Part shown: positions 1 through 64,000 of the stretch, in pieces | How positions within the stretch are numbered: the stretch's first letter is position 1 | Layout of the letters: each line of letters opens with the position of its first letter | Sequence record: NC_052656.1 | DNA: 64,000 bases | Direction: 5' to 3' (one strand) | Source of the DNA: Escherichia phage anhysbys | Notes under the pieces: model-generated | Told to the model about the DNA's origin: nothing | The model's input: only the letters and a program-made list of their open reading frames with translations | The model's database searches: none | Translations under genes and position numbers: made by a program

Positions 1-310
1 CACCTTTACGGAAGGGAATATAATGTCCCAATGTGAATGCCTTATTGTTCTTTAAACGTCCAGCTAAATTAAGATTAACAATAAGACTACGAAACACGTA
101 GTATTGATAAAGATTGTCAACAGTATATACAGAGTAGTATGCTCTAAGTGCATTATCTCTACTAAGATTACCAACATCCAAACTGCACCAGTTTAAATTA
201 CTTGGATCGTAGTTGTGATTATCAATCCATTCTTCTCTTTCCTCAAATTCTGCATTAACAGCAGACTGCCCTGCTGTAGATACAAAAAGAGAATTTGCAT
301 CAAAGAACAT
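1..310 (-). CDS. hypothetical protein, C-terminus beyond window edge
   Basis: ATG at 308-310 (minus) after GGGGGAG-like RBS; frame open to position 1 (MFFDANSLFVSTAGQ...). Confidence 0.5.
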   Translation of the reverse strand, partial: MFFDANSLFVSTAGQSAVNAEFEEREEWIDNHNYDPSNLNWCSLDVGNLSRDNALRAYYSVYTVDNLYQYYVFRSLIVNLNLAGRLKNNKAFTLGHYIPFRKG

Positions 311-325
311 ACTCACTCCCCCTTT

Positions 326-736
326 TTAGTTTACATCGTTTAGAGCATTACCAATCTTTAAGATAATAACATCATTAAGAGCTTCTTCTCCATTAAGACC
401 AGAGAAAGCAGGAGTAACGAAAGTTACCATATAATAATGGTCTTCTTGTAGGATTGCGATAACGCCGTCTAGTTTAACATCTCCTGTGAAACGAAAAACT
501 TTCAACTTTTGTTCTAAAGGAAGATCTCCTTCAACATTTAAAACCATATCTCCGACACCAAACTTTTCTGCCCCGATGTAGATGTAAGCTTGGTCCTCTT
601 TTTTATGATAATACAATGTTGCTTGTTTGTCTTGTAGTGTTGTGATACCAAACACATCTACATCAATAATATTTTTCAAAAATTCTCCTCCCAAATCCAA
701 TAATTGTCTACATAAGTGGGATGCCTTTTGTCCCAC
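326..736 (-). CDS. hypothetical protein
   Basis: ORF track 136 aa; start uncertain (ATG at 736 overlaps upstream gene by 61 nt; in-frame TTG near 683 follows GGAGGAG). Confidence 0.55.
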   Translation of the reverse strand: MGQKASHLCRQLLDLGGEFLKNIIDVDVFGITTLQDKQATLYYHKKEDQAYIYIGAEKFGVGDMVLNVEGDLPLEQKLKVFRFTGDVKLDGVIAILQEDHYYMVTFVTPAFSGLNGEEALNDVIILKIGNALNDVN

Positions 737-1044
737 TCTTTTCTAGCCCAAGCTACGGCTGCTACCAATACATCTCCATGACAAGGTTGAGGTGAGCAGA
801 AGCAAACTAAATCTTTCCCTTCTAACTCTAATAAATCTTCAAGAGTGATCTTACCACAACGAATTTGCTCCCACAACCACTCTTTATACCTTTGTATGGT
901 TGATCCTCGTGGTTCATCATCTTTTAACTTAAAAGGATTTGCAAACTTAGAGGCTTTTAGTCCCATATGTGGCATTGCTCTACCAATATAAACAGCACTC
1001 TCTGGGATTGTTTTGCCTAAATGGTAAAAGTTTAATACCTTCAT
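676..1044 (-). CDS. hypothetical protein with Cys/His motif (CFCSPQPCHGD)
   Basis: ORF track 122 aa; co-oriented tight packing. Confidence 0.55.
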   Translation of the reverse strand: MKVLNFYHLGKTIPESAVYIGRAMPHMGLKASKFANPFKLKDDEPRGSTIQRYKEWLWEQIRCGKITLEDLLELEGKDLVCFCSPQPCHGDVLVAAVAWARKEWDKRHPTYVDNYWIWEENF

Positions 1045-1045
1045 A

Positions 1046-1408
1046 TTAACCTAAACACATACGTGCGATCAGACCCTGGATAAGTTTATCTGCTTCTTCG
1101 CGATCATAGTCGGTATCTTCTATACCACCATCTTCGTCACGATAAACTTTACCTTCCAGGTACCCAGCATCGATCAAACCAATAATCAAATCGAACTGCC
1201 AGCAAGAGTTACCGAAAGGGCGTTTTCCACTGAAATTATCTTCTTCTTCCCAAAGCGTAGAGAGCAGTCGTCTGAAATATTCACGCACAGTAACAGTGCC
1301 AAGATCATCGTCTTCAAAAACAACATCTAAAGCATCTGGTTCAGCTTTCTCTACAACAGGCACATAACGTTGACCATTAATAACAACATCTACGATTGTT
1401 TCTCTCAT
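1046..1408 (-). CDS. hypothetical acidic protein
   Basis: ORF track 120 aa; 4-nt overlap with downstream gene. Confidence 0.55.
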   Translation of the reverse strand: MRETIVDVVINGQRYVPVVEKAEPDALDVVFEDDDLGTVTVREYFRRLLSTLWEEEDNFSGKRPFGNSCWQFDLIIGLIDAGYLEGKVYRDEDGGIEDTDYDREEADKLIQGLIARMCLG

Positions 1409-1767
1409 TTTTCCTCCTTTTTGTATTCAATGAACATATCTGCATAGTAAGCTTTACGTTCTTCAAATTTAGCAGGGTTTACCACAATGAACAAAACCTT
1501 TCTGTTGTCTTGTGGTTCTTTGACTGTAATATATAAATCTTTTGTGCAATAGAAACCTGTGGCTTTGTAAGCGTCACCCCAATTATCCACTCCACGATCT
1601 ATACGATCAAACTTGCAGTTATACTTTTTATCATCCACCTGGTAGACAGCTTCACCACCATACCAAGTGAAGAATTGGCTACCTTCCACCCCAATCTTGA
1701 AACCATCACGGGCGGCTGTAGCATTGGTGGCAATCATCAACATCAGGACACAAAGTAGCCTTTTCAT
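1405..1767 (-). CDS. putative secreted protein
   Basis: ORF track 120 aa; N-terminal signal-peptide-like MKRLLCVLMLMIATNATA. Confidence 0.6.
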   Translation of the reverse strand: MKRLLCVLMLMIATNATAARDGFKIGVEGSQFFTWYGGEAVYQVDDKKYNCKFDRIDRGVDNWGDAYKATGFYCTKDLYITVKEPQDNRKVLFIVVNPAKFEERKAYYADMFIEYKKEEK

Positions 1768-2073
1768 TTAGAATTCCTCTTCAGTCTTCTGTCGGTTTTT
1801 GAAGAATACTACGTCATACACCTCTCCGTAACCATCATTTACACAGAACATAATAAAACGATCATCTTCTGCTGTTGGTGCGCGATGTTCAAGTTCAAAA
1901 CTTTCAATAAAACCGCGTGAATTTACGTAGTAGATTTCATCCTCACCAGAGAACATCCAATCCCTGTCTATCAGATAGAAAGCTAAACTCACAGGCGACA
2001 ACTCATCCTTCACAGAATCATTGTACAGCATGTGGGCTGCAACTGCCAAACTTAAAGTCGTATTGTGCTGCAT
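1768..2073 (-). CDS. hypothetical protein (tandem paralog 1)
   Basis: ORF track 101 aa; shares LSLAV..H..Y...VKD...P and YELE(H/Y)RAP..EDD..IM(F/Y).VN.G.GE...VVF with next gene. Confidence 0.55.
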   Translation of the reverse strand: MQHNTTLSLAVAAHMLYNDSVKDELSPVSLAFYLIDRDWMFSGEDEIYYVNSRGFIESFELEHRAPTAEDDRFIMFCVNDGYGEVYDVVFFKNRQKTEEEF

Positions 2074-2384
2074 TACATCTCCTCGTCGGACTTCAAGGCT
2101 TTAGAGAATACTACATTAAACGTTTCACCGCAACCATTATTAACATAATACATGATGTGATTGTCATCTTCGTCTACAGGCGCACGATACTCCAGTTCAT
2201 AACTGTATAAATTAGAGTCACTTGTGCAACCCTGTGGATACCAAAAGTAAAGTTCACCACAAGATTCTACCCACTTAAGACCAGTTCTATCTTCAAACAC
2301 CAATGTAGAAGGATTTTCTGAATCTTTCACAGCTTCTTCATACTGTTGATGTACCATGACTGCTAATGATAATGTACTCATCAC
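2073..2384 (-). CDS. hypothetical protein (tandem paralog 2)
   Basis: ORF track 103 aa; paralog of 1768-2073. Confidence 0.55.
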   Translation of the reverse strand: MMSTLSLAVMVHQQYEEAVKDSENPSTLVFEDRTGLKWVESCGELYFWYPQGCTSDSNLYSYELEYRAPVDEDDNHIMYYVNNGCGETFNVVFSKALKSDEEM

Positions 2385-2584
2385 GCCTCCAAATAGTGTT
2401 TACAAATGACAAAACGCCATGTTTGTTTATAATAGTCTCTTTTTTCAAGAGCCTCTTTGTAAGAGGGTATACGTTGCGACAGAAGCATCCATTCACAATC
2501 TGCACCCATTCTTCCATAAAGCGCGTAACGGATGTTACTTTGTTTATCTCCCATAAATGCCTCCTTAATCTTGTTTACAAGCAT
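2381..2584 (-). CDS. hypothetical protein
   Basis: ORF track 67 aa; ATGA overlap with neighbour. Confidence 0.45.
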   Translation of the reverse strand: MLVNKIKEAFMGDKQSNIRYALYGRMGADCEWMLLSQRIPSYKEALEKRDYYKQTWRFVICKHYLEA

Positions 2585-2597
2585 ACCCTCTAATTAG

Positions 2598-2795
2598 TTA
2601 CACTTTTTCCCAAGTACCAAAAGCACAGGAAGGGTAGATTCCAACTTGAGGGTTTCCGTTATCATCTTTGAAAGTAAAACTGTTGTTGTCTTTATCAAGA
2701 ACTGTAGAATAAATCTTACCAACAGTAACGCAGTTGGAAGCTTGACCCAGTTCAGTGAGAGTAAGACATTTCATTTTCTGTTTCTTTGTAGCCAT
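2598..2795 (-). CDS. hypothetical protein
   Basis: ORF track 65 aa. Confidence 0.5.
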   Translation of the reverse strand: MATKKQKMKCLTLTELGQASNCVTVGKIYSTVLDKDNNSFTFKDDNGNPQVGIYPSCAFGTWEKV

Positions 2796-2877
2796 TTATA
2801 AAATCTCCTTAGTAAGTGAATCTTTATTCTACACAAAGAGCTTTGCACATGTCAAGTAACTCTTTGTCAGATTAGTC

Positions 2878-3147
2878 TTAATGATTAGTGATGTTGATGA
2901 CAATCTTAGTTTCAACCTTAGCCCAACAGTAATCTGCTTCATTAAAACGACTAGTCACAATGTATTCTCCTGCACGAGAACCTGTTAAGCACACTGCACC
3001 TGTATCTGTAGCTAAGTAGTAGTCCCGTTCTTGTTCACTTACTTCTGAATCGTAGTAGTAGAAAACAGACATAGGTTCAATTTCAGATAAACGGTATAAC
3101 TTTGGAACAGGGGATTTCTCGATAAACTCAACAGAAGTTTTACTCAT
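2878..3147 (-). CDS. hypothetical protein
   Basis: ORF track 89 aa. Confidence 0.5.
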   Translation of the reverse strand: MSKTSVEFIEKSPVPKLYRLSEIEPMSVFYYYDSEVSEQERDYYLATDTGAVCLTGSRAGEYIVTSRFNEADYCWAKVETKIVINITNH

Positions 3148-3380
3148 TTGTTTTCTCCTAGATCTAAACTAATTAAGAAGTCACGAAGGATGATCATTTG
3201 TTCTGTAGACAATGATAGTACACCTTCTCCATAAATATCACCAGACCATTCAGCAGTTAGATCTAGTGTACCAGTACCAGGAAACCAATCAACAGTGATC
3301 TGATTACCATTAGAGTCAGGTAATATTTCACTGACTAACATAACACACTCTCCTATTATTGTTCTTGATCTTACGATCAT
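3144..3380 (-). CDS. hypothetical protein
   Basis: ORF track 78 aa; preceded on minus strand by conserved 60-bp element. Confidence 0.5.
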   Translation of the reverse strand: MIVRSRTIIGECVMLVSEILPDSNGNQITVDWFPGTGTLDLTAEWSGDIYGEGVLSLSTEQMIILRDFLISLDLGENK

Positions 3381-3454
3381 CTACCGATAAGAACAAGTAC
3401 TTAAATCTCTGTTCTTCGAACATCTAACGATAGAGATTAATCTATTACATAATC

Positions 3455-3514
3455 TATACTCGCTATCGCTCGACCCTTCGGGGTTAGGGTAGCATATTTT
3501 TTGAAAAAAGTCAA
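3455..3514. repeat. conserved ~60-bp intergenic element, copy 1
   Basis: TACTCGCTATCGCTCG-(hairpin)-TTAGGGTAGCATATTTTTTGAAAAAAGTCAA. Confidence 0.55.
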
Positions 3515-3517
3515 CAC

Positions 3518-3835
3518 TTATTTTTTGGTAAGTAGATAAATCAATTGTTCACCTGCTTCTGGTGCATATAGTGCTTTAGTATCGAAGTCAAAGAAGTGAG
3601 TGACTCCTGTTACTTTGGATGCATGAATAGATAATCGTGCAAGCTTAAGCAGATTATCCATTTCCGCAATCTTTGCACGAAATACTGCACGTGTAGCGTC
3701 AAAAGCTGCATGTGGCATGTATTTACGATTTAGACTACTACGCTTAAATTTACGATAATCTGCAATGATCCTGTTACGTTCTTTGTTCAAATGTTTTACC
3801 AGTGCAGTATATACATGTGGTTCTTTGTTAGCCAT
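3518..3835 (-). CDS. hypothetical basic protein
   Basis: ORF track frame; start refined to MANKEPHVY (AAGAGGAG RBS), overlapping stop of upstream gene. Confidence 0.55.
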   Translation of the reverse strand: MANKEPHVYTALVKHLNKERNRIIADYRKFKRSSLNRKYMPHAAFDATRAVFRAKIAEMDNLLKLARLSIHASKVTGVTHFFDFDTKALYAPEAGEQLIYLLTKK

Positions 3836-4040
3836 TGTTAATCTCCTCTTCATATGTTGGTAGTGCATGGTATGCGATCACAGGTGCCAAGTCAAAATAA
3901 AAATGACCATTGATAACAGCTATCGTGCCATTGCGTGTTTTGTTAACTTCACAGAATCCCTTCTTGCCGTTTGCCATGATTACAAGCCACTCTCCGATAG
4001 GAACATCCTCGGTACCAGATACTTTAATCCATCCACTCAC
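3828..4040 (-). CDS. hypothetical protein
   Basis: ORF track 70 aa. Confidence 0.5.
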   Translation of the reverse strand: MSGWIKVSGTEDVPIGEWLVIMANGKKGFCEVNKTRNGTIAVINGHFYFDLAPVIAYHALPTYEEEINNG

Positions 4041-4297
4041 TTTACTTCCCCTTTGTAATCGGACACTATACCAGGTCTTACTTTTGCCTTAAGATGTTTC
4101 AACTCTGCCATAGGAGTTGCCACTTGTATAAGGTTAATAATTTCAACCTCGTAGATAGTATACTCATAACCCGCATACTTCCCGATGGAATGTAGGTATT
4201 TGATAGCATGTTCAGGCGAATCTGCTTCAACATACCCCAAATCTTTTGTAGTGCGGCCTTCACAGTCGCCTTCTGTAGTTACGTGATAAAGTGTCAT
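4037..4297 (-). CDS. hypothetical protein
   Basis: ORF track 86 aa. Confidence 0.5.
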   Translation of the reverse strand: MTLYHVTTEGDCEGRTTKDLGYVEADSPEHAIKYLHSIGKYAGYEYTIYEVEIINLIQVATPMAELKHLKAKVRPGIVSDYKGEVK

Positions 4298-4443
4298 AAA
4301 ACCTCCTCATAGTAAGGTAAAGCCTTGATCAGTTGTTCTGAAGTGCCATTTTGCACCCACGTAACACCCTTGTCAAGAGAAACATACCCTTTCTTATTGA
4401 TAAATTTACGGAGACAACCAGTGAACTTGTTTTTGTAGATCAT
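4294..4443 (-). CDS. small hypothetical protein (~49 aa)
   Basis: Own translation MIYKNKFTGCLRKFINKKGYVSLDKG...; fills gap between co-oriented genes with start/stop overlaps. Confidence 0.35.
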   Translation of the reverse strand: MIYKNKFTGCLRKFINKKGYVSLDKGVTWVQNGTSEQLIKALPYYEEVL

Positions 4444-4883
4444 TTCTTCTTTCCTTTCTTTAATTTGTTGTGACCTTTACCCTTATAAAGCTTGTGATTA
4501 CGAGTAGACGGGTTATTTTGGTTCTCCAGTCGGCTAACAGGTGTATTCCAAAGGTTTCCTGCTACAAAAGATGCTGCCACAAGTTCTTCCAGGTATACAA
4601 AATCCAAAGCAGGTATCTTTGTTTCCCTCATCTCGCGTTCTACATTAGACAACACGCCTTCTTCCTTACTGTCTTCTTTTTCAATTACAGACCAACCCTC
4701 TTCCTGCCAAGCTTCCCCTCTGAACCAAGTTTCCATGTTATAACCTTGTTCGTCGAGAATAACACCATCTCGCATCTCAAACCATTCACCACCACAAAAA
4801 TGGTGGTGCTCAACACGTCTACCTTCCTTCATTGCTTCTTTAGCTTCGGGCCAAGTCAGTTTGATGTTTTGGATGTTTTGCAT
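4440..4883 (-). CDS. hypothetical protein
   Basis: ORF track 147 aa; first gene of minus block at divergent region. Confidence 0.55.
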   Translation of the reverse strand: MQNIQNIKLTWPEAKEAMKEGRRVEHHHFCGGEWFEMRDGVILDEQGYNMETWFRGEAWQEEGWSVIEKEDSKEEGVLSNVEREMRETKIPALDFVYLEELVAASFVAGNLWNTPVSRLENQNNPSTRNHKLYKGKGHNKLKKGKKK

Positions 4884-4997
4884 TTGTTTTCTCCTTTTGT
4901 TTGGTAGGAGTTGATCTTAACAAGATTAAAAAGTATGTCAATACTTGATCTGAAATTATTTTCAGGTATCATGTATGAACATTAACAAGAGAGGTAG

Positions 4998-5291
4998 ATG
5001 ATGAACATTACTTTAGCAACTAAGAATATTTCTGAAACAATTAACGGTTTTGGTGTGATTGTAGCCTTGCACGGTAACAATGAGAAATGGTTGGCTTCTT
5101 TTGAAGAGGATCGTCAACACAACATTATTTTAGATGCCCCTATAAAAGTTATGCATATCGTTGGTGAAAGCAAAGTGCTCACTTCCTCCCGTTCAAAAGA
5201 ACAAATTACAAATGAATTAGTAAAACTGCTTGACAATGTTCTTAACATGTTTGATAATGCACCCATCGATACAAAACGTGTCTTAATGTGA
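4998..5291 (+). CDS. hypothetical protein
   Basis: ORF track 97 aa; GAGAGG RBS. Confidence 0.55.
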   Translation: MMNITLATKNISETINGFGVIVALHGNNEKWLASFEEDRQHNIILDAPIKVMHIVGESKVLTSSRSKEQITNELVKLLDNVLNMFDNAPIDTKRVLM

Positions 5292-5303
5292 GAGGAGAAC
5301 AAA

Positions 5304-5591
5304 ATGTACTATTCACAAGACGAAGTAGCAAACATTAAACTGGCAGTGGGCGATCTTATTGTGTCACCTAACTACTATTGGGATAACACAGATTTGGTTG
5401 AAGTAGTAACCTATGTTGGAGTTGAAGGTATTGTGCTCTACACATTAGGTGGAGGTGTTGTTGGGGAAATGGAACGTTATACGACAACGAAGAAACTGGT
5501 AAGCTCTTATCACATGTTTTTACACCAAGGTTCGGAAGAGTATACAGCTTTCTTGTTGAAATTAGATGCAGATCGGGAGAAGGCACGATGA
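5304..5591 (+). CDS. hypothetical protein
   Basis: ORF track 95 aa. Confidence 0.55.
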   Translation: MYYSQDEVANIKLAVGDLIVSPNYYWDNTDLVEVVTYVGVEGIVLYTLGGGVVGEMERYTTTKKLVSSYHMFLHQGSEEYTAFLLKLDADREKAR

Positions 5592-5944
5592 AAATTGTAC
5601 ACGATGAAATTCAAATAGAAGAAAGTGACCTGATGGATTTGGATGCAGCTTTGGGGAAGGTAATCTATGCAGGAATTAAAGCCTTCCGTGAGAAGGCAAA
5701 CAATAGCACGTTTGTCATGATCCCCACTAAACTGATGCGTGTTTTGTATCCAAATAGAAGTGCGCCGTATACAGATGAAGAAGAGGAGACAGGTAGAAGA
5801 GAGTGGTTAAATATTTTAGAAAAGATGGAGAATGCTTTTATTGATAGTGGTAATCCAGAAATCGTGTATGCTGAAGATCAAAGGAAGGCACGATTAGAAG
5901 GCCGTCTTTTATTCGCTAGTTATTTTGATAATCTTTGGAGCTAA
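5588..5944 (+). CDS. hypothetical protein
   Basis: ORF track 118 aa; ATGA overlap. Confidence 0.55.
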   Translation: MKIVHDEIQIEESDLMDLDAALGKVIYAGIKAFREKANNSTFVMIPTKLMRVLYPNRSAPYTDEEEETGRREWLNILEKMENAFIDSGNPEIVYAEDQRKARLEGRLLFASYFDNLWS

Positions 5945-5946
5945 AT

Positions 5947-6123
5947 ATGTCTGAATTCTTCACAATGGCTTTCTTAGGGATCTATTTGATTATTAGTGCT
6001 GTTGGCTTAATCATGTCTCTAATAGAGGAAATGGGAATTAAGTGGAATTGTGTATTCGGTATAGCTCTTATGCTCACTCCAGTTTGGATTTACATTTGCA
6101 AATCGGTTGAACTAATTGGTTAA
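5947..6123 (+). CDS. small hydrophobic (membrane) protein
   Basis: Track frame 5935-6123; start refined to MSEFFTMAFLGIYLIISAVG. Confidence 0.5.
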   Translation: MSEFFTMAFLGIYLIISAVGLIMSLIEEMGIKWNCVFGIALMLTPVWIYICKSVELIG

Positions 6124-6133
6124 TGGAGGTAAT

Positions 6134-6472
6134 ATGTTTAGTAAAGAAATGAGAGAGGTGATCGCTACTCTGGTAGTTGATCATGGTGTTGAAGTTGAGC
6201 GTCACGTTTGGAAAGATGAGCCTCCTTTCTTTGATTTGGCATCACGGGCTAAAAGTCACATGTATCTCCTTGAAGATGATAAGGATTTTATTCTGCGTAT
6301 GCGTTATGATCGAGAGTTTAGAATTCCTCTTGACACAGATCCTGATGATGTAGTATTGTGGTTGGCAGAGCATTTCGCATTTAACGCTCTACATGGAAGA
6401 AGTTTTGGTAATGAACGTTGGGATACCATTTGTCGTAAACATAATATTGAACCAGAATACGGGAGTATGTAA
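6134..6472 (+). CDS. hypothetical protein
   Basis: Track frame; start refined to MFSKEM after GGAGG RBS. Confidence 0.55.
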   Translation: MFSKEMREVIATLVVDHGVEVERHVWKDEPPFFDLASRAKSHMYLLEDDKDFILRMRYDREFRIPLDTDPDDVVLWLAEHFAFNALHGRSFGNERWDTICRKHNIEPEYGSM

Positions 6473-6723
6473 TGTTAAGCGTTAAGCCTAAGATGATCAG
6501 TGAAGACCAGAAAGATTTCATTTACAAGTGTGGACGAATCTGGAGAGAGTATACCAAGGGTAACGAGGTCGTGGTGGTTACTGAACACCAGATTGAAATC
6601 TCTGATCTTTTCGGTGATTATTTGCAAGTGATCAAATTAGGCATTGACAGAGGTTTGGTGCAGGTGTTAACATTATCCCAAGTTGAAGCAGAACACTTAG
6701 ACAAAATCATTGTCGAGTTCTAA
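6472..6723 (+). CDS. hypothetical protein
   Basis: ORF track 83 aa. Confidence 0.5.
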   Translation: MLSVKPKMISEDQKDFIYKCGRIWREYTKGNEVVVVTEHQIEISDLFGDYLQVIKLGIDRGLVQVLTLSQVEAEHLDKIIVEF

Positions 6724-6736
6724 GAGGAGAAAGAAT

Positions 6737-6901
6737 ATGATCTCTTTAGAATCAATAGCTTTTAAGAAAGGGTATACCGCAGGGTTCAAGTTTGGTATGT
6801 TTAATAAAGTAAATCCATATTGTCCAAAGACACACAAAAAGGAATTCGAAGAATGGGAAGATGGATTTTCTAAAGGCTATCAGGCAAAAGGTTGGTTGTA
6901 A
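6737..6901 (+). CDS. hypothetical protein
   Basis: Track frame; start refined to MISLESIAF after AAGAGGAG. Confidence 0.45.
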   Translation: MISLESIAFKKGYTAGFKFGMFNKVNPYCPKTHKKEFEEWEDGFSKGYQAKGWL

Positions 6902-6910
6902 GGAGAGAAT

Positions 6911-7075
6911 ATGATTTTAAACTTCATCATCAACTTGTGTTTGACATTGGGATTACTCTGTGCAATAGTATCCCCTCTGGTTGGTGAATATTGTTCTGAA
7001 CTGGCGATGTTTATAGTTCTTGGTGCGGCTATTGCTAATATGTTTGTCGCTGCGATTTGTATGTTGTGGGAATAG
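6911..7075 (+). CDS. small hydrophobic (membrane) protein (~54 aa)
   Basis: Own translation MILNFIINLCLTLGLLCAIVSPLVGEYCSELAMFIVLGAAIANMF...; AGGAGAG RBS. Confidence 0.4.
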   Translation: MILNFIINLCLTLGLLCAIVSPLVGEYCSELAMFIVLGAAIANMFVAAICMLWE

Positions 7076-7086
7076 GAGGGAAGTTT

Positions 7087-7443
7087 ATGAAAAAACTAAT
7101 CTTAGCCACATTGCTGGCTACCGTAAGCTTCACCACTTACGCTCAAAAATTTGTAGCAGTTAAAACGGATATTGGTAAAGATGTTGTGATCACAGGCAAC
7201 AAATTTTACTATACACCTGGAAATGGTGTTCTGGAAGAGTGCCAAGATGTTGAGGCATATACAGGAAAAGAAGATAACACGGAACGTCCTTTTTATTCGA
7301 TTATAGCTACTTGCAAAAATGAAATAGTAGCTATTAAACAATACAAAGATGCCCCTGGAGGAGAATACTTGTTAGTCAAGAATATTAAGAGTGAAAAAAC
7401 TGCAAAGTTTACAGTAATTATTTTAAAAGGAGAAACGTTCTAA
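7087..7443 (+). CDS. putative secreted protein
   Basis: Track frame; start refined to MKKLILATLLATVSFTTYAQ (signal peptide) after AGGAGGG. Confidence 0.6.
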   Translation: MKKLILATLLATVSFTTYAQKFVAVKTDIGKDVVITGNKFYYTPGNGVLEECQDVEAYTGKEDNTERPFYSIIATCKNEIVAIKQYKDAPGGEYLLVKNIKSEKTAKFTVIILKGETF

Positions 7444-8582
7444 TGAAATACACTATTTTTGGAGATGTAGCTGTTGTAAATAAGGAATATGGCGTTGAAG
7501 CTAATAAACTTCCTGCTGGAGTTTGGGTTGTCAACTGCGATCCGCACGGTAACTACTCTTTAGTGCGTGGCGAAAGTTTCTCTCTTCCGAACACTCTTTA
7601 TGGGGAAACTAAAGATCGCGCCGCACATGTTATTAAAACATTTGCTCGTCGTAGTAAAGAAGGTAAAAATACTGGGGTGTTACTGACAGGGACAAAGGGC
7701 AGTGGTAAGACGATGTTAGCTAAACTGATTAGCATGTCCCTAATGTCCACAGAAGGTTTAGGTATTCCAACCATTTTGGTGACACAGCCTTACACAGATG
7801 CTGGATTCTTAGAATTTATGAGTAAAATTACAGATCGTGCTGTTGTTTTATTTGACGAATTTGATAAAGTGTACGCTAAGAAAGAAGATCAGGAAGCACT
7901 GTTGACCTTGTTGGATGGAACAGGAAGTGGGAATAAACTTTACATCCTAACTAAAAATAGTGGTTATATCTCGGAATATTTTGTAAACCGTCCTAGTCGT
8001 ATCTATTATAGTTTCAATTACGATAAACTGTCTAGTGAAACTATGTTAGATTACTTGGATAAGAACTTGGTAAATAAAAAACACGTAGATAACTTCCAAC
8101 GTTTATGGGATGTTAGCACAGAGTTGTCTTTCGATGTTATTCAAGGTATTGTAGAAGAATTGAATTTCTATCCAAAAATGACTTTTAAAGAATGTCTTGA
8201 AATGATGGGTATTTCTTTAGGCAACGATGCTAAATGGAATGTGGCTTCTATCGTAGCTAATGGCAAAACCTTGAAGGTGAATTGGATCAATAACTGGCAC
8301 GACTTCACCCCTACTAAGTTTTTGTCGGGTGCTTGTTCCCTGAACATATATCTGCAAAGCTTGAAAGATGATGAAGTGGAAGCAATGGAAACCAACAGTT
8401 ATGTTATCCTGGATGAAGATGGTGATCCACATATTGATCTATGTGCAACTGCTGATGGTCTAACTTGTGATCTGATTGAAGGTGGTAAGATTCTGGTGAT
8501 GAGCACCACACCAGGAAACACTCTGCGAGTGGTACTGGAGCCTGTAACACAACGTTCCACCACACTGGGTAGCGTGTTCTAA
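7443..8582 (+). CDS. AAA+/P-loop ATPase
   Basis: Walker A GTKGSGKT, Walker B-like VVLFDEFDK; 379 aa. Confidence 0.7.
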   Translation: MKYTIFGDVAVVNKEYGVEANKLPAGVWVVNCDPHGNYSLVRGESFSLPNTLYGETKDRAAHVIKTFARRSKEGKNTGVLLTGTKGSGKTMLAKLISMSLMSTEGLGIPTILVTQPYTDAGFLEFMSKITDRAVVLFDEFDKVYAKKEDQEALLTLLDGTGSGNKLYILTKNSGYISEYFVNRPSRIYYSFNYDKLSSETMLDYLDKNLVNKKHVDNFQRLWDVSTELSFDVIQGIVEELNFYPKMTFKECLEMMGISLGNDAKWNVASIVANGKTLKVNWINNWHDFTPTKFLSGACSLNIYLQSLKDDEVEAMETNSYVILDEDGDPHIDLCATADGLTCDLIEGGKILVMSTTPGNTLRVVLEPVTQRSTTLGSVF

Positions 8583-8587
8583 TAAAG

Positions 8588-8612
8588 ATGCCCCACAAGG
8601 GGCATTTCTTAT
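8588..8612 (+). terminator. rho-independent terminator-like hairpin
   Basis: GATGCCCC-ACAA-GGGGCATT then TCTTAT, after ATPase gene. Confidence 0.5.
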
Positions 8613-8623
8613 AGGATGAAATC

Positions 8624-9832
8624 ATGAGTAAAGCTAAAAGTTGGGAAGAATATAAAGCAGAATGCGAGATCATAGCTCTCTCTAAAGGATATAAAATTTT
8701 AGGCCATAAAGAATGGAAAGGGTGTGAGACTAAACTCCTGATAGAATGTCCTGTGCACGGTGTATGGGATACTTGTAAAATAGCTAACTTTAAAAGTGGG
8801 AAGTCTTGCCCTTCTTGTGGTGAATTAACAAAAAGGGAGAAGAGAACGAAGAGCAGGGAGGACCAAGAGAAAGAGTGTGAAGAAGAAGCGTTAAAAAGAG
8901 GTTGGCGCTTCTTGGGTATCTACGGAGAATGGCTCAAAGCTAAAAAGACACGAGTAATCTTACGTTGTGACAGGGGTCACGAGTTTAACACATCTACCAT
9001 AGACAACTTTAAGAATAATAAACAAGGTTGTCCAGTTTGTCGTTTAGAGGATATAGGTAAACACCATAAGCTTTCAGACGATCAGCACATACAAGATTTC
9101 ATGCGTACGGGTGTGTTTCCCGAAGGCACTACCTTCACTAATACAGGGGAAAGAGCTGGGAGGAGCGAAATACTTTGGAGTGTATTTTGCCCTATCTGTG
9201 CTATAGATGAGTTTTCCAAAGCTGGGGTAGGAACGGGATATTTTATCGGTAGAGGTAGTTCATTAAAACAGGGTATGCGCCCTTGTCGTTGTTCTGCCAG
9301 TTACAAATATTCTGAAGAAGAGATGACATTTAGAGCAAAAAGTGACGTAGAACGTAGAGGGTACGTGTGGTTGGGGTGGATCGGGAAAGCTTCTATACTT
9401 GGGGATTTTGAATATGGTTGCAAGGATCATGGGAAACATGTGTGTAGTGCTAATAATTGGTTAAATAAGGGGTGTGGTTGCCCTGGTTGTGCAGGTATGA
9501 ATCAACAACAAGCCTACATTAATTATATTTACGATGAGCAAGATATTATCTGTGCACTGAAGTTTGGTATTGCTAATAATAGTGATCGCCGTATCAAAGA
9601 ACAAAATAGTCGTAATGTGTTTACTATGAAACAGAACCAAGTGTGGCACTTCCCTACTGTGAAGCAATGCAAAGATGCAGAGAAGCGTTGTAAACGTGTC
9701 CTTAACACGGAAGCGGTGAGCAAATATGCTATGCCAGATGGCTACACAGAAACAGTAGAGTTATCTTGCATGGCCTCAATACAAAACATTTATAAACTTT
9801 ATGGTGGAATATTACAGGAGGAAACATGTTAG
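8624..9832 (+). CDS. cysteine-rich zinc-ribbon repeat protein with C-terminal GIY-YIG-like segment
   Basis: Repeated C..HG...CP.CG / C.RGHEF...CPVCR modules; C-terminal YINYIYDEQD ... FGIANNSDRR resembles GIY / YIG+Arg motifs. Confidence 0.6.
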   Translation: MSKAKSWEEYKAECEIIALSKGYKILGHKEWKGCETKLLIECPVHGVWDTCKIANFKSGKSCPSCGELTKREKRTKSREDQEKECEEEALKRGWRFLGIYGEWLKAKKTRVILRCDRGHEFNTSTIDNFKNNKQGCPVCRLEDIGKHHKLSDDQHIQDFMRTGVFPEGTTFTNTGERAGRSEILWSVFCPICAIDEFSKAGVGTGYFIGRGSSLKQGMRPCRCSASYKYSEEEMTFRAKSDVERRGYVWLGWIGKASILGDFEYGCKDHGKHVCSANNWLNKGCGCPGCAGMNQQQAYINYIYDEQDIICALKFGIANNSDRRIKEQNSRNVFTMKQNQVWHFPTVKQCKDAEKRCKRVLNTEAVSKYAMPDGYTETVELSCMASIQNIYKLYGGILQEETC

Positions 9833-10191
9833 TTGACGTTCAAATTATGCGCAACGAAAGAATGGACTTCTTTGAAGCAGTAGAGAAACATCTGATTCGA
9901 TGGGACTATGAATTTGTTCCTGCTGGATGTGGACCAGTAGAGCATTTAGCGGAAGACGATGATGTATACATGATCATTCGTCAAGTGTACCAGACAGACC
10001 AGTGTGAAGAAACTCCTGAACTAATTTTGTTTGAGTGCAAAGATCTTGCAAAATATTTTGACTATGGCGGAAAAGAGGGTCATAATCTCTCCAGATACAA
10101 TAAACGTCTACTTATCTTAGACTACATGCGGAACAACAAACACAAACTCATCGACGCAGACGCAGTTTATGGCTACTGGTGGATGGATTAA
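9826..10191 (+). CDS. hypothetical protein
   Basis: ORF track 121 aa. Confidence 0.55.
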   Translation: MLVDVQIMRNERMDFFEAVEKHLIRWDYEFVPAGCGPVEHLAEDDDVYMIIRQVYQTDQCEETPELILFECKDLAKYFDYGGKEGHNLSRYNKRLLILDYMRNNKHKLIDADAVYGYWWMD

Positions 10192-10204
10192 CAAAGGAGA
10201 AACT

Positions 10205-10393
10205 ATGGCACGTTTAGCAGATAACCCTGTATTCTACCCCGTTCTTGATCTTTATGATGAATTGACATATGTTGTGGAGCGGTATAATTACAATGAAGAC
10301 CTCTTGGAGACAAACCTTAAAGTAGTTCTGATGAAAGCCTATCAGCAAGGGCAACGTGAAATTTTGGAGAGTATGAAAAATGCGAATAACTGA
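10205..10393 (+). CDS. hypothetical protein
   Basis: Track frame; start refined to MARLADNP after AAAGGAG. Confidence 0.5.
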   Translation: MARLADNPVFYPVLDLYDELTYVVERYNYNEDLLETNLKVVLMKAYQQGQREILESMKNANN

Positions 10394-10922
10394 TGAATAT
10401 GTATTCTTCTTTTCACATAAAGATGTGTTTAGTAATTGGTATATTGCACCCTTTACAGAAACCGAACCAGGTTACAATCAGACATTTAATTGTGTCGAAC
10501 AATACATGATGTGGCGTAAAGCTTTGCTTTTTAATGATCACAACACTGCACAGGCTATTCTGACTCATAGTTTGATACGGAAAGATGAGAAGATCCAAGC
10601 TTATTACAAACGTATGGGTAGGGCAGTGTCAGATTTTGATAACAACGTATGGGAAGAGAACCGTGAGCGTATTGTTATGCGAGGTTTATGCTTGAAATAT
10701 GTACAGAATCCAGATTTGTATGCAGACTTACACCTTTACCAATACAAAACGTTTGTTGAAGCAAGTCCTTACGATAAGGTTTACGGTATTGGAATGGGAA
10801 TGTATGAACCAGGGGTGCTAAATCCGGTCAACTGGAAAGGGCAAAATCTTTTAGGTAAATATCATAACAAACTGATCGAAATACTTTTCCCAGACAAAAT
10901 ACCGCAGAGACGATATTTGTGA
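10380..10922 (+). CDS. NADAR-domain (YbiA-like) protein
   Basis: FSN(W/F), CVEQYMMWRKA, MGR, Y(D/G)IGMG and LLGKYH.. blocks align with E. coli YbiA family from memory. Confidence 0.75.
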   Translation: MRITDEYVFFFSHKDVFSNWYIAPFTETEPGYNQTFNCVEQYMMWRKALLFNDHNTAQAILTHSLIRKDEKIQAYYKRMGRAVSDFDNNVWEENRERIVMRGLCLKYVQNPDLYADLHLYQYKTFVEASPYDKVYGIGMGMYEPGVLNPVNWKGQNLLGKYHNKLIEILFPDKIPQRRYL

Positions 10923-10976
10923 TATTTTAACTTTTTTCATTTTTAGAACAAAGGCGTCACTTTGTAGCACAGAAAT

Positions 10977-11012
10977 AAGGCTCCTACAGCACCGTAGAGA
11001 GCCTATTATTTT
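10977..11012 (+). terminator. rho-independent terminator
   Basis: AGGCTCCTAC...GTAGAGAGCCT stem then ATTATTTT, after NADAR gene. Confidence 0.55.
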
Positions 11013-11166
11013 GTCCTATACAAACCCTTGTCTTTTTCAGTTTGCATCACTAGGATTCGATCTGAGTGGGTTCCTGAAGGTCTGCCAATAAGATTAAAGG
11101 TTATCTCAAATTCCCATTACCTATTATCTCAAAAATCCCTCAAATTATTTAAACTTTTTAAGAATT

Positions 11167-11212
11167 TACAAAAGTGAAAGTTGAAAACCAAAATTTAAAG
11201 TTTAGGAAAATT
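11167..11212 (+). repeat. AT-rich ~45-bp direct repeat, copy 1
   Basis: TTACAAAAGTGAAAGTTGAAAACCAAAATTTAAAGTTTAGGAAAATT. Confidence 0.6.
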
Positions 11213-11303
11213 ATCTTAAAATGTTAGATACAAAACAAAACTCAAAAGTCAAGGAAAATTTTAAAAATTTTGCGCGCCCACAGTATTTAAAGTTTTTTTG
11301 CTT

Positions 11304-11350
11304 TTACAAAAATGAAAGTACAAAAGCAAAATTTAAAGTTTACAAAAATT
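11304..11350 (+). repeat. AT-rich ~45-bp direct repeat, copy 2
   Basis: TTACAAAAATGAAAGTACAAAAGCAAAATTTAAAGTTTACAAAAATT. Confidence 0.6.
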
Positions 11351-11389
11351 TATGCAGATGGGGATGAGAAGAGTTCTCATGTGGAAATG

Positions 11390-11470
11390 CAAATGATAAT
11401 GATTCGCATTTAGGTTTATAAATGAGAATGATTCTTATTTAATAAAGTAAATGATAATCATTCTCATTTA
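11390..11470 (+). promoter_or_regulatory. three tandem Fur-box-like 21-bp palindromic sites
   Basis: AAATGATAATGATTCGCATTT / AAATGAGAATGATTCTTATTT / AAATGATAATCATTCTCATTT, about 30 bp apart. Confidence 0.5.
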
Positions 11471-11727
11471 GAGAATGACGCGCAGGGGCGGTGTTTGTCT
11501 CGCGCTCCCGTGTCCCCTCGCCATGTAATAAGAATAACAGATCCAACCAGGAAAGCAAGCGATTATTTTATCTTTACATTTCTTTACGAATATATAGCGC
11601 CCAGCCTACCGGCGATCAACCTTCCAACCAGTGCCCCTGGTATGTTAGCCCCGCCTTTACGCCGTGGGGTGGCGCTTCCTCTTCTGTATGTAAAACAGTA
11701 TAAGCCCTATCCCTGGGCTTGTCAAGA

Positions 11728-11994
11728 TTATTTTTTGTTTTCTTGCCAGGTCAGGACACCTAGCCAAAAATGAATATCACCTTTTCCCCAATGTGGTATA
11801 TTGCTTTCTTTCCCACCTTCACGCGCCCAGGTAAAACCGCCCGTGTAACTTTGTAATTGATAACTATCCTCGACCTTATAATCTGATAGGTTGAGAACGG
11901 TTTCAACCTTTAAGCCCGTTGCGCTTGCTACCTGGTGTACCGTGCCGCCTTGCCAGCCCAATGAGTGCATAAGGTGTAATGTAGTAGTTGTCAT
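11728..11994 (-). CDS. hypothetical protein in GC-rich island (doubtful)
   Basis: ORF track 88 aa; atypical GC-rich composition; isolated on minus strand. Confidence 0.25.
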   Translation of the reverse strand: MTTTTLHLMHSLGWQGGTVHQVASATGLKVETVLNLSDYKVEDSYQLQSYTGGFTWAREGGKESNIPHWGKGDIHFWLGVLTWQENKK

Positions 11995-12104
11995 GGTATC
12001 GCCCTTTCTTTGTTGTGCGCCCTGGTTGGCGCGGTAGAAAGATGATAGCCTTTTCCTTTATATATAGCAAGCAAAAAGAAAATAAAAAAGATTGAAAAAG
12101 TGGT

Positions 12105-12132
12105 TGACGTTCCTCACCTGGTAGCGTAGTAT
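12105..12132 (+). promoter_or_regulatory. candidate promoter for first gene of plus array
   Basis: TTGACG-16-TAGTAT; ~130 nt leader to ATG 12268. Confidence 0.4.
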
Positions 12133-12267
12133 TCATCTTGTCGAGGGGGGCGCGGCACAACGACAATAAACAACAGGAGGGCGCAATGTAGGACGGGCAA
12201 AGGTGAGGATCTCCATAATCCACCGTCAACCAACAAAAAACATCATTCATCACCTGGAGTTAAAATC

Positions 12268-12465
12268 ATGGCAACATTGCACATAGTAGCGAAAGCAGGA
12301 CAAATCAGCGTCGTGGTAAACGGTTTTACTGAGTTCAGTCATCCCCAGGATGATCATGAAACGGTTTTATCTTTCATTGATTCCCTGTTAGAAATGGGAG
12401 TCATTACAGAAGACCAGCACGCTACAAAGTGCAAGCGCGTTAATCAAATTGCAGGGATAGAATAA
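12268..12465 (+). CDS. hypothetical protein
   Basis: ORF track 65 aa; GGAG RBS; first gene of plus array. Confidence 0.5.
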   Translation: MATLHIVAKAGQISVVVNGFTEFSHPQDDHETVLSFIDSLLEMGVITEDQHATKCKRVNQIAGIE

Positions 12466-12471
12466 AAAGTA

Positions 12472-12530
12472 TTGACAACAAACAACAACCTGATAAGATG
12501 TATCACATAGGGCGGGAAGTGGTTTCCCGC
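12472..12530 (+). promoter_or_regulatory. promoter + 5' stem-loop cassette (PeSL-like)
   Basis: TTGACA, -10 TAAGAT, then GCGGGAA-GTGGT-TTCCCGC hairpin before gene 12556. Confidence 0.6.
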
Positions 12531-12555
12531 TCGTAACAGAAGAGAGATTATCATC

Positions 12556-12828
12556 ATGGCATCATATAGCGCAACAATGATCGTAGCTGGCACAACTGGT
12601 AAACCTATGAGCGGTGGCGGATCTTTCGCTAATATCAACATTGACGGGCGTTTATCCCTGGACGCAGCGATCACCGTGGCGCGGGAAACATTTAAGAAAG
12701 AATGTAAATTCAATAAACAAGATTATCTCGGTTTCGCTATTGAAAAAACCGCGCGTTTTGTTGATTATAAAAGCCCAAAAATGGTTGATACTACACTAAA
12801 AGCGCAAGATGTAGCGTTTTTGCTTTAA
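12556..12828 (+). CDS. hypothetical protein
   Basis: ORF track 90 aa; preceded by promoter/stem-loop cassette. Confidence 0.6.
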   Translation: MASYSATMIVAGTTGKPMSGGGSFANINIDGRLSLDAAITVARETFKKECKFNKQDYLGFAIEKTARFVDYKSPKMVDTTLKAQDVAFLL

Positions 12829-12831
12829 GGC

Positions 12832-12886
12832 TTGACATTAACGAATAATTTGTTAATATGTTACATAAAGCGGGAATAGTTCCCGC
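12832..12886 (+). promoter_or_regulatory. promoter + 5' stem-loop cassette
   Basis: TTGACA, TTAATAT, GCGGGAA-TAG-TTCCCGC. Confidence 0.6.
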
Positions 12887-12904
12887 TATTTGTAAGGTGG
12901 TAGA

Positions 12905-13162
12905 ATGTTTTACATCAAATTAAAAGGTCACGTGATCGCGTTCAAAGATAACGCTTTTTACAGATTAGCAAAATATGCGTTAATACATCCCCACTATGTT
13001 TATATAAGGGGGCGTGATGAAATAAATATCTTTGATCAAACAACATGCGAGAACATCGAGATCCGCAAGGTTGGCGTACGTGATTATCGTACATCTTTCT
13101 ACCCTTGCAAGGATTCAGCAAGTCTTTTTAAAGTATGCCAATTGTTGAAAAAAGGTGGTTAA
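12905..13162 (+). CDS. hypothetical protein
   Basis: ORF track 85 aa; cassette upstream. Confidence 0.55.
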   Translation: MFYIKLKGHVIAFKDNAFYRLAKYALIHPHYVYIRGRDEINIFDQTTCENIEIRKVGVRDYRTSFYPCKDSASLFKVCQLLKKGG

Positions 13163-13721
13163 TATGGGCCGCGAATATGTGATCCAGTCTTGGGTAAAAC
13201 ATGAAGCAGATGATCCGCGCATCGTTCCCGATCATCTTATCGATGAATCCACGGGATATAGCGGTGAGCAAATAGGTAACAGATTAGCACGTAGTAACGG
13301 CAACGTAAAAGCGCGTTATGTGCGCCCTGGTTGGCTGGCAAATGGTAACGCTGATTTATCCAGTGCGGAAGATGCGAGCGACGGCGCGAAAGATAATCCT
13401 TTGTACAAAATTGATCCGGCTTTTCGTGTCCTGGATGAATACCCCAGCAAGATAGCGGCGCTTGATGAAGCTCTGGAAAGTAAGCGCATCACCTGGACCG
13501 CTTACAACATGGCAAAAAACGTACTTGATGGTAAATTGATTCAAGCCGAAAGAAAATTAGCCAAAATTGCAGCCATAGCCCAGGAGGAAGACGAGGAGAC
13601 AACGGAAGAGGAAGAGTACGAAGAGATCCCGCCGTTGTTGTGTGTTGATGCTTTTCCTGATTATCAGCCGACAGAGGAAGAAAAAAGGATCGCACTAGAA
13701 AACTTTGAAAATAGTCTTTGA
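13155..13721 (+). CDS. hypothetical protein with acidic C-terminus
   Basis: ORF track 188 aa. Confidence 0.6.
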   Translation: MVNMGREYVIQSWVKHEADDPRIVPDHLIDESTGYSGEQIGNRLARSNGNVKARYVRPGWLANGNADLSSAEDASDGAKDNPLYKIDPAFRVLDEYPSKIAALDEALESKRITWTAYNMAKNVLDGKLIQAERKLAKIAAIAQEEDEETTEEEEYEEIPPLLCVDAFPDYQPTEEEKRIALENFENSL

Positions 13722-13775
13722 CATATCGCCGCCACTGGCATAATATTTACCACGTAGGGCGGCAATGGTGCCGCT
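13718..13775 (+). promoter_or_regulatory. promoter + 5' stem-loop cassette
   Basis: TTGACA, CATAAT, GGCGGCA-ATGG-TGCCGC. Confidence 0.6.
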
Positions 13776-13783
13776 CATAGTGA

Positions 13784-13879
13784 AATTATGCAAGAGGTTT
13801 ACAATGATTAATAAAGAAAATAGCTTGACGGTTGGAACGATTAACGCTATCATTTTCGCCGTTCCATTTTGGGTTGTAG
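13784..13879 (+). CDS. tiny hydrophobic protein (~31 aa)
   Basis: Own translation MINKENSLTVGTINAIIFAVPFWVVVAAIIF; sits between two cassettes. Confidence 0.4.
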
Positions 13880-13887
13880 TAGCGGCT

Positions 13888-13949
13888 ATTATTTTCTAAA
13901 AAATATTCTTGACAACGTTTTTTAATCTGATAAGATGTATCACATAGGG
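13888..13949 (+). promoter_or_regulatory. promoter + 5' stem-loop cassette
   Basis: TTGACA, TAAGAT, GGCGGCGGAA-TAC-TTCCCCGCC. Confidence 0.6.
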
Positions 13950-13989
13950 CGGCGGAATACTTCCCCGCCAAAACAAAAAGGGTAACACA

Positions 13990-14352
13990 ATGAGCAAGCA
14001 AATTAATACTATCATGTTTAATCTGGTATCTTTCCGCGACGATATGAAAAATTTACCACGTGAAACGGTTGATATTCATGTTTCAGCTTATCGCGCCCTT
14101 ATTGACATGTTACCGCTAAAACGTGATCAATATGCCGCTAACACGATGCTTAATGCTATGCTTAAAAAGATGATTCAAACGGATCTCACCCTAGCGTATG
14201 AGTATCAAGGGCGCTTATATGCAACTTATAACAAGGCGGTACCTGGTCTGGGAAGTACCGAAGAGTTGCACGGCTTAAACCTGGATCAAAACACTTGGGA
14301 TAGTATGCGCCGCGTTATGGTATGGGCCGAAAGCGGTAAAATTTACGAATAA
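13990..14352 (+). CDS. hypothetical protein
   Basis: ORF track 120 aa; cassette upstream. Confidence 0.6.
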   Translation: MSKQINTIMFNLVSFRDDMKNLPRETVDIHVSAYRALIDMLPLKRDQYAANTMLNAMLKKMIQTDLTLAYEYQGRLYATYNKAVPGLGSTEELHGLNLDQNTWDSMRRVMVWAESGKIYE

Positions 14353-14358
14353 AAACGG

Positions 14359-14417
14359 TTGACACTGTTTAAACTTCTGGTATAGTTTACCACATAGGGC
14401 GGGAAGTGGTTTCCCGC
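14359..14417 (+). promoter_or_regulatory. promoter + 5' stem-loop cassette
   Basis: TTGACA, TATAGT, GCGGGAA-GTGGT-TTCCCGC. Confidence 0.6.
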
Positions 14418-14440
14418 CAACAATGAAAAAGGTTATCATC

Positions 14441-14806
14441 ATGGCTATTAATATTAATGTTTCCGCTTATGCTACCCTGGCTGCCACGGCTAAAATTGAA
14501 TTGTCCAGCATTGAGGCGGTGCACATTAGCGCCCGTCGCTGGTTTCAACAGTCTTACGGTAACACATATTTTTCTTTAATGGTTGACGTTGAGATCGGCG
14601 GTAAACTGATCGAGGTGGTTAACGTTCCGTTTCAATATGGCTATGGTGATCATTTTGATACCGTCGCCCTGGAAGAATTTAGCAAGGTTATTAATATGGA
14701 AGGTAAAGAGTTTTCACGCGGCGCGTATCTTTCCCGTTTTTGCCGTGACAATGGGATCACTGTATACAGTCATGCGAGCGATGTTAAACGTAAAAAAGAT
14801 TTATAA
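14441..14806 (+). CDS. hypothetical protein
   Basis: Track frame 14423-14806; start refined to MAININ (pattern ..ATCATCATGGC shared with other array genes). Confidence 0.6.
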   Translation: MAININVSAYATLAATAKIELSSIEAVHISARRWFQQSYGNTYFSLMVDVEIGGKLIEVVNVPFQYGYGDHFDTVALEEFSKVINMEGKEFSRGAYLSRFCRDNGITVYSHASDVKRKKDL

Positions 14807-14813
14807 AAAGCAT

Positions 14814-14872
14814 TGACAGCACGAATAAAAAGAGTAAACTGTATTACATAGAGAGCGGGAACACTTCCCGCC
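14814..14872 (+). promoter_or_regulatory. promoter + 5' stem-loop cassette
   Basis: TTGACA, TAAACT, GCGGGAA-CAC-TTCCCGC. Confidence 0.6.
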
Positions 14873-14895
14873 TCACTGAAAAAGAGAGAAAAATC

Positions 14896-15135
14896 ATGGC
14901 TAAATCTAAAATGTACAACGGTCACAAAAACAAAACTCATTGGAATGTAAACCTTTGGATTAATAACGATGAATCGTTATACCGGTTGGCCCAAGATTTT
15001 ATTAACGCTAATGCTAATCGTAATGATGCGGCGCGGGATATGATGCTTTTTCTGGAACAAACTGGACAAGATAAAACGCCAGACGGTTTCAAATATAGCA
15101 CTACTGCGATCCGTGCCGCGATGGTTGGAATGTAA
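14896..15135 (+). CDS. hypothetical protein
   Basis: ORF track 79 aa; cassette upstream. Confidence 0.6.
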   Translation: MAKSKMYNGHKNKTHWNVNLWINNDESLYRLAQDFINANANRNDAARDMMLFLEQTGQDKTPDGFKYSTTAIRAAMVGM

Positions 15136-15144
15136 TAAAAACAG

Positions 15145-15203
15145 TTGACAACGTTTAAAATTAGTGTAAGATGTATCACATAGGGCGGGAAGTGGTTTCC
15201 CGC
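15145..15203 (+). promoter_or_regulatory. promoter + 5' stem-loop cassette
   Basis: TTGACA, TAAGAT, GCGGGAA-GTGGT-TTCCCGC (same as 12472 copy). Confidence 0.6.
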
Positions 15204-15225
15204 CAAAACAGAGAGATTAAAGATT

Positions 15226-15453
15226 ATGGCTATCAATATTGTTCGCGTATCTGGCACCGTTGGCACTTCCCAGGTCATTGCCGTTGTAACAAACAAAAAG
15301 ATTAATGATGTATGTGAGATCTTGAATAAGTGGGCTGTTGCTAATTTTGGGGAATATGCAAGCGTTGAGTACATCGAATCCTACCAGGTGCCAACCATCA
15401 GCCTAACCGATCTCAACGTTGATCGCCTGTTATGCCTGGACGAATTAATCTGA
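15226..15453 (+). CDS. hypothetical protein
   Basis: ORF track 75 aa; cassette upstream. Confidence 0.6.
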   Translation: MAINIVRVSGTVGTSQVIAVVTNKKINDVCEILNKWAVANFGEYASVEYIESYQVPTISLTDLNVDRLLCLDELI

Positions 15454-15462
15454 AAAAGATTG

Positions 15463-15519
15463 TTGACACCGGAAAGAAAAAGAGTAAACTGTATTACGTA
15501 GGGCGGCAATGGTGCCGCT
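15463..15519 (+). promoter_or_regulatory. promoter + 5' stem-loop cassette
   Basis: TTGACA, TAAACT, GGCGGCA-ATGG-TGCCGC. Confidence 0.6.
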
Positions 15520-15543
15520 CACAACAGAAGAGAGATTATTACG

Positions 15544-15759
15544 ATGGCCAATATCCGCACACTGTTAAAAAATGCAAGTCAAGTTTTATTTTCAGATGAC
15601 GAGTATTTCAATAAAGACATTACAGGCGTAAAAAATCTTAAAGATGTAAAGGATGTGATAGGTATTCGCGGATCTTTACGTAAAGGTGACTACTACGGCA
15701 ATAAAGTACAATATAAATTAAATCAGTCTTATGATTTTACTTTGACAATTATTTCATAA
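15544..15759 (+). CDS. hypothetical protein
   Basis: ORF track 71 aa; cassette upstream. Confidence 0.55.
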   Translation: MANIRTLLKNASQVLFSDDEYFNKDITGVKNLKDVKDVIGIRGSLRKGDYYGNKVQYKLNQSYDFTLTIIS

Positions 15760-15764
15760 AACCG

Positions 15765-15827
15765 CTTGCAATCTTAATAAAATAAAGTAAACTGTATTAC
15801 ATCAAGGCGGCGGAATGGTCCACCGCC
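15765..15827 (+). promoter_or_regulatory. promoter + 5' stem-loop cassette
   Basis: CTTGCA, TAAACT, GGCGGCGGA-ATGG-TCCACCGCC. Confidence 0.55.
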
Positions 15828-15851
15828 TAACAAAGAGAAGAGGAAAACACC

Positions 15852-16019
15852 ATGATCACTTTCGCTACCCGTGAAGCCGCTCGCAACGTTGCCCGTAAAG
15901 TTAACGCCGCCAACCTGGGCGCTACGTTTAAAGCACCTGTAAAAGATGAATCAGGAAAATGGATCTTCCCTGGTCTGCGTCACGCTGATAAGCTAGGCAC
16001 TTTAAGCCTTAAAAAATAA
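15852..16019 (+). CDS. small hypothetical protein (~55 aa)
   Basis: Own translation MITFATREAARNVARKVNAANLG...; cassette upstream; shares 5' leader and first codons with 16094 gene. Confidence 0.45.
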   Translation: MITFATREAARNVARKVNAANLGATFKAPVKDESGKWIFPGLRHADKLGTLSLKK

Positions 16020-16022
16020 TCG

Positions 16023-16059
16023 TTGACTTTTCGTTATAGCGCCTTATAATGGGCGCTAT
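16023..16059 (+). promoter_or_regulatory. near-consensus sigma70 promoter with -10 inside a palindrome
   Basis: TTGACT-16-TATAAT; inverted repeat ATAGCGCC-TTATAATG-GGCGCTAT encloses -10. Confidence 0.6.
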
Positions 16060-16093
16060 AGAGAAGAGAAACCACTACTGACAAGGAAACACC

Positions 16094-16315
16094 ATGATCA
16101 CTTTCGCTATTGTCGCCGTTGTTGCTGGTCAAGTTTACGTAAACGATACATTCACCACAGAAGACAAGGCCGCAGGAGATATAACCGCCGTTTACAACGA
16201 GTGCAAGGCAGTAGAAAGGATGTTAGCGCCTTGTATGTTAATGAGTGAACGCCAGGACGGGATAACAGTGTTTACTAACATTGAGACAGGGTACCAAATG
16301 GTAGTAACAAAATAA
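16094..16315 (+). CDS. hypothetical protein
   Basis: ORF track 73 aa; TTGACT-16-TATAAT promoter upstream. Confidence 0.55.
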   Translation: MITFAIVAVVAGQVYVNDTFTTEDKAAGDITAVYNECKAVERMLAPCMLMSERQDGITVFTNIETGYQMVVTK

Positions 16316-16318
16316 AGC

Positions 16319-16375
16319 TTGACACGGATTTAATTTTCAGTAAACTGTTACACGTAGGGCGGGAATAGTTCCCGC
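16319..16375 (+). promoter_or_regulatory. promoter + 5' stem-loop cassette
   Basis: TTGACA, TAAACT, GCGGGAA-TAG-TTCCCGC. Confidence 0.6.
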
Positions 16376-16393
16376 TAAAAAGAGAGAAAAACC

Positions 16394-16747
16394 ATGAAAG
16401 CACAAAATGCAATTAAAGAGTACATCCTTGCCGCTATCGATTTTAATGATTACGGTATTACAACCGAAAAAGAGAAGATCGCGGAATTGATGCGCCGTTT
16501 TAATTCCGAGTACTGGTACCCTGATAACCAATCACGTTTTAATTATAGTATTGTTAAAGCACTTGCATCATGGTTACAAGGTTTGCCATCAGATATTAAT
16601 ATCGCTTTCGAATATTGGGAAATTGATCGCTTGTTAACATCCTGGGGATACATTAAAGAGAATAGCAGCGATGATAAAATCCAACGAGAAAGGGAAAATT
16701 ATTGGCTTTATATTGCAGGCGTGATCCTTGCTTGCTCTTATGAATGA
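16394..16747 (+). CDS. hypothetical protein
   Basis: ORF track 117 aa; cassette upstream. Confidence 0.6.
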   Translation: MKAQNAIKEYILAAIDFNDYGITTEKEKIAELMRRFNSEYWYPDNQSRFNYSIVKALASWLQGLPSDINIAFEYWEIDRLLTSWGYIKENSSDDKIQRERENYWLYIAGVILACSYE

Positions 16748-16753
16748 TAAACC

Positions 16754-16807
16754 TTGACAATTTTACAAAACAGTTTAAATTAATAATATAGCGGCAATGG
16801 TGCCGCT
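16754..16807 (+). promoter_or_regulatory. promoter + 5' stem-loop cassette
   Basis: TTGACA, TAATAA/AATATA, GCGGCA-ATGG-TGCCGC. Confidence 0.55.
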
Positions 16808-16826
16808 CATATAAAGAGGAAACAAA

Positions 16827-16973
16827 ATGAATACATCTAATCGCGCAGAAAAAATCCAATCTTCCAAGATCCGCAAGGCCTGGAACGAGGAAGTGATCCG
16901 CAAAGGCGACAAGCGCAATAAAACAAAGCGCGGGAAGAGTGACAAATATAATTGGATGGATTTAGAGGATTAA
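16827..16973 (+). CDS. small basic protein (~48 aa)
   Basis: Own translation MNTSNRAEKIQSSKIRKAWNEEVIRKGDKRNKTKRGK...; cassette upstream, terminator downstream. Confidence 0.45.
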   Translation: MNTSNRAEKIQSSKIRKAWNEEVIRKGDKRNKTKRGKSDKYNWMDLED

Positions 16974-16979
16974 CATAAC

Positions 16980-17007
16980 AAGGGCGCACCAAGCGCCCTT
17001 TCTTTTT
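16980..17007 (+). terminator. rho-independent terminator
   Basis: AAGGGCGC-ACCA-AGCGCCCTT + TCTTTTT. Confidence 0.7.
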
Positions 17008-17028
17008 ACATGTAGAGGATAAACAAAG

Positions 17029-17214
17029 ATGACTTTAAGCGAGCTTAAAACAGCCTACAACGCAACGTTAAAAATAGCCGTGCGTTACCGTGATGCGTAC
17101 GGTTTTATCGCGCAGGGCGTGATCCTGGGCTTTTCTGACGATGGTTTGATCTATGTTGATGCACATTATAACAAGGTAAAACCTGAAAACGTCATTAGCA
17201 TAAAATATCTTTAA
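17029..17214 (+). CDS. hypothetical protein
   Basis: ORF track 61 aa. Confidence 0.5.
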   Translation: MTLSELKTAYNATLKIAVRYRDAYGFIAQGVILGFSDDGLIYVDAHYNKVKPENVISIKYL

Positions 17215-17220
17215 AAGTGG

Positions 17221-17280
17221 TTGACACCATAACCGGACCTGTTAAACTGTATTACATCAGGCGGGGAATAGTTCCCCACC
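17221..17280 (+). promoter_or_regulatory. promoter + 5' stem-loop cassette
   Basis: TTGACA, TAAACT, GCGGGGAA-TAG-TTCCCCAC. Confidence 0.6.
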
Positions 17281-17299
17281 ATACAAAAAGGTAAATATT

Positions 17300-17506
17300 A
17301 TGATCACCGCAAAACAAGAGAAAATCATTATCGACGTTGCAGCCGTTGCCGCTATTGCTATTATTGGATCTTATTATGATACCCGTTTCCCGTCGGCTAT
17401 GCATGAGATCGCCGCCGTTGCATCAGTTGGCGTACTGTTTTACGTTGGTAAACGCTATTTATCACCAATGATTAACAAGCTGACACCGTGGAAAAATAAA
17501 GGTTGA
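17300..17506 (+). CDS. small membrane protein
   Basis: ORF track 68 aa; hydrophobic IIIDVAAVAAIAIIGSYY / AAVASVGVLFYVG. Confidence 0.55.
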   Translation: MITAKQEKIIIDVAAVAAIAIIGSYYDTRFPSAMHEIAAVASVGVLFYVGKRYLSPMINKLTPWKNKG

Positions 17507-17557
17507 TCCTGTTTTATATTGTGTTATAGTTATCGTGTAGGGCGGCAATGGTGCCGC
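17503..17557 (+). promoter_or_regulatory. promoter + 5' stem-loop cassette
   Basis: TTGATC, TATAGT, GGCGGCA-ATGG-TGCCGC. Confidence 0.55.
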
Positions 17558-17577
17558 GCCCCTTTGAGGATGCAATC

Positions 17578-17862
17578 ATGAGTAAAGCTAACACCGTGCT
17601 AATGTTTTCCCTGATTAATGATCCCGCTTACTTGTCCAACATGACGCAGGAGGGTAACACATTAACGGCAACATTCACCAATAAGCTTGACCGGGTGATC
17701 ATCATCTCACTGAAAACAGTTAGTAAAGGCTTTTACTCGTTAGCTTATCATTGGATCACCGATACCGATGAGACAAGCCAGGACTATAGCGCCCCTTTCC
17801 CTGAATCAATGGCACGGGAGATCATCGCCGCCGTTGTAAATGATGGTTTGTTTACTGCATAA
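17578..17862 (+). CDS. hypothetical protein
   Basis: Track frame; start refined to MSKANTVLMF downstream of cassette. Confidence 0.6.
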   Translation: MSKANTVLMFSLINDPAYLSNMTQEGNTLTATFTNKLDRVIIISLKTVSKGFYSLAYHWITDTDETSQDYSAPFPESMAREIIAAVVNDGLFTA

Positions 17863-17880
17863 AATAATTTAGAAAAAGGC

Positions 17881-17937
17881 TTGCAATCATTTTGAGATAG
17901 TGTATATTTAATTCATAGGGCGGCGGGAATAGTTCCC
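17881..17937 (+). promoter_or_regulatory. promoter + 5' stem-loop cassette
   Basis: TTGCAA, TATATT, GGGAA-TAG-TTCCC. Confidence 0.55.
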
Positions 17938-17960
17938 AAAGCAAACGAGAGGATTACACG

Positions 17961-18080
17961 ATGAGCAAGTACACAGTAGAATACACGGTAGAAAATCCGG
18001 CAGTATCCGAAGGTAAAAAGATGACATTTGCCATCAGTATAATCGCTTTCGTTGTCACTATCTTATCAATCATCTTATAA
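17961..18080 (+). CDS. tiny membrane protein (~39 aa)
   Basis: Own translation MSKYTVEYTVENPAVSEGKKMTFAISIIAFVVTILSIIL; cassette upstream. Confidence 0.4.
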   Translation: MSKYTVEYTVENPAVSEGKKMTFAISIIAFVVTILSIIL

Positions 18081-18090
18081 GGTGCACACC

Positions 18091-18252
18091 ATGAAAACAA
18101 CAGATATTATCAAAGAGATCGCCCATGCCGCTGGCGTTGAGATCGAGGAAGTGATCGCGCTCAATCTTACAGAAAACGATCTGCGCAACTATGAAGCGGA
18201 AAGCGTGAAAGCAAGCGGCGCGGTCCTGGTATATGATCCGGCTAACAAGTAA
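18091..18252 (+). CDS. hypothetical protein
   Basis: Track frame 18052-18252; start refined to MKTTDIIKE after AAGGTG. Confidence 0.5.
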   Translation: MKTTDIIKEIAHAAGVEIEEVIALNLTENDLRNYEAESVKASGAVLVYDPANK

Positions 18253-18261
18253 GGGGATAAC

Positions 18262-18372
18262 ATGAATCCGAAAGATATGCAAGCATGGAAAGGGTACGAC
18301 GATCTAAGCGCCTTGCGCAATAAGTCAAGCCGTAACCTTAGACGGTTGGAAGCAAAGAAAAAGAAAAAATAG
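18262..18372 (+). CDS. tiny basic protein (~36 aa)
   Basis: Own translation MNPKDMQAWKGYDDLSALRNKSSRNLRRLEAKKKKK; AAGGGGA RBS. Confidence 0.35.
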   Translation: MNPKDMQAWKGYDDLSALRNKSSRNLRRLEAKKKKK

Positions 18373-18373
18373 T

Positions 18374-18430
18374 TTGACAAGTCCGCCTAGTCTGATAATA
18401 TGTATCTTGTAGGGCGGCAATGGTGCCGCT
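18374..18430 (+). promoter_or_regulatory. promoter + 5' stem-loop cassette
   Basis: TTGACA, TAATAT, GGCGGCA-ATGG-TGCCGC. Confidence 0.6.
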
Positions 18431-18450
18431 CACAAGAAGAGAGAAAAATC

Positions 18451-18735
18451 ATGAAAATCACAAAAAGCCTAACTAATTATGCAGCACGTCGCGGATTATG
18501 TTTAACCGTTGAAAACTTAGGGAAAGAAGACTTTTTGTGTTTTTGGGAGCTTGAAAATGATTGCGAGTGGATGTTTTCTTATTCTATCTGCGAAGATCAA
18601 AACGGTTGTTTGTTAACCTGGCGCGGTAATATCTATTTACCGGAAGAAATTAAAGAAGAGTTACCAGGTACGATCATGACAGAGAGACAGCTTAAGGAAA
18701 TGATTAATTTTGTAGGGCAAAACATTAAAAAATAA
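18451..18735 (+). CDS. hypothetical protein
   Basis: Track frame; start refined to MKITKSL downstream of cassette. Confidence 0.6.
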   Translation: MKITKSLTNYAARRGLCLTVENLGKEDFLCFWELENDCEWMFSYSICEDQNGCLLTWRGNIYLPEEIKEELPGTIMTERQLKEMINFVGQNIKK

Positions 18736-18736
18736 T

Positions 18737-18797
18737 TTGACAGCACGCAAACAACGTAGTAAAGTTTACCACATAGGGCGGCGGAATGGTCCACCGC
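18737..18797 (+). promoter_or_regulatory. promoter + 5' stem-loop cassette
   Basis: TTGACA, TAAAGT, GGCGGCGGA-ATGG-TCCACCGC. Confidence 0.55.
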
Positions 18798-18820
18798 TCA
18801 CAACAGAAGAGAAACAAATC

Positions 18821-18991
18821 ATGATCCCGACTATGTTTTATGTATCGCGCAAAGGTCACAATATTTTTTGGTCTGAAGATTTAAATGAAGCTATGACGTT
18901 TGCCCGTGATCGTGTTGCTATCGGTGGCGTTAACATCACCGTAACCGATGAAAATGGCATTGAATACTATAACGGCGACGATGAAGAATAA
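18821..18991 (+). CDS. hypothetical protein
   Basis: Track frame; start refined to MIPTMFYVSRKG downstream of cassette. Confidence 0.5.
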   Translation: MIPTMFYVSRKGHNIFWSEDLNEAMTFARDRVAIGGVNITVTDENGIEYYNGDDEE

Positions 18992-19038
18992 TTAATGAGG
19001 CGGGGGAGTATTCCCCGCCGTCAATAAAGAGGTAAATC

Positions 19039-19308
19039 ATGAAAATATCATTGGACGTTGCAATCAAGGCCATCGAATCCGGTTACATCCTGGTAAAAGA
19101 TGATAAGGCTAAAATAGTGCATCATGTTAACAAGGAAACAGGCGAAAGCATGATCACATATAAAGCCGCCTACTTTCTCCAATCAGTAGCAGATCCGCGC
19201 GTACAACGCCAGGTTATGGCGGCTATTGCTAAAAAATTATGTGCTTTACAGGGTACAAGTTTTAACGAGATCGCCCCGTGTTTTGAGTGGTCAAGCTTGA
19301 AAAAATAA
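19039..19308 (+). CDS. hypothetical protein
   Basis: ORF track 89 aa; GC hairpin upstream. Confidence 0.55.
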   Translation: MKISLDVAIKAIESGYILVKDDKAKIVHHVNKETGESMITYKAAYFLQSVADPRVQRQVMAAIAKKLCALQGTSFNEIAPCFEWSSLKK

Positions 19309-19309
19309 T

Positions 19310-19370
19310 TTGACAACAATTATAAATCGGGTAGAATGTATTTCGTAGGGCGGGGCAATAAAGCAACGCC
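19310..19370 (+). promoter_or_regulatory. promoter + degenerate 5' stem-loop cassette
   Basis: TTGACA-16-TAGAAT; GGGCG...CGCCC weaker stem. Confidence 0.5.
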
Positions 19371-19389
19371 CATTAATGAGGGTAGAATC

Positions 19390-19494
19390 ATGTTAGAGAA
19401 AATTTTCACGGTTGTAATAGTGGGCCTGGCGTTATCGGTTGGAGTGGTTGCAACTATGGCTAACATGATCCTATCTTCCCACGGTATCGGTTAA
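19390..19494 (+). CDS. tiny membrane protein (~34 aa)
   Basis: Own translation MLEKIFTVVIVGLALSVGVVATMANMILSSHGIG; cassette upstream. Confidence 0.35.
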   Translation: MLEKIFTVVIVGLALSVGVVATMANMILSSHGIG

Positions 19495-19504
19495 GGTGAA
19501 ACAA

Positions 19505-19720
19505 ATGATCACGAACAAAACAGGCAAAACGGAATTTTTACGCGGCTTACAAGTTGGTAAGCCTGAGATCTGGCATTGCACGAAGTCCGCGCATAATGAA
19601 ATGAAAGATTTTACCGCTACTTTACAACGTGTTAAAATATCTATCACACAGAAAAAAGCCTTGTTAGTAGTAGAAAACGAGATCCCGCAAACTATTATTA
19701 TTGTCGAGCGTACAGCATGA
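19505..19720 (+). CDS. hypothetical protein
   Basis: Track frame 19496-19720 (GTG) ; ATG at 19505 preferred. Confidence 0.5.
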   Translation: MITNKTGKTEFLRGLQVGKPEIWHCTKSAHNEMKDFTATLQRVKISITQKKALLVVENEIPQTIIIVERTA

Positions 19721-20103
19721 AAACAGAAATCATTATTGAAATCATCAACGGCTATAAAGAAGCCTTTATTTTTGCTGAATCAGCAAGGGATCATGAAGGT
19801 AATTTTATTGATAACTTAGACGATTATGATTTTTCTCCTAGCGCGGATCAACGGATCGCACAGGATGTAACAGCCTTTATTAATGCTAATCTTGCCGCTA
19901 TCTCTGAGGCAATGAGCGACGGCGCAACAGCCAACCAGATCGGGAATGATTTACATTTTACCCGTAACGGTCACGGCGTAGGCTTTTGGGATCGCCCTGA
20001 AATATACACCACTAACACGGCGAACCGCCTAACCAATGCAGCTAAGTTTATGCCGAACGTGTCGGCTTACGTTGGTGAAGATAATTTTATTTATATTGAA
20101 TAA
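19717..20103 (+). CDS. hypothetical protein
   Basis: ORF track 128 aa; ATGA overlap. Confidence 0.6.
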   Translation: MKTEIIIEIINGYKEAFIFAESARDHEGNFIDNLDDYDFSPSADQRIAQDVTAFINANLAAISEAMSDGATANQIGNDLHFTRNGHGVGFWDRPEIYTTNTANRLTNAAKFMPNVSAYVGEDNFIYIE

Positions 20104-20109
20104 AAAGTA

Positions 20110-20166
20110 TTGACACAGATCGCCAGTGTGCTAATATTTACCACGTAGGGCGGCAATGGTGCCGCT
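20110..20166 (+). promoter_or_regulatory. promoter + 5' stem-loop cassette
   Basis: TTGACA-16-TAATAT, GGCGGCA-ATGG-TGCCGC. Confidence 0.6.
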
Positions 20167-20187
20167 CCCCGAAAAAGGTAAAACATT

Positions 20188-20379
20188 ATGAAAACTATCA
20201 GCTACCTGGAATCGAATAACATGTTTTTTGCGCCCGTTGATGAAATCATCGAAGCATTAAACAACGAGGAAGGGATCAATGGTTTATCTTATAGCCAGCT
20301 TTTAGGAATGGTTGCAGCAAATGAGGAGCTTGCTTACTATGTTGAAAATTTTGATGAAGCTGTAATCTTTACAAAATAA
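20188..20379 (+). CDS. hypothetical acidic protein
   Basis: ORF track 63 aa; cassette upstream. Confidence 0.55.
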   Translation: MKTISYLESNNMFFAPVDEIIEALNNEEGINGLSYSQLLGMVAANEELAYYVENFDEAVIFTK

Positions 20380-20382
20380 TCC

Positions 20383-20439
20383 TTGATCTAATCTCTCAGA
20401 TAACTTATATTTAATGCGTAGGGCGGCAATGGTGCCGCC
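20383..20439 (+). promoter_or_regulatory. promoter + 5' stem-loop cassette
   Basis: TTGATC, TATATT, GGCGGCA-ATGG-TGCCGCC. Confidence 0.55.
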
Positions 20440-20457
20440 GATAATGAGGAAAACAAA

Positions 20458-20757
20458 ATGGAAACTATCGCTATTGTTACCGTAGAAAAACTGGTTGTTG
20501 GTGATGTATTCGCGTTAATGGTGCCTAACAGCAGCAAGCTGGGCGCTTATGAAGTAATGGATCATAAAAATGAATCATTTGGCGACGGTTGCACAATGGC
20601 GGTAAAATCTTTAAAGGATGGAATCATCCGCCAGGCTAACTGGCACAAAGGGAATCAAGTCGGTTTAATATCAGCTAATTTCTTGCCAGAAGAGCAAACA
20701 TTAGATCAACTATCAGGCGGTAAGACGTTAGCCGAACTACTGGAAACAGCGATCTAA
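20458..20757 (+). CDS. hypothetical protein
   Basis: ORF track 99 aa; cassette upstream. Confidence 0.6.
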   Translation: METIAIVTVEKLVVGDVFALMVPNSSKLGAYEVMDHKNESFGDGCTMAVKSLKDGIIRQANWHKGNQVGLISANFLPEEQTLDQLSGGKTLAELLETAI

Positions 20758-20810
20758 TCGACAAGGGGCGGCAACGCCCCCATTAAACGCAATAGGAAGA
20801 GGATAGACAC

Positions 20811-21095
20811 ATGAAAAAGATGATCGCAGTAGTTGCCCTGGTTGTTGGTATTAACGCGCCTGTAATGGCGAAAGAGTTGCCAGAATCCATCACGTTAACC
20901 GATATTAACGCAGTGAATCGGATCGGTGTTAATTATCGCCTATGCCTTGCCGCTAAAACTTTCCAGGACGGCACAACAGAGTACTACGGATTCGAGGGTA
21001 TCCGCTGCGGTGAGCTTTCACGCGACCTTAAGGAAGATCCAGACCTTGAGGCCATACCGATGACCGTAAACGGTAAAGCCCACGTAAACCGCTAA
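20811..21095 (+). CDS. putative secreted protein
   Basis: ORF track 94 aa; signal-peptide-like MKKMIAVVALVVGINAPVMA. Confidence 0.6.
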   Translation: MKKMIAVVALVVGINAPVMAKELPESITLTDINAVNRIGVNYRLCLAAKTFQDGTTEYYGFEGIRCGELSRDLKEDPDLEAIPMTVNGKAHVNR

Positions 21096-21097
21096 CC

Positions 21098-21232
21098 ATG
21101 AGAAAGGTAATCATCACAATGGGGATCGTAGTAGCAACGCTGGCGCTTATCCCTTTCATGGTTGAATATGTGCTGATTAATGTTGTCCTGGTAGTCAGTG
21201 ACCTATTGGAAACGGTTGGCACCTGGTTTTAA
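21098..21232 (+). CDS. tiny membrane protein (~44 aa)
   Basis: Own translation MRKVIITMGIVVATLALIPFMVEYVLINVVLVVSDLLETVGTWF. Confidence 0.4.
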   Translation: MRKVIITMGIVVATLALIPFMVEYVLINVVLVVSDLLETVGTWF

Positions 21233-21405
21233 GATAATAAATAGGGCTTGCAATAGTCCTATTTTTTGTTATACTTATTGAACGGGCGGCACCTGGGAGC
21301 AGGGGAAGATAATCACCGGAAGACCCCGCTATATATTGATAACTAACGCCTATCAAACAACAAAACATCAAAGGAACAAACTATCAAATCTTTACAATTC
21401 TACCT

Positions 21406-21467
21406 ATTGACACCGGATCACGCTTACATTATTATTTATCACGTAGGGCGAGCAATACAGCAAGCCC
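21406..21467 (+). promoter_or_regulatory. promoter + degenerate 5' stem-loop cassette
   Basis: TTGACA, ATTATT, GGGCGAGCAA...GCAAGCCC imperfect stem. Confidence 0.45.
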
Positions 21468-21484
21468 ACAAAGAGGAAAAGAAG

Positions 21485-21853
21485 ATGAGCAAATCAGCAA
21501 TTAAAGCAGTTGAAAAAGCGCAAGAAGTGATCGCAACGTCTACCACTGGCGCAAAGGTTAATCTGATCGGTTATCTGACAGATGAAACTATCCGTAAAAA
21601 TTGGCGTAATGCTGATTTACTGGCTTGCTTATTGATTAATAGTGTCGCTAATGCTTTCCAGTGTGAAACAGCCGAGAGCCTGGAGGAAAACTTGTTTGAT
21701 AATATGGATCAAGCCATTGAAACCTATATACAATCAAACCTGGATAGCTGGAACAGTAAAACATGGCCAGACAGTTTACGCGATACAACTGATCAACTGA
21801 TCCGCCTTGCCGTGATGGTTGAACGCGATAACGTTTACAACAGCACAAAGTAA
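21485..21853 (+). CDS. hypothetical protein
   Basis: Track frame; start refined to MSKSAIKAVEKAQ after AAGAGGAAAAG; terminator downstream. Confidence 0.6.
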   Translation: MSKSAIKAVEKAQEVIATSTTGAKVNLIGYLTDETIRKNWRNADLLACLLINSVANAFQCETAESLEENLFDNMDQAIETYIQSNLDSWNSKTWPDSLRDTTDQLIRLAVMVERDNVYNSTK

Positions 21854-21861
21854 GATTATAC

Positions 21862-21890
21862 AAGGGGCGCACCAAGCGCCCTTTCTTTTT
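21862..21890 (+). terminator. rho-independent terminator (same sequence as 16980 copy)
   Basis: AAGGGGCGC-ACCA-AGCGCCCTT + TCTTTTT at end of plus array. Confidence 0.7.
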
Positions 21891-22097
21891 GCCCGAACAA
21901 TGTTGATAGCTTTCGCCTATGAAAAACCGACACAGAACAAAATTGAATAAATCGCGGTATCGAGCTAATCAACCATTAAACGAATAACCATACCTCCCAG
22001 GGTAACAGGCTGTTAGAGAGCCATTTATAGCGGTTAAAATCGATCAACAACCAACAACAAACCATCAAAAACACCCTTTTACCTCCTTTCTAGTGCA

Positions 22098-22539
22098 ATG
22101 ATAACCATTATCATCTACCCATGATTATCTATGCAATATAAGCGCATAATTATAATGTTGATAATAGTTCGCAACAACTAACCAACAAACAACATAAAAC
22201 AAGAAGCAAACTAATCATAATCAAAGGAATAATAGCAAGATGATTGATAACGACAAACAATCAAACCATGATGAATACTAAGCAAGATAACGATAACACG
22301 ACAAAACAACCAACTAACGAACAATAACAAACGAAACCATTAAAATAATAACTATTGCCATAATAGTGACTGAATGAAATCATTACAAAACGAATCATTC
22401 CCAGGATCATCATTAGCACGCTATGCCGGACACATAGCGAGCTAATAATAAGCCAACTACACCCCAACAATCATAACCATCGGTGATGGTTATTTCTTGT
22501 TACTGCGTAGCTTGCAATAATTGCAAGCGTAATTACGCT
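22098..22539. repeat. cluster of perfect palindromes in ORF-free region
   Basis: ATGATAACCATTATCAT (22098), ATAACCATCGGTGATGGTTAT (22474), GCTTGCAATAATTGCAAGC (22510), AGCGTAATTACGCT (22526). Confidence 0.5.
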
Positions 22540-22732
22540 TACACTTATTGCGCTGGCTTATTATTAGCATTATATGTAATTACCAAGATCATAACATTAA
22601 CGCAATAACAATAATCATTGTAATGGTTACAATATGAAATCATTGGCAAGATGAATAATTGCACGTAGCAACATGAGCGAATAGCGACAGGTTGCATAGT
22701 GTGCACATAATAGAATAAAAGTCAATAATTTT

Positions 22733-22855
22733 GGGGGCGAAATGTTACCGCCACAGGCGGGAATGTTGAGCACTAAGAAAAGAGATAAACCTTAATCATG
22801 GGGGCGTAAATATCCGCAGGATTGCCAACGGCGATCCGGTAGGATGTTGAGCATC
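22733..22855 (+). repeat. two tandem related units beginning TGGGGGCG and ending GATGTTGAGCA
   Basis: Unit 1 ~22733-22775, unit 2 ~22799-22855; internal GC stems. Confidence 0.4.
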
Positions 22856-22923
22856 TTCTCTTAAACGTAAATAAAATCAGAAAATTCTTGATTTATTTTA
22901 GTTTTTATGTTAATAAACGTTTA

Positions 22924-22950
22924 AATAATAATCATTCTCATATGAATAAT
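22924..22950 (+). promoter_or_regulatory. Fur-box-like site
   Basis: AATAATAATCATTCTCATATGAATAAT. Confidence 0.4.
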
Positions 22951-23101
22951 AGTCTGCTTGTCATGAGCGGGATTAGTTGACATTGTTCCGTCATATGATG
23001 AGGTTGCCAACCTATTGATAAATAAGTGTTTGTGTGATTTATAATCAAGTGGCCCACCTTGTCGCTATGTTGGCATGAGCCTTGCATAAGTCATTGAATA
23101 C

Positions 23102-23130
23102 GAATGATAATTATTCTCATTCGCATGATA
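23102..23130 (+). promoter_or_regulatory. Fur-box-like site
   Basis: GAATGATAATTATTCTCATTCGCATGATA. Confidence 0.4.
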
Positions 23131-23462
23131 TTTGGGAATTGTCGCTGCGTGGACCTGACGGCCCGAAAATTCGCGTTAAGCACTTCTTACGTATGCGCCA
23201 TGATTTTTGCCATATGATATTGATTCTATTAGATATTCTTGCCATGATTGCCATGAAACAGGGTGTCCCGAAATAATCTCTCCCCGTAGATATTTTGGGT
23301 TACTTTTTATACAAGAGTGGGGTGTCAAAAATAATCGATATATATGGGATAATTGATAGGAATCCCCTATGGTAATTCGATTGTAATTGCCGAAGATTGA
23401 TCGTATGATGTTGGTGATTGATGATTGCCATGAAAGATGGCTAACGATGAGAGGAGATTGTC

Positions 23463-23807
23463 ATGCAAGAGAGTAAAAATGTTCCGTTAAGTAGTTTACG
23501 TCTAATGAAGTTTTACAAAGCTTGGCTTGCTGGTGAGGTAGAAGGTCACACAACGAGTGGTTTGTGCATATGTTTGATTAAGTATGTGGAGGGAACATAT
23601 CCTGATGAACTGTTACCTCGTCTACAACAAGAGATGAAATCCCAGTTTATTGGTGCAGGACTAGATTACAATTTTCCGTTTAATGAAGGTGGTTATGAGG
23701 AATACACCTTCGAACATAAAAAACATATTTGCCATAAAAACAAACATCGTATACAATGGGTGTTAGATAGAATTCAGGATTATGAAGGAGAGAAAAATGA
23801 CAAATAA
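23463..23807 (+). CDS. FY-WL/GLC/WVKDR family protein, paralog 1
   Basis: ORF track 114 aa; family motifs FYKAWL, SGLCICL, QFIGAGLDYNFPFN, RIQWVLDRI. Confidence 0.65.
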   Translation: MQESKNVPLSSLRLMKFYKAWLAGEVEGHTTSGLCICLIKYVEGTYPDELLPRLQQEMKSQFIGAGLDYNFPFNEGGYEEYTFEHKKHICHKNKHRIQWVLDRIQDYEGEKNDK

Positions 23808-24165
23808 TATTCCGTTGAGCAGTGCAGCATTGCTTCGCTTCTACAAAGCATGGATTGCCAACTATCCTGCAATGAATCGCACAACGAGTGGCTTATGTGG
23901 TTGTCTGGTAGATTATGTAGATGATTTTGTTGGTGAGACAACTAGAGAAGAAGATAGAAGATGGCGGGATAGTTTGTTAGACCGTTTGAAATATGAAATG
24001 AGGAAACAATTTACATGTGCAGGGCTGGACTACAATCTTCCGTTCAATGCAGATTGCATGGATTACCTTTCAGAGTGTATAAACTTGGCGTGTCATACCA
24101 ACACGTTACGTCTTCAATGGGTGAAAGATCGCATTGAAGATGCAAATAATGCTTGCATTGAATAA
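23797..24165 (+). CDS. FY-WL/GLC/WVKDR family protein, paralog 2
   Basis: Track frame; start refined to MTNNIPLSS; FYKAWI, SGLCGCL, LDYNLPFN, RLQWVKDRI. Confidence 0.65.
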   Translation: MTNNIPLSSAALLRFYKAWIANYPAMNRTTSGLCGCLVDYVDDFVGETTREEDRRWRDSLLDRLKYEMRKQFTCAGLDYNLPFNADCMDYLSECINLACHTNTLRLQWVKDRIEDANNACIE

Positions 24166-24223
24166 AAATGTCTGTATAGTGGTTTGCATACCGCGCATAA
24201 CAAATAGCCAATGAGGAGATGAA

Positions 24224-24445
24224 ATGAAGAATTTGAAAACTGTCACAATGTTCTTGACTGATCCTACACGTGTGCAAGCACTGGCTAAAGCCAGCCGTGT
24301 AGCTGTAGAATTCCAAAACTTTAAGCCGTCCGTTGTGACAGGCAGTGAAACGTGTGTTATCGATTTCATTAACGAATACTTCCGAGGGAATCCGGTTAGT
24401 CGTTACTTCATTAAAAACTTGAAGGATGTGGAGCAGGTACAATGA
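24224..24445 (+). CDS. hypothetical protein
   Basis: ORF track 73 aa. Confidence 0.5.
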   Translation: MKNLKTVTMFLTDPTRVQALAKASRVAVEFQNFKPSVVTGSETCVIDFINEYFRGNPVSRYFIKNLKDVEQVQ

Positions 24446-24681
24446 TCCTTCCAGTAGATAATGAGATAGCTATGAATGTTCTGGATACAGAATACTTCTA
24501 CAATCACTACTCTGAGACAGAGTGGATGAACACGCAAACTCTAAAAGAGAAGACGCAAGCTTTGATTAAGTGTGATCGCTACTTGCAACGTGCCGAGGAA
24601 GATAATATAACATTAGCATCTCGCGCACGACGCGTTTCCATTTTCAATAAAATGTTAGCATTATGGGGAGGTAGAAAATGA
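24442..24681 (+). CDS. hypothetical protein
   Basis: ORF track 79 aa. Confidence 0.5.
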   Translation: MILPVDNEIAMNVLDTEYFYNHYSETEWMNTQTLKEKTQALIKCDRYLQRAEEDNITLASRARRVSIFNKMLALWGGRK

Positions 24682-25139
24682 GACAATTCACTATACTGGC
24701 AGCTTATGTGCAATGTGTTCACGATTATGTTAGTGCTCATACAGGTGTGCTGGAAGTTACCAGTAAAATTGAAGGTAATATGGGTACTGTCTGTGTGCAA
24801 CATACTTTATCCAATGTGCCGTTTAAAGTGTTCACTGTTGTAGCTGCCGATTACAATCGCGTAGATGTGCGTTTCTTGGATCGTAATTTTCGTAACGCAC
24901 TAGATAATATCGAAGATTATCTTCCCGTGAAACCTTTGTCATTTCCACCGAGTCGTGCAAATAATGTAGTGACAAATCTTAATGAAAGAAATGTGGCTAT
25001 GCACAAAAAAGTCCGTCAATTGAAAATGCTGATGGAAATGCAAGAAGAGATTGAAAAAGAACTAAAAGAAGATTTTGGTATGCTTCCAAAAGACGCTTTG
25101 AAATGGTATGATGAACTAGGAGGAGAAAGCTATGAATAA
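24678..25139 (+). CDS. hypothetical protein
   Basis: ORF track 153 aa. Confidence 0.55.
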   Translation: MRQFTILAAYVQCVHDYVSAHTGVLEVTSKIEGNMGTVCVQHTLSNVPFKVFTVVAADYNRVDVRFLDRNFRNALDNIEDYLPVKPLSFPPSRANNVVTNLNERNVAMHKKVRQLKMLMEMQEEIEKELKEDFGMLPKDALKWYDELGGESYE

Positions 25140-25326
25140 AGGAACTACTGTATATTTAGTGACTAAGAATACCCCAGGTTGGAGCCAATGCAGCACTGTT
25201 CCTTACAAGATCTGTGCAACATTAGAACTAGCACAACGTGCAGAAGCAGAAGTTGATGCTATGCGATACAGCTACGGTGAAATCATTCCTTTTACTCTTG
25301 AACAAGAAGGAGCACATCATGTTTAA
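25132..25326 (+). CDS. hypothetical protein
   Basis: ORF track 64 aa. Confidence 0.5.
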   Translation: MNKGTTVYLVTKNTPGWSQCSTVPYKICATLELAQRAEAEVDAMRYSYGEIIPFTLEQEGAHHV

Positions 25327-25774
25327 AGTAGGGTTTACTTATAAATTCAAAAGTGTTGTTGACCAAGGAGCTATGGCAACACAGGACAAAGCAAATATTG
25401 CTGTTTGCCAAGCAATTGGAAACGAAGTTTTCAAAGTTATGAATACAGATGATAAGTATGGTCATGTTCTTGAGTTTTATATCAATGGTACCCTCTATAC
25501 AGCAGGTGTTACCCCAGGGTTTAATTCGTATACTTATTTGATTGATAACGAAGAATTTAAATATTTTGAAGAAGTAAAGGAGGAAACAATGGGTAAAGCA
25601 GAACCACAATGGCATGTTGTGATCGTAGGATCAGAGTGTGTAGATGTTTGTTCTAGTTTTGAAAAAGCTTCTGAAGTCGCTACAAAAGCTAAGAAGGATT
25701 ATCCGTCGAAGACGGTTGAGATTTACGCTCGTGTTGCAGTAGCAAACGCCACAATCACTATTGATAAGGAGTAA
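25319..25774 (+). CDS. hypothetical protein (MFK-family tandem paralog 1)
   Basis: Track frame; start refined to MFKVGFTYKFKS; C-terminal region similar to next gene. Confidence 0.55.
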   Translation: MFKVGFTYKFKSVVDQGAMATQDKANIAVCQAIGNEVFKVMNTDDKYGHVLEFYINGTLYTAGVTPGFNSYTYLIDNEEFKYFEEVKEETMGKAEPQWHVVIVGSECVDVCSSFEKASEVATKAKKDYPSKTVEIYARVAVANATITIDKE

Positions 25775-25779
25775 AGCCA

Positions 25780-26235
25780 ATGTTCAAAGAAGGTCATGTC
25801 TACCGTTTCCAGGATGAAGATTATATGCGATTATATTCTACCTTTGATAACAGTATGGCTGCTATCATTGGAGAGAATTTTTTCGAGGTGTTGAGCACTG
25901 ATGCAAATGGTAATATCTTGTCAATTGTTGTGATAGGGAGAGACGGTATTATCACTGCTAGTGATGGGGATCGTTACATAATCAATTCTGCTCATATAGA
26001 TTATTTTGTTGACGGTGGTATTCGTGGTAGTCGTGGAAAACCCCAAGAAGAACCTGTTGATACAACAAAAGAAGAGTGGTATGTTGTAATGACTGATGAC
26101 ACCTGTATTTCTGGATTTGAAAGTTATGAAGAAGCTTTGAAAGAAGCAGCAGAGCATAAAATGGCTAATCCTACAGAAGAGGTTGAAGTTTATAAACGTT
26201 TGGTTGTTGCTACCATCGGCGTATCTTTTGTTTAA
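25780..26235 (+). CDS. hypothetical protein (MFK-family tandem paralog 2)
   Basis: ORF track 151 aa; MFKEGHVYRFQD; C-terminal ..W(H/Y)VV..(S/D)...(F/S)..(A/E)...A....(D/N)P...VE(I/V)Y.R. Confidence 0.55.
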   Translation: MFKEGHVYRFQDEDYMRLYSTFDNSMAAIIGENFFEVLSTDANGNILSIVVIGRDGIITASDGDRYIINSAHIDYFVDGGIRGSRGKPQEEPVDTTKEEWYVVMTDDTCISGFESYEEALKEAAEHKMANPTEEVEVYKRLVVATIGVSFV

Positions 26236-26247
26236 AAGGGGAATGTT

Positions 26248-26685
26248 ATGTTTAAAGTTAATGCTGTTTACTGTTTCAAAAGTAAAGCTGCCTGTGAAGC
26301 TTTCTCTATGATCTCTGATGAAAATTTCAAAATGGCAGCTTTGATTGAAGGGTCTTGTTTCCGCGTCGAAGATGTTAGTGAATCAGGTTCTGTTTGCTCA
26401 TTGACTTTATTGGACAGCGGGGATATTATTGAAGCTGGACAGTATCCGTTCAGAAGTTGGGAGATATTGTTAGCTCGCGGAGAGCGTAACTTTTTTATGT
26501 GCGTGTCTGCGGGGGAAGTTGTGAAAGAAACTAAGGATGTTTCTGTTTACAATTCTGAATTTATAAGTTATAGTGAGTATCAACATCTGGAAGGCATTGT
26601 TGGTCACTTGTTATCTCTGATTGACATTGAATGTGACTTGCCTGAATCATTGAAAGAAGAGTTGAAAGCATTAGATCTGCTGTAA
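26248..26685 (+). CDS. hypothetical protein (MFK-family tandem paralog 3)
   Basis: ORF track 145 aa; MFKVNAVYCFKS. Confidence 0.55.
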   Translation: MFKVNAVYCFKSKAACEAFSMISDENFKMAALIEGSCFRVEDVSESGSVCSLTLLDSGDIIEAGQYPFRSWEILLARGERNFFMCVSAGEVVKETKDVSVYNSEFISYSEYQHLEGIVGHLLSLIDIECDLPESLKEELKALDLL

Positions 26686-26712
26686 TGTTTGACACAACGA
26701 AAGGAGAATAAG

Positions 26713-27012
26713 ATGAATCTGACTGAACAGTTACGCCGTATTGCAAAAGAAGCTTCCTTCAACTTCCCTGTTGAAGAAGTGATCGAGACATGTTTTGCTG
26801 AAGCACGAGCGGGAAACTCTTCAAGAAATTTCACACCATCTGATTTTGGTTTGGATAATTCTCCTACTCATCCAGGGGAAATCTACAATCAGGTGAAGTG
26901 GATGGATGAAGCAGTAGCAATTCTTCGTGAGCGTGGGCTTATTGTTTATAAAGAAATGGATCTGAACGGGGCATACGAGTGGATCACTATTGATTGGTCC
27001 GAGGTGAAATGA
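26713..27012 (+). CDS. hypothetical protein
   Basis: Track frame; start refined to MNLTEQLRR after AAAGGAG. Confidence 0.55.
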   Translation: MNLTEQLRRIAKEASFNFPVEEVIETCFAEARAGNSSRNFTPSDFGLDNSPTHPGEIYNQVKWMDEAVAILRERGLIVYKEMDLNGAYEWITIDWSEVK

Positions 27013-27245
27013 TGAAAGGTAACAAGATGAAAGTTAATCAAGTGCCGAGCGCATACACTTTGTGGCTTGCGCGAGCGTTACACCAGACGATCAAAAACCC
27101 TAAGAAGCCAATGAAGAGCGGGAAGAAGTTTATGTCTAAGGGCAAAACAACCTTTGGCTTCACTCGTATGTCTGTTAAGATGAAAAGACTGGGGTACAAG
27201 CCAAACTACGCTCGTTACCCTTCTGAATACAACTGGTTTGACTAA
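27009..27245 (+). CDS. hypothetical basic protein
   Basis: Track frame; Lys/Arg-rich. Confidence 0.5.
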   Translation: MMKGNKMKVNQVPSAYTLWLARALHQTIKNPKKPMKSGKKFMSKGKTTFGFTRMSVKMKRLGYKPNYARYPSEYNWFD

Positions 27246-27257
27246 AAGGAGAAAGCA

Positions 27258-27731
27258 ATGGCAGGTTTGAAACTGGAGATGTTGACAAAGCAAGAATTTG
27301 TTCCCGAACACGGTGAAACTTACATTGCTTTCTTGATTAGTGATTTTTATGGGGATTTAGAGTATGTTGAACTGGAATGTGAGTTTCACTACCAAATGAT
27401 TGACGCAGAAACTGGTCATTGTCTGGGTACGTCTGCGGTGTATAATGGTGATAATGGCATTCCTTTTCATACCCCAATGAGGTACGAAGCGAAAAACCGA
27501 TTCAAACTTCTCACAGAAGAAGAAAAAGAGACATATAAATATCACGAAGAGGAGGATCAACGCTTCTGGTGGGAGAAAACTTGGTTCCTGTCTGATCGCC
27601 GTAATCTTCAGATTCACCCAGAAGAACTGGATGAAATGTCTATTGGCATTATGAAGAAGAAAGACTTCATGTTCCAGGTGAGAGAAGCTAATAAGCTCCG
27701 TATTGCAATTAAAGAGGAGAACAAAACATGA
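27258..27731 (+). CDS. hypothetical protein
   Basis: ORF track 157 aa; AAGGAG RBS. Confidence 0.55.
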   Translation: MAGLKLEMLTKQEFVPEHGETYIAFLISDFYGDLEYVELECEFHYQMIDAETGHCLGTSAVYNGDNGIPFHTPMRYEAKNRFKLLTEEEKETYKYHEEEDQRFWWEKTWFLSDRRNLQIHPEELDEMSIGIMKKKDFMFQVREANKLRIAIKEENKT

Positions 27732-28012
27732 AAACATCTATTCGCGTAAAACATGATCCAAACAGCAGTTACCCATACGCGGATGTTGAACGTCATGAAG
27801 GAGACTATTACACCATAAAACGTAAAGTCCCAACTGATACAGGGTTTAACTTTGATGTTATTGCGCTGGATGATCAAGGTGTTGATAATCTGGTGAACGC
27901 ATTACTCGCATTGAAGGAAGTACGACATGAAAATCAGACTAAAGGTAAAGTGGCTTTCGATTCTTGTGATCGTTTAGCCGAAGAGATTGCCGAATGGCGT
28001 GACACTAACTAA
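27728..28012 (+). CDS. hypothetical protein
   Basis: ORF track 94 aa. Confidence 0.55.
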   Translation: MKTSIRVKHDPNSSYPYADVERHEGDYYTIKRKVPTDTGFNFDVIALDDQGVDNLVNALLALKEVRHENQTKGKVAFDSCDRLAEEIAEWRDTN

Positions 28013-28027
28013 AACAGGAGAAAGATT

Positions 28028-28204
28028 ATGGCTACTTTTCAACAACTGAAAGATGTTTCACGTTTAGTAAGAAAAATCCGAGAAGCAGACGCTGCTGTGC
28101 GGAATGCACTAACGCCAGCAGAGCGTGAAGATCTTGAAGAGGAGGTGAAAACAGCCGAGAATGCTTTTGCTGTGTATCTTGCAACACTGCATACAGGAGG
28201 TTAA
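28028..28204 (+). CDS. small hypothetical protein (~58 aa)
   Basis: Own translation MATFQQLKDVSRLVRKIREADAAVRNALTPAERED...; AGGAGAAAG RBS; fills gap. Confidence 0.4.
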   Translation: MATFQQLKDVSRLVRKIREADAAVRNALTPAEREDLEEEVKTAENAFAVYLATLHTGG

Positions 28205-28519
28205 ATGTCAGAGGAACTTAAAGAATTTTATCAGGCATATCATAACTGGCTATTAGCTGGTGCTCCAGATAATAATCCTTTCTGGCATGATAAAGGATTA
28301 TGTAGTTGTCTCTACCTTTGGACTGGTGGTTACGATGATCTAAATTATGAAATGCAAATGCAATTTCGAGAAGCAGGGTTGTCTGAAGAATACCCGTTTG
28401 ATGACGGAGACTGGTTTAAATATGATTTTGCACAAAGAAACGGGCTATTGCATTTGAATGCTGCCCGTATAAAATGGGTAAAAGATCATGCTACACAGGA
28501 GGATGTGCAATGCCAATAG
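28205..28519 (+). CDS. FY-WL/GLC/WVKDR family protein, paralog 3
   Basis: ORF track 104 aa; FYQAYHNWLLAGAP, KGLCSCL, RIKWVKDH. Confidence 0.65.
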   Translation: MSEELKEFYQAYHNWLLAGAPDNNPFWHDKGLCSCLYLWTGGYDDLNYEMQMQFREAGLSEEYPFDDGDWFKYDFAQRNGLLHLNAARIKWVKDHATQEDVQCQ

Positions 28520-28710
28520 TGTTTAGTTTCTTGGTAATTGTTATGGTTGTTCTTTTCGCAGCATGGCTTTGGGATTTTGACCCAGGAGCAGCGCAGCAAA
28601 GAGCTACAGACTGGAAAGAACAATGTATTGTGCTCAAACATGAACGAAATGCGGAGAAATTTCTTGACCTGGAGTGTGATCGCCTTGTAAGATACAAGCA
28701 AGATAAATAA
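28510..28710 (+). CDS. small membrane protein
   Basis: Track frame; start refined to MPIVFSFLVIVMVVLFAAWLW. Confidence 0.45.
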   Translation: MPIVFSFLVIVMVVLFAAWLWDFDPGAAQQRATDWKEQCIVLKHERNAEKFLDLECDRLVRYKQDK

Positions 28711-28724
28711 CTTTGAGGTGCAAA

Positions 28725-28913
28725 ATGGTAATTGAGATTAAACTTGAATATGCTGGCGCTGTTGCTCTGATCGCACAAATGCTTGGAGCAAAGATTGAAG
28801 AAGTGTATATCAATGCCTGGAGCGTAGAGATTGATGTTCCTATGGACAACATTGCTAATCGCTTGCTGGTGGCAGAGTGTGAACGCACCAACATAATCTA
28901 CAAAGGAGCATAA
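28725..28913 (+). CDS. hypothetical protein
   Basis: Track frame; start refined to MVIEIKLEY. Confidence 0.45.
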   Translation: MVIEIKLEYAGAVALIAQMLGAKIEEVYINAWSVEIDVPMDNIANRLLVAECERTNIIYKGA

Positions 28914-28914
28914 T

Positions 28915-29136
28915 ATGAAAATTAGAGTTTGTGATGTATTGGGTTATGTTGGTTTTGAGAATGTTCAGATTCCTTTTGTTGTTGAAGCACATCTTGTTAG
29001 CGATGACATGACAACATTCTTTGTTACGATAGAAGAAATGTCCAAAGTTGAGGGATGGGAGTGGTTTGAAGAAGATGTTTGGGAAGGTTGTGATTACGTA
29101 TTTTTCTCTGATGAAGTGAATGTTCTTTCGGAGTAG
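28915..29136 (+). CDS. hypothetical acidic protein
   Basis: ORF track 73 aa. Confidence 0.5.
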   Translation: MKIRVCDVLGYVGFENVQIPFVVEAHLVSDDMTTFFVTIEEMSKVEGWEWFEEDVWEGCDYVFFSDEVNVLSE

Positions 29137-29138
29137 GT

Positions 29139-29345
29139 ATGTCTTGTTTTACAAAAGCAGTATCCATATGTAAGAAACAGTATGAAAGTGACTACGGAAT
29201 ATTTAATATTCCAGTGGATCATACGGAGTATTGTTCATGTGGTGGCAGAATGAAGAAAACAGTGATTTATGCGGATAATGGAGATGAACTTGTTCCGGTT
29301 ATGGTTTGCAAAGCTTGTCATTCTGTTAAAACATTAAAAGCGTAA
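29139..29345 (+). CDS. small zinc-ribbon protein
   Basis: ORF track 68 aa; C..C ... CSCGG ... CKAC. Confidence 0.5.
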   Translation: MSCFTKAVSICKKQYESDYGIFNIPVDHTEYCSCGGRMKKTVIYADNGDELVPVMVCKACHSVKTLKA

Positions 29346-29440
29346 GGAGTCGGGACACCCGACGATTGGAGCTAAAAATTTTGCGTACAACCCTTTCCGC
29401 CCAACAGGGGCGCGTCGGGTAAATAAAGAGGAGAGTTTAT

Positions 29441-29839
29441 ATGAAAAAGATCATCGTAGGTTTATTGTTACTCATTGCGTCACTTGGAACAGCAAATGCG
29501 TCTCAAGTTTATGAGTGTGTGTCAGATGTGGTTGTTAAAAATCTGAAAGGTGAAGTGATTTCTGGTCCTAAGAAAATGGCTTCTGTTGTCATTAATAAAG
29601 ATAACTCCTTTATCCTTAAAAATTCAGGTGGTGCTTTGATGAGTGGCATTCTGCAATACACAGGAGAAAAAAGTAAAGATGGTAGTGCTATGTACGGTTC
29701 GCAACAGTTTATTGGCACTACTGAAGTTGTGATGATGCGCACAGAGTATCGAGACACTTTAGCTTGGTTTGCATTTCTAAAAAATGATAAAACAATAACG
29801 AATGTTCTTACTCTAGAAGCTGATTGTACGCAACGATAA
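29441..29839 (+). CDS. putative secreted protein
   Basis: ORF track 132 aa; signal peptide MKKIIVGLLLLIASLGTANA; AGGAGAG RBS. Confidence 0.6.
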   Translation: MKKIIVGLLLLIASLGTANASQVYECVSDVVVKNLKGEVISGPKKMASVVINKDNSFILKNSGGALMSGILQYTGEKSKDGSAMYGSQQFIGTTEVVMMRTEYRDTLAWFAFLKNDKTITNVLTLEADCTQR

Positions 29840-29849
29840 GGGGGTATTT

Positions 29850-30296
29850 ATGACTAAAGTGCGACATTATGCTGTAAACTGCAATGATGTTTGGCGTTTG
29901 TGTCCTGATGATCCGACAGAAGGCACATTTGTAAAATATGAGGATTATAAAGAGTTATCGGATGCTGTGATCGCATTGTTAACTGATATCCGTTCACGTT
30001 ATCCAGGACAAGATTTCACTTGCCCTCACATCAAACTTCTTGCTTGTCTGGTAGAAGATGAGAAAGAAGTGGAAGATGGCTTCAAGCGTGTAGAGTATCA
30101 AGGTGAAACTTTAGATGTTCCTGAATTTGTTAATTATATTGCAACAGACTCGGATGGTGATCGTTATGGTTACAGCCATAAGCCAGAGATTCCTGATTGG
30201 ATTCCCGCTTGGCGTATTTCCGTTAGTACCGGAGACTATATCTTCCTTGGCGTAGGTAGTAGTAAGGATTGGCGTTTCTCTTTGACAGAGGTTTAA
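29850..30296 (+). CDS. hypothetical protein
   Basis: ORF track 148 aa. Confidence 0.55.
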   Translation: MTKVRHYAVNCNDVWRLCPDDPTEGTFVKYEDYKELSDAVIALLTDIRSRYPGQDFTCPHIKLLACLVEDEKEVEDGFKRVEYQGETLDVPEFVNYIATDSDGDRYGYSHKPEIPDWIPAWRISVSTGDYIFLGVGSSKDWRFSLTEV

Positions 30297-30300
30297 TAAT

Positions 30301-30564
30301 ATGAAAGAGACATTGCCAGCAGCATACCGTTTGAATGATGAGCGTATTTGGGAGTGGACCGACGTTTCTTGTTTTTACCCTGAGATAGTTCAATATTGGC
30401 GAGCGAAAGGGTGTGTTGTAGTTATCAACCCTTGTGGACCAGTAGATGAAGATTGCTTGTATCTCGATGGAAAGTGGCACAGTTATTGTCGCTGGCCTTT
30501 TGAGTGGATGTGTAAAGAAGATCTCCCAGAGGGTTGGGAGTATCCAAAAGCAAATAGGAGATAA
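30301..30564 (+). CDS. hypothetical protein
   Basis: ORF track 87 aa. Confidence 0.5.
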   Translation: MKETLPAAYRLNDERIWEWTDVSCFYPEIVQYWRAKGCVVVINPCGPVDEDCLYLDGKWHSYCRWPFEWMCKEDLPEGWEYPKANRR

Positions 30565-30565
30565 T

Positions 30566-30928
30566 ATGTCTAAAGATTTTGTTGAAGTATTTGTCAAAGA
30601 TGAAGAAACTGGTTTAGGCACGGGTTTCATTTGTGAAGAAACTTTTAAGCGTGAACAAGAAAAAGCCATTCTTATGCACCGCTATGATCATGCATTAGAA
30701 CAATGGAAAAATGCAGAACAAAAATGCAAAAACCTTTACGCAGAAAATAGAAAACTACAAGATCAAATGGAGTTGTTAGCTATCAGTTTACGATCTCTCA
30801 TTTTGGCTGTAGAAGATGGTTTTAAAAATCCAGATGGTTTTCCTGTGAGCGATATTGAACATGATTTGTATCTTGCTCGTGGTGCTTACTTTTATGTTAA
30901 ACAGAAGCCTGTAGAAGGAGAGAAATGA
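30566..30928 (+). CDS. hypothetical protein
   Basis: Track frame 30446-30928; start refined to MSKDFVEVF after AGGAGA. Confidence 0.55.
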   Translation: MSKDFVEVFVKDEETGLGTGFICEETFKREQEKAILMHRYDHALEQWKNAEQKCKNLYAENRKLQDQMELLAISLRSLILAVEDGFKNPDGFPVSDIEHDLYLARGAYFYVKQKPVEGEK

Positions 30929-31125
30929 TGGAAGAAAAACTGGAACGTATTATCGAGTTAGCCATGTCTATTGGCTACGACGATTGTTTTCTCCAAACTA
31001 TTGGAGAAACACAGAACGATTACGACTCTTGGGTGAAAGAGTTGGAAGAACTCAAAACTTCCTTGATTGCTGACTTTGCTTACGCAGAGAATAAAGCAGA
31101 TCGTTACAACTATCTGTGTCGATAA
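30925..31125 (+). CDS. hypothetical protein
   Basis: ORF track 66 aa. Confidence 0.5.
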   Translation: MMEEKLERIIELAMSIGYDDCFLQTIGETQNDYDSWVKELEELKTSLIADFAYAENKADRYNYLCR

Positions 31126-31187
31126 GCCTTGACATTTATTTTATGTATGGTATACATACATTATCAACGTGAGAAAGGTGGTGTAAT

Positions 31188-31460
31188 ATGAATAAAGATC
31201 GGTTTCTTTCTTTAGTCGCGGAAGCGCCTTTTGATGTTCTTGGGGTGAGATTATGGAAAGACAGAAACTATGGGTTAGATGTTCAAACATATTCTCTTTG
31301 GTTGGTTGGGGAGCACAGCTTAGATGAAAGCTTGTGCATGGGTAGGGATTCTCGTTCCCTTTGTTTAAAGTTTAGAAGCTTAGAACGCGCAAACAAAGAG
31401 CAAGAAAAACTAACGAGGTGGCTAAATGAAAACAAGCGCAGGGTTGATGGAGTTTTATAA
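31188..31460 (+). CDS. hypothetical protein
   Basis: ORF track 90 aa; TTGACA promoter-like upstream. Confidence 0.5.
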   Translation: MNKDRFLSLVAEAPFDVLGVRLWKDRNYGLDVQTYSLWLVGEHSLDESLCMGRDSRSLCLKFRSLERANKEQEKLTRWLNENKRRVDGVL

Positions 31461-31752
31461 AATTTATCTAGCATGGATTGATGTTGGTGCTCCTGATGGT
31501 AAACCTTTTCGGCGAGATTGCGGTTTGTGTGCCAACTTGTTCGATTATGTGCACGCAGATGGCTACAATCTCCTTATAACAACCTTGTCAGACGAAATGC
31601 ACTCACAGTTCTACTACAAAGGGTTGAGTCAACAACTCCCTTTCAATGAGAACTACGATGCATATGTCTTAGAATCAGATGCAGAGGTATGTCACCTGAA
31701 CGTGGACAGGATTAATTGGGTAAGAGATCGTATTGCAGAGGAGGATGAATAA
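31426..31752 (+). CDS. FY-WL/GLC/WVKDR family protein, paralog 4
   Basis: ORF track 108 aa; FYKIYLAWIDVGAPDGKPF, CGLCANL, RINWVRDRI. Confidence 0.65.
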   Translation: MKTSAGLMEFYKIYLAWIDVGAPDGKPFRRDCGLCANLFDYVHADGYNLLITTLSDEMHSQFYYKGLSQQLPFNENYDAYVLESDAEVCHLNVDRINWVRDRIAEEDE

Positions 31753-31979
31753 TGTCGGATTATAACTGGTATGAACTTGAGGCTGTTTGTCAGTTTTATG
31801 ACTCAATAGTTCTGCGTGATCCAATCTGTCAAGAATTGAGTCGCCGTGCAAGTGCATTGGCAATCAATGTTAAAGTGCACGATTGGAACGCAGATCTGGA
31901 AAAAGAATTGGAATTCCTTTTGGAAACAACCTGTGTCTTCCATAAAGTGTTCCCTGAATGGTTTGAGATGGAGGAATAA
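31752..31979 (+). CDS. hypothetical protein
   Basis: ORF track 75 aa. Confidence 0.5.
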   Translation: MSDYNWYELEAVCQFYDSIVLRDPICQELSRRASALAINVKVHDWNADLEKELEFLLETTCVFHKVFPEWFEMEE

Positions 31980-31981
31980 GC

Positions 31982-32194
31982 ATGTGGATTGTCCGTCTTA
32001 AGTATGATGGCAAGTTTCCGTGGGAGAAAGATGTTTGTGCCTGTGATTCAGCAGCACATGCCAAAGCAGCGGGTCAGGCAGTAGTTGACATGTATAACAA
32101 CACCCCCTTTGATCCAGAAATGGCAGGTGTTACAATGAGCATGTTCACTTACTATTCTTTTGAGGTTTACTATCACGAAGGAGAGTGGAAATGA
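31982..32194 (+). CDS. hypothetical protein
   Basis: ORF track 70 aa. Confidence 0.5.
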   Translation: MWIVRLKYDGKFPWEKDVCACDSAAHAKAAGQAVVDMYNNTPFDPEMAGVTMSMFTYYSFEVYYHEGEWK

Positions 32195-32511
32195 GCGAAG
32201 AGCTATTAACATTTTACCGCACGTATTTGGCATGGTTGGAAGCTGGTGCTCCTGAAGGTGAACCGTTCACCCGTTGCACAGGTTTGTGCACGAACCTCTA
32301 TGATTTTTACGACATAGGAGAAAGCGAACGATACGAACCTGTACTGGATGAAATGCATGAGCAGTTCTACCTCAAAGGTTTGGTTATGGTGTTGCCTTTC
32401 AACAGTAATTTTGGAAAGTACACCTTAGAAGCGGAAAAAGGCCGTTGTCATTTGAATGTGGATCGTGTGAACTGGGTAAAAGAACGTGTAGCAGAAGAAA
32501 TAATTGGTTGA
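32191..32511 (+). CDS. FY-WL/GLC/WVKDR family protein, paralog 5
   Basis: Track frame; FYRTYLAWLEAGAPEGEPF, TGLCTNL, RVNWVKERV; closest to paralog 4. Confidence 0.65.
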   Translation: MSEELLTFYRTYLAWLEAGAPEGEPFTRCTGLCTNLYDFYDIGESERYEPVLDEMHEQFYLKGLVMVLPFNSNFGKYTLEAEKGRCHLNVDRVNWVKERVAEEIIG

Positions 32512-32565
32512 CAGAAGGATCTGTCTTTGTCATAATCGTCTCATCGAAACAGAGAGGAGAAAATC

Positions 32566-32979
32566 ATGAAAAAGTTTATTTGCACCCGTTCCACTAACAG
32601 TGATATCCTTGTAGGTAAAGTTATCAAAGGAGAACTCTTCCATGCAAACGGTAAGAAATATATTCTGCTGAAAGATTCTTTCAACGGGGAATATCCGCGC
32701 TGCACTTTCTTCAATTACAATACTCCATTTGCTTTAGAAGGAGATGCTTGGGACTGGGCTGAACTTCATCCTTGTTGTGAGGAAGAAGAATCTATGTTCT
32801 TAGGTTTAAACGTTTACCGTGTAGATTACACCATGTGCGGAGCGGAATATTCTGTTCGCGTAGAAGCCGAATCCAAACTACAAGCACCTTTCAAGGCGGG
32901 ATTGACTTTGGGTCATTGTTTGGCAAACATTGAAGATGTTGTGATCCAAAGAGTTGTTTTAGAGAAAGAGGCTATTTGA
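32566..32979 (+). CDS. hypothetical protein
   Basis: ORF track 137 aa; GAGAGGAG RBS. Confidence 0.55.
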   Translation: MKKFICTRSTNSDILVGKVIKGELFHANGKKYILLKDSFNGEYPRCTFFNYNTPFALEGDAWDWAELHPCCEEEESMFLGLNVYRVDYTMCGAEYSVRVEAESKLQAPFKAGLTLGHCLANIEDVVIQRVVLEKEAI

Positions 32980-33031
32980 CAGAAGACGGTACAATATTTA
33001 AAATATAAAGATTAACCACAAAGGAGAGAAT

Positions 33032-33331
33032 ATGCAAGTTGAAGACCTGATCCACATTCTGAATAAAGCTAAAGAGAAGGGTGCTATCAAAGACTGGAAA
33101 CGTGAAACAAGTGAAGATTTATCTCATTGTTGCCGAGAATTTTACATCGAAGGTATTGCTGACGATCATTATACTATTGAATGGTATATCAACTTAATGA
33201 CTCTTAAGCACGGTTCATTTGAGGTTTGGTTTGATGATATTGATGTAAATGGTTTCCATCCTGGCTATAAAATCGCTATGCAGTTATCTTATCGTAGAGA
33301 AGTTGTAGCACATTTGGGTTTACATAACTAA
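33032..33331 (+). CDS. hypothetical protein
   Basis: ORF track 99 aa. Confidence 0.55.
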   Translation: MQVEDLIHILNKAKEKGAIKDWKRETSEDLSHCCREFYIEGIADDHYTIEWYINLMTLKHGSFEVWFDDIDVNGFHPGYKIAMQLSYRREVVAHLGLHN

Positions 33332-33341
33332 GGAGAAAAGA

Positions 33342-33665
33342 ATGCAAGCAGTTGTTAACGAAGCTATTATGAACTTATCCTTCTTGTTAGCTGGTTTAGG
33401 AGGTGTTCTCATAGGTTTGGCTCTTATCTGGTGTATTCGTCGATTAATCGGGTACCGACAAAAAGGTGTTTCATGTTTTGTATCTTACAATTTTACAACT
33501 GCTTACAGCAATGAGGTTGGATCTGGCAATGCTCAAGCATTTTTACCAACATATCCTCCTACGGTGGAAGATATTCGAAACTTGGAAGTAGAACTTATGG
33601 GACTAGGTGATAACTATACATCTCTAGTTATTCAAAATATTTTTCGACTAAAACAGGGGGCGTGA
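33342..33665 (+). CDS. membrane protein
   Basis: ORF track 107 aa; hydrophobic LSFLLAGLGGVLIGLALIWCI. Confidence 0.5.
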   Translation: MQAVVNEAIMNLSFLLAGLGGVLIGLALIWCIRRLIGYRQKGVSCFVSYNFTTAYSNEVGSGNAQAFLPTYPPTVEDIRNLEVELMGLGDNYTSLVIQNIFRLKQGA

Positions 33666-33878
33666 ATGAAGGTATATTACCCTCATCCGTTTGATCCTAA
33701 AAACAAAGCCGTAATTCTTCGTCAGTGGCAACGGGTTTGTCGTACTAAATGTCCAATCAATAGCCCACACAATGTAGACAAGGACTATCTTGGGACATTT
33801 GTTGAATACACTTACATAGACAAAAACAAGCGTAAACAACATGTCGAGGAATACTGCTTAAGAGTAGAATGGCTGTAA
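33666..33878 (+). CDS. hypothetical protein
   Basis: ORF track 70 aa. Confidence 0.5.
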   Translation: MKVYYPHPFDPKNKAVILRQWQRVCRTKCPINSPHNVDKDYLGTFVEYTYIDKNKRKQHVEEYCLRVEWL

Positions 33879-33948
33879 ATAATAAATACCTTGACAAGTG
33901 TTTATTCATTTTGTAAAGTGAGAATACAGCAATGGTTTAGGAGTGGTT

Positions 33949-34620
33949 ATGAAAAAGTTTGTTGTTTACAGTCGTCTTTCTAAACAGAAAAAAGGCGAGG
34001 CACAATATGGTATGGAGAGCCAAGAGAACGATATCCGTTACTTCTTAGACTCTGTGCCTGATGCGGAAGTTATTGGTCAATTTTCTGAATACTATTCGGG
34101 TAAGGGCGATTGGAAGCAACGTAAGGAACTGGTTAAAGCGGTTGAAATGTGTAAAGCTACCGGAGCAACTTTATTGGTAGCTAAAGTTGACCGCTTGGGT
34201 CGTAACAACGCCTCCGTAGCAACTCTTCTAGAAATGATTGATGTTAAGATAGCCATTATGCCAGATGCAGATAAAATGGTTATACAGCTTCTGTCTGTTC
34301 TGGCTGAACAAGAGGTTAGAGGTATTGCTGATCGTATTAAAAAGGGTCTTGCTGTAGCAAAAAGCAAAGGTGTTTTATTAGGCAGTGCTAATCCTAAAAC
34401 TGCCGCTGCACGTAGAAAAGGAAAAATGGAATACAACTCTGTTAAAGCAGACGCTTTTGCAGAGACATTTCGTGAACGTTTGGAGATCCTGAGAGATTTA
34501 AATACACCTTACAAAACTATTGCTGAAAAATTCAATAGTAAGAAAATAGCAACAGCACGTGGTGGTAAATGGGATGCTAAGACTGTTTCTCGTTTGTGTG
34601 CCAGACTGAACATTAAATAG
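33949..34620 (+). CDS. serine recombinase (resolvase/invertase family)
   Basis: N-terminal VYSRLS (catalytic Ser context), LLVAKVDRLGRN, E.R.I..RIKKGL..AK; C-terminal ARGGKWDAKTVSRL; own TTGACA promoter upstream. Confidence 0.7.
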   Translation: MKKFVVYSRLSKQKKGEAQYGMESQENDIRYFLDSVPDAEVIGQFSEYYSGKGDWKQRKELVKAVEMCKATGATLLVAKVDRLGRNNASVATLLEMIDVKIAIMPDADKMVIQLLSVLAEQEVRGIADRIKKGLAVAKSKGVLLGSANPKTAAARRKGKMEYNSVKADAFAETFRERLEILRDLNTPYKTIAEKFNSKKIATARGGKWDAKTVSRLCARLNIK

Positions 34621-34628
34621 GAGAGGAT

Positions 34629-35051
34629 ATGAAACAAGAAAATGAATCTGTAGATCACTTAATCATGCTGTCAGCCCTTTTTGCAGGATGGGACGTATTT
34701 TTTGAAAATTTGTTCAATTCTGCTACAGATGGTTCCGATTTTATGCGCCAATTTAAACGACGAACTGTTGAGGACTATACCTTCTATTCAGGTCTGATTG
34801 AAAAAGGTTACGAAGATACAAATACAACACTCACCATTAAAGTTTTAGATGTGATGTTTAGTGTTATAGATGCTATCGACGAAAGTCTTCCGATCCTAGA
34901 CAATTGTAATACGAAAGCCTATGTTTACAAAATAGCTCGTGCTTATGTGTCTGCAAACAGTTGTCTTCTTTCCACCCAGATTGCCGTGAACAATCTTGCC
35001 AACTTGTTTGATGAAGGAGAAACTTTTTATGACAATCGATTTGAAGTGTAA
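34629..35051 (+). CDS. hypothetical protein
   Basis: ORF track 140 aa. Confidence 0.55.
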   Translation: MKQENESVDHLIMLSALFAGWDVFFENLFNSATDGSDFMRQFKRRTVEDYTFYSGLIEKGYEDTNTTLTIKVLDVMFSVIDAIDESLPILDNCNTKAYVYKIARAYVSANSCLLSTQIAVNNLANLFDEGETFYDNRFEV

Positions 35052-35394
35052 GAGGATTCTTTTAGATTTCTATAATAATTGGTTAGAACACCTCCGTCTC
35101 TTTCCAAGAGAAAGTGGTTACGCTGATGTTGGCTTATGCCGAGGTCTGCGTATGTATATAAGCGATGAATTTCGGGCAGAGCATTCTTTAGCATATTCTG
35201 TTTATGGTATGCAATTAGCCAGTTTTGAAAACGCTGGCTTAGATACAACTTTCCCATTTAACACAGCAAAATCTTTTGAGCAAGAGTGTAAGGAAAAACG
35301 TTGTATGTTTAATGAAAAACGTGTACAGTGGGTTAAGGATCGAGTTAAACAACTGGAACAAGAGTTGGATTTCTTTTATGACGAGGCAGAATAA
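35029..35394 (+). CDS. FY-WL/GLC/WVKDR family protein, paralog 6
   Basis: Track frame; LLDFYNNWL, VGLCRGL, FENAGLDTTFPFN, RVQWVKDRV. Confidence 0.6.
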   Translation: MTIDLKCKRILLDFYNNWLEHLRLFPRESGYADVGLCRGLRMYISDEFRAEHSLAYSVYGMQLASFENAGLDTTFPFNTAKSFEQECKEKRCMFNEKRVQWVKDRVKQLEQELDFFYDEAE

Positions 35395-35666
35395 TGGATA
35401 GACAAACCTTAAAAACAATGGCAGATGCTACTAATTCTCCGTACTTTGAAAAAGTAAGTAAATTGGTAGCTCAAGCCGCAGAGGAAGGATATTATAACAT
35501 AAACATCCACAACCCAAGTCTTATACTAGAAATGCCAAGTGATAAAAAGATACAAGAGAGTATCTGTGAAGGTATTGTTAGTTACTGGCGCGAGCGTGGG
35601 TGTGGTGCAAACATGGCTTTAGACAGTGCAAACATTGTAAGATATATAAATATTTCTTGGGGGTGA
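35394..35666 (+). CDS. hypothetical protein
   Basis: ORF track 90 aa. Confidence 0.5.
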   Translation: MDRQTLKTMADATNSPYFEKVSKLVAQAAEEGYYNINIHNPSLILEMPSDKKIQESICEGIVSYWRERGCGANMALDSANIVRYINISWG

Positions 35667-35670
35667 TTTT

Positions 35671-36282
35671 ATGATTCAATGCACTCATATCCAAATTACT
35701 TGGAGAGATGAACTTTACCATTTGGGACAATTTACTGTAGGGGAAACATACCCTATCATTAAACATAATCCTAACATCGCAAACTTTGACAGGATGGTTC
35801 TTGTTGAGGACGATCTAGGTCAAACTTATTCTTTAGATCTAAAATATCCGTTTTCTTACGGCTACGATTGGATCGTTACTTTTGAAGACGCGGAGGAAAA
35901 TAAAACAATGAACGAAAAAAATTCTTGGTATTATCGTTGCGAACTGCCGCCAGTAGGTGAAAAGGTTATCTTTGTTCCCGATTTGGAAAGATATTCTTGG
36001 GATAGTTCTTATTCTGTTCCTAAAGAAGGCACCGAAGTTGAAGTTATTGCACATCGCACAACTTCGCATGGTAACGACGTAGCAGTTGTTTTCTGGGATG
36101 ATGAAGGTGCTGCTTGTGCAGGTGGCTTTGTTGCAGGTAATTTTGAACCCCTGCCAGATCCTCTGAAGGAGGCAATTTTAGGCGTAGCTTCTTTTGGACT
36201 CTCTTACACGTCTGCACAAGAGATTGTAGAAGGTATTTTAAACGGTACCGTTCCAAACGAAATTTTCAAACAGATTAAATAA
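35671..36282 (+). CDS. hypothetical protein
   Basis: ORF track 203 aa; hairpin/terminator downstream. Confidence 0.6.
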   Translation: MIQCTHIQITWRDELYHLGQFTVGETYPIIKHNPNIANFDRMVLVEDDLGQTYSLDLKYPFSYGYDWIVTFEDAEENKTMNEKNSWYYRCELPPVGEKVIFVPDLERYSWDSSYSVPKEGTEVEVIAHRTTSHGNDVAVVFWDDEGAACAGGFVAGNFEPLPDPLKEAILGVASFGLSYTSAQEIVEGILNGTVPNEIFKQIK

Positions 36283-36287
36283 CAGTT

Positions 36288-36312
36288 GCACCCCGTTCTT
36301 CGGGGTGTTATT
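36288..36312 (+). terminator. terminator-like hairpin
   Basis: CACCCCG-TTCTT-CGGGGTG + TTATTGTAT. Confidence 0.45.
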
Positions 36313-36333
36313 GTATACGTAAAGGAGGAGATA

Positions 36334-36672
36334 ATGTATTACACTGAAGACTACATACTGTATAACTTTTTTAAAGGCTGGTTGGAATGGGCGGAAAAAG
36401 CTCCTGTTGGAGATTGTGTTTTTCCTTGGGACTCTCGTCAAGGTTTGTGTCGTTGTTTGGAAGACTGGCTTATAACCACAAGCTACAACTCAGAAACTAA
36501 GAAATCTACATCACAAAGGTTAAAAATTTTATTTGAAGAAGATGGTTTAGATCCAATTTATCCTTTCGGTGAGGAAAGTTTCCACAATGGTCTTTTCCTT
36601 GGCACTCAACATTATGATAAAGATCGTGTAGATTGGGTAAAAGAAAAGGTAGCACAGTATGAATGGGGTTAA
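36334..36672 (+). CDS. FY-WL/GLC/WVKDR family protein, paralog 7
   Basis: Track frame; start refined after AAAGGAGGAG; FFKGWLEWAEKAP, QGLCRCL, RVDWVKEKV. Confidence 0.6.
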   Translation: MYYTEDYILYNFFKGWLEWAEKAPVGDCVFPWDSRQGLCRCLEDWLITTSYNSETKKSTSQRLKILFEEDGLDPIYPFGEESFHNGLFLGTQHYDKDRVDWVKEKVAQYEWG

Positions 36673-36862
36673 GAATTATCACCGCTGGTTACAAAGCTAT
36701 CTTAAGAAATGTGAACTTGGTGTTCCAGGTTATACTTACGACACAGACGAGATCCTTGATGAAATGGAAGTTTGGTTTAAAGAACCTCGTGAGCTATTGG
36801 CAAATATTCTAATGGCTTGGGATGGTACGGCACAAAGCATCGAAGGGGGTAGAAATGAGTAA
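36659..36862 (+). CDS. hypothetical protein
   Basis: ORF track 67 aa. Confidence 0.45.
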   Translation: MNGVKNYHRWLQSYLKKCELGVPGYTYDTDEILDEMEVWFKEPRELLANILMAWDGTAQSIEGGRNE

Positions 36863-36989
36863 GAAATTGTTTAATATTCGTGAGAATCGTGATGGATCGT
36901 TCTCTGTAGTCAATGAATTTAACGTTTCGGTTGGGACTTTTATTACTAAACGTCAAGCAGAACAAGTAAGAGATACTTTAAACAAGTAA
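36855..36989 (+). CDS. small hypothetical protein (~44 aa)
   Basis: Own translation MSKKLFNIRENRDGSFSVVNEFNVSVGTFITKRQAEQVRDTLNK. Confidence 0.35.
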   Translation: MSKKLFNIRENRDGSFSVVNEFNVSVGTFITKRQAEQVRDTLNK

Positions 36990-37006
36990 ATTTTTAAGGG
37001 GGACTT

Positions 37007-37426
37007 ATGTTAGGTAAGATCAAAGCTTTTTTCAAACGTATTGTTGAAGGAAGTCCAACAGAAGGTGCATTAGGAAGATCTCTAACAGGAGAACCACTTG
37101 CCATAATTTCTATCAGTCGGCATGGCGGATATTCCATTCGACAAACACCTTTAGGTATAAAAGGTAGTATGCTTTCTTGGACAATATCTCAAGTTGGTGA
37201 TAACAGACTTGCAGCTATAGCATTGCTTCGTGGGGAGTATGACTATTGTTTATCAGCATCTTGTAAAAAGCACCTCATAGAGCACATTAGAGACAGAGTA
37301 GAAAGAGAAGGCGGATACTTCTTCGAAACTAAGAGAAACGAACAAGGAACTCTTGACTTCACTAAGGTTTACTGGGACAATCATACTCGTCAAACTGTTG
37401 AACAACTTCTGGAGGAAAGATGTTAA
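37007..37426 (+). CDS. hypothetical protein
   Basis: ORF track 139 aa; AAGGGGGA RBS. Confidence 0.55.
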   Translation: MLGKIKAFFKRIVEGSPTEGALGRSLTGEPLAIISISRHGGYSIRQTPLGIKGSMLSWTISQVGDNRLAAIALLRGEYDYCLSASCKKHLIEHIRDRVEREGGYFFETKRNEQGTLDFTKVYWDNHTRQTVEQLLEERC

Positions 37427-37629
37427 AAGCTTTTGCTGTATACTCTACTGTAGGATTCTTTTATTGGATTATAGTTATTGTCGGATGTTGGTTAGGTTCT
37501 TGTGTTGTGATGGGAGAATGGTTAACATACAACGTATTTGAATGGGATGTAGTTTGTAGATCATTACTTGTTATATGGACTGCTATTGTTTGTTGGACAA
37601 CTGTTAGTCTAACATTGGATCTATACTGA
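37420..37629 (+). CDS. small membrane protein
   Basis: ORF track 69 aa; hydrophobic, Trp/Cys-rich. Confidence 0.5.
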   Translation: MLKAFAVYSTVGFFYWIIVIVGCWLGSCVVMGEWLTYNVFEWDVVCRSLLVIWTAIVCWTTVSLTLDLY

Positions 37630-37730
37630 TTAATAGATGGTAGATAGATGATCATAGTTTATCTACCTTCACTTACGTTTCATACCTCACTATCGTGAGT
37701 AACATGAAACATTATTATATAGAAATCTAC

Positions 37731-37788
37731 TACTCGCTATCGCTCGTAAACATATGTTTAGGGTACCATATTTTTTTGAAAAAGTCAA
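37731..37788. repeat. conserved ~60-bp intergenic element, copy 2
   Basis: TACTCGCTATCGCTCG-(AAACATATGTTT palindrome)-TTAGGGTACCATATTTTTTTGAAAAAGTCAA. Confidence 0.55.
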
Positions 37789-37797
37789 TGCTGATTC

Positions 37798-37889
37798 ACC
37801 TATCAATTATCTGTTTAAGATAAGTCTTACCTATCAATCTAACTCTTAACTAGTATTGCACCTATAGTAAGATTATTCCTATGGTTATT
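37798..37889 (+). repeat. iteron-like ACCTAT(C/A) repeats (4 copies)
   Basis: CACCTATCAATTA, TACCTATCAATCTA, CACCTATAGTAAG, TCCTATGGTTATT. Confidence 0.45.
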
Positions 37890-37989
37890 AACCCTCTTCT
37901 TCTATAGAATGTAATTAGATCCTTGACAAACTCACAAAACTTGTGTTACATTGTGTCTCACAGGTGAATAATACCGAACAGGAGGAAGA

Positions 37990-38205
37990 ATGAGTTCCAA
38001 TTTTCTATACAAAGCAAAAGATTCACGAGATGGAGAGAAACATTGGTGGTTGATCACAGGAGATGGTGTTATCATCCTACCGTGGGACGGAGAGACAAAA
38101 GTTCAAATACTGGAGAAAGTAAAAGGTGTTAGTTTTAATGTTAGTCATGACATAACAACTTTCAAAGCTTTTGCAATGAATCCCAGTCTTGTTGCTGAAT
38201 GGTAA
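37990..38205 (+). CDS. hypothetical protein
   Basis: ORF track 71 aa; TTGACA promoter and AGGAGGAAG RBS upstream. Confidence 0.5.
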   Translation: MSSNFLYKAKDSRDGEKHWWLITGDGVIILPWDGETKVQILEKVKGVSFNVSHDITTFKAFAMNPSLVAEW

Positions 38206-38218
38206 TCCAGGAGAAAAT

Positions 38219-38437
38219 ATGACTAAAATGTATGCAGCCGTTGATAAGCTGGATGGGTCTGATTCTGTTTTTATTTTGAATAAAATGGGTGTCTTAGTTT
38301 ATGCCCGAACTTCTCAAAACATAGAGCACCAAGTGGAAGCAGCACAAATTTTAGAGCAAATAACCCCTCCATACCTATACTCAAATGTTGAGCGTTTTAA
38401 CGATGCACTTGGTTTGACGTTAATAGCGGAATGGTAA
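38219..38437 (+). CDS. hypothetical protein
   Basis: Track frame 38189-38437; start refined to MTKMYAAV after CAGGAGAAAA. Confidence 0.5.
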   Translation: MTKMYAAVDKLDGSDSVFILNKMGVLVYARTSQNIEHQVEAAQILEQITPPYLYSNVERFNDALGLTLIAEW

Positions 38438-38439
38438 TA

Positions 38440-38637
38440 ATGGCGAAAATGTTGAAAATTGATAATGTCGTAACAATCACTACGTCTATACCTTGTCCTC
38501 CTATGCCTTGCCCCTATTGTGGTGGTGCAGGATATGTTATGGCGGATGTAGGTCAAATTTACGAGTGTAACCCGTGCAAAACCACAGGTTATATCCAAAT
38601 AGAATCAGAGGAGAAACACTATGAGCCAAAACGCTAA
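38440..38637 (+). CDS. small zinc-ribbon protein
   Basis: Track frame; CPPMPCPYCGG ... CNPCKTTG. Confidence 0.45.
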   Translation: MAKMLKIDNVVTITTSIPCPPMPCPYCGGAGYVMADVGQIYECNPCKTTGYIQIESEEKHYEPKR

Positions 38638-39070
38638 AGAAAAAGAAGTAATCACGGTAATCCGTCAGATGGAAGGTGCCGAAAACAATGCTTTTGTTAC
38701 TAAGATTCTTCTTAATATCTTTGAAGATGTTATTTTAAACAACCCTGGTCATAAAGATTATCAGTATGATGTTATGATGGGTGCTTTACTTGAGATTAAC
38801 AAAAACACTTTTGCTGAATATGAGCAACACATGCTTTTACCAGAGGAAGATCAGGATTATTTGTTATCTGGTGCTTTAAGTGCACAAGAAAATTTCTACC
38901 ACGTTCTTAATATGGCTTATGCAGATGAACTTGCTGTTTCCCTTGAAGAGCGGATTCAAATGGTTCGTGACGTAATGAATGAACAAATCCAAGAAGTTGA
39001 AGACTTGGTAGCAGAACCTTTAGCAGAAATTCGTGCAGCTATTGAAAAACAAAAAGGAACTCAATCATGA
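38621..39070 (+). CDS. hypothetical protein
   Basis: ORF track 149 aa. Confidence 0.55.
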   Translation: MSQNAKEKEVITVIRQMEGAENNAFVTKILLNIFEDVILNNPGHKDYQYDVMMGALLEINKNTFAEYEQHMLLPEEDQDYLLSGALSAQENFYHVLNMAYADELAVSLEERIQMVRDVMNEQIQEVEDLVAEPLAEIRAAIEKQKGTQS

Positions 39071-39234
39071 TGCAAGTAGGTGATGTGGTTTGTCTTAAAG
39101 GTGCAAACAAACAAATGACAGTAATAGAAAGTTATGGTGAATCTTGTAAAGTAACTTGGTTCGATGAAAACGGGGAATTGCAACACGCCATATTCGATCA
39201 AAAAGCTTTGAGGAAGGTTGAAGAAAAAGAATGA
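39067..39234 (+). CDS. small hypothetical protein (~55 aa)
   Basis: Own translation MMQVGDVVCLKGANKQMTVIESYGESCKVTWFDENGELQHAIF... Confidence 0.4.
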   Translation: MMQVGDVVCLKGANKQMTVIESYGESCKVTWFDENGELQHAIFDQKALRKVEEKE

Positions 39235-39494
39235 GCCATCCGTCAATATTTTTCTGTTTTGTAGATCTTGAAAACGAGTCTTTAATCGTTGATAGTGAGG
39301 GTTACTTCACTTATTGGGAATCCGAGCACGAAACTATAAGTGTAGTGAAAGAAATTATGCAAACCAATCCAAGCCTACCAGCGCATAAGTACGGTATTGC
39401 AAAAGTGTTTGTTACTAAAACAGAGTACACAAAAGAGCGAAGCACTTTGTACCATAATATTGAAGTGATTCACTATTTCAAAGATGTTATTTAG
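39231..39494 (+). CDS. hypothetical protein
   Basis: ORF track 87 aa. Confidence 0.5.
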   Translation: MSHPSIFFCFVDLENESLIVDSEGYFTYWESEHETISVVKEIMQTNPSLPAHKYGIAKVFVTKTEYTKERSTLYHNIEVIHYFKDVI

Positions 39495-39502
39495 GAGGTT
39501 AT

Positions 39503-40111
39503 ATGGAAGAGAAGATTTGGGATGGTAAAGATCCTTTAGAAGTTGGACACGTAGCGCGTGTCAAAAAATCTACTACAGGTCCTGGTTTTTCTGGTTTGTA
39601 TCATATACCAGAAGAAGGTCAGCACGTTACAATTTTGGCTCGTGACAAACAAAACGGAGCAACGCCTGTGTGGATTGTTCGTTGGTATGACAAAGATCTT
39701 AACATTTGCTTGTCACCTATTATGGCTCATTTGCTGGAAGCCCCTTGCTCTGAAGAAGCTCTAATTTTTGTTTCGGCTTTTCAGAAAGCCACAGGTTTAA
39801 CATTAGATGCAAAAGATGTGCAAAAAGCATTTGACATTATTCAGGAAGACAACGATACTACATCTAACGACGAACTGGTTGAAGTTACAATCTTATCTTC
39901 AGCAGATATCCGAGAGATTGATAATTGTGATTTTCCAATCACATTTAAAATGTCGCAGAAAGACATGCAGTCATCTGGAAGTTGTTTTGGTATACCTCGT
40001 TGGTTTTTTGATTCTATCAAAAATTCTACTACAGAGGGATCAGACTATGATCAAGATGACGTGCTTTGGTTCTTAAAAAACCGAGAGATTGTTCTCTCAC
40101 CACTTAAATAA
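39503..40111 (+). CDS. hypothetical protein
   Basis: ORF track 202 aa; AGGAGG RBS. Confidence 0.6.
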   Translation: MEEKIWDGKDPLEVGHVARVKKSTTGPGFSGLYHIPEEGQHVTILARDKQNGATPVWIVRWYDKDLNICLSPIMAHLLEAPCSEEALIFVSAFQKATGLTLDAKDVQKAFDIIQEDNDTTSNDELVEVTILSSADIREIDNCDFPITFKMSQKDMQSSGSCFGIPRWFFDSIKNSTTEGSDYDQDDVLWFLKNREIVLSPLK

Positions 40112-40121
40112 GGAGAAATAA

Positions 40122-40223
40122 TGGTTTCATTTATCGTAGGTGTAGTTGTAGGCTATCTTATTAACAAATATCAAGACGTTATCACGGCAAAAGTAAAAGA
40201 CATTTTAGACTCATCTAAATAAT
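40122..40223 (+). CDS. tiny membrane protein (~33 aa)
   Basis: Own translation MVSFIVGVVVGYLINKYQDVITAKVKDILDSSK; AAGGAGA RBS. Confidence 0.3.
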
Positions 40224-40274
40224 CTATCAAAGCTGCATCTTCAATAGGTGCAGCCTTTTAAAAGGAGATATGGC

Positions 40275-40448
40275 ATGACTAAACGCACTGATTTTAAATG
40301 TATGCATTGTGGGAAATCTTTTGGGGATCATCAAGCTCGCACATTCAACTGTCCACGTAAAGGTCGCGGAAATTTTAAAGGTTTTAATCCCGCACATGTT
40401 TATTCTCCAGATTACGATAAGCCAGAAGAAGAAAAATTTGTTATTTAA
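40275..40448 (+). CDS. small zinc-ribbon protein
   Basis: Track frame 40248-40448; start refined to MTKRTDFKCMHCGKSFGDHQARTFNCPRKG. Confidence 0.5.
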   Translation: MTKRTDFKCMHCGKSFGDHQARTFNCPRKGRGNFKGFNPAHVYSPDYDKPEEEKFVI

Positions 40449-40460
40449 TAAGGAGGTCAT

Positions 40461-40742
40461 ATGGAACTCGTTCAAGAATTGTATAATGCTTTAGGAGCAA
40501 AAGGAAAAGATTGGCCCGAACATGCGCTTATTGCTATAAGAGACTCCGATGGTGAGATTAAGTTTTCAAGCGTAAGTAAAGAGCACATCGTAGAAACAAA
40601 ACTGGGTATTTACATGCGTGGAACTTATTGCTTATTCAACACCAGAATGGTAGAAGCCCCTGTTATCGAGGATGGAACAAAAGATTGCCCCACAATCGTA
40701 ACAAAATCTGAATATGAGAAGTTTTTCTACGCTAAGGCTTGA
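40461..40742 (+). CDS. hypothetical protein
   Basis: ORF track 93 aa; AAGGAGG RBS. Confidence 0.55.
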   Translation: MELVQELYNALGAKGKDWPEHALIAIRDSDGEIKFSSVSKEHIVETKLGIYMRGTYCLFNTRMVEAPVIEDGTKDCPTIVTKSEYEKFFYAKA

Positions 40743-40782
40743 CACAGAAACAATACTATAGGATAGTGATCCTATCGTAGCA

Positions 40783-40806
40783 ATAGAACCCGCTTCGGCG
40801 GGTTTT
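40783..40806 (+). terminator. rho-independent terminator
   Basis: AACCCGC-TTCG-GCGGGTT + TTTTCAT. Confidence 0.65.
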
Positions 40807-40833
40807 TTCATATCTGTAGCAATAGGAGGTCGT

Positions 40834-41064
40834 GTGTTAAATAAAATCGAAGAAGGTTGTATGGCATTTTTGGTAGATAACCCGTTTCCCTTTATGGTTA
40901 AGGTCCATGTAGGAGAGTATTTAGGTTATGACGAATGGGATTGTAGTATCAATAGTGAAATGCACCACTACCAACCAACAATACTTAAGACGGATCAAAT
41001 GGCGCGTATTACAGTAGAGGATGAATTGATCATTGAGTTATACGAGAGAGCACTACACAAGTAA
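40834..41064 (+). CDS. hypothetical protein
   Basis: ORF track 76 aa (GTG start after AGGAGG; alternative ATG ~40861). Confidence 0.45.
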   Translation: MLNKIEEGCMAFLVDNPFPFMVKVHVGEYLGYDEWDCSINSEMHHYQPTILKTDQMARITVEDELIIELYERALHK

Positions 41065-41107
41065 GCTAGAACCCACCTAAATCGAACAGAGACGCTCTAA
41101 AATAGAA

Positions 41108-41139
41108 AAGGCACCCACTTGGGTGCCTTTGTTTTATTC
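41108..41139. terminator. bidirectional terminator between convergent blocks
   Basis: AAAGGCACCCA-CTT-GGGTGCCTTT flanked by T-runs on both strands. Confidence 0.65.
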
Positions 41140-41406
41140 TTCGTTAGATTGCGTCTCAGACGCGTTAAATTCGGTTTCAGTACAACTTGCTAAGTAACTT
41201 ATATTTTGCATCACTACAACTACAGGTGTTTGAAGTTTATCTTCTAGCCCCGCAGCCACTTGAGCCAAGGCATTATCAATATTTGATTTCCTAACGCCTG
41301 TTCCATGTCCTGTTGCCAAGTAAAGATTACCTTCCCCTTTTTGTGTAGCATTGGCAAAGTAGTAAACGTAATGTGCAAGGTAGTAATCACGGATTTCTTC
41401 AGTCAT
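41134..41406 (-). CDS. hypothetical protein
   Basis: ORF track 90 aa; AGGAGAA RBS; last gene before bidirectional terminator. Confidence 0.55.
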   Translation of the reverse strand: MTEEIRDYYLAHYVYYFANATQKGEGNLYLATGHGTGVRKSNIDNALAQVAAGLEDKLQTPVVVVMQNISYLASCTETEFNASETQSNEE

Positions 41407-41424
41407 TTTATTCTCCTAATAAGA

Positions 41425-41442
41425 AAGGGGCCGAAGCCCCTT
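41425..41442 (-). other. intercistronic CUUCGG-type hairpin
   Basis: Minus-strand AAGGGGC-UUCG-GCCCCUU between Sir2 gene and 41134 gene. Confidence 0.55.
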
Positions 41443-41449
41443 GAGTGGT

Positions 41450-42265
41450 TTATTTGTTTAAGTGGTCTTCGACCATTTTAATGAAACCTTCATTGCTGAA
41501 GGCTGTTGCAGCTTTTTCTCGGTAAACAAAAACTCCACGATCTTCATAGAGAAGTGTTTCTTCGTAATTAACTCCAGGGTTAACTACAACCATTTTTGTA
41601 CCCATACTAAGTGCAGGAAATAATTCCCAATTAAAATTGATAATTTGGTTTGAACATCCTACTACTACAACCAAATCTTGCATGGTCAAAGTATCGAACA
41701 AGTGAGCCATATCTGCATACAAAGGTGCAGCCTCACCAAAAAATACAACATTAGGCTTCACCCAGTTATAATCATCTATGTTTATACTATTGTAACCAAT
41801 ATCTACCAGTGTTTTGTAATCTCCAGGATGCATACGGTAAACTACTTCAGGAAGATAGCCGTGTACGTGAATAACAGAATCTCTGTCTACACCTGCTCGC
41901 TCTAGTAGATCATCAACGTTTGTTGTCAAGTTTACTATTTGGTTAGGATATTCCTTAAACCACTTTGCTATTTGAATATGTGCAGCATTAGGTTGTACAT
42001 CTTTAAGCTCAACACGTCTTTTGTTATAAAATTCGTGTGTTTTGGCATACAAATCCATACCGTTCTCGTCTACACCACCGACCACTGGAAGATCTGGAGA
42101 TGTTCTAACACGATAACCTGCTTGGAAAGCTCCAATATCGCAGACCTCTTCTAAATCATATTCTTCCCATAAAGCACGACCACTATCTGTGTCTGTTCTA
42201 AATGTTCGAATCCCACTGTCTGCACTTAAACCTGCACCGCTTACAAAAATCACTCGTCTTGGCAT
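41450..42265 (-). CDS. SIR2-family NAD-dependent protein
   Basis: N-terminal VIFVSGAGLSADSGIRTFR resembles sirtuin GAG(I/L)S..GIP.FR NAD-binding motif; 271 aa. Confidence 0.7.
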   Translation of the reverse strand: MPRRVIFVSGAGLSADSGIRTFRTDTDSGRALWEEYDLEEVCDIGAFQAGYRVRTSPDLPVVGGVDENGMDLYAKTHEFYNKRRVELKDVQPNAAHIQIAKWFKEYPNQIVNLTTNVDDLLERAGVDRDSVIHVHGYLPEVVYRMHPGDYKTLVDIGYNSINIDDYNWVKPNVVFFGEAAPLYADMAHLFDTLTMQDLVVVVGCSNQIINFNWELFPALSMGTKMVVVNPGVNYEETLLYEDRGVFVYREKAATAFSNEGFIKMVEDHLNK

Positions 42266-42735
42266 TCTTCCTCCTCAAATGGATCATAAGAATTGTACTC
42301 GTAAGTATCATCTTCTGAAAATTCTACTTCGAAATAAATATCAAACTCTGCAAACAGACGTAGGATGTTAGACATGCTGTAATAATTATCGTAGGCAGAT
42401 TCAGCTTCATAGTAAACATAAAGCAAATGGTTAGCCTTATCATCTTCCAAATATTTCCCGTCTGCATACGCATAGTCTGCATATGCTTTACCTGCATCTT
42501 CCACAAGAGAACGATCAAGCAGAGTAGGAAATGGTTTCTCTTTTTCTTTTAGTTTGCTCACTAACCAATGTGCAATATCATTCCATTCTGCATCCATACC
42601 ACTAAAGCAACTTGCTTCTTCTCCAAAAGAAGCTTCTCCTAAATCGCCACTAATACGAATAACATTAGATGAATTATAGCCACACGTTTCACAATCAGAG
42701 TAACTATTATGCACATTGACATTTACTTGAAACAT
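42250..42735 (-). CDS. hypothetical acidic protein
   Basis: ORF track 161 aa; overlaps Sir2 start by 16 nt. Confidence 0.55.
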   Translation of the reverse strand: MFQVNVNVHNSYSDCETCGYNSSNVIRISGDLGEASFGEEASCFSGMDAEWNDIAHWLVSKLKEKEKPFPTLLDRSLVEDAGKAYADYAYADGKYLEDDKANHLLYVYYEAESAYDNYYSMSNILRLFAEFDIYFEVEFSEDDTYEYNSYDPFEEEECQDE

Positions 42736-42793
42736 ATTCCCTCCTATAAAAGAAAAGCCCCCTGAAACAGGAGGCTTTGTTCAGATGCTGGCA

Positions 42794-43447
42794 CTATACC
42801 AGACTTTGTAGGTATTTGTCAAGGGCTTCTTGATCGCCTTGACAAACATAGCAACGGAAGTCTTGAGCCGAAGGTTGTTTATTTTCATCCCAGTCCCAAT
42901 AAACATTACCCTTATAACGTGAACCAGGAAACTCAAAAGAGGCTGTATGTGTAATGTATCCTGGGCCACCAGTGAAATCACAGAATGAGAATTGGGGGTA
43001 TGCCGCCTTTACTGCCTCAATAAACCAAGCTTTACGATCTAAAGCTTCATTGATGCTATACGCATGTCTCTCCATTTCTTCCCACGTTTTCCAGACACTT
43101 CTCTCATCAGGAGAAAAGACAAGCCATTCTGGAAGGTATAGAGTGTCATAGTAATCATCATATTCGATCTCGGAGGCGCACGAAGCTGACTCCTCCAGTT
43201 TTGAGTAATCAAAAGCAGAATATACCCACCAACCATCTTCCAGTAACGCTTTGATAGGGACGAAGCCTTTATCAGCATATTGATCGAATTGTTTGACACG
43301 GTGGCTTGTGCAGTCTTCAAACTCACATTCTAAACGATATGCACCTTTTCGACGAGCCTCAAGACCGTGTGTACTGAAAATAACAACACTTCCTTCACCA
43401 TCATTACGATCTACTTGATAAGCAACCACTGGTTTTGAATTTGACAT
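42794..43447 (-). CDS. hypothetical protein
   Basis: ORF track 217 aa. Confidence 0.6.
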   Translation of the reverse strand: MSNSKPVVAYQVDRNDGEGSVVIFSTHGLEARRKGAYRLECEFEDCTSHRVKQFDQYADKGFVPIKALLEDGWWVYSAFDYSKLEESASCASEIEYDDYYDTLYLPEWLVFSPDERSVWKTWEEMERHAYSINEALDRKAWFIEAVKAAYPQFSFCDFTGGPGYITHTASFEFPGSRYKGNVYWDWDENKQPSAQDFRCYVCQGDQEALDKYLQSLV

Positions 43448-44130
43448 TATTTCTCCTTATCTAGAAGATTGTTAGACAAAAACACTGCACGAGCAAAACC
43501 ACGTGCGGTTAGTGATCTAAGTTGTTTTGTTTTTGCACTAGCTCCACCTAAGCTTTTCCAACCCCAGAAGCAGCCTATATGATCTACTGGTTTCTTAACT
43601 GGTTGAACAAAACCATTGCCGTGCCAAATACAAGTTTTCTTTGTATACCCATCACGGGTAGGCATTTTAGGATGAAAGCTTCCTTCCTCTTCAAACAAAT
43701 ACCCACCATACTCATAAGGATCAAAGTAAAAATCGGGTTTACGCCATAAGGTTGAAAGTTTACCTACTGGGTTCTCAATCATCCAAGGAACATTATATTT
43801 GTTACCCAAAGCTTCCACTACACGAATATTAGCTAAAGCTTCATCCAATTCCTCTGTGCTGCGTTCGTGTTTGCTACCACTACCTGCTAACATAGTGCAA
43901 GGTGGAAATCCAAAAATAATATCGGGTTTAGGTATCCCATGATCTTCAGGGTTGAATGTAGAATCTATCCAGGCATTCACATAGGTTATGTTTGGGTGCT
44001 CCATCCTAACCTCGTATTTACCGTGATCCCCTTCATCAGCGTTTACACAAAAACACTTGTGACCTGCTTCGGCATAACGTAACACCATGATCCCAGATCC
44101 GTCAAACATAGACAAAACTGTTTTACTCAT
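43447..44130 (-). CDS. C5-cytosine methyltransferase-like protein
   Basis: Start refined to MSKTVLSMFDGSG (motif I-like F.G.G), FGFPPCT (PC motif IV-like), IENPVG (ENV motif VI-like); short for a complete MTase. Confidence 0.5.
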   Translation of the reverse strand: MSKTVLSMFDGSGIMVLRYAEAGHKCFCVNADEGDHGKYEVRMEHPNITYVNAWIDSTFNPEDHGIPKPDIIFGFPPCTMLAGSGSKHERSTEELDEALANIRVVEALGNKYNVPWMIENPVGKLSTLWRKPDFYFDPYEYGGYLFEEEGSFHPKMPTRDGYTKKTCIWHGNGFVQPVKKPVDHIGCFWGWKSLGGASAKTKQLRSLTARGFARAVFLSNNLLDKEK

Positions 44131-44536
44131 TACCCCTCCATTCAAGACAAGCCATAACTTTACGCCAATCACTTTCTGTAAGAAAAATCTCGTTTGCTTT
44201 CTTCCACAAATCTAAATCGTGAAGGGTTGGAATACGATATGTTAGTTCACAGAATCTATGCTCTTCTTCTGTAATATAACCAAAATGCAGAGCCACATCG
44301 TGAAACCAACACCAACCATGCATCTCTCGAACAACATGGTCATGTTGAGACATTATTTTATGCCGTAAACCTAACCAACAAGGAACAGATACTTTAGTAG
44401 TCTTTAATCTGTGATCAACAGTATTAGAGTATTCAATAATAGCTGTCAGTTTCAATCGTGCTTTTTCTAAATCCTCATGCGTCACTTTGAAATAACTTTC
44501 TGAAAGATATCCACACATATTAATAACCTCCTTCAA
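44123..44536 (-). CDS. hypothetical protein
   Basis: ORF track 137 aa. Confidence 0.55.
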   Translation of the reverse strand: MKEVINMCGYLSESYFKVTHEDLEKARLKLTAIIEYSNTVDHRLKTTKVSVPCWLGLRHKIMSQHDHVVREMHGWCWFHDVALHFGYITEEEHRFCELTYRIPTLHDLDLWKKANEIFLTESDWRKVMACLEWRGNE

Positions 44537-45461
44537 AAGGCTTTACTACATGTTGATTAGCTTTAAAACGTTCAACATAGTCGTTTTCGCCCATGTTTTC
44601 ATATAGCTTAATAACAACATAAAAGTTTTCCCAAGCATATTCCCTAAACCAACCACTAGTGATGGATGTGCAGACTTTAGATAAAGCCATTATAAAACTT
44701 TGCTTAGGGGTTGGACCTCCGATCTCTCCACCGAAAGGAATTTGTGAACGTTCCAAAGCCAAAACACACGCTTCTTCATAAACACCTAACAGGCGCACAT
44801 GTTTTGGTTGAGCAAAAAACTTTTCTTTGCTGGTCATAACTTCACTTCCATCTTTCATATAAGATTTATATGCTGGGGCATCCATTACCGCGATTGCTTC
44901 ATGGATAGAATCATGATCATAAACATACGGAACCTCATCACCTTTAAAAAAGTCTTTACTTTTTACGTTTAAGTTCGGATGAGAGTAAGTGTATGTTTCT
45001 TTCTCACGCAACTCATAAATACTCTTAAGATTTTCTGGGATCTTTGCGCCAAGTGACCGCATGAAATGAATATCTTTCATAGTTTTAAAGAAGTGAGGAC
45101 TATCCTTTTTAAAACGATGACTCATTTTAAGAAGGTAGAGCACATCTAAAGGAGCAACAACATGTCCAGCATAAGTTCGACGAACATCATCAGAATCTTC
45201 ACAATAACTAATCAAAGCTTCTGTGCTATCTCCTTGAGAAGCAATATCGTATTCCAAATGTGCACCAGCTATCATTTTGACATGGCCTTTGTTCCCTTTA
45301 CGTTCTACAAGTTCAACAAACTCATCTTGAGAGAACATTTTTGATAATTCTTCCCACTCTTGTTCTGTACACAGGTAATCTAAATCTACACAAGGGCGAT
45401 ACAAGTCTTTTCCCATGTCCATAGCATGAATTTGTAATGCACGGCTACCAATTAACACCAT
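44520..45461 (-). CDS. hypothetical protein (possible nucleotidyltransferase-like N-terminus)
   Basis: ORF track 313 aa; N-terminal LIGSRAL...DMGKD...DLDYL loosely resembles GS..D.D motif; TTGACA-17-TAAACT promoter upstream. Confidence 0.55.
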   Translation of the reverse strand: MVLIGSRALQIHAMDMGKDLYRPCVDLDYLCTEQEWEELSKMFSQDEFVELVERKGNKGHVKMIAGAHLEYDIASQGDSTEALISYCEDSDDVRRTYAGHVVAPLDVLYLLKMSHRFKKDSPHFFKTMKDIHFMRSLGAKIPENLKSIYELREKETYTYSHPNLNVKSKDFFKGDEVPYVYDHDSIHEAIAVMDAPAYKSYMKDGSEVMTSKEKFFAQPKHVRLLGVYEEACVLALERSQIPFGGEIGGPTPKQSFIMALSKVCTSITSGWFREYAWENFYVVIKLYENMGENDYVERFKANQHVVKPFEGGY

Positions 45462-45474
45462 AATATTTCTCCTC

Positions 45475-45520
45475 TATTGGTTGATAGGTTAAGTTTATCA
45501 AGCTTCCAGATTCCTGTCAA
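45475..45520 (-). promoter_or_regulatory. candidate promoter (minus strand)
   Basis: Reverse complement TTGACA-17-TAAACT upstream of gene 44520-45461. Confidence 0.45.
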
Positions 45521-45524
45521 TAAA

Positions 45525-45544
45525 AAACCCGCCGAAGCGGGTTA
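45525..45544 (-). terminator. rho-independent terminator (minus strand)
   Basis: Minus-strand AACCCGC-TTCG-GCGGGTT + TTTTTATT. Confidence 0.6.
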
Positions 45545-45551
45545 TTATTTA

Positions 45552-45824
45552 CTAACACATTGAGGAAGAAGAGATCCAAACACCTCTTGTGGTTAAACCA
45601 TTTTCATCCAACTCTACACCATAATCTTCACAAATGAAATCAATATAGTGATCTGCGGCTGGCGTTCCTGTAGGGTAATAAGTTTCTCCGTTACCGTAGT
45701 CACCTATCCAAGCTTGTTCCTGAAACTGTTCACAAAGTTCTTCAATTTCCTTACGAAACTTTCTTTGTGCTTGTTCCATCTCTTTAACTTTCTTTTTTAT
45801 CAGCAGTTCGCCTTCAGACTCCAC
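45552..45824 (-). CDS. small acidic protein with C-terminal GVWISSSSMC
   Basis: ORF track 90 aa; terminator hairpin downstream. Confidence 0.55.
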   Translation of the reverse strand: MESEGELLIKKKVKEMEQAQRKFRKEIEELCEQFQEQAWIGDYGNGETYYPTGTPAADHYIDFICEDYGVELDENGLTTRGVWISSSSMC

Positions 45825-45833
45825 AATCTCTCC

Positions 45834-46052
45834 TTAACAGCTACTACTGTGCCAAACGCCTTGAGAATTAACGACGAAACCATCATCACCTTCACCATAA
45901 CAAGAAGAGGATTGCCAATCTTCAAAACAGATTGCGTCATTTTCTAAACTAAGACCAAAACCAGCATCTTCAGCTTCTTTTGTAAGTTCGTCCACTAAAG
46001 CCATAATAGCTTGGGCTTTTTCAGTTAATTCTTCAACATTACGATCACTCAT
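45834..46052 (-). CDS. small acidic protein with C-terminal GVWHSSSC
   Basis: Track frame 45834-46094; start refined to MSDRNVEEL after AGAGGAGAAA. Confidence 0.5.
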   Translation of the reverse strand: MSDRNVEELTEKAQAIMALVDELTKEAEDAGFGLSLENDAICFEDWQSSSCYGEGDDGFVVNSQGVWHSSSC

Positions 46053-46360
46053 TAGTATTTCTCCTCTGGTTGGAAAACTGAACGACAGGCCCACATAGAA
46101 GCTTCTTTCAACTTAGTCTTTGCTATTGAAATTTGGTCAAGGCGGGTGGATATATTGGTAGACTCTTCCAAATCTTCACAATCATCCAGTTCAGCCCACA
46201 ATTCAGACATTAGAGCATCAAAGATTAATCCTAATCGAACTTCAGCATCTTTAATAGCATTCACTTTACCAATTTTGTCATCGGTATGCGGTTTATAACC
46301 TTTGATATCTTCGATTCCCACTTTACCTCCTATTAACAACTTAAAGAAGATGGATGCCAA
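46052..46360 (-). CDS. hypothetical protein
   Basis: ORF track 102 aa. Confidence 0.5.
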   Translation of the reverse strand: MASIFFKLLIGGKVGIEDIKGYKPHTDDKIGKVNAIKDAEVRLGLIFDALMSELWAELDDCEDLEESTNISTRLDQISIAKTKLKEASMWACRSVFQPEEKY

Positions 46361-46530
46361 TTTGTTCCAGTATTCTCATTTTCATCTTCTGGATCATAAT
46401 AACCTCCCATCCCATATTCAGGGGAGAAACTGAAACCTTCACCAGTCTCGTCTGCTAACTGTTCTGCTTCCGCTAAAGCCTCATAAGCTGCTTTTACGGC
46501 TTCTTCTACTGTTTTAAACTTGGTCGTCAT
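46333..46530 (-). CDS. small acidic protein with C-terminal NWHPSSLSC
   Basis: ORF track 65 aa. Confidence 0.5.
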   Translation of the reverse strand: MTTKFKTVEEAVKAAYEALAEAEQLADETGEGFSFSPEYGMGGYYDPEDENENTGTNWHPSSLSC

Positions 46531-46804
46531 AAAATTTCTCCTCTCCTAAAGACATGTTGACATGAAATGCACGATATGTAAATTCGTTGTCCGTTGTGTT
46601 TGAATAAAACTCAAATTGAACAACACCGTCTTGAGAAGACAGATACATGCCAATTTGAACTGTTCCTTCTGGTACCAGGTAAGCATACTCTGGACGTAGT
46701 GTTACATTGTAAAAATAAAGTTCCCCAACACCCATTTCATCCCAAGCTTCCCAAGCGGTAACGAAGTTACTTTCAAAACTTGTTACTGATCCGAACTCTG
46801 CCAT
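46514..46804 (-). CDS. hypothetical protein
   Basis: ORF track 96 aa. Confidence 0.55.
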   Translation of the reverse strand: MAEFGSVTSFESNFVTAWEAWDEMGVGELYFYNVTLRPEYAYLVPEGTVQIGMYLSSQDGVVQFEFYSNTTDNEFTYRAFHVNMSLGEEKFYDDQV

Positions 46805-47295
46805 AAAACCTCCTCAATCTTGTAGTTTGACTCCATCTCCAACACATTTCCACGAACGTCTCTCCGAAGAAAGGCATAAGCTTTATTAGGTATTGTAGAC
46901 TCATATTTAACCATATCTGGCACAGCAAAAGATACTACTACTCCTGCTGGGCTTCTGTCAAGAGCCTTATTAATATTTCTAAGGATATCGTTAGCCAAAA
47001 TTTCTGCCAATTCTCCAAGAACGGTTTCGGTTATATCTTTATATCCCATTAAGTATTTGTTGATATCTTTCATCTCTGTATTGTTCAGAGTATAATCCAA
47101 AGGATAGAAATTCAAAGCGGAGTCACTTTTATGTGTCCACATGAAATGCACCCGATCCGAGCAGAATCGTAACCCTCTTTGAAGAATATCTTCTACAACA
47201 GGCAGAATTTCTTTTGTCACATCATTAACCATGTTGTAATCTAAGATTTCTGCCAAGTTTGTTCTTTGTTCACCACGTTTACGTTTAGGAATCAC
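46783..47295 (-). CDS. hypothetical protein
   Basis: ORF track 170 aa. Confidence 0.55.
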   Translation of the reverse strand: MIPKRKRGEQRTNLAEILDYNMVNDVTKEILPVVEDILQRGLRFCSDRVHFMWTHKSDSALNFYPLDYTLNNTEMKDINKYLMGYKDITETVLGELAEILANDILRNINKALDRSPAGVVVSFAVPDMVKYESTIPNKAYAFLRRDVRGNVLEMESNYKIEEVLWQSSDQ

Positions 47296-47890
47296 TTGTT
47301 ATTGCCCTCATTACCAAAGGTCGTAGAAAATCGTAAATCTCTTGTTTTGTTTTCCCACGAATGTTTAAACAAGGAACATTATTGGCTTTAGCTATCTTCC
47401 AAGCCGTAGCTGTTCCACCTTTTGCATCTCCATGTTTATCAGTATTAGCACAAGCCAACAAGAAACATGATGGAGCAGGATTCTCCAAATCTCTACCTAA
47501 CACTTGATGCACATTACGTTGGTGCAATTTTCTAGCACCCTGCTTAAGCTTTTCATAGGCTGGGTGAACATCTTTGATCCATTGCACAGAGATAGCATAG
47601 TTCATTGTATCTGGTTTTGCAAGAACAATAACATCCCCTGGAATCTGATTACCTTTGAAATTTTCCCAAGGAACATAAATCTCCTTGTTAGTAGGATTTT
47701 CAGACTCTTGGACACCTGTTTCAAAAGCAGAATCACTACCCTCTGCCTTCCCAGACCTTAATTTAAACCCAAGGTTTGAAAGCCATTTCCCTATGCCTAC
47801 CATCAAAGCCCACTCTTCTTCGGATATGTCTCTACTTCCAACTCCCGTATAGAACAGTTCTGCCATAATCACCTCAACAAGTAATTTCAA
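47285..47890 (-). CDS. DprA/Smf-like Rossmann-fold protein
   Basis: TGVGSRDIS..., RSGKAEGSDSAFETG, GGTATAWKIAKANNVPCLNI resemble DprA/SLOG-type nucleotide-binding fold (by eye). Confidence 0.5.
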   Translation of the reverse strand: MKLLVEVIMAELFYTGVGSRDISEEEWALMVGIGKWLSNLGFKLRSGKAEGSDSAFETGVQESENPTNKEIYVPWENFKGNQIPGDVIVLAKPDTMNYAISVQWIKDVHPAYEKLKQGARKLHQRNVHQVLGRDLENPAPSCFLLACANTDKHGDAKGGTATAWKIAKANNVPCLNIRGKTKQEIYDFLRPLVMRAITSDS

Positions 47891-48182
47891 AAGGTGTATA
47901 GGGTTCCGTATTTCTCATGATCCAAGGACTGCTAGGATTGCTCGGATCATAAGGGCCAAAAGGTTTTATGGTAGGTTGTGTTTCTTTCTTCTGAATCTCT
48001 TCAAAAATACGACGAAGTTCAGAATATTCTTGATCCACCATAAGATTCGGTGCATCTGATTCTACAGCTTGCAGGTTATCTTCCTTAAGAACAATCTCAC
48101 GAACAAGATTAACATCTTCTGTTTCTAAGATAACTTCTTTACGGATATTACCTACACTTTGAATAATTGTAATCTTATACAT
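47874..48182 (-). CDS. hypothetical protein
   Basis: ORF track 102 aa. Confidence 0.5.
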   Translation of the reverse strand: MYKITIIQSVGNIRKEVILETEDVNLVREIVLKEDNLQAVESDAPNLMVDQEYSELRRIFEEIQKKETQPTIKPFGPYDPSNPSSPWIMRNTEPYTPFEITC

Positions 48183-48925
48183 TAATCCTCCTCAAGAGTT
48201 GAATAAAATTGAAGACCACCGTCCATATCGAAATAAGCAAATGTTAAGTTATTATTGAACACAGATCCAGTATCCATATAAACACGATTCGCATTGATAA
48301 TAGGTGTTTTTACATAAGAGTGTCCATGAAACACATAATCCACACCCATCACAACAGGAAGTTTCATTCCCTCTTTAGCACAATCCACCATATCTCTGTC
48401 CCACATAAGTGCTTCAGCAAAACGGTTTTCCTGTGTTTTTGTCATCTTCGAAGTGTATTCTGGAATATCTGTTACAGGGAGATATTCCAAAGAAGACGGA
48501 TACCCACCATGAATAAACGCAAGTTTCATGCCTCTGTAGTTAACAATGAGAACAACAGGTAAATCTTCTGTCATCATTGCTAAGGCTGTAGCTCCTTCTT
48601 CACCACATTCTTCAAAGACCGTATATCCTCCATTTTGATACCAACACTCGTAGTAGCTACGATCTCCTTCCAGCATACCTTTAATCATCATGTCTTCATG
48701 ATTGCCACGAATAGCGTAGCGATTGTGTTTACGAGTAAATTCTAAAACACAACGAAAATTTTGCTTTCCACGGTCAGTAAGATCTCCTAGAGATACAACC
48801 ACATCTGTATCTCGGATACCTAACTTTGCCTTTCCTTTTTCATACAAATTATAACAACCGTGTAGATCTCCAATTATAAAAAGATCTTGATCGCTTTTAA
48901 CAGTAATTTCTCTGTGTATGATCAC
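48182..48925 (-). CDS. Ser/Thr protein phosphatase (calcineurin-like metallophosphoesterase)
   Basis: GDLHGC, GDLTDRG, GNHE signature motifs in order. Confidence 0.8.
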   Translation of the reverse strand: MIIHREITVKSDQDLFIIGDLHGCYNLYEKGKAKLGIRDTDVVVSLGDLTDRGKQNFRCVLEFTRKHNRYAIRGNHEDMMIKGMLEGDRSYYECWYQNGGYTVFEECGEEGATALAMMTEDLPVVLIVNYRGMKLAFIHGGYPSSLEYLPVTDIPEYTSKMTKTQENRFAEALMWDRDMVDCAKEGMKLPVVMGVDYVFHGHSYVKTPIINANRVYMDTGSVFNNNLTFAYFDMDGGLQFYSTLEED

Positions 48926-49251
48926 TTATCCTCCTCAAAATCTAAGAAAATAAAAATATTCACCTTTCCTTCAATCTCTTGTTCTAAAACAAGATCGGCA
49001 AATTCTGCATAAGCTTTCTCTTCAACTTTTTCAATATGTTCTGCGGCATCTTTAAAAGGCGTATCCCCATCCACCTTTACTAATAAGAAAAGAGATCGCA
49101 TTTCGACGTTTTTACTGTTACGAGGAAGGAAATCTACAGCTTCAACAATTCTCCAACCCAAATAGCCAGGGGTTTTATGAATCTCCCCTAAATACTTTTC
49201 TAAGATTTTACGACCCTCGTCGATAAGGGCTTGTTCTGTAGTAATTTCCAT
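48922..49251 (-). CDS. hypothetical protein
   Basis: ORF track 109 aa. Confidence 0.55.
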   Translation of the reverse strand: MEITTEQALIDEGRKILEKYLGEIHKTPGYLGWRIVEAVDFLPRNSKNVEMRSLFLLVKVDGDTPFKDAAEHIEKVEEKAYAEFADLVLEQEIEGKVNIFIFLDFEEDK

Positions 49252-49261
49252 TCCTTCCTCC

Positions 49262-49852
49262 TCAAATTATTAACGAAACCGCATGACTAAATCTTGGTTC
49301 AGATATAACCTCTGCTACAGTCACATATGTATCGTGCAGCCAAAAAGATTCTACTCTACAAACACAAATACCGTTGATAATGAAATCTACACAGGCTTTA
49401 TTATTTTCGCACACTTGTTGACTATAAACAACCCCTAAAGAGTCATAAAGTGATCTCACTGTTGCTACCATTTCATCTGTTTCGTCTTCCTGTGAAACAA
49501 AGAAAACGAATACAGACAAGTTATTAGCGAAAGTATTGCTATTCTCTACTTCAACCGACTTACAAGGTAAAAAGGAGTAATATTTACCGTTAGGTATCAA
49601 TTTCGCCTCAACCTGGTTAAGTATGCTTTGAGATGGTTTTGTTACATAAAAAAGATTTTCTGTTGGGTTTTCAACATTGCTCCTTACTATGCAACGAGTG
49701 GGGTTCGAAGGATCAAAAACATGATCGAAATCGACACACACAGGTAAGTTAACAACTTTAAACTTTTTGCTAAGAATGCTTACTGCTGTAAAAATCAAAC
49801 CAGCATTTATTTTGCCAGTGAAAGTTGAACGCATAACTACTCCTCGGATCAT
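49262..49852 (-). CDS. hypothetical protein
   Basis: ORF track 196 aa. Confidence 0.55.
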   Translation of the reverse strand: MIRGVVMRSTFTGKINAGLIFTAVSILSKKFKVVNLPVCVDFDHVFDPSNPTRCIVRSNVENPTENLFYVTKPSQSILNQVEAKLIPNGKYYSFLPCKSVEVENSNTFANNLSVFVFFVSQEDETDEMVATVRSLYDSLGVVYSQQVCENNKACVDFIINGICVCRVESFWLHDTYVTVAEVISEPRFSHAVSLII

Positions 49853-50043
49853 TCTACCAAAGAGAATTCCGCCTCTTCTAGGTAGATTACAGACCTTGTT
49901 GCATGATATTTAACGCTCCAGAAATTACCTTCGCGCCGTAAAAGTATCTCATTCACATCAAGATTGCTTAGAAAAACCATATAACTTAAAGCTTGTTGAC
50001 GCGTTGAGAATTGTTTCTCTAAAAGTTCTTCTCCGCTCTGCAT
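49849..50043 (-). CDS. hypothetical protein
   Basis: ORF track 64 aa. Confidence 0.5.
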   Translation of the reverse strand: MQSGEELLEKQFSTRQQALSYMVFLSNLDVNEILLRREGNFWSVKYHATRSVIYLEEAEFSLVE

Positions 50044-50089
50044 AATCCCTCCTTAAAAATACTCCCTCCGAAAAGGGAGTATAAGTATA

Positions 50090-50293
50090 TCACGTAGTTG
50101 TTATGTTGTCTTCTTGGATACTAGAATCCACTTCTGCAAACATATCTTCTGCACTGTAATTATTTCCAGTCCAGCGTGATAAAAGGATAGCACCAATCTC
50201 TTTTGCATGAGATTCGGACTCCGCATAAACGTTAGTCCCAGTGTCACCTTTTTTCTTTTCATGTGCATAAATGCAGTAATAATTGTAAGCCAT
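50090..50293 (-). CDS. hypothetical protein
   Basis: ORF track 67 aa. Confidence 0.5.
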   Translation of the reverse strand: MAYNYYCIYAHEKKKGDTGTNVYAESESHAKEIGAILLSRWTGNNYSAEDMFAEVDSSIQEDNITTT

Positions 50294-50529
50294 TAATCTT
50301 CCCAGTCATTGCCCTCGGTAGAGTGAACTAAAGCTCGCACGATACCACCGTAATCTACTGCCTGATTTGCAGCATGTTCGGCATAAACTTCAATGGCTTT
50401 TTTGAAGAAAAGAGCAGTAGCTGCTTCAATATTATCCATTTCGCCATCTACGTCAGTAGAAAGTGAAAGGTTGAGGCTTTCATCTACTTCATCAAAATCA
50501 ATAGCCACTGTCATAATTAGTTTACCCAT
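50293..50529 (-). CDS. hypothetical acidic protein
   Basis: ORF track 78 aa. Confidence 0.5.
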   Translation of the reverse strand: MGKLIMTVAIDFDEVDESLNLSLSTDVDGEMDNIEAATALFFKKAIEVYAEHAANQAVDYGGIVRALVHSTEGNDWED

Positions 50530-50541
50530 AGTTCACACTCC

Positions 50542-51051
50542 TTAAACAAAATAAAATGGTTGAGAGAGGCCCAAACGATTCTTTGGGTCGTATACATACC
50601 AAGCGTATGCTGTTTTATCTGTTCCACCTGCAACAAACGAAGGCCGTTCTGAAAGGACTATAAGGTTTGTTGGTGGATTCTTTTGATGGAACTCTCGTCG
50701 TTTCTTTGACTCCAAGAAGCCCAACCGAAGAAGATAAATACAAACATCCGCCTCTTTTAAGCTCTTTTCCAAGAACTCCATTGCTAACTTAAATGGAGGA
50801 TTTGTGATTATAATGTCGGGACGATTTTCCCATTCATGACTAAAATAATCTTTACCTTCTTCAAGTTCGCAATATTCTGAACCTTCAGGAAAATGGCGAT
50901 AAATCGCTTCAGCTTCACCTCTGCAAGGTTCTGCAAAAACCCAACCTTCTTCCTTTAGATTTTTGAAATCTATAACACTAAACAAACTATTGATTGCTTT
51001 TTGCGGTGTCGGATAATAATCGCTCGTTGGGCGATCATAATCTAATGCCAT
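50542..51051 (-). CDS. putative DNA N6-adenine/N4-cytosine methyltransferase (small, NPPF motif)
   Basis: IIITNPPF catalytic tetrapeptide; YYPTP near N-terminus; 169 aa. Confidence 0.55.
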   Translation of the reverse strand: MALDYDRPTSDYYPTPQKAINSLFSVIDFKNLKEEGWVFAEPCRGEAEAIYRHFPEGSEYCELEEGKDYFSHEWENRPDIIITNPPFKLAMEFLEKSLKEADVCIYLLRLGFLESKKRREFHQKNPPTNLIVLSERPSFVAGGTDKTAYAWYVYDPKNRLGLSQPFYFV

Positions 51052-51469
51052 CTAAAATCTCCTCTTTTGTAATATTATCCAACTCTTTAAAGGATGAAAT
51101 CTCGTTTAATAATCCTATTTGATCAGCTTCTAGAGGATAAGTGTTTTTATCTGTTTTTCTAGACAGAATATCTTCAACAAACTTATCAATAGCCAAAGAA
51201 GAATCATAAAATTTTAAAAGTTGGTAATCCATAGGAGATATTTTGTCATCTCTTAGAAATATTTCTAACATGTTTTCAGGAGTATCATGGTTTAGTTTAT
51301 GTTCACCAAAAATATTAACTTCGTAAACATCTTTGCCAAACCAACGTTTCTTCTTTTCAACAGTATAGGTTTTTTCCACCAGACCATCTAAACAGTTTCT
51401 TGCCCTCTTACATGTTTGACGGTAAGAGTGGATAGCGCCTTCAACAAACTTAGCAGGAACTTGTAACAT
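51035..51469 (-). CDS. hypothetical protein
   Basis: ORF track 144 aa. Confidence 0.55.
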   Translation of the reverse strand: MLQVPAKFVEGAIHSYRQTCKRARNCLDGLVEKTYTVEKKKRWFGKDVYEVNIFGEHKLNHDTPENMLEIFLRDDKISPMDYQLLKFYDSSLAIDKFVEDILSRKTDKNTYPLEADQIGLLNEISSFKELDNITKEEILDGIRL

Positions 51470-51493
51470 TATTAATCTCCTATGTTTAAGAAA

Positions 51494-51509
51494 TGCCCCC
51501 GAAGGGGCA
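51494..51509 (-). other. intercistronic CUUCGG-type hairpin
   Basis: Minus-strand UGCCCC-UUCG-GGGGCA after HslV-like gene. Confidence 0.5.
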
Positions 51510-51514
51510 GTTTG

Positions 51515-52207
51515 TTAAATAGCGGTTCCTTCGAAATCCGCCACATTTACGAGATTAATATTTTCAGATTTAGAAGTCAAGTTGTTTTCTGCAACAGATT
51601 TTTCTTCAGTATCCGCCTCGTTACCTGCCACGTTACGAGGTTCTTCTTCACCGTAGGGATTACCGAATTTCAAAAGATTGATCAATTCTTCTTTGGAGAA
51701 GTTTTCTAAATCATCATCTGTTAATTCAATAATCTCGTCTTGTTCTTCAATAAATGTTTCACCACCAGAAAAAGCATCTCGCTTTTTAGCTACTTCCATA
51801 GCCTGTTCTGGTGTTGCTCCTGCATCAAGAGCAGCTAAAGCAAAGTCTGACCCGCTTCCTACCGCATAATATTCTTCATCAATCGGATATGCACGTGTTG
51901 GGTTGTTACCTTCGTGCAGGAAAATACGTCCGTCTGGATGAACAACAAGTGCAATAAACTCTTCATCTTCTTTATCTGGATCAGAGTGAATCATCAAACC
52001 AGGGACAGCATCACGTGCTGCTTCGCACTGTAGATTTTGTTCAAACCATTGAAAGAAAGAAAGCACGGAGGTCAGACGACCAGCACCACCTACAAGGTAA
52101 TCTCCAATTTTTCGGACCTTTTTGAAATTAATAGAATCTACACGTCCACCAAAAGTTACCTTACCGTCACTCAAAATCTTATTTTTGGTCGCAATAATTG
52201 TCGTCAC
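51515..52207 (-). CDS. HslV-like N-terminal-threonine peptidase with acidic C-terminal extension
   Basis: MTTIIATKNK (Thr after Met), KKVRKIGDYLVGGAG, YAVGSGSDFALAALDAG match HslV/ClpQ blocks from memory. Confidence 0.65.
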   Translation of the reverse strand: MTTIIATKNKILSDGKVTFGGRVDSINFKKVRKIGDYLVGGAGRLTSVLSFFQWFEQNLQCEAARDAVPGLMIHSDPDKEDEEFIALVVHPDGRIFLHEGNNPTRAYPIDEEYYAVGSGSDFALAALDAGATPEQAMEVAKKRDAFSGGETFIEEQDEIIELTDDDLENFSKEELINLLKFGNPYGEEEPRNVAGNEADTEEKSVAENNLTSKSENINLVNVADFEGTAI

Positions 52208-52710
52208 TATTCTTCCTCCTCTGTTAATGTTTTAAGAACCGCTTTCCCGCCATTCACATATTTGCAGATGTATTCTATCGCACGTAGTGTCTCTTTGTCA
52301 ACAAAAATTTGATCAGACGTTGCGAGCGGGTTATTAAGAAGATCACTGCAATCACGAACAAGCAGTGCTTTCTTATTAAACAAATTACTTAAGAACAGTA
52401 ACTTCGCCTCTTCTTCTGTTATGTGCAGAAGGCTAGGATCGGAGCCAGCTATTCCTATTATACAATCAAACAAGCTTTCTTTACTATCAGAAAGTTCTTG
52501 AAAATGGTTTAAAAGCCAATCTTCTCCTAGACACCAACATTTAAACATTTCCAGTTTATCTCGGAGGGTCATATTCTCTAAAGTAAGAGCAATCTCTTTT
52601 TCAATATGGTTTACACAAATTTGACGAAATTCGTTAGGTTTTACGAGTCCCGTTTGATAGCACTCATCTATACCGCTTCTTCCGATAGCTATTGTTGCTA
52701 CACCCATCAA
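52207..52710 (-). CDS. hypothetical protein
   Basis: ORF track 167 aa; ATGA-coupled upstream of HslV-like gene. Confidence 0.55.
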   Translation of the reverse strand: MMGVATIAIGRSGIDECYQTGLVKPNEFRQICVNHIEKEIALTLENMTLRDKLEMFKCWCLGEDWLLNHFQELSDSKESLFDCIIGIAGSDPSLLHITEEEAKLLFLSNLFNKKALLVRDCSDLLNNPLATSDQIFVDKETLRAIEYICKYVNGGKAVLKTLTEEEE

Positions 52711-52742
52711 TCCTCCTTATAAATGGCTTCCCTGCCACATTA

Positions 52743-53501
52743 TTAAATAAACACTTCAGTAATCAGTTTAGACAAACGTCCACGTTTATTATCGTCCGTT
52801 GTCAGTTCAACATATCCAATAAAATCTACAATTGGCTCACGAACACCTTCTTCATTCTCTGGATATAAAAGTTCCAAAATTTGATGCAGACCATTGCTAC
52901 GTTTTTTAATTGCATATGTCTGGCGAACATCGCCTAATACAATAACATGCGTATTAATACCTGCACGTTCAATAAGAAGTTTAAGTGTTTCTGTTGACAT
53001 AAGTTGTGCTTCGTCAATAATGACGATTGTATTATCCAGGGTAGCCCCCAACAAATAGTTAGGAATATTCAATTCGATCTTACCTGATCCAATATCGTTT
53101 TCCAATTTGTTGGCTGTCATGAATTGCTGGAAAATACGTTTTGTAGATTCATAGTGTGCTGCTAGTTTATCTGTTTTATCCCCAGACAAGAAACCAATCT
53201 GGTCATCTCCGACTTCAGTAGGGTTCTTGATAAAAAGTAGTTTACGGAAGTCTCCTGAACGAAGCATCTGCAAAGCTTTCCATAAAGCAACAGAGGTTTT
53301 ACCAGTCCCTGCCGGAGCATTTACAACAGTCAGATCATTCCAAATCATGCTTTGAACAATCTTATTTTGGTCCCCTTCAGGCATAAATTCATCTAAACGG
53401 TAATCGTCATTACCTACCGCTTTTGCTGCATAACGGCTTTCAATCTTTGCTGAATTAGCCAGTTTCTGCCGTTGTGTTTTAGCTGCGGTTTTATTTCCCA
53501 T
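52743..53501 (-). CDS. phoH: PhoH-like ATPase
   Basis: Walker A NAPAGTGKTS; Walker B VIIDEAQ; start refined to MGNKTAAKT (AAAGGAG RBS) to clear hairpin and lysozyme. Confidence 0.8.
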   Translation of the reverse strand: MGNKTAAKTQRQKLANSAKIESRYAAKAVGNDDYRLDEFMPEGDQNKIVQSMIWNDLTVVNAPAGTGKTSVALWKALQMLRSGDFRKLLFIKNPTEVGDDQIGFLSGDKTDKLAAHYESTKRIFQQFMTANKLENDIGSGKIELNIPNYLLGATLDNTIVIIDEAQLMSTETLKLLIERAGINTHVIVLGDVRQTYAIKKRSNGLHQILELLYPENEEGVREPIVDFIGYVELTTDDNKRGRLSKLITEVFI

Positions 53502-53518
53502 AGTAGCACTCCTTTTAG

Positions 53519-53536
53519 AAGGGGCCGAAGCCCCTT
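53519..53536 (-). other. intercistronic CUUCGG-type hairpin
   Basis: Minus-strand AAGGGGC-UUCG-GCCCCUU between lysozyme and phoH. Confidence 0.55.
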
Positions 53537-53538
53537 TA

Positions 53539-54039
53539 TTAGTTGTAAGCATCTAAAGTTCCAGAAGTCAGAACTTTAATTACTCGTTCAGCACGGTTTG
53601 GCGTCTGGCTATACCATCGGCTTTTACGCATGTTTTTACCTGCTTGAGTATAATATGCATTGCTGATTAAAGTCAAGCTATTTTGAAACCCTTCAGCACC
53701 TTTTAACCCCAACTGGAAAACCATGTTGATTATTCCCAATTTACGAGTATCACTAACCTTATCATAGATTGGTGATAAGATAGTACTGTTTTTTATGTCT
53801 CTCTTCACTTTTGCAACATCGTCAGCAAAGATTTGACGGGCTTCTTTTTCTGTGATAACTCCATTAGTCTTACGACCAAGAAGATTATCTAAGATTTGAA
53901 TAGCCTTTGCTTTATCTTTTATTTTAGTCAGAAGGTGTCCTATGCCGACTGTCCAATAACCAAGATGGTCTTGATAAACAGTAAGCTTCAGTCCTTCATC
54001 GACTCGTAGCATATCAAACTCATCTACTACTTTAGCCAT
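53539..54039 (-). CDS. T4-type lysozyme (endolysin)
   Basis: MLRVDEGLKLTVYQDHLGYWTVGIGHLLTK ... INMVFQLG ... KSRWYSQTPNRAERVI closely parallels T4 gene e. Confidence 0.9.
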   Translation of the reverse strand: MAKVVDEFDMLRVDEGLKLTVYQDHLGYWTVGIGHLLTKIKDKAKAIQILDNLLGRKTNGVITEKEARQIFADDVAKVKRDIKNSTILSPIYDKVSDTRKLGIINMVFQLGLKGAEGFQNSLTLISNAYYTQAGKNMRKSRWYSQTPNRAERVIKVLTSGTLDAYN

Positions 54040-54046
54040 TTACTTC

Positions 54047-54196
54047 CTACTCGTCGTCTCCTACTCCGTGATCCAACTCGTTAAACAACAGATGTTCTGG
54101 AGAAGTTTCACGTTTTGGTTTCGTTTTCTTTATGTTGGACTTCAGCTCATTTGCCAAAGCACGAGAAAAGATCTTACGTTTCTGTTTACTTTTCAT
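54047..54196 (-). CDS. small basic protein (~49 aa)
   Basis: Own translation MKSKQKRKIFSRALANELKSNIKKTKPKRETSPEHLLFNELDH... Confidence 0.35.
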   Translation of the reverse strand: MKSKQKRKIFSRALANELKSNIKKTKPKRETSPEHLLFNELDHGVGDDE

Positions 54197-54201
54197 AATT
54201 G

Positions 54202-54462
54202 TTACTCCGCAATTTGAGCCATGAGATCACGCAGTTCGGTAAAACCGCCTACGTATGTTACCTCCCCGTTCACTTCAGACAGAATTTGTGGAAATGTGCG
54301 TGGAGGAACTCCGGTAAGATCAACAACTGTTTTAGTCATTGATTCTAAATCATAGTCTTGATCAAGACTTAAATATTCAAACTGTTTATTGCGCATGGTT
54401 AATAGTTGTTTTGACATTTCGCAAAATTGACAGTTAGGTTTACCAAAAATTACAAATTCCAT
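54202..54462 (-). CDS. glutaredoxin/NrdH-like redoxin
   Basis: CQFC active site near N-terminus (FGKPNCQFCEMSK); 86 aa; adjacent to nrdAB. Confidence 0.75.
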   Translation of the reverse strand: MEFVIFGKPNCQFCEMSKQLLTMRNKQFEYLSLDQDYDLESMTKTVVDLTGVPPRTFPQILSEVNGEVTYVGGFTELRDLMAQIAE

Positions 54463-55304
54463 TACCTCTCCTTATTAAGTAATACTGCTAAAGACTGTTC
54501 AATACCTTTATTTAAATCTGATTTTGTAAGATAGTGACTGGTTACTAATTGTGACTTCACCGGACGTGCTGCTGGAGCATTATAGGTTGAAGCTGATACC
54601 GCCGATATCTTAACAGGTTCTGGCATCTGTGTCAAGATCTTTTCCGCAAACTCCGCCCAAGAAATAAAATGGCTTCCTGCAAAATGGTAAGTCTTAACAG
54701 ACCTTGACCAACCTGTTTTTAATACTTCAAAAATAGCTTCTGCTAAATCTGGAGCATATGTTGGACAAGAGAACTGATCAGCAACAACAATAAAATCACG
54801 TTGTCCATCATTATAGCGAGACAACATGGTTTTTAGAAAGTTATTTCCAAATTCGCTATATACCGAGGCTGTTCGAATAATATATGCATTTGGGTTAACT
54901 CCTCGCACCATTTTTTCACCGAGTTCTTTCGTATACCCATAATTGTTTATTGGGTTAGGTGTAGTATCTTCAAAAATAGGATGAGAATAATTAAAAATAT
55001 AATCTGTAGAAATATGCACAAAATCAATTTTAAGTTTGCTGCACACTGCCGCAATATTTGCAGGTCCATACGCATTAACAGCCAAAGCAGTAGCAAAATC
55101 ATGTTCTGCTTTATCTACAGCCGTATAAGCAGCGCAGTTAATAACACCGTCTACATAATCTTCAACAATAGCGTTTCGCACAGCTTCAAAATTTGTAATA
55201 TCTACACGTTCTTTAGGATAAATTAAAGATACATTCGAAGGAACCACTTTACGTAAAGCTTGTCCCAGTTGTCCATTACCACCTAATACCAGATATGTTA
55301 GCAT
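54462..55304 (-). CDS. rmlD: dTDP-4-dehydrorhamnose reductase-like (RmlD family)
   Basis: N-terminal Rossmann LVLGGNGQLGQAL; 280 aa; overlaps rmlC by 7 nt. Confidence 0.75.
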   Translation of the reverse strand: MLTYLVLGGNGQLGQALRKVVPSNVSLIYPKERVDITNFEAVRNAIVEDYVDGVINCAAYTAVDKAEHDFATALAVNAYGPANIAAVCSKLKIDFVHISTDYIFNYSHPIFEDTTPNPINNYGYTKELGEKMVRGVNPNAYIIRTASVYSEFGNNFLKTMLSRYNDGQRDFIVVADQFSCPTYAPDLAEAIFEVLKTGWSRSVKTYHFAGSHFISWAEFAEKILTQMPEPVKISAVSASTYNAPAARPVKSQLVTSHYLTKSDLNKGIEQSLAVLLNKER

Positions 55305-55864
55305 ACACCCTCACTACGTAGCTGTTGAAAAGATTTAGCCATTGCATCTTTTGTTGATAAAATAGGTTTAAAATCTTCATCAAAAATCATATCAAAGCCC
55401 CAATCGATCCCTATATCAGGATCATCCCAACGTAAACTTTGTTCACTAGAAGGGTCGTATGGAGTTGTGCATTTGTATTCAAAGATAGCATCCATACTCA
55501 AAACTATAAAACCGTGTGCCAAACCAGGTGGAAGCCAAAACTGCGTATGGTGTCGTGCACGAAGAACAACACCGTCCCAAGCACCGTAAGTTGGACTATC
55601 TTTACGTAAATCTACAGCGAAATCCAATACTTCTCCACTTACACAACGAACAAGCTTACCTTGCGGGTTGTTTGTTTGGAAGTGCATTCCTCGCAAAACA
55701 CCGAAGTTTGATTTAGACATGTTATCTTGAACGAAAGTTTGTCTACCAATAATATCTTCGTATTTTTGTTCATTGTATGTTTCTAAAAAGAAACCACGAT
55801 CATCTTTATAAACGTCTGGTTTGATAATTACCGCACCTTCAATTTTTGTTTTTTCTACTTTCAT
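55298..55864 (-). CDS. rmlC: dTDP-4-dehydrorhamnose 3,5-epimerase (RmlC cupin)
   Basis: DDRGFFLETY, LRGMHFQ, KLVRCVSGEVLDFAVDLRKDSPTYG, PPGLAHGF match RmlC. Confidence 0.85.
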   Translation of the reverse strand: MKVEKTKIEGAVIIKPDVYKDDRGFFLETYNEQKYEDIIGRQTFVQDNMSKSNFGVLRGMHFQTNNPQGKLVRCVSGEVLDFAVDLRKDSPTYGAWDGVVLRARHHTQFWLPPGLAHGFIVLSMDAIFEYKCTTPYDPSSEQSLRWDDPDIGIDWGFDMIFDEDFKPILSTKDAMAKSFQQLRSEGVC

Positions 55865-55873
55865 TTTCTCTCC

Positions 55874-56200
55874 TTACCAGACATGTTGAGAAATAATAGT
55901 TTCCGTTTTAATGTTATATTTTTCAAGTAGCTCTGCATAGGCTTCTTTTGCATTCTCATTTAATTGCTCAAGATCTACAGCTACGCTTCCTTCTCCGCCT
56001 TCTAAATAAATACCATATATGCAATAAGACTCATCAGCATCGTAGAAAGGAGAGATGCGACTTAAGTCCAGACCTTCTTGTAAGAACCAGTTAAAATCTC
56101 CGTCAAATTCTTCTTCAATTCTAGGATCTTCTCCTACAGCCTCTTCCCACTTATTAAAAGGTGCACCCTGTAACATACGCCATTCGATATCAATACCCAT
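55874..56200 (-). CDS. hypothetical acidic protein
   Basis: ORF track 108 aa. Confidence 0.55.
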   Translation of the reverse strand: MGIDIEWRMLQGAPFNKWEEAVGEDPRIEEEFDGDFNWFLQEGLDLSRISPFYDADESYCIYGIYLEGGEGSVAVDLEQLNENAKEAYAELLEKYNIKTETIISQHVW

Positions 56201-56354
56201 TTTTCATCTCCTCCTCTTCTTGAGCAGCTTTAATAATTGCTTCATAAATATCGTAAGCAATGCCTCCACAACATCTAGCTTCGAAAGCTATTGCTTCTGC
56301 AATGTGGTCTGTTAATTCTCGTGGAATTCGGACATACTCTTTTTCACTCTCCAT
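56190..56354 (-). CDS. small hypothetical protein (~54 aa)
   Basis: Own translation MESEKEYVRIPRELTDHIAEAIAFEARCCGG...; GGAGG RBS. Confidence 0.35.
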   Translation of the reverse strand: MESEKEYVRIPRELTDHIAEAIAFEARCCGGIAYDIYEAIIKAAQEEEEMKNGY

Positions 56355-56496
56355 CTTCTACCTCCGACCCTGCTTTTTCAAATACTACTACTCGTCCTTC
56401 ACCATGACAATTCAGGCAAGGAAATGTTACCATAATTTCCACTTCCATCTGTCCAGTCCCACCACACACAGGACAAAAAATAAGTTTTTCAGCCAT
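56344..56496 (-). CDS. small zinc-ribbon protein (~50 aa)
   Basis: Own translation MAEKLIFCPVCGGTGQMEVEIMVTFPCLNCHGEGRVVVFEKAG...; AGGAGGAA RBS. Confidence 0.4.
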   Translation of the reverse strand: MAEKLIFCPVCGGTGQMEVEIMVTFPCLNCHGEGRVVVFEKAGSEVEDGE

Positions 56497-56705
56497 TATT
56501 CCTCCTTAATTATTTCAAACTTGGCAACACCATTTACAATAATATGACCACAAGACATAACTCCTAGCCAAGGATCGCCGTTTTTCTTCAGGCGTTTACC
56601 GAATACATCACAAAAACCATTCTTCATTTCGGAGGCTTCATAAGAAGCCCCTTTGTCAAAAACGTCTTTGAATGTGTCGATTATACCAACACATCTCAAA
56701 ATCAT
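56496..56705 (-). CDS. hypothetical protein
   Basis: ORF track 69 aa; immediately downstream of nrdB. Confidence 0.5.
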   Translation of the reverse strand: MILRCVGIIDTFKDVFDKGASYEASEMKNGFCDVFGKRLKKNGDPWLGVMSCGHIIVNGVAKFEIIKEE

Positions 56706-57790
56706 TAGAAGTCAAGCTCCTCATCATCAGAGAGATCTTTGTTAGCTGAATTCAATTTGTAATTAGTTAACTGAATCTCTTGGGCTGCTGACTGAATCAA
56801 ATCAGGATTCAACCATTTTTCCATCCAAGCTAAAGGACTATGTTTAGGTGCTTTAAACTTGGCTTTCATTTTCAATCGACGATAAATAGGAGCAGCATTG
56901 AAATAAACCCACTGTTTAGACAATTCGGCGTTAAGACCTACAATAAAACGACCTTCACTAAACAGGTAGTCACACCACTGTTCCTCTTGTTCAACAACAG
57001 TGTCGAGGATCAAAGTCAACTCTTCAATATTGTCTTCGTAAATTTTACGCCAAATTGGGTCATGCATCAATGCATCAATTACAGCATAATCCATCTTAAC
57101 ATGCAAGATTTCATCTAGCATAATTTTCTGGATCAGCTTACAAGCCCCAACAAACAATTGTTGTTCTGCCATAGCAAAAGTAGCAGAGAAGGAAGATATA
57201 AACTGAATACCTTCTAATCCAATCAGGGCTACCATCCCTTTAAGAATCAGCAATCGAAGTTCATCGTTAGCTTCAATCAATCCTAGAGCATACTTATGAC
57301 CAGCTTCTTCCAACTGACCCATGATATCAGCAATGATACCCATACGATTGAAAATTTTATCATTAATCATAATCTGATTGATGACTTCAATTGGATCTGG
57401 AGTACATTGACGGATTATTTCAGAATACGTTAACGCATGGAGAACTTCCATTTCACTCTGCTTCATCATCATAGCACAGGCTTCATTGTTACTCAAGAAT
57501 GGAGAGAACAAAGTGATGATTGATTTTGCAAGAGAATCATTTTCCCATTGGAACGATAAGTTTTTAATCATAACATCATAGTTGTTTTTAGAACAAGCTA
57601 CGAAATCTTTACGTGTCTGATCCAAGTTAACTTCGTTTTCATCCCAATCTTGTGCTTTTTGAAGTTTGTAGAGTTTGTGCATTTCTGGATAAGTTACGTT
57701 AACAGAATCAAAGATCCCTAATTGCTCCCCCAAAAATACTGGATATTTTCCTGTTTTGTAAACTTCGTTGTGTAAATTAATTGCTGCCAT
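56705..57790 (-). CDS. nrdB: ribonucleotide reductase class Ia beta subunit
   Basis: Di-iron/tyrosyl radical blocks EMEVLHALTYSE and DEILHVKMDY; 361 aa. Confidence 0.9.
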   Translation of the reverse strand: MAAINLHNEVYKTGKYPVFLGEQLGIFDSVNVTYPEMHKLYKLQKAQDWDENEVNLDQTRKDFVACSKNNYDVMIKNLSFQWENDSLAKSIITLFSPFLSNNEACAMMMKQSEMEVLHALTYSEIIRQCTPDPIEVINQIMINDKIFNRMGIIADIMGQLEEAGHKYALGLIEANDELRLLILKGMVALIGLEGIQFISSFSATFAMAEQQLFVGACKLIQKIMLDEILHVKMDYAVIDALMHDPIWRKIYEDNIEELTLILDTVVEQEEQWCDYLFSEGRFIVGLNAELSKQWVYFNAAPIYRRLKMKAKFKAPKHSPLAWMEKWLNPDLIQSAAQEIQLTNYKLNSANKDLSDDEELDF

Positions 57791-57810
57791 TTAAAATTCT
57801 CCTCAATAAA

Positions 57811-57827
57811 AAGGGGCCGAAGCCCCT
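57811..57827 (-). other. intercistronic CUUCGG-type hairpin
   Basis: Minus-strand AGGGGC-UUCG-GCCCCU + UUUUUAUU between nrdA and nrdB. Confidence 0.6.
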
Positions 57828-57834
57828 AGTTTCA

Positions 57835-60075
57835 TCACATCTTGCAAGCTTCACAACCACCATCAGAATCTTCTTGTGCTAAAGAGTCTGCTGATTTTGT
57901 TCTACTATTAAGGTAATACAACGACTTACCACCCAGTCTAGCAAAATTCAGAATAAACTGCATCTCAGCTTTCACTGATAAACGTCCACCTACCAATTTA
58001 GAATAATCTAGCCAAGAATCACAAGAAATTCCTTGGTCCGTAAACTTGGTAAAGATACCATACATTTCTGCAAGGTCTTTAGCAGGAGTGTCCCAGGCGG
58101 ACTGGTAGAACATTTTCAGTTTTTCGTAGTCTGGAACAATAAATAATACACTACCTTTCTGACTTTGTTTATACATAATAGTATCACGAACAGGATACAG
58201 AGAGTTAGTAGTATTGCTTACCAAACTGCTGGACTCATTAGGTGCGATAGCAGCCAAGACACTGTTACGGATACCACCTTGTTCAATGATTTCAGCACGT
58301 AAGCCTTCCCAATCCATTTTAAGATCAAAATTACCGATACTATCTACTGTTTTAGCATAAGTGTCAATTGGTAGCCAACCTTGAGGCCATTTGGTCTTAT
58401 CGATCCATTCCGCATTACCTTTTTCCTTAGCCAGACGCAGAGAGGCTTTTGCCAACCAAAAGTAATGACGTTCTGCAAGTTCATGCATTAATTTTTTAGC
58501 ATAAGCATCTGAATAATTTACAAAATTACTTGCCAAGTAATGTGCTAAGTTTGTAATACCTACACCAATAGATCTACGTGCTTTAGCAGTTATTTCGTTA
58601 TGTTTAAATGGATAATCCATTGTTTCAATAACGTTGTCAATTGTCAATACAGTGTAGTATGCAACATCCTCATATTCTTCAGGTAAGACACGACCAGCAA
58701 CAATAGAAGATAAGAAGCATAAAGCCAATTCTTGATCTTCTGTATTCTCACCAGTAAAGAGATCCGGCATACTGTGGAAAGCTTTAGTTGGTAAGAAGAT
58801 CTCTTGACACAGGTTTGATTGATACACCGTATCCAGGAAAGGTGTATGGTTGTTAACGTTGTCCGCAAAGAACATGTAAATACGTCCTGTTTCTGCACGT
58901 TGAACAATAATCTCTGTCAGAAGATCACGAGCCTTAACAAATTTTTTCTTAATGCGACGACGGCTTACTTTGTCATAAACTGCATCAAACTCTTCTTCAC
59001 TTTTATACAAAGCTTCATAAAGTTCAGGAGCATCATCACAACTAACTAACATCCAATCTTCGTTTTTTGCTGCTCGACGCAAGAACGAACGGTTAACAAC
59101 AATAGAATAATCCAGTTTGTCTACTCGTTTATCTATAGGTGTTGTTGGATTCTTCAGTCGAATCAGATCGTCGAAGTCTGGTTCAAGTATGGTAAAGGTA
59201 ACTGTAGCACTACCTCCACGGCTTGCTTGCTTCGAAGCTCCAACACTATCTTCCATCCATTTCAGATACGGAAGAAGACCACCATGAATAATACGATTAT
59301 TCTTAACACCTTGACCTGTGGCACGAGTTTGAAGATTAACACCAATACCTGCGTTATTCAACGTATACTCATGAGCTAAGTAATTAGCAATGGCTAAAGA
59401 CTCTGCTGTGTCATCTGCACGGAATAAACAACAAGACGCACTTCCTTTGATTGGAGTTCGTAGAGTTGTCAGATATGGTGATGGCAGATTAATCTTAAGA
59501 TCGCTAACATAAGTATACAGTTTTTTAATATCTTCTATACGGCGTTCTTTTGGTTGGATCTCCATAACCTTCATTGCGATACCAATGAAAAGAAACTGTG
59601 GAGACTCATGCACCACATCGTTTACTGCATCTCGGATAAGATATTTATCCACCATCTGACGTAAAACAGAATAGCCATAAGTTAGATTTTTATTATGCTT
59701 TACAATCTTACCAATTTCTTTGATCTCTTCATCAGTATAATCCATTTTAGCCCAATGTCCACGTTCTACCATATCATGATAAAAGGTATTCAGTGAAGGG
59801 ATACTGTGGTATCCCCCATGAGCCTGTTTGTAAATCATACCCAGAAGAAGTCTTCCTGCCATATCACTGTAAGCTTGTGTTTTCTTGTCAATACACGCTG
59901 CAATCATTGCTTTATGCAGATCACGTGTAGACACACCGTCATAACACCGCTTCACAGCTTCTAATTCAATTTCAGACCAGTTTAGTTTACCTGCTGCAAA
60001 TTCAGACCACTTGCGAAGTTTTTCTGGATTAAACTCCTCTATCTTACCGTTAGATTTAGTTACAAAACGAATCAA
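57835..60075 (-). CDS. nrdA: ribonucleotide reductase class Ia alpha subunit
   Basis: 746 aa; N-terminal ATP-cone-like region, C-terminal Cys pair; paired with nrdB. Confidence 0.9.
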   Translation of the reverse strand: MIRFVTKSNGKIEEFNPEKLRKWSEFAAGKLNWSEIELEAVKRCYDGVSTRDLHKAMIAACIDKKTQAYSDMAGRLLLGMIYKQAHGGYHSIPSLNTFYHDMVERGHWAKMDYTDEEIKEIGKIVKHNKNLTYGYSVLRQMVDKYLIRDAVNDVVHESPQFLFIGIAMKVMEIQPKERRIEDIKKLYTYVSDLKINLPSPYLTTLRTPIKGSASCCLFRADDTAESLAIANYLAHEYTLNNAGIGVNLQTRATGQGVKNNRIIHGGLLPYLKWMEDSVGASKQASRGGSATVTFTILEPDFDDLIRLKNPTTPIDKRVDKLDYSIVVNRSFLRRAAKNEDWMLVSCDDAPELYEALYKSEEEFDAVYDKVSRRRIKKKFVKARDLLTEIIVQRAETGRIYMFFADNVNNHTPFLDTVYQSNLCQEIFLPTKAFHSMPDLFTGENTEDQELALCFLSSIVAGRVLPEEYEDVAYYTVLTIDNVIETMDYPFKHNEITAKARRSIGVGITNLAHYLASNFVNYSDAYAKKLMHELAERHYFWLAKASLRLAKEKGNAEWIDKTKWPQGWLPIDTYAKTVDSIGNFDLKMDWEGLRAEIIEQGGIRNSVLAAIAPNESSSLVSNTTNSLYPVRDTIMYKQSQKGSVLFIVPDYEKLKMFYQSAWDTPAKDLAEMYGIFTKFTDQGISCDSWLDYSKLVGGRLSVKAEMQFILNFARLGGKSLYYLNSRTKSADSLAQEDSDGGCEACKM

Positions 60076-60091
60076 CTTCTCCTCCCTATTA

Positions 60092-60346
60092 TTAATGCAT
60101 ATTCAAAACATCTACATCATAACCGAACTTCATTTCATTAAAAAGTCCATTAGCATATAGAAAACCTTCAAAATGAGTTATGTCATCAAACCCTTTTGCT
60201 TTTGCTCGACGGTCTGCTTCTTGTCTTTTAGGAGATAAACGTTTTGAAGTGTCTAGAATTACAGTTACATTACAACCAACAGTTTCATCAAAATAGACTT
60301 CGATTTCACAGCCTTCATATTTATTATCAGTCATTGTCCCTCTCAT
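60092..60346 (-). CDS. hypothetical protein
   Basis: ORF track 84 aa. Confidence 0.55.
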   Translation of the reverse strand: MRGTMTDNKYEGCEIEVYFDETVGCNVTVILDTSKRLSPKRQEADRRAKAKGFDDITHFEGFLYANGLFNEMKFGYDVDVLNMH

Positions 60347-60753
60347 TGATTAGTATCATCTGCTTTCGCAGGATCATAAGAGTTACCGAAATCATCCATC
60401 TTAATATGTGACGCACCCCAACCTGTAAATTCTTCATCACCAAAATGAAAAATATCGTTTTCTTGATAGATTCGTTTAAAACCACAATTAGGTGAAACAG
60501 GGAAAGTGAAAAGCGTTGTATTTGCAAACACTACTCGCTTATCGTTATTGCTTCGGATATTCACATTACGCTCAACAGAATAGTGTGAATCTTCAGCCAT
60601 ACCCAGCATTACAAGCGACGCTCTAATAACAGCATTTTGTTTCTCGTGTGGGATATTGCCATTGTGTTTATTTGATTCTAGTTTCCAGATAGGGGTAGAC
60701 ATTACAGTAGACATGCTTACGGTAGCCCAAGTTGTAGTATTTACTAATGACAT
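60343..60753 (-). CDS. hypothetical protein
   Basis: Track frame 60343-60786; start refined to MSLVNTTTWA after GAAGGAGAAAA. Confidence 0.55.
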   Translation of the reverse strand: MSLVNTTTWATVSMSTVMSTPIWKLESNKHNGNIPHEKQNAVIRASLVMLGMAEDSHYSVERNVNIRSNNDKRVVFANTTLFTFPVSPNCGFKRIYQENDIFHFGDEEFTGWGASHIKMDDFGNSYDPAKADDTNQ

Positions 60754-60851
60754 ATTTTCTCCTTCATTTTGAATGGGAGGACTCACCTCCTCCCAGTATT
60801 GTGCTATATTATACTAAAACTAATACTAAAGTCAATAATTATTTAAACAGA

Positions 60852-61850
60852 TCACCATTTAGTATGATTTGTTAAAAGTTGACGATGTTGAATCCAGCCT
60901 TTGAAATTGCCAGACCAAAACTTACCATTACGATCTACATGGGTAATACCTGGTTCCCAAGAGTTAAAATCCCAAGGAGCATTGATAAACAAATCTTCAA
61001 AACAGTTCTCCCCATATTGTTCGCATGTTTCTTGCATTGGGGTGGCTTGATGTTCAAACGGAGAAGCATGAACCTTGCGCCCAGTCAGCAAACGACCATA
61101 GATATCTAAAGCTTTATCTTTAGTTGCATTCAAACGACGATAGCTAACCTGTGCACAACACGAAGCTGAAATAGCTTTGGCTTCTTCCAAAGTAAGCACA
61201 ACAACTTCTCCAGATTCATCTTGAACATAGTATCCACCAAAAACAAAATGATCGTCACCTTCTGTGCCAATATTATCATAGAAATGGTCTACATAAGGTG
61301 TGTGCCATTGCCCTGGTTTCAGCACTTCTGGTGTAGATTCTTCATACTCTTTGTGCATCTCTTTAGCCAAAGCTTCGATAGTAGGATCGGCTTCTTTGTC
61401 ATCACGTAGCCACCAGAAATTTTCATATTCTGTTGCTGTCAGAACTGTTTTAATTCGTTGGAAAGGTTCCAGAAGACGGTTTGCAACTTGTTTGTGGTAC
61501 CCTGCCAAAGAGAATTCTTCTGCAAAACGTGCTGCACTAAGCGCGGCAAGATCCCACCACTCTTGAGCAGTATAACCTGCATCAATAAGAGCATCATGGT
61601 CAACACCTTTGTCCTGCATACCAGGTTGGTTAGCCCCAAAACGATAAGGACGAGCAGGCTGATTTCGAACCATTTCGATCAGTGTTTTAACAGGTATAGC
61701 ACGGCTAGAAGCAGCATTACGACTGAACAGGCGGTGAGTCATCAGTTCTGAATGAATAATACGTGGATATTCAAGTTCGAAAGTTACAATCTCTTTTCCG
61801 TCTTCAGTGATGGAATGCGCAATAATACTAGCCGAAATCTGTTTTGTCAT
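60852..61850 (-). CDS. thyX: flavin-dependent thymidylate synthase-like (ThyX family)
   Basis: HRLFSRNAASSRA fits ThyX HR.FS....S.R signature; 332 aa, longer than typical. Confidence 0.7.
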   Translation of the reverse strand: MTKQISASIIAHSITEDGKEIVTFELEYPRIIHSELMTHRLFSRNAASSRAIPVKTLIEMVRNQPARPYRFGANQPGMQDKGVDHDALIDAGYTAQEWWDLAALSAARFAEEFSLAGYHKQVANRLLEPFQRIKTVLTATEYENFWWLRDDKEADPTIEALAKEMHKEYEESTPEVLKPGQWHTPYVDHFYDNIGTEGDDHFVFGGYYVQDESGEVVVLTLEEAKAISASCCAQVSYRRLNATKDKALDIYGRLLTGRKVHASPFEHQATPMQETCEQYGENCFEDLFINAPWDFNSWEPGITHVDRNGKFWSGNFKGWIQHRQLLTNHTKW

Positions 61851-61859
61851 TTTTTCTCC

Positions 61860-62468
61860 TTAGTTTTTAAAATTGTTCAAAGTGTTAAAAACATCCAAAC
61901 ATGTTAGCCACTGATCTTCTAAACCTGTGATCACAACATTTGGTTTTTTCTTTAGTTCTTCTAGATGGTTATCTTTATAAGGCGTATTAAAATATATTTT
62001 AACCACTTCATCTGGAAAATATAGTAGGTTATCAGCCCTGTCATCTATTGCTATATCACAAGGCAATAAGTATTTTTCTTTCGTAGCAAAAAAGCCGTTG
62101 CCAGATCCTTTGCTAAAATCAATCGTATCTAATGTTCTTAAAACATGCTTATGTTTAGAACTTAAGTGACCACCTTTTGTCACACTTGCGATCAAAAGAT
62201 TGCTACCTTTCCTTGAAACATACTTTAAGAAATCTGGCATACCTGGAACAAAACCCATTGTATCATAGAGATGAGGATTATCCAGAAATCCGTAAGGATC
62301 TATATTGAACTCCTCCCTGAAACCAGGAAAGTAGTTGGTAAGATCATAGTCTGCATTTTTTGTGAATGTGTCTATCTTAACACCAAGTCCACTAATCTTA
62401 TTCAACCATTCTAACCAAGCAACATCTAATGGAGCCACAACTAAATCCCAATCACATACTATCTGCAT
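61860..62468 (-). CDS. HAD-superfamily hydrolase (possible 5'-nucleotidase)
   Basis: N-terminal DWDLV fits HAD motif I D.D.(T/V); later IASVTKGG and IAIDDRADN. Confidence 0.55.
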   Translation of the reverse strand: MQIVCDWDLVVAPLDVAWLEWLNKISGLGVKIDTFTKNADYDLTNYFPGFREEFNIDPYGFLDNPHLYDTMGFVPGMPDFLKYVSRKGSNLLIASVTKGGHLSSKHKHVLRTLDTIDFSKGSGNGFFATKEKYLLPCDIAIDDRADNLLYFPDEVVKIYFNTPYKDNHLEELKKKPNVVITGLEDQWLTCLDVFNTLNNFKN

Positions 62469-62504
62469 AAAACCTCCTCTCTCTTTTAGTATAGTTATCT
62501 TATA

Positions 62505-63080
62505 CTAACTTTCAATTTCCTGCAATAGGATTTTGACTATTTGTTTACGGCGTTTTGCTACTGTGCTTTCAGGTTCTATTTTACGCTTCTTCAGCCATGC
62601 TTTATCTTTCTTAGCTCTGCACAAAGCTATCGCTTCTTTTTCAGCTTTCGCTTCTTCAAAAGATATACCTTGTTTATCTGCATAAGCAAGAATAGAGTTG
62701 CACAATTTACAAACCATTCGCAAATCTTCTTCTTTCACATAGATTAAACGGAAAACAAAAAGAGGAATATCATCAAAACATTGAAGTTGTTTTGCTGCGT
62801 GAATATGATCCACTTGGAAGTCTTTCATTCCTCCTCTATGTCCACATATTTCGCACTCACAATTCCAAACTTGTTTTGGTTTTCCAGTTTTCTTGTCTAT
62901 CATCACATTGCCGTCTTTATCTACTCGATCAACTTTAAAACGCCTTGCATTGATAACCTTAATTTTATTAGGGTGTCTCATCCATGCTTTTCTAAAACAT
63001 CCCCTAAGATAAGTATAAAATTCAGCTTGTGTTTTCCAGGGTGTTCCTTCACCCCACATTATTTTTGGTTCACCTGCCAA
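62505..63080 (-). CDS. HNH endonuclease (likely free-standing homing endonuclease)
   Basis: CECEICGH ... QVDHIHA ... CKLCNSILA; flanked by terminator and own promoter region. Confidence 0.75.
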   Translation of the reverse strand: MAGEPKIMWGEGTPWKTQAEFYTYLRGCFRKAWMRHPNKIKVINARRFKVDRVDKDGNVMIDKKTGKPKQVWNCECEICGHRGGMKDFQVDHIHAAKQLQCFDDIPLFVFRLIYVKEEDLRMVCKLCNSILAYADKQGISFEEAKAEKEAIALCRAKKDKAWLKKRKIEPESTVAKRRKQIVKILLQEIES

Positions 63081-63138
63081 TATTGCTCACCTTTTTAGCT
63101 GTATATTCCCCTGGTGGGATATTGTGTTTAAAAAACAA

Positions 63139-63175
63139 AAGGCGGTCTAACCCCGCCTTGCACATTGTTTCTGGA
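63139..63175 (-). terminator. rho-independent terminator (minus strand)
   Basis: Minus-strand AAGGCGGGG-TTAGA-CCGCCTT + TTGTTTTTT between 63248 gene and HNH gene. Confidence 0.55.
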
Positions 63176-63247
63176 ATAGTCAAAGTTAGTAAAAGTTTAT
63201 CACCTTTTCGGTTGAATATTTTATAAACTTCTCCTGCTCCATATTGT

Positions 63248-63649
63248 TTAGTATTGCTCGCCACTAATACGTTCCTTAAGTTGTTTAATAGCTTCGATTG
63301 CATCTACATAAGAAGAGTTATACATGTGTTTCAGTGCTACTCGTACTAAAGGATCTTTTGTGAAGAAATCAATAAGAAGCATAGCTTGATCATGTTTAGC
63401 TGCATTTGTCATAGATGGATAATTTTCACGAACCATATACGTGTTATTTTGCATAAGGGTTCTTTCTAGTTCAATACAATGAATAGCTTTATCTAGGTTA
63501 ATCTGACGTTCACCTTTAATACGTGTTGCGTATTTTGCCAATTTGCAAAAACAAGGTGTGCCACCAACCAAATAAGCTAGTTCAATAGGTTGCATTGCCA
63601 TTTTTGTGTAGTGATCACCGTCAACCTGATTATCAAAAGCATTAGACAT
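63248..63649 (-). CDS. hypothetical protein
   Basis: ORF track 133 aa; terminator hairpin downstream. Confidence 0.55.
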   Translation of the reverse strand: MSNAFDNQVDGDHYTKMAMQPIELAYLVGGTPCFCKLAKYATRIKGERQINLDKAIHCIELERTLMQNNTYMVRENYPSMTNAAKHDQAMLLIDFFTKDPLVRVALKHMYNSSYVDAIEAIKQLKERISGEQY

Positions 63650-63869
63650 AATTTTCCTCCTGAATTCCTACTGCGCCTTCTTCTGGGTAATCTGTATAAT
63701 AAGCTACCCTACCTTGATAGATAACATCACCATCATCATTGTAGATTGCTGTATCTTCTTGAATTGTTATTTCAACGTCAAGTAAATCTGGGTCTTTCTC
63801 GATGGTATAGTTTAAACCTAACATTTCAAACAGTTCGAAAATTTCGTTACCTGTTAATGTAATGCTCAT
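63642..63869 (-). CDS. hypothetical protein
   Basis: Track frame 63642-63914; start refined to MSITLTGNEIF after AAAGGAGGAAA. Confidence 0.5.
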   Translation of the reverse strand: MSITLTGNEIFELFEMLGLNYTIEKDPDLLDVEITIQEDTAIYNDDGDVIYQGRVAYYTDYPEEGAVGIQEENYV

Positions 63870-63896
63870 ATTTCCTCCTTTTATTGTGGTTAGCAG

Positions 63897-63925
63897 AGTA
63901 TACACTAATATCAAATTTTTGTCAA
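63897..63925 (-). promoter_or_regulatory. near-consensus sigma70 promoter (minus strand)
   Basis: Reverse complement reads TTGACA-17-TATACT; drives gene starting ~63869. Confidence 0.6.
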
Positions 63926-63938
63926 TAAAAAAGGGAGC

Positions 63939-63957
63939 AATAAGCTCCCTGATTATT
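63939..63957 (-). terminator. rho-independent terminator (minus strand)
   Basis: Minus-strand GGGAGC-TTATT-GCTCCC + TTTTTTATT upstream of promoter 63897-63925. Confidence 0.55.
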
Positions 63958-64000
63958 AGATTCCAATAATAGTTGCTGCTCGTTTATCTTTGGATCTGGT

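Follow-up and report, generated by a model that had tools for sequence, protein, structure and literature searches.

The rmlC-rmlD pair of a Phapecoctavirus is the invariant core of an inserted rml cassette and may serve phage-encoded glycosyltransferases

The stretch of DNA analysed here (the window, 64 kb of Escherichia phage anhysbys, NC_052656.1) belongs to a Phapecoctavirus, a phAPEC8-like E. coli myophage, and carries two adjacent minus-strand genes that are predicted to encode the last two enzymes of the dTDP-L-rhamnose pathway. rmlC (55298..55864) encodes a 188 aa dTDP-4-dehydrorhamnose 3,5-epimerase and rmlD (54462..55304) a 280 aa dTDP-4-dehydrorhamnose reductase. The two reading frames overlap by 7 nt, the start of rmlD lying on the end of rmlC, and the stop codon of rmlD in turn overlaps the start of the glutaredoxin gene grx (54202..54462, minus strand) in the sequence TAATG. 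Along the minus strand, nrdA and nrdB are followed by four small ORFs, then by rmlC, rmlD and grx, and finally by a further small ORF, lysozyme and phoH; rmlC and rmlD are translationally coupled inside the gene string that runs from nrdB to lysozyme. nrdB (56705..57790, minus strand) encodes a class Ia RNR beta and apparently shares one transcription unit with rmlCD. Directly upstream of rmlC lies a conserved minus-strand ORF of 108 aa (55874..56200), whose putative product belongs to phrog_15453, a match that assigns no function; in the Stephanstirmvirinae and in IMG/VR relatives this ORF always directly precedes the rml cassette. A terminator-like hairpin between nrdA and nrdB (57812..57827, minus strand) is a possible upstream limit of the nrdB-to-lysozyme unit, and a GC-rich hairpin at the lysozyme/phoH junction (53518..53537, no strand assigned) a possible downstream limit, both being consensus matches only. 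A promoter scan of the locus gave matches no better than those in shuffled sequence and no promoter is claimed.

RmlC is matched by PF00908 in a Pfam profile search (E 1e-66) and passes the NCBIfam equivalog TIGR01221, scoring 225.4 bits over residues 2-181 of 188 where the cut-off is 155.75. Its top solved-structure match is the Salmonella RmlC 1dzr (E 4e-56, full length), and alignment to this structure places H61, K70, Y130 and D173 of the phage protein on H63, K73, Y133 and D170, that is on the His-Asp dyad (H63, D170), the Tyr acid (Y133) and the enolate-stabilising Lys (K73). True RmlC structures are nearer (E 4e-56 to 1e-34) than the mono-epimerases NovW (9e-30), ChmJ (4e-26) and the EvaD type (6e-26). 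The identity of the product as an RmlC, closer to 3,5-epimerases than to mono-epimerases, is thereby confirmed at the level of the protein sequence, with the corresponding activity predicted.

RmlD is matched by PF04321 (E 1.5e-73, Pfam profile search) and finds its top solved-structure match in the Bacillus anthracis RmlD 3sc6 (E 2.5e-44, full length). Aligned with 3sc6 and 1vl0, it contains the NAD(P)H motif GxxGxxG as GGNGQLG at residues 8-14 and a complete SDR triad of T100, Y122 and K126, the latter two forming Y122-x-x-x-K126. The NCBIfam equivalog TIGR01214 is passed only narrowly (239.5 bits against a cut-off of 224.05), which leaves the C4 stereochemistry of the product uncertain; its assignment as RmlD is confirmed by these matches and its activity is predicted accordingly. 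The family and structure scores of both proteins are far beyond chance. An earlier note on this DNA, made from its letters alone, had described a convincing RmlC with an adjoining RmlD-type reductase and had singled out the His/Tyr dyad of the former and the YxxxK of the latter as residues to be checked; both ORFs lie precisely where it placed them, both equivalog cut-offs are passed and all of these residues are in place.

The backbone of nrdA, nrdB, grx, endolysin and phoH also occurs without rml genes in the Vequintavirinae relatives 4MG and A7_1, and the rml cassette is therefore an insertion into it, nrdB and grx being part of the ancestral nrdAB-grx arrangement. Within the Stephanstirmvirinae rmlCD constitute the invariant core of this inserted cassette. 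Since the cassette is an insertion, its proximity to genes of dNTP synthesis carries no functional weight, and the hint of a nucleotide-sugar or DNA-modification role that had been drawn from this neighbourhood is unsupported. Distant relatives share the synteny of the rml locus, and a phage RmlA and RmlB belong to the arrangement that the subfamily as a whole has conserved. Both rmlC and rmlD are intact in all 16 Phapecoctavirus genomes compared and, judging from pN/pS values of 0.03 for rmlC and 0.11-0.15 for rmlD, are under purifying selection. These values are equal in genomes with two and with four rml genes. The rmlCD genes are 97-99.9% identical to those of four-gene relatives, only 2 nt separating the window from the four-gene phage BI-EHEC across rmlCD, and recombination mixes the two haplotypes, so that the selection is not attributable specifically to the two-gene background. 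The GC3 of rmlC and rmlD (0.22-0.25) is fully phage-adapted. An IMG/VR search with RmlD returned only one close relative, and the IMG/VR contig L011 is a partial allele that lacks rmlB only. Every allele except that of the Justusliebigvirus 'cardinal' keeps rmlC and rmlD; 'cardinal' carries an in-frame RmlB::RmlD chimera and has lost rmlA and rmlC with all four of its glycosyltransferase (GT) genes intact, and the rml pathway is thus dispensable in at least this one isolate.

The phage does not encode a complete RmlABCD pathway. With RmlA and RmlB of phAPEC8 as tblastn queries no match was obtained in the 64-kb window, in agreement with the earlier note, and the search for rmlA and rmlB beyond it that the note had proposed likewise gave none in the complete 149,880-bp genome of ETEC-TG, a stand-in that is 99.4% identical to the window's phage. 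Roughly two thirds of the congeners, phAPEC8 among them, have rmlB-rmlA at exactly the corresponding site, and the four-gene cassette of phAPEC8, phi92 and other Stephanstirmvirinae shares its locus and flanks with the pair described here. The difference between the two states is a clean block of 1,876 bp with its edges at a 5-bp GGAGA repeat: in four-gene congeners the block lies between two GGAGA Shine-Dalgarno copies, and here the indel site (55865..55873, minus strand) reads TAA-GGAGA-GAAA-ATG on the coding strand. The ribosome-binding site of rmlC itself is preserved at this block-free junction, whose sequence is the same in 10 of 10 two-gene genomes examined. The genus is thus polymorphic for the presence of the block, and the allele with the last two steps only is carried by about one third of Phapecoctavirus records and was noted earlier in print for ESCO37 only; nepoznato is another two-gene phage, whereas tuntematon and ESCO5 have four genes. 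The rmlBA block of Phapecoctavirus is of foreign composition and shows lateral exchange; it behaves as a laterally exchanged cassette, and both loss and gain are compatible with the two-gene state. For this reason the two-gene state is not taken to be a plain deletion.

Of 5,426 complete E. coli genomes, 5,423 contain adjacent genes of the rffG/rffH type that a phage rmlBA probe picks up, and the host can therefore supply the substrate that a two-gene phage does not make; the diversion of host dTDP-4-keto-6-deoxyglucose envisaged in the earlier note is plausible on these grounds. The phage genes are no recent acquisition from the rfb cluster of E. coli, as RmlD scores only 118.6 against the cut-off of 308 of the enterobacterial RfbD model NF007440, and its nearest cellular relatives among 185,579 species genomes, mostly Bacteroidota, share just 37-44% identity. 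The E. coli cluster has the order rfbB-D-A-C, which differs from the B-A-C-D of the four-gene phage relatives.

A search for glycosyltransferases elsewhere in the genome, also suggested earlier, identified four consecutive genes outside the window (ETEC-TG 117160-120304), about 72 kb from rmlCD and abutting the primase/helicase and DNA polymerase genes. Their folds are generic, GT-A and GT4-family GT-B. A Pfam scan of the four gave weak GT-B or TAGT matches only, an NCBIfam scan gave no match, and a sequence scan revealed no membrane-spanning segments. The GT cluster has the same distribution among phages as rmlCD: rmlCD is present at a nucleotide identity of at least 95% in 63 phage records (rmlBA at 90% or more in 43), the searches with GT1 and GT3 also yield 63 records each at 95% identity or above, and all three return alike 105 'Escherichia', 5 'Campylobacter', 3 'Phapecoctavirus' and 3 'Justusliebigvirus' records. 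A Serratia prophage has a syntenic GT4-GT3-GT1 trio with zero rml genes in a locus of 15.7 kb, and as both this prophage and 'cardinal' keep GTs without the rml pathway, the GTs are not strictly dependent on the phage rml genes. Among the GTs of Phapecoctavirus only GT3 has homologues that could be detected in other groups of phages, namely the GTs of cluster-F mycobacteriophages (matches in 356 records of Mycobacterium phages at about 26% identity, with E values around 1e-7 to 1e-8; phrog_1579, E 6e-13), a similarity that is weak and confined to the donor-binding, nucleotide-sugar-binding half of the protein. The fold neighbours of GT3 include PBCV-1 A64R and Mimivirus R699.

It is proposed that RmlC and RmlD are functional and feed the phage GTs, which would build a deoxyhexose glycan on an acceptor other than DNA, a reading that we consider moderately probable. 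During infection the two enzymes would take dTDP-4-keto-6-deoxy-D-glucose made by RffH and RffG of the enterobacterial common antigen (ECA) pathway, and by RfbA and RfbB where these are present, and would yield dTDP-L-rhamnose or, with lower probability, its C4 epimer. The four soluble GTs that the phage itself encodes would use this dTDP-sugar as donor, and the deoxyhexose-containing glycan that they assemble would be placed by first choice on a virion protein and by second choice on a glycan of the infected cell's envelope. The virion protein is preferred, and is the best lead, by analogy with Che8-type mycobacteriophages. The more specific claim that rmlCD and the four co-distributed GTs decorate coliphage virion proteins with a rhamnose-containing glycan, two enzymes sufficing where the host supplies the precursor, is offered tentatively. 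To our knowledge virion glycosylation has apparently not yet been described for phages of Gram-negative bacteria, and this would be the first such case.

Glycans on capsid proteins are reported for the cluster F mycobacteriophages Che8 and Rita (Freeman et al. 2023, cited in PMC11256854). As in the phage studied here their GTs are encoded outside the structural module, and GT3 is homologous, albeit weakly, to GTs of cluster F; the identity extends over only half of GT3, however, and the host here is Gram-negative. Mycobacteriophage rml genes are not known to take part in the virion glycosylation of Che8 and Rita. Competition of RmlC and RmlD with the ECA branch for dTDP-4-keto-6-deoxyglucose, expected from the pathways, would suit an action on the envelope, where raised dTDP-rhamnose would enable phage GTs or host rhamnosyltransferases to alter LPS, O-antigen or ECA-type glycans, with the benefit that superinfection is blocked or that progeny are not lost on debris. 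The fold neighbours of GT1, which include PglA/WlaC, WaaG and WbnH, point in this direction, as do the receptors of these phages, which are surface glycans (ECA and the outer LPS core, as hypothesised for Phapecoctavirus, and the NGR glycan targeted by Justusliebigvirus; PMC12753057, PMC11990801). Such remodelling and its benefit are nevertheless unlikely, given the strictly lytic, short cycle of these phages, the lack of membrane-spanning segments in the four GTs and a genome annotation (ETEC-TG) that shows no flippase, polymerase or ligase. A role in DNA glycosylation, together with the rml pathway, has already been published as speculation (Olsen et al. 2020; PMC7552041) and was entertained in the earlier note; here the phage GTs would put rhamnose from dTDP-rhamnose on a modified base, T4-style, to evade restriction. 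Genes of nucleotide metabolism do surround the rml genes, replication genes adjoin the GT cluster, and GT3 weakly resembles the TET-associated glycosyltransferase (TAGT) PF20691 (E 1e-3, below cut-off) and phrog_842, a beta-glucosyl-HMC-alpha-glucosyltransferase (E 8e-6 over just 40 or so residues). However, phi92-like relatives, which possess the GT cluster as well as the full set of rml genes, are reported to be 'exceptionally susceptible' to RM systems (PMC8594841), and HincII cut every Phapecoctavirus and Justusliebigvirus DNA of one collection, in which only three phages were resistant, the two named being Dhakavirus and Tequatrovirus (PMC10269720). A ThyA-family dCMP/dUMP hydroxymethylase that would make the acceptor was not found in one Pfam scan and the ETEC-TG annotation, and the only thymidylate synthase of the window (60852-61850) is ThyX-like (Pfam Thy1). 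The T4 GTs rank only 15th and 30th among the fold neighbours of GT1, behind many sugar-, lipid- and protein-acting GT4 enzymes, and the nrd neighbourhood is accounted for by the insertion. The known DNA glycosylation systems of which we are aware all use fewer than the four GTs present here. DNA modification by the rml and GT genes is thus disfavoured, and a DNA-directed donor seems quite improbable.

Two further explanations dispense with a glycan. dTDP-L-rhamnose is an established allosteric feedback inhibitor of RmlA, and the phage enzymes might make it in order to restrain RmlA-type enzymes and spare dTTP for replication; this would fit with the apparent co-transcription of the co-located rmlCD with nrdB and grx, and with an allele that has no RmlA of its own. 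We regard it as very unlikely, since the phage RmlA and RmlB of the subfamily arrangement would worsen the drain on dTTP, the tight co-distribution with the GT cluster points to the sugar as a donor, and the gene position is explained by insertion. Least credible of all is that rmlC and rmlD are a functionless remnant of a decayed four-gene cassette on its way to being lost: 'cardinal' does without the pathway and several partial alleles are known, but against this stand the ORFs intact in every genome compared, the complete catalytic residues, the low pN/pS of both genes, the precise removal of the block with the rmlC ribosome-binding site kept, and the phage-adapted GC3.

The rml and GT genes have counterparts in several known systems. 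The bacterial RmlA-RmlB-RmlC-RmlD pathway (Salmonella RmlC 1DZR and RmlD 1KBZ, B. anthracis RmlD 3SC6) employs the same two enzyme families, with the same catalytic residues and full-length matches, whereas the phage encodes the last two steps only, in an operon-like nrdAB-grx string. T4 glucosylates hydroxymethylcytosine through the gp42 hydroxymethylase and alpha/beta-glucosyltransferases with UDP-glucose as donor. It too depends on a nucleotide sugar and has GT genes near replication genes, and the GT1 fold resembles the T4 alpha-GT; it differs in that no hydroxymethylase was found here, the donor would be a dTDP-deoxyhexose, and the DNA of relatives is restriction-sensitive. Mimivirus, with its UDP-L-rhamnose pathway, and PBCV-1, with its capsid glycans, encode both nucleotide-sugar synthesis and GTs, as here, but these giant viruses are viruses of eukaryotes and their sugars UDP- or GDP-linked, whereas the phage route would run through dTDP-sugars and leave some of its steps to the host.

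The rml genes are already known. They are correctly annotated in dozens of phage records, the four-gene cassette has been annotated since 2012 and is discussed in PMC7552041, PMC8594841 and PMC10269720, and its oddity has been noted in print; no functional study of the rml or GT genes of phi92, Justusliebigvirus or Phapecoctavirus was found in the literature. Added here are the two-gene state as a clean, recombining allele with an exchangeable rmlB-rmlA block, the rml locus as an insertion in a conserved backbone, and its co-distribution with the GT cluster. Phapecoctavirus and phi92-like phages are widely isolated and used in therapeutic cocktails, and if their virions are glycosylated or the host surface is changed, immunogenicity, host range and superinfection would be affected.

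The gene rmlC (55298-55864, minus strand) encodes a 188 aa dTDP-4-dehydrorhamnose 3,5-epimerase and rmlD (54462-55304, minus strand) a 280 aa dTDP-4-dehydrorhamnose reductase. The end of rmlC and the start of rmlD share 7 nt, and the rmlD stop codon overlaps the start of the glutaredoxin gene (grx). RmlC matches the Pfam family dTDP_sugar_isom (E 1e-66) and scores 225.4 bits on the NCBIfam rmlC equivalog model (cut-off 155.75); RmlD matches RmlD_sub_bind (E 1.5e-73) and narrowly passes the rmlD equivalog model with 239.5 bits (cut-off 224.05). PHROGs places them in phrog_8784 (dTDP-4-dehydrorhamnose 3,5-epimerase) and phrog_540 (nucleotide-sugar epimerase), respectively. Among solved structures, RmlC is most similar to Salmonella RmlC (1dzr, E 4e-56), with true 3,5-epimerases clearly nearer than the mono-epimerases NovW, EvaD and ChmJ. 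RmlD is nearest to the Bacillus anthracis (3sc6, E 1e-44) and Clostridium (1vl0, E 1e-43) structures, Salmonella RmlD (1kbz, E 9e-29) being more distant. RmlC residues H61, K70, Y130 and D173 align with H63, K73, Y133 and D170 of 1dzr, and RmlD carries GGNGQLG at 8-14, T100 and Y122-x-x-x-K126, so that by alignment every active-site residue queried, including the RmlD YxxxK, is present. ORF positions, Pfam and equivalog models and structural matches confirm that the earlier note's description of the gene pair is real and accurate.

About 60 GenBank phage records from Phapecoctavirus, a genus of phAPEC8-like phages in the Stephanstirmvirinae, match the region around rmlCD at 98-99.5% identity, phages dw-ec and ETEC-TG being the top matches, and many of these records already annotate rmlD and rmlC as reductase and 3,5-epimerase. 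Olsen et al. termed the gene situation peculiar and suggested that hydroxymethylated nucleotides are glycosylated with rhamnose (PMC7552041); nonetheless, restriction-modification systems are exceptionally effective against these phages (Maffei et al. 2021; PMC8594841). In a 2023 collection of avian-pathogenic E. coli phages, only one of the five Phapecoctavirus isolates, ESCO37, lacks the thymidylyltransferase and dehydratase (PMC10269720). Both the genes and the DNA hypothesis favoured in the earlier note are already in the literature, and as a discovery rmlCD is ordinary, a known, annotated and previously discussed trait of a well-sampled genus. Some of the records matching window 53500-57000 bear host labels that look doubtful: Campylobacter (B15), Acinetobacter (ABPW7) and Klebsiella (ZCKP1) for near-identical Phapecoctavirus genomes (>98%), and Pseudomonas for PsgM04F, a more divergent record of Phapecoctavirus type.

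The possession of only two pathway steps is one allele of a polymorphism. The coding-strand order in phAPEC8 is hyp108 (a 108 aa ORF), rmlB, rmlA, rmlC, rmlD, grx, whereas the window and ETEC-TG have no gene between hyp108 and rmlC. The alleles differ by a clean 1,876-bp block with the Shine-Dalgarno pentamer GGAGA at either edge: the window junction reads TAA-GGAGA-GAAA-ATG(rmlC) and those of phAPEC8 read TAA-GGAGA-ACTG-ATG(rmlB)...GC-GGAGA-GAAA-ATG(rmlC). The junction sequence is identical in all ten two-gene genomes compared. The earlier observation that RmlA and RmlB are absent from the window holds in tblastn searches with the phAPEC8 proteins, which also found no match in the full 149,880-bp genome of ETEC-TG, a 99.4%-identical stand-in for the DNA beyond the window; the missing genes are thus not merely relocated. 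A BLAST census found 63 phage records with rmlCD (at least 95% identity) and 43 with rmlBA (at least 90% identity), both counts including RefSeq duplicates, which puts the two-gene allele in about one third of records.

A cassette of four genes at this position is an old arrangement, since relatives in IMG/VR, with RmlD identities of only 42-66%, keep the order nrdB - small ORFs - hyp108 - rmlB - rmlA - rmlC - rmlD - grx - lysozyme and the four-gene annotations of phi92-like Justusliebigvirus are consistent with it. The Phapecoctavirus rmlBA copy (phAPEC8 locus L001:5366-7241) is compositionally foreign, with a GC of 0.43 and GC3 of 0.40-0.41 against 0.37 and 0.22-0.25 for rmlC and rmlD (flanking genes 0.29-0.35). 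Compared with the phiWec179-like lineage (L008:2571-4447), this block is 78-96% identical in nucleotide sequence and both flanks only 50-75%, the shift falling at the edges of the rmlBA indel. Composition and similarity jump together make rmlB-rmlA look like a laterally exchanged cassette, and the two-gene genomes may have lost it by deletion or may represent a state preceding its re-acquisition. The rmlCD of the window differs by 2 nt from that of four-gene BI-EHEC and by 37 nt from that of two-gene SF1-1, a thorough mixing of haplotypes that fits recombination between co-infecting phages; in an experiment the recombinant REC took up rmlA and rmlB from ESCO5 (PMC10269720). Further states include a three-gene allele in a 148.7-kb IMG/VR contig (3300030441_000047, L011:3233-5840), where hyp108 precedes rmlA, rmlC and rmlD and only rmlB is absent. 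In Justusliebigvirus cardinal (PQ567651), rmlA and rmlC are deleted and a 302 aa in-frame chimera (L036:3887-4795) joins an N-terminal RmlB to a C-terminal RmlD part at 'HISTDY', an SDR motif common to both.

That rmlCD is a decaying remnant is a minor possibility: both ORFs are intact in all 16 genomes compared, with pN/pS values of 0.03 (rmlC) and 0.11-0.15 (rmlD). Two-gene and four-gene genomes are indistinguishable in this measure and, because the alleles recombine, the constraint is not assignable to the two-gene background specifically. Recent capture from the host was rejected, as RmlD scores 118.6 on the enterobacterial RfbD model (cut-off 308); the nearest cellular RmlD proteins among 185,579 species genomes are 37-44% identical and mostly from Bacteroidota, and the codon composition of rmlCD is fully phage-like. 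The substrate of RmlC, dTDP-4-keto-6-deoxy-D-glucose, is the product of rffG/rffH-type enzymes. Of 5,426 complete E. coli genomes probed with the phage rmlBA block, 5,423 have two adjacent homologues, annotated rffG and 'rfbA' (the latter at the site of rffH in the common-antigen cluster), and about half of the genomes have additional rfb copies. The substrate should therefore be available in essentially every host, which together with the established biochemistry supports the proposed diversion of a host intermediate by the phage. The prediction that RmlC and RmlD convert host-made dTDP-4-keto-6-deoxyglucose to dTDP-L-rhamnose is well supported.

A search for glycosyltransferases elsewhere in the genome, suggested earlier, led to four consecutive genes (GT1-GT4) annotated at ETEC-TG 117160-120304 (L005:17160-20304). 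This cluster adjoins primase/helicase and DNA polymerase I and lies beyond the window, some 72 kb away from rmlCD. GT1 and GT2, paralogues that share 41% identity, are of the GT4-family GT-B type and have weak GT-B Pfam matches; GT3 has a predicted GT-A fold and only a sub-threshold Pfam match (TAGT), and the GT4 gene product has no Pfam match. PHROGs labels all four as glycosyltransferases, GT3 having weaker matches to phrog_1579 (E 6e-13) and to phrog_842, beta-glucosyl-HMC-alpha-glucosyltransferase (E 8e-6, 40 residues). No membrane-spanning segments were found in GT1-GT4. Searches with rmlCD, GT1 and GT3 each returned 105 'Escherichia', 5 'Campylobacter', 3 'Phapecoctavirus' and 3 'Justusliebigvirus' records, in each case 63 of these at 95% identity or more, and also a few Klebsiella phages, so the distribution of the glycosyltransferases mirrors that of rmlCD. 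The counts are not inflated by the much larger rV5-like group, which indicates that this group is without these genes. The link is phyletic rather than obligatory, as glycosyltransferases also occur without the rml pathway: cardinal keeps four intact genes (L037:10067-13243) despite its loss of the pathway, and in a temperate phage, the Serratia sp. M24T3 prophage (AJHJ01000054, L118:5589-7670), the lysis cassette and the terminase flank a syntenic set of GT4, GT3 and GT1 homologues (41%, 36% and 39% identical to the Phapecoctavirus proteins) in a 15.7-kb locus free of rml genes.

The shared distribution suggests that dTDP-L-rhamnose made by RmlC and RmlD would serve as donor for the phage glycosyltransferases, and what these glycosylate in Stephanstirmvirinae is a worthwhile and easily tested question. 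The leading guess for the acceptor is virion protein, ranked first because of mycobacteriophage homology and giant-virus precedents. GT3 has homologues in 356 Mycobacterium phage records (about 26% identity, E about 1e-7 to 1e-8); the matches listed, one of them from cluster F1 phage Maravista, are annotated as glycosyltransferases and lie towards the right end of the genome. The related phages Che8 and Rita bear glycans on major capsid proteins, according to a passage in PMC11256854 citing Freeman et al. 2023. Remodelling of envelope glycans ranks second, and a dTTP-sparing feedback role is a minor possibility.

Among the glycan acceptors considered, DNA, towards which the earlier note leaned, ranks as the least likely, and a DNA-modification role is not supported. 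Relatives that carry the same rml and glycosyltransferase sets are susceptible to restriction-modification (PMC8594841), and HincII cut all Phapecoctavirus and Justusliebigvirus DNAs of one collection, in which only three phages were resistant, the two named being a Dhakavirus and a Tequatrovirus (PMC10269720). Moreover, the 332 aa thymidylate synthase of the window (60852-61850, minus strand) is a divergent ThyX type (Pfam Thy1 only 35 bits) and not a ThyA-type hydroxymethylase. Nor does the location beside dNTP synthesis genes, read earlier as a hint of a nucleotide or DNA role, carry that meaning: the Vequintavirinae 4MG and A7_1 keep nrdA - nrdB - one small ORF - grx - small ORFs - endolysin - phoH without rml genes, which implies that the Stephanstirmvirinae lineage gained the cassette by insertion between nrdB and glutaredoxin.

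Terminator-like hairpins, consensus matches only, flank the nrdB-to-lysozyme string at 57812-57827 and 53518-53537, and a promoter scan gave no signal above shuffled background. The former hairpin lies in the 44 bp nrdB/nrdA spacer (57791-57834), where ETEC-TG has an HNH endonuclease gene (L002:7332-7988), which looks like a homing-endonuclease presence/absence polymorphism. Next after the ThyX-type gene lies an NT5C-like 5'-deoxynucleotidase (61860-62468, minus strand). A 169 aa ORF (50542-51051, minus strand) is annotated 'DNA methyltransferase' in relatives and has no Pfam match at E <= 1e-3. A 230 aa ORF (51515-52207, minus strand) weakly matches proteasome/HslV-like peptidases (Pfam Proteasome, E 1e-5) and is named 'peptidase HslV family' in ETEC-TG.

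Follow-up and report, generated by a model that had tools for sequence, protein, structure and literature searches.

The window, a stretch of 64,000 nucleotides from Escherichia phage anhysbys (NC_052656.1), carries on its minus strand an open reading frame of 332 codons plus stop (bp 60852 to 61850). It has an ATG start in the ORF listing, putatively encodes a flavin-dependent thymidylate synthase of a rearranged subfamily, and is referred to below as the thyX-like gene. This is plainly a real gene and not a chance ORF. The 332-aa frame called in the first-pass annotation was borne out, on the minus strand, by homologues down to E = 2e-229, and the product matches phrog_85 ('thymidylate synthase') at E = 2e-109. 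A Shine-Dalgarno sequence read from the DNA, AAGGAG (bp 61856 to 61861, minus strand), precedes the ATG by 5 nt and shares bases with the TAA stop of the gene before it; the two genes are therefore probably co-expressed. The preceding gene (bp 61860 to 62468, minus strand; phrog_420), directly upstream and probably co-transcribed with the thyX-like gene, codes for an NT5C-like HAD 5'-deoxynucleotidase that scores 26.1 bits against Pfam NT5C (cut-off 24.8) and has the DxDxV motif (DWDLV) at residues 6-10. A free-standing HNH endonuclease gene (bp 62505 to 63080, minus strand; phrog_1985, E = 8.5e-66), the product of which is probably a homing endonuclease, heads this block of nucleotide-metabolism genes.

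On the other side of the thyX-like gene, two small ORFs from the ORF listing (bp 60343 to 60786 and bp 60092 to 60346) are followed by the genes for the large and small subunits of a class Ia ribonucleotide reductase, nrdA (bp 57835 to 60075) and nrdB (bp 56705 to 57790), identified from their ORFs and the annotation of syntenic records. The order is thus HNH, NT5C-like, thyX-like, two small ORFs, nrdA, nrdB, all on the minus strand. The gene had been described as next to nrdAB, which is approximately right, with the two small ORFs intervening. A glutaredoxin gene is found in the same gene block. Directly past the thyX-like stop, a 66-bp gap contains a sigma-70-like promoter match (TTGACT-16-TATAAT, 11/12; bp 60808 to 60835, minus strand) that may drive nrdAB and the two small ORFs as a separate transcription unit; it comes from a consensus-only scan in which matches over the scanned region were not enriched relative to shuffles. 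A terminator-like hairpin is present between nrdA and nrdB (bp 57812 to 57827, minus strand).

Over a 3-kb stretch the window matches many sequenced isolates at 99% identity, which places the phage in Phapecoctavirus, among the phAPEC8-like E. coli myoviruses. In the near-identical isolates the gene is labelled either 'hypothetical' or 'putative/FAD-dependent thymidylate synthase'. The rmlCD genes that had been listed as neighbours are both present (rmlD, bp 54462 to 55304; rmlC, bp 55298 to 55864), but lie about 5 kb from the thyX-like gene. The rmlA and rmlB genes, which in the close relatives phAPEC8_ev052 and tuntematon sit between rmlC and the next ORF, have been deleted here as a clean 1,871-bp block (junction at bp 55869-55873, window 55864-55880; counterpart block L001 5999-7869). 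The dTDP-rhamnose pathway is therefore incomplete in this phage, which would need RmlA/RmlB or RffH/RffG from its host. The reference Phapecoctavirus has rmlABCD and several DNA methyltransferase genes, as well as four adjacent annotated glycosyltransferase genes (gp113-116; NC_052660.1, bp 48463 to 51607).

The signature that had suggested ThyX, HR.FS....S.R, is present as an exact fit in THRLFSRNAASSR (residues 38-50; bp 61701 to 61739, minus strand). Against Pfam Thy1 (PF02511) the thyX-like protein scored 35.0 bits, above the gathering cut-off of 24.8, in a partial match of residues 22-175 to profile positions 59-191 only. Its score against the NCBIfam thyX equivalog TIGR02170 was 31.6 bits, below the cut-off of 87.9, and a single-sequence phmmer search of PDB sequences gave no ThyX match, so that at this level the similarity to curated ThyX models is weak and partial. 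When a profile of 82 diverse members was used instead, the PDB matches were to ThyX chains only. An AlphaFold2 model based on 148 homologues had a pLDDT of 89.9 and a pTM of 0.88, and in a Foldseek search of the PDB all 50 matches listed were ThyX or PolB. The alignments produced by two fold-search programs span only about 135-157 residues with a target-normalised TM-score of about 0.5, so that superposition in sequence order is limited to a part of the canonical chain. A ThyX-type and not a ThyA-type enzyme is supported alike by the family profiles, by the structure model with its high confidence, and by the fold searches; the check for a different fold gave the ThyX fold in all matches listed. 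Judged by the modelled fold, the core motif, and the catalytic residues, the protein is a member of the ThyX superfamily. Two properties by which canonical ThyX is recognised are absent from it, namely colinear segment order and a score above the equivalog threshold.

The nearest named system is canonical ThyX (T. maritima TM0449, M. tuberculosis Rv2754c, PBCV-1 A674R; PF02511, TIGR02170), in which two helices and an H-x-x-P-F-E-H loop stand between strand 1 and strand 2. Canonical ThyX is colinear, whereas the family profile matched T. maritima ThyX (Tm) out of order: in the comparison of the 82-member profile with the PDB, family positions 26-55 corresponded to Tm 61-90, positions 132-177 to Tm 155-200, and positions 216-260 to Tm about 19-61. 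The subfamily thus encodes the helical segment that bears the folate-stacking His after the catalytic core and not between strands 1 and 2. In the thyX-like protein the colinear core (residues 20-180; bp 61311 to 61793, minus strand) contains strand 2, the ThyX motif, a variable region, and the helices with the R147 and R174 equivalents. The relocated helical segment (residues 218-267; bp 61050 to 61199, minus strand), equivalent by the family profile to Tm about 20-59, ends in H261-ASPFEH267, corresponding to Tm H53..H59.

The rearrangement was examined by splicing residues 218-267 between residues 17 and 20 and rescoring with Pfam Thy1. The score of the thyX-like protein rose from 35.0 to 52.6 bits, with profile positions 14-191 covered in a single stretch, while controls with the segment reversed or shuffled (n=3) gave 30.9 and 30.8-32.3 bits, respectively. 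Re-ordering raised the Pfam score in 8/8 members, and in the seven others coverage began at profile position 12-16. The native and re-ordered scores of these seven were 60.1 and 70.2 bits for Saccharibacteria (L069), 60.1 and 72.3 for Eremiobacterota (L059), 29.8 and 42.0 for P0212, 41.8 and 53.8 for P0123, 40.9 and 53.0 for ICP1, 43.8 and 54.1 for Pseudomonas phage VCM, and 51.0 and 63.8 for N4-like PBM-3. A re-ordered family HMM matched T. maritima residues 20-90 as one domain (23.1 bits), compared with two fragments of 8.3 and 3.7 bits for the native-order HMM. The secondary structure of the model agrees, with a direct beta hairpin (6-14, 20-29) leading into the motif helix, and helices 221-236 and 244-255 and a turn at 263-266 following later. 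Residues 218-267 would then be spatially equivalent to the canonical N-terminal helices; confidence in the monomer model is lowest within them, at residues 231-260 (pLDDT 66-77). Databases already list the gene as a putative thymidylate synthase; no paper describing a permuted ThyX or this rearranged order was found in the searchable literature.

The length of the protein had been called unusual. It is indeed long relative to solved ThyX chains (216-270 aa), but 300-350 aa is normal in its own subfamily, the members of which range from 280 to 350 aa. Relative to a chain of about 220 aa, the 332 aa are explained by the relocated segment, a conserved C-terminal tail, and two further phage loops. 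The first of these loops is a beta-rich insertion (residues about 186-215; bp 61206 to 61295, minus strand; model strands 188-193 and 202-210) that occurs in phage members only and is absent from cellular members, as seen by alignment with Saccharibacteria and Eremiobacterota homologues. The second (residues about 273-305), likewise phage-specific and missing from cellular members, belongs to the C-terminal extension (residues 268-332; bp 60855 to 61049, minus strand), which also includes the tail WSGNFKGWIQHRQ, conserved subfamily-wide with S313 and R323 invariant. This extension of roughly 65 aa had no counterpart in canonical ThyX by profile comparison. The variable region (residues 52-118) is also longer and adds to the extra length.

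Active-site residues were mapped to T. maritima numbering from profile alignments, and conservation was taken from 148 sequences. In T. maritima structures, H53 stacks on folate and R174 polarises the uracil; the dUMP-binding or catalytic residues are Q75, R78, E86, S88, R90, Y91, R147, and R174, and the FAD contacts H79, R80, N169, R165, and H178. H53 corresponds to H261, S88 to S48, R90 to R50, R147 to R125, N169 to N144, and R174 to R149, all six invariant; H79 and R80 are retained as H39 (invariant) and R40, S83 and N85 as S43 and N45, and E58 and H59 as E266 and H267. The canonical motif R-H-R-X7-S(-x-R) becomes T38-H39-R40-X7-S48-S49-R50, so that Thr stands for the first Arg while the His, the second Arg, the Ser, and the final Arg are conserved. 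THR was found in 204/269 representatives and RHR in 1/269. Other family-wide replacements are Q75 by E35, E86 by A46, Y91 by A51 (an invariant Ala), R165 by T140, and H178 by Asp or Glu at position 153 (E153 in the thyX-like protein). In all, about 30 positions are invariant across the 148 sequences, at identities down to 37%. Several invariants are specific to the subfamily (R30, G77-M78, K120-Q121, H183/P185, S313, and R323), and these residues are candidates for making compensating contacts. The motif following R149 reads AQPEI in 124/269 representatives and ADP(T/S)I in 108/269, the thyX-like protein and the rV5-like phage slur12 having ADPTI. A functional split between ADPTI and the subfamily consensus AQPEI was considered and rejected, as both variants are common and an rV5-like phage shares ADPTI.

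Homologues of 520-680 aa proved to be intein-bearing, with HNH or LAGLIDADG endonuclease inteins. The reading of homologues of roughly 640 aa as tandem ThyX duplications or permutation intermediates was rejected, since inteins account for their length. Carriers include P0128, P0135, P0143, P0152, P0187, P0205, P0209, P0216, P0218, P0227, P0231, P0254, and P0255. At least six insertion sites were found, after query residues 33, 40, 42, 48, and 261 and within 149-153; four of them fall in the ThyX motif region, one at the equivalent of H53, and the remainder in the R174 motif. Inteins typically settle in the catalytic motifs of important enzymes, and their placement here gives independent support to these motif segments as the functional centre. 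The density of intein sites is unusually high for a protein of about 300 aa.

An exhaustive search gave at least 5,000 subfamily representatives after clustering at 50%, of which 1,634 were at E <= 1e-30; most are 300-350 aa long. Using tblastn, the gene was found in 1,033 phage records, including rV5-like, N4-like, phiCbK-like, and Flavobacterium phages, ICP1, and many Pseudomonas myoviruses; phAPEC8-like and PAK_P1-like phages also belong to the subfamily. The gene is carried by Saccharibacteria, Eremiobacterota, and Verrucomicrobia as well; a locus scan with a 9-sequence alignment, taking one genome per species, gave at least 472 relatives. The Saccharibacteria and Eremiobacterota members are 280-295 aa long and have in common with the phage members the altered segment order, the THR motif, an Ala in place of Y91, and the C-terminal tail. 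Of all the gene contexts, the cellular one tells most about function. In the complete Saccharibacteria genome CP011211 the gene (bp 6004 to 6846) is followed by those for dCTP deaminase (bp 6849 to 7568) and thymidylate kinase (bp 7568 to 8248), in the order nusG ... rplA ... thyX-like/dcd/tmk ... rplJ ... dnaX, and dcd follows the thyX-like gene in four Saccharibacteria loci. An Eremiobacterota copy lies on a 3.5-Mb contig in metabolic-gene surroundings.

An association with the dTTP pathway was also found in four other phage lineages, where ribonucleotide reductase or dCTP deaminase genes lie beside the gene. In rV5-like slur12 it is two small ORFs upstream of nrdAB, as in the window; in ICP1 (gp193) it is followed by nrdA at a distance of 3 kb; in Pseudomonas phage VCM the ribonucleotide reductase genes begin two genes downstream; and in an N4-like Gamaleyavirus a dCTP deaminase gene is 1.5 kb upstream. 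N4-like roseophages pair the gene with dCMP deaminase (PMC2784036, PMC11934525). The NT5C-like neighbour is more restricted: slur12 has it at 37% identity (L006 3206-3799), and it was absent beside the gene in ICP1, VCM, and N4-like phages, recurring only in the rV5/phAPEC8 lineage. Its presence as a sign of thymine exclusion was rejected on account of this restriction and because relatives are restriction-sensitive.

With the observed fold, motif, residue conservation, out-of-order correspondence, and genomic contexts in view, the gene very probably encodes a functional ThyX/FDTS (EC 2.1.1.148) that converts dUMP to ordinary dTMP for the replication of this A+T-rich phage. ThyX is a homotetramer with active sites at subunit interfaces, and the thyX-like protein would be expected to work like ThyX, with the same cofactors, substrate, product, and oligomeric state. 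According to established ThyX chemistry, bound FAD would be reduced by NAD(P)H, and the methylene of 5,10-methylene-tetrahydrofolate would pass to flavin N5 and then to C5 of dUMP, which would be polarised by Arg149 (the R174 equivalent) and held by Ser48, Arg50, and Arg125. Reduction of the exocyclic methylene by the flavin would then give dTMP and tetrahydrofolate. DHFR would not be needed, since ThyX yields no dihydrofolate and regenerates tetrahydrofolate, and the absence of DHFR from the reference phage fits this. The annotation of that phage, tuntematon, includes ribonucleotide reductases of both the aerobic and the anaerobic type, a glutaredoxin, and a MazG-like hydrolase; it has no ThyA, DHFR, dCMP/dCTP deaminase, dUTPase, or thymidylate kinase, and the thyX-like gene is the only thymidylate-synthase-like gene annotated. 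The G+C content of the window is 38.9%, well below that of E. coli, which implies a high demand for dTTP.

The same substitutions occur in cellular members in a housekeeping context, which makes them a subfamily trait and not a phage-specific change of chemistry, and they are compatible with a housekeeping thymidylate synthase. No assay or complementation of any subfamily member was found in the searchable literature. Another phage strategy for the same purpose is ThyA, as in T4 (td) with DHFR (frd). The two share dTMP as their end product and a place beside ribonucleotide reductase in the nucleotide supply of the phage, but the fold and mechanism of ThyA are unrelated to those of the thyX-like protein, and ThyA needs DHFR because it oxidises folate. 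For the phage itself the outcome is ordinary: it very probably carries a DHFR-independent thymidylate synthase beside its ribonucleotide reductases, with no sign of an exotic base. A thymidylate synthase of its own beside ribonucleotide reductase is usual in many large lytic phages.

One variant of this reading keeps thymidylate synthesis but changes the substrate form or the reductant, through altered sugar-phosphate and FAD contacts and the C-terminal tail; the enzyme might use a non-monophosphate nucleotide, or a glutaredoxin or flavodoxin partner in place of free NAD(P)H. The loss of R78 and R165, the subfamily invariants without canonical counterpart, and the glutaredoxin gene of the same block are in keeping with such a change. 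Nothing specific points there, however: Arg50 and Arg125, which bind phosphate, and Arg149, which polarises the uracil, are kept, and the dcd and tmk neighbours in Saccharibacteria fit a monophosphate substrate and product. We regard this variant as improbable.

Slightly less probable again is the idea, raised in the first-pass annotation, that the ThyX fold has been repurposed for another pyrimidine C5 modification. The phage member might accept a different nucleotide or give a different C5 product, such as 5-hydroxymethyl-dUMP or a methylated cytidylate, or act as a PolB-like ribo-UMP methylase, and supply a modified base to the phage DNA, with the NT5C-like nucleotidase, the rml genes, and glycosyltransferases as possible partners. 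A product other than dTMP might follow from the R78T, E86A, Y91A, and R165T changes and the invariant C-terminal tail in a subfamily that is apparently uncharacterised, and would mean a DNA modification that had escaped standard restriction tests in related genera. This proposal was left unsupported by the contexts of the gene, as the substitutions are also found in cellular members in a thyX-like/dcd/tmk cluster amid ribosomal-protein genes, and the gene lies beside ribonucleotide reductase or dCTP deaminase genes in unrelated phage lineages. In its annotation the reference genome has neither a second thymidylate synthase that could supply T nor a 5-hmdU kinase or genes for later modification steps. 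PolB (Streptomyces cacaoi, PDB 4P5A) is a UMP/dUMP C5-methylase of polyoxin biosynthesis; it shows only 18% identity to the thyX-like protein, no higher than true ThyX. It belongs to an antibiotic biosynthetic pathway, and nothing comparable surrounds the thyX-like gene.

The dUMP hydroxymethyltransferases (SPO1, ViI, M6, and others) are also phage-encoded, act on C5 of dUMP, and provide the entry to modified T; they have the ThyA fold, in contrast to the ThyX fold here, and the known thymidine hypermodification pathways all begin with such a ThyA-family enzyme (PMC8989533). Moreover, rV5-like and phi92-like relatives, which carry the gene at 53% and about 72% identity and include slur12 with the same ADPTI variant, were reported to be exceptionally sensitive to restriction enzymes (PMC8594841). 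These data come from related genera and not from Phapecoctavirus itself, for which no nucleoside analysis was found in the searchable literature, and a small residual probability of repurposing is kept on both counts. That the protein is a catalytically dead relic with a structural or regulatory role, as its weak match to curated ThyX models might hint, is hardly credible given its invariant positions, among them the catalytic Ser, Arg, and His, the targeting of exactly these motifs by inteins, and thousands of representatives in phages and cells.

More widely, a very large ThyX subfamily has a segment order unlike that of every solved ThyX structure and lies under the curated equivalog threshold, and its thymidylate synthase label derives purely from partial similarity. 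Thousands of annotations would gain validation from biochemical and structural work on a single member, which would also reveal what makes up for Arg78, Tyr91, and Arg165 in the rebuilt active site. Such work may bear on the design of ThyX-directed inhibitors and on nucleotide supply in therapeutic phages.

Some database records of the gene and its carriers deserve comment. In Pseudomonas phage VCM a 114-aa ORF labelled 'thymidylate synthase' (L008 4938-5282), which lies between the thyX-like gene and the ribonucleotide reductase genes, overlaps the thyX-like end; it may be mis-annotated or may encode a small partner protein. In the rV5-like phage vB_EcoM-ECP26 the gene looks split, with two products in BFVD, A0A4Y5TVX3 (245 aa) and A0A4Y5TVY4 (97 aa), both labelled thymidylate synthase; this may reflect a frameshift, an intron, or an endonuclease insertion. 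Records MG065650, MG065689, and MG065659 are labelled as Campylobacter phages (B15, A110a, and C5) and are 72-99% identical here to phAPEC8-like, phi92-like, or rV5-like phages of E. coli, so their host labels look doubtful.
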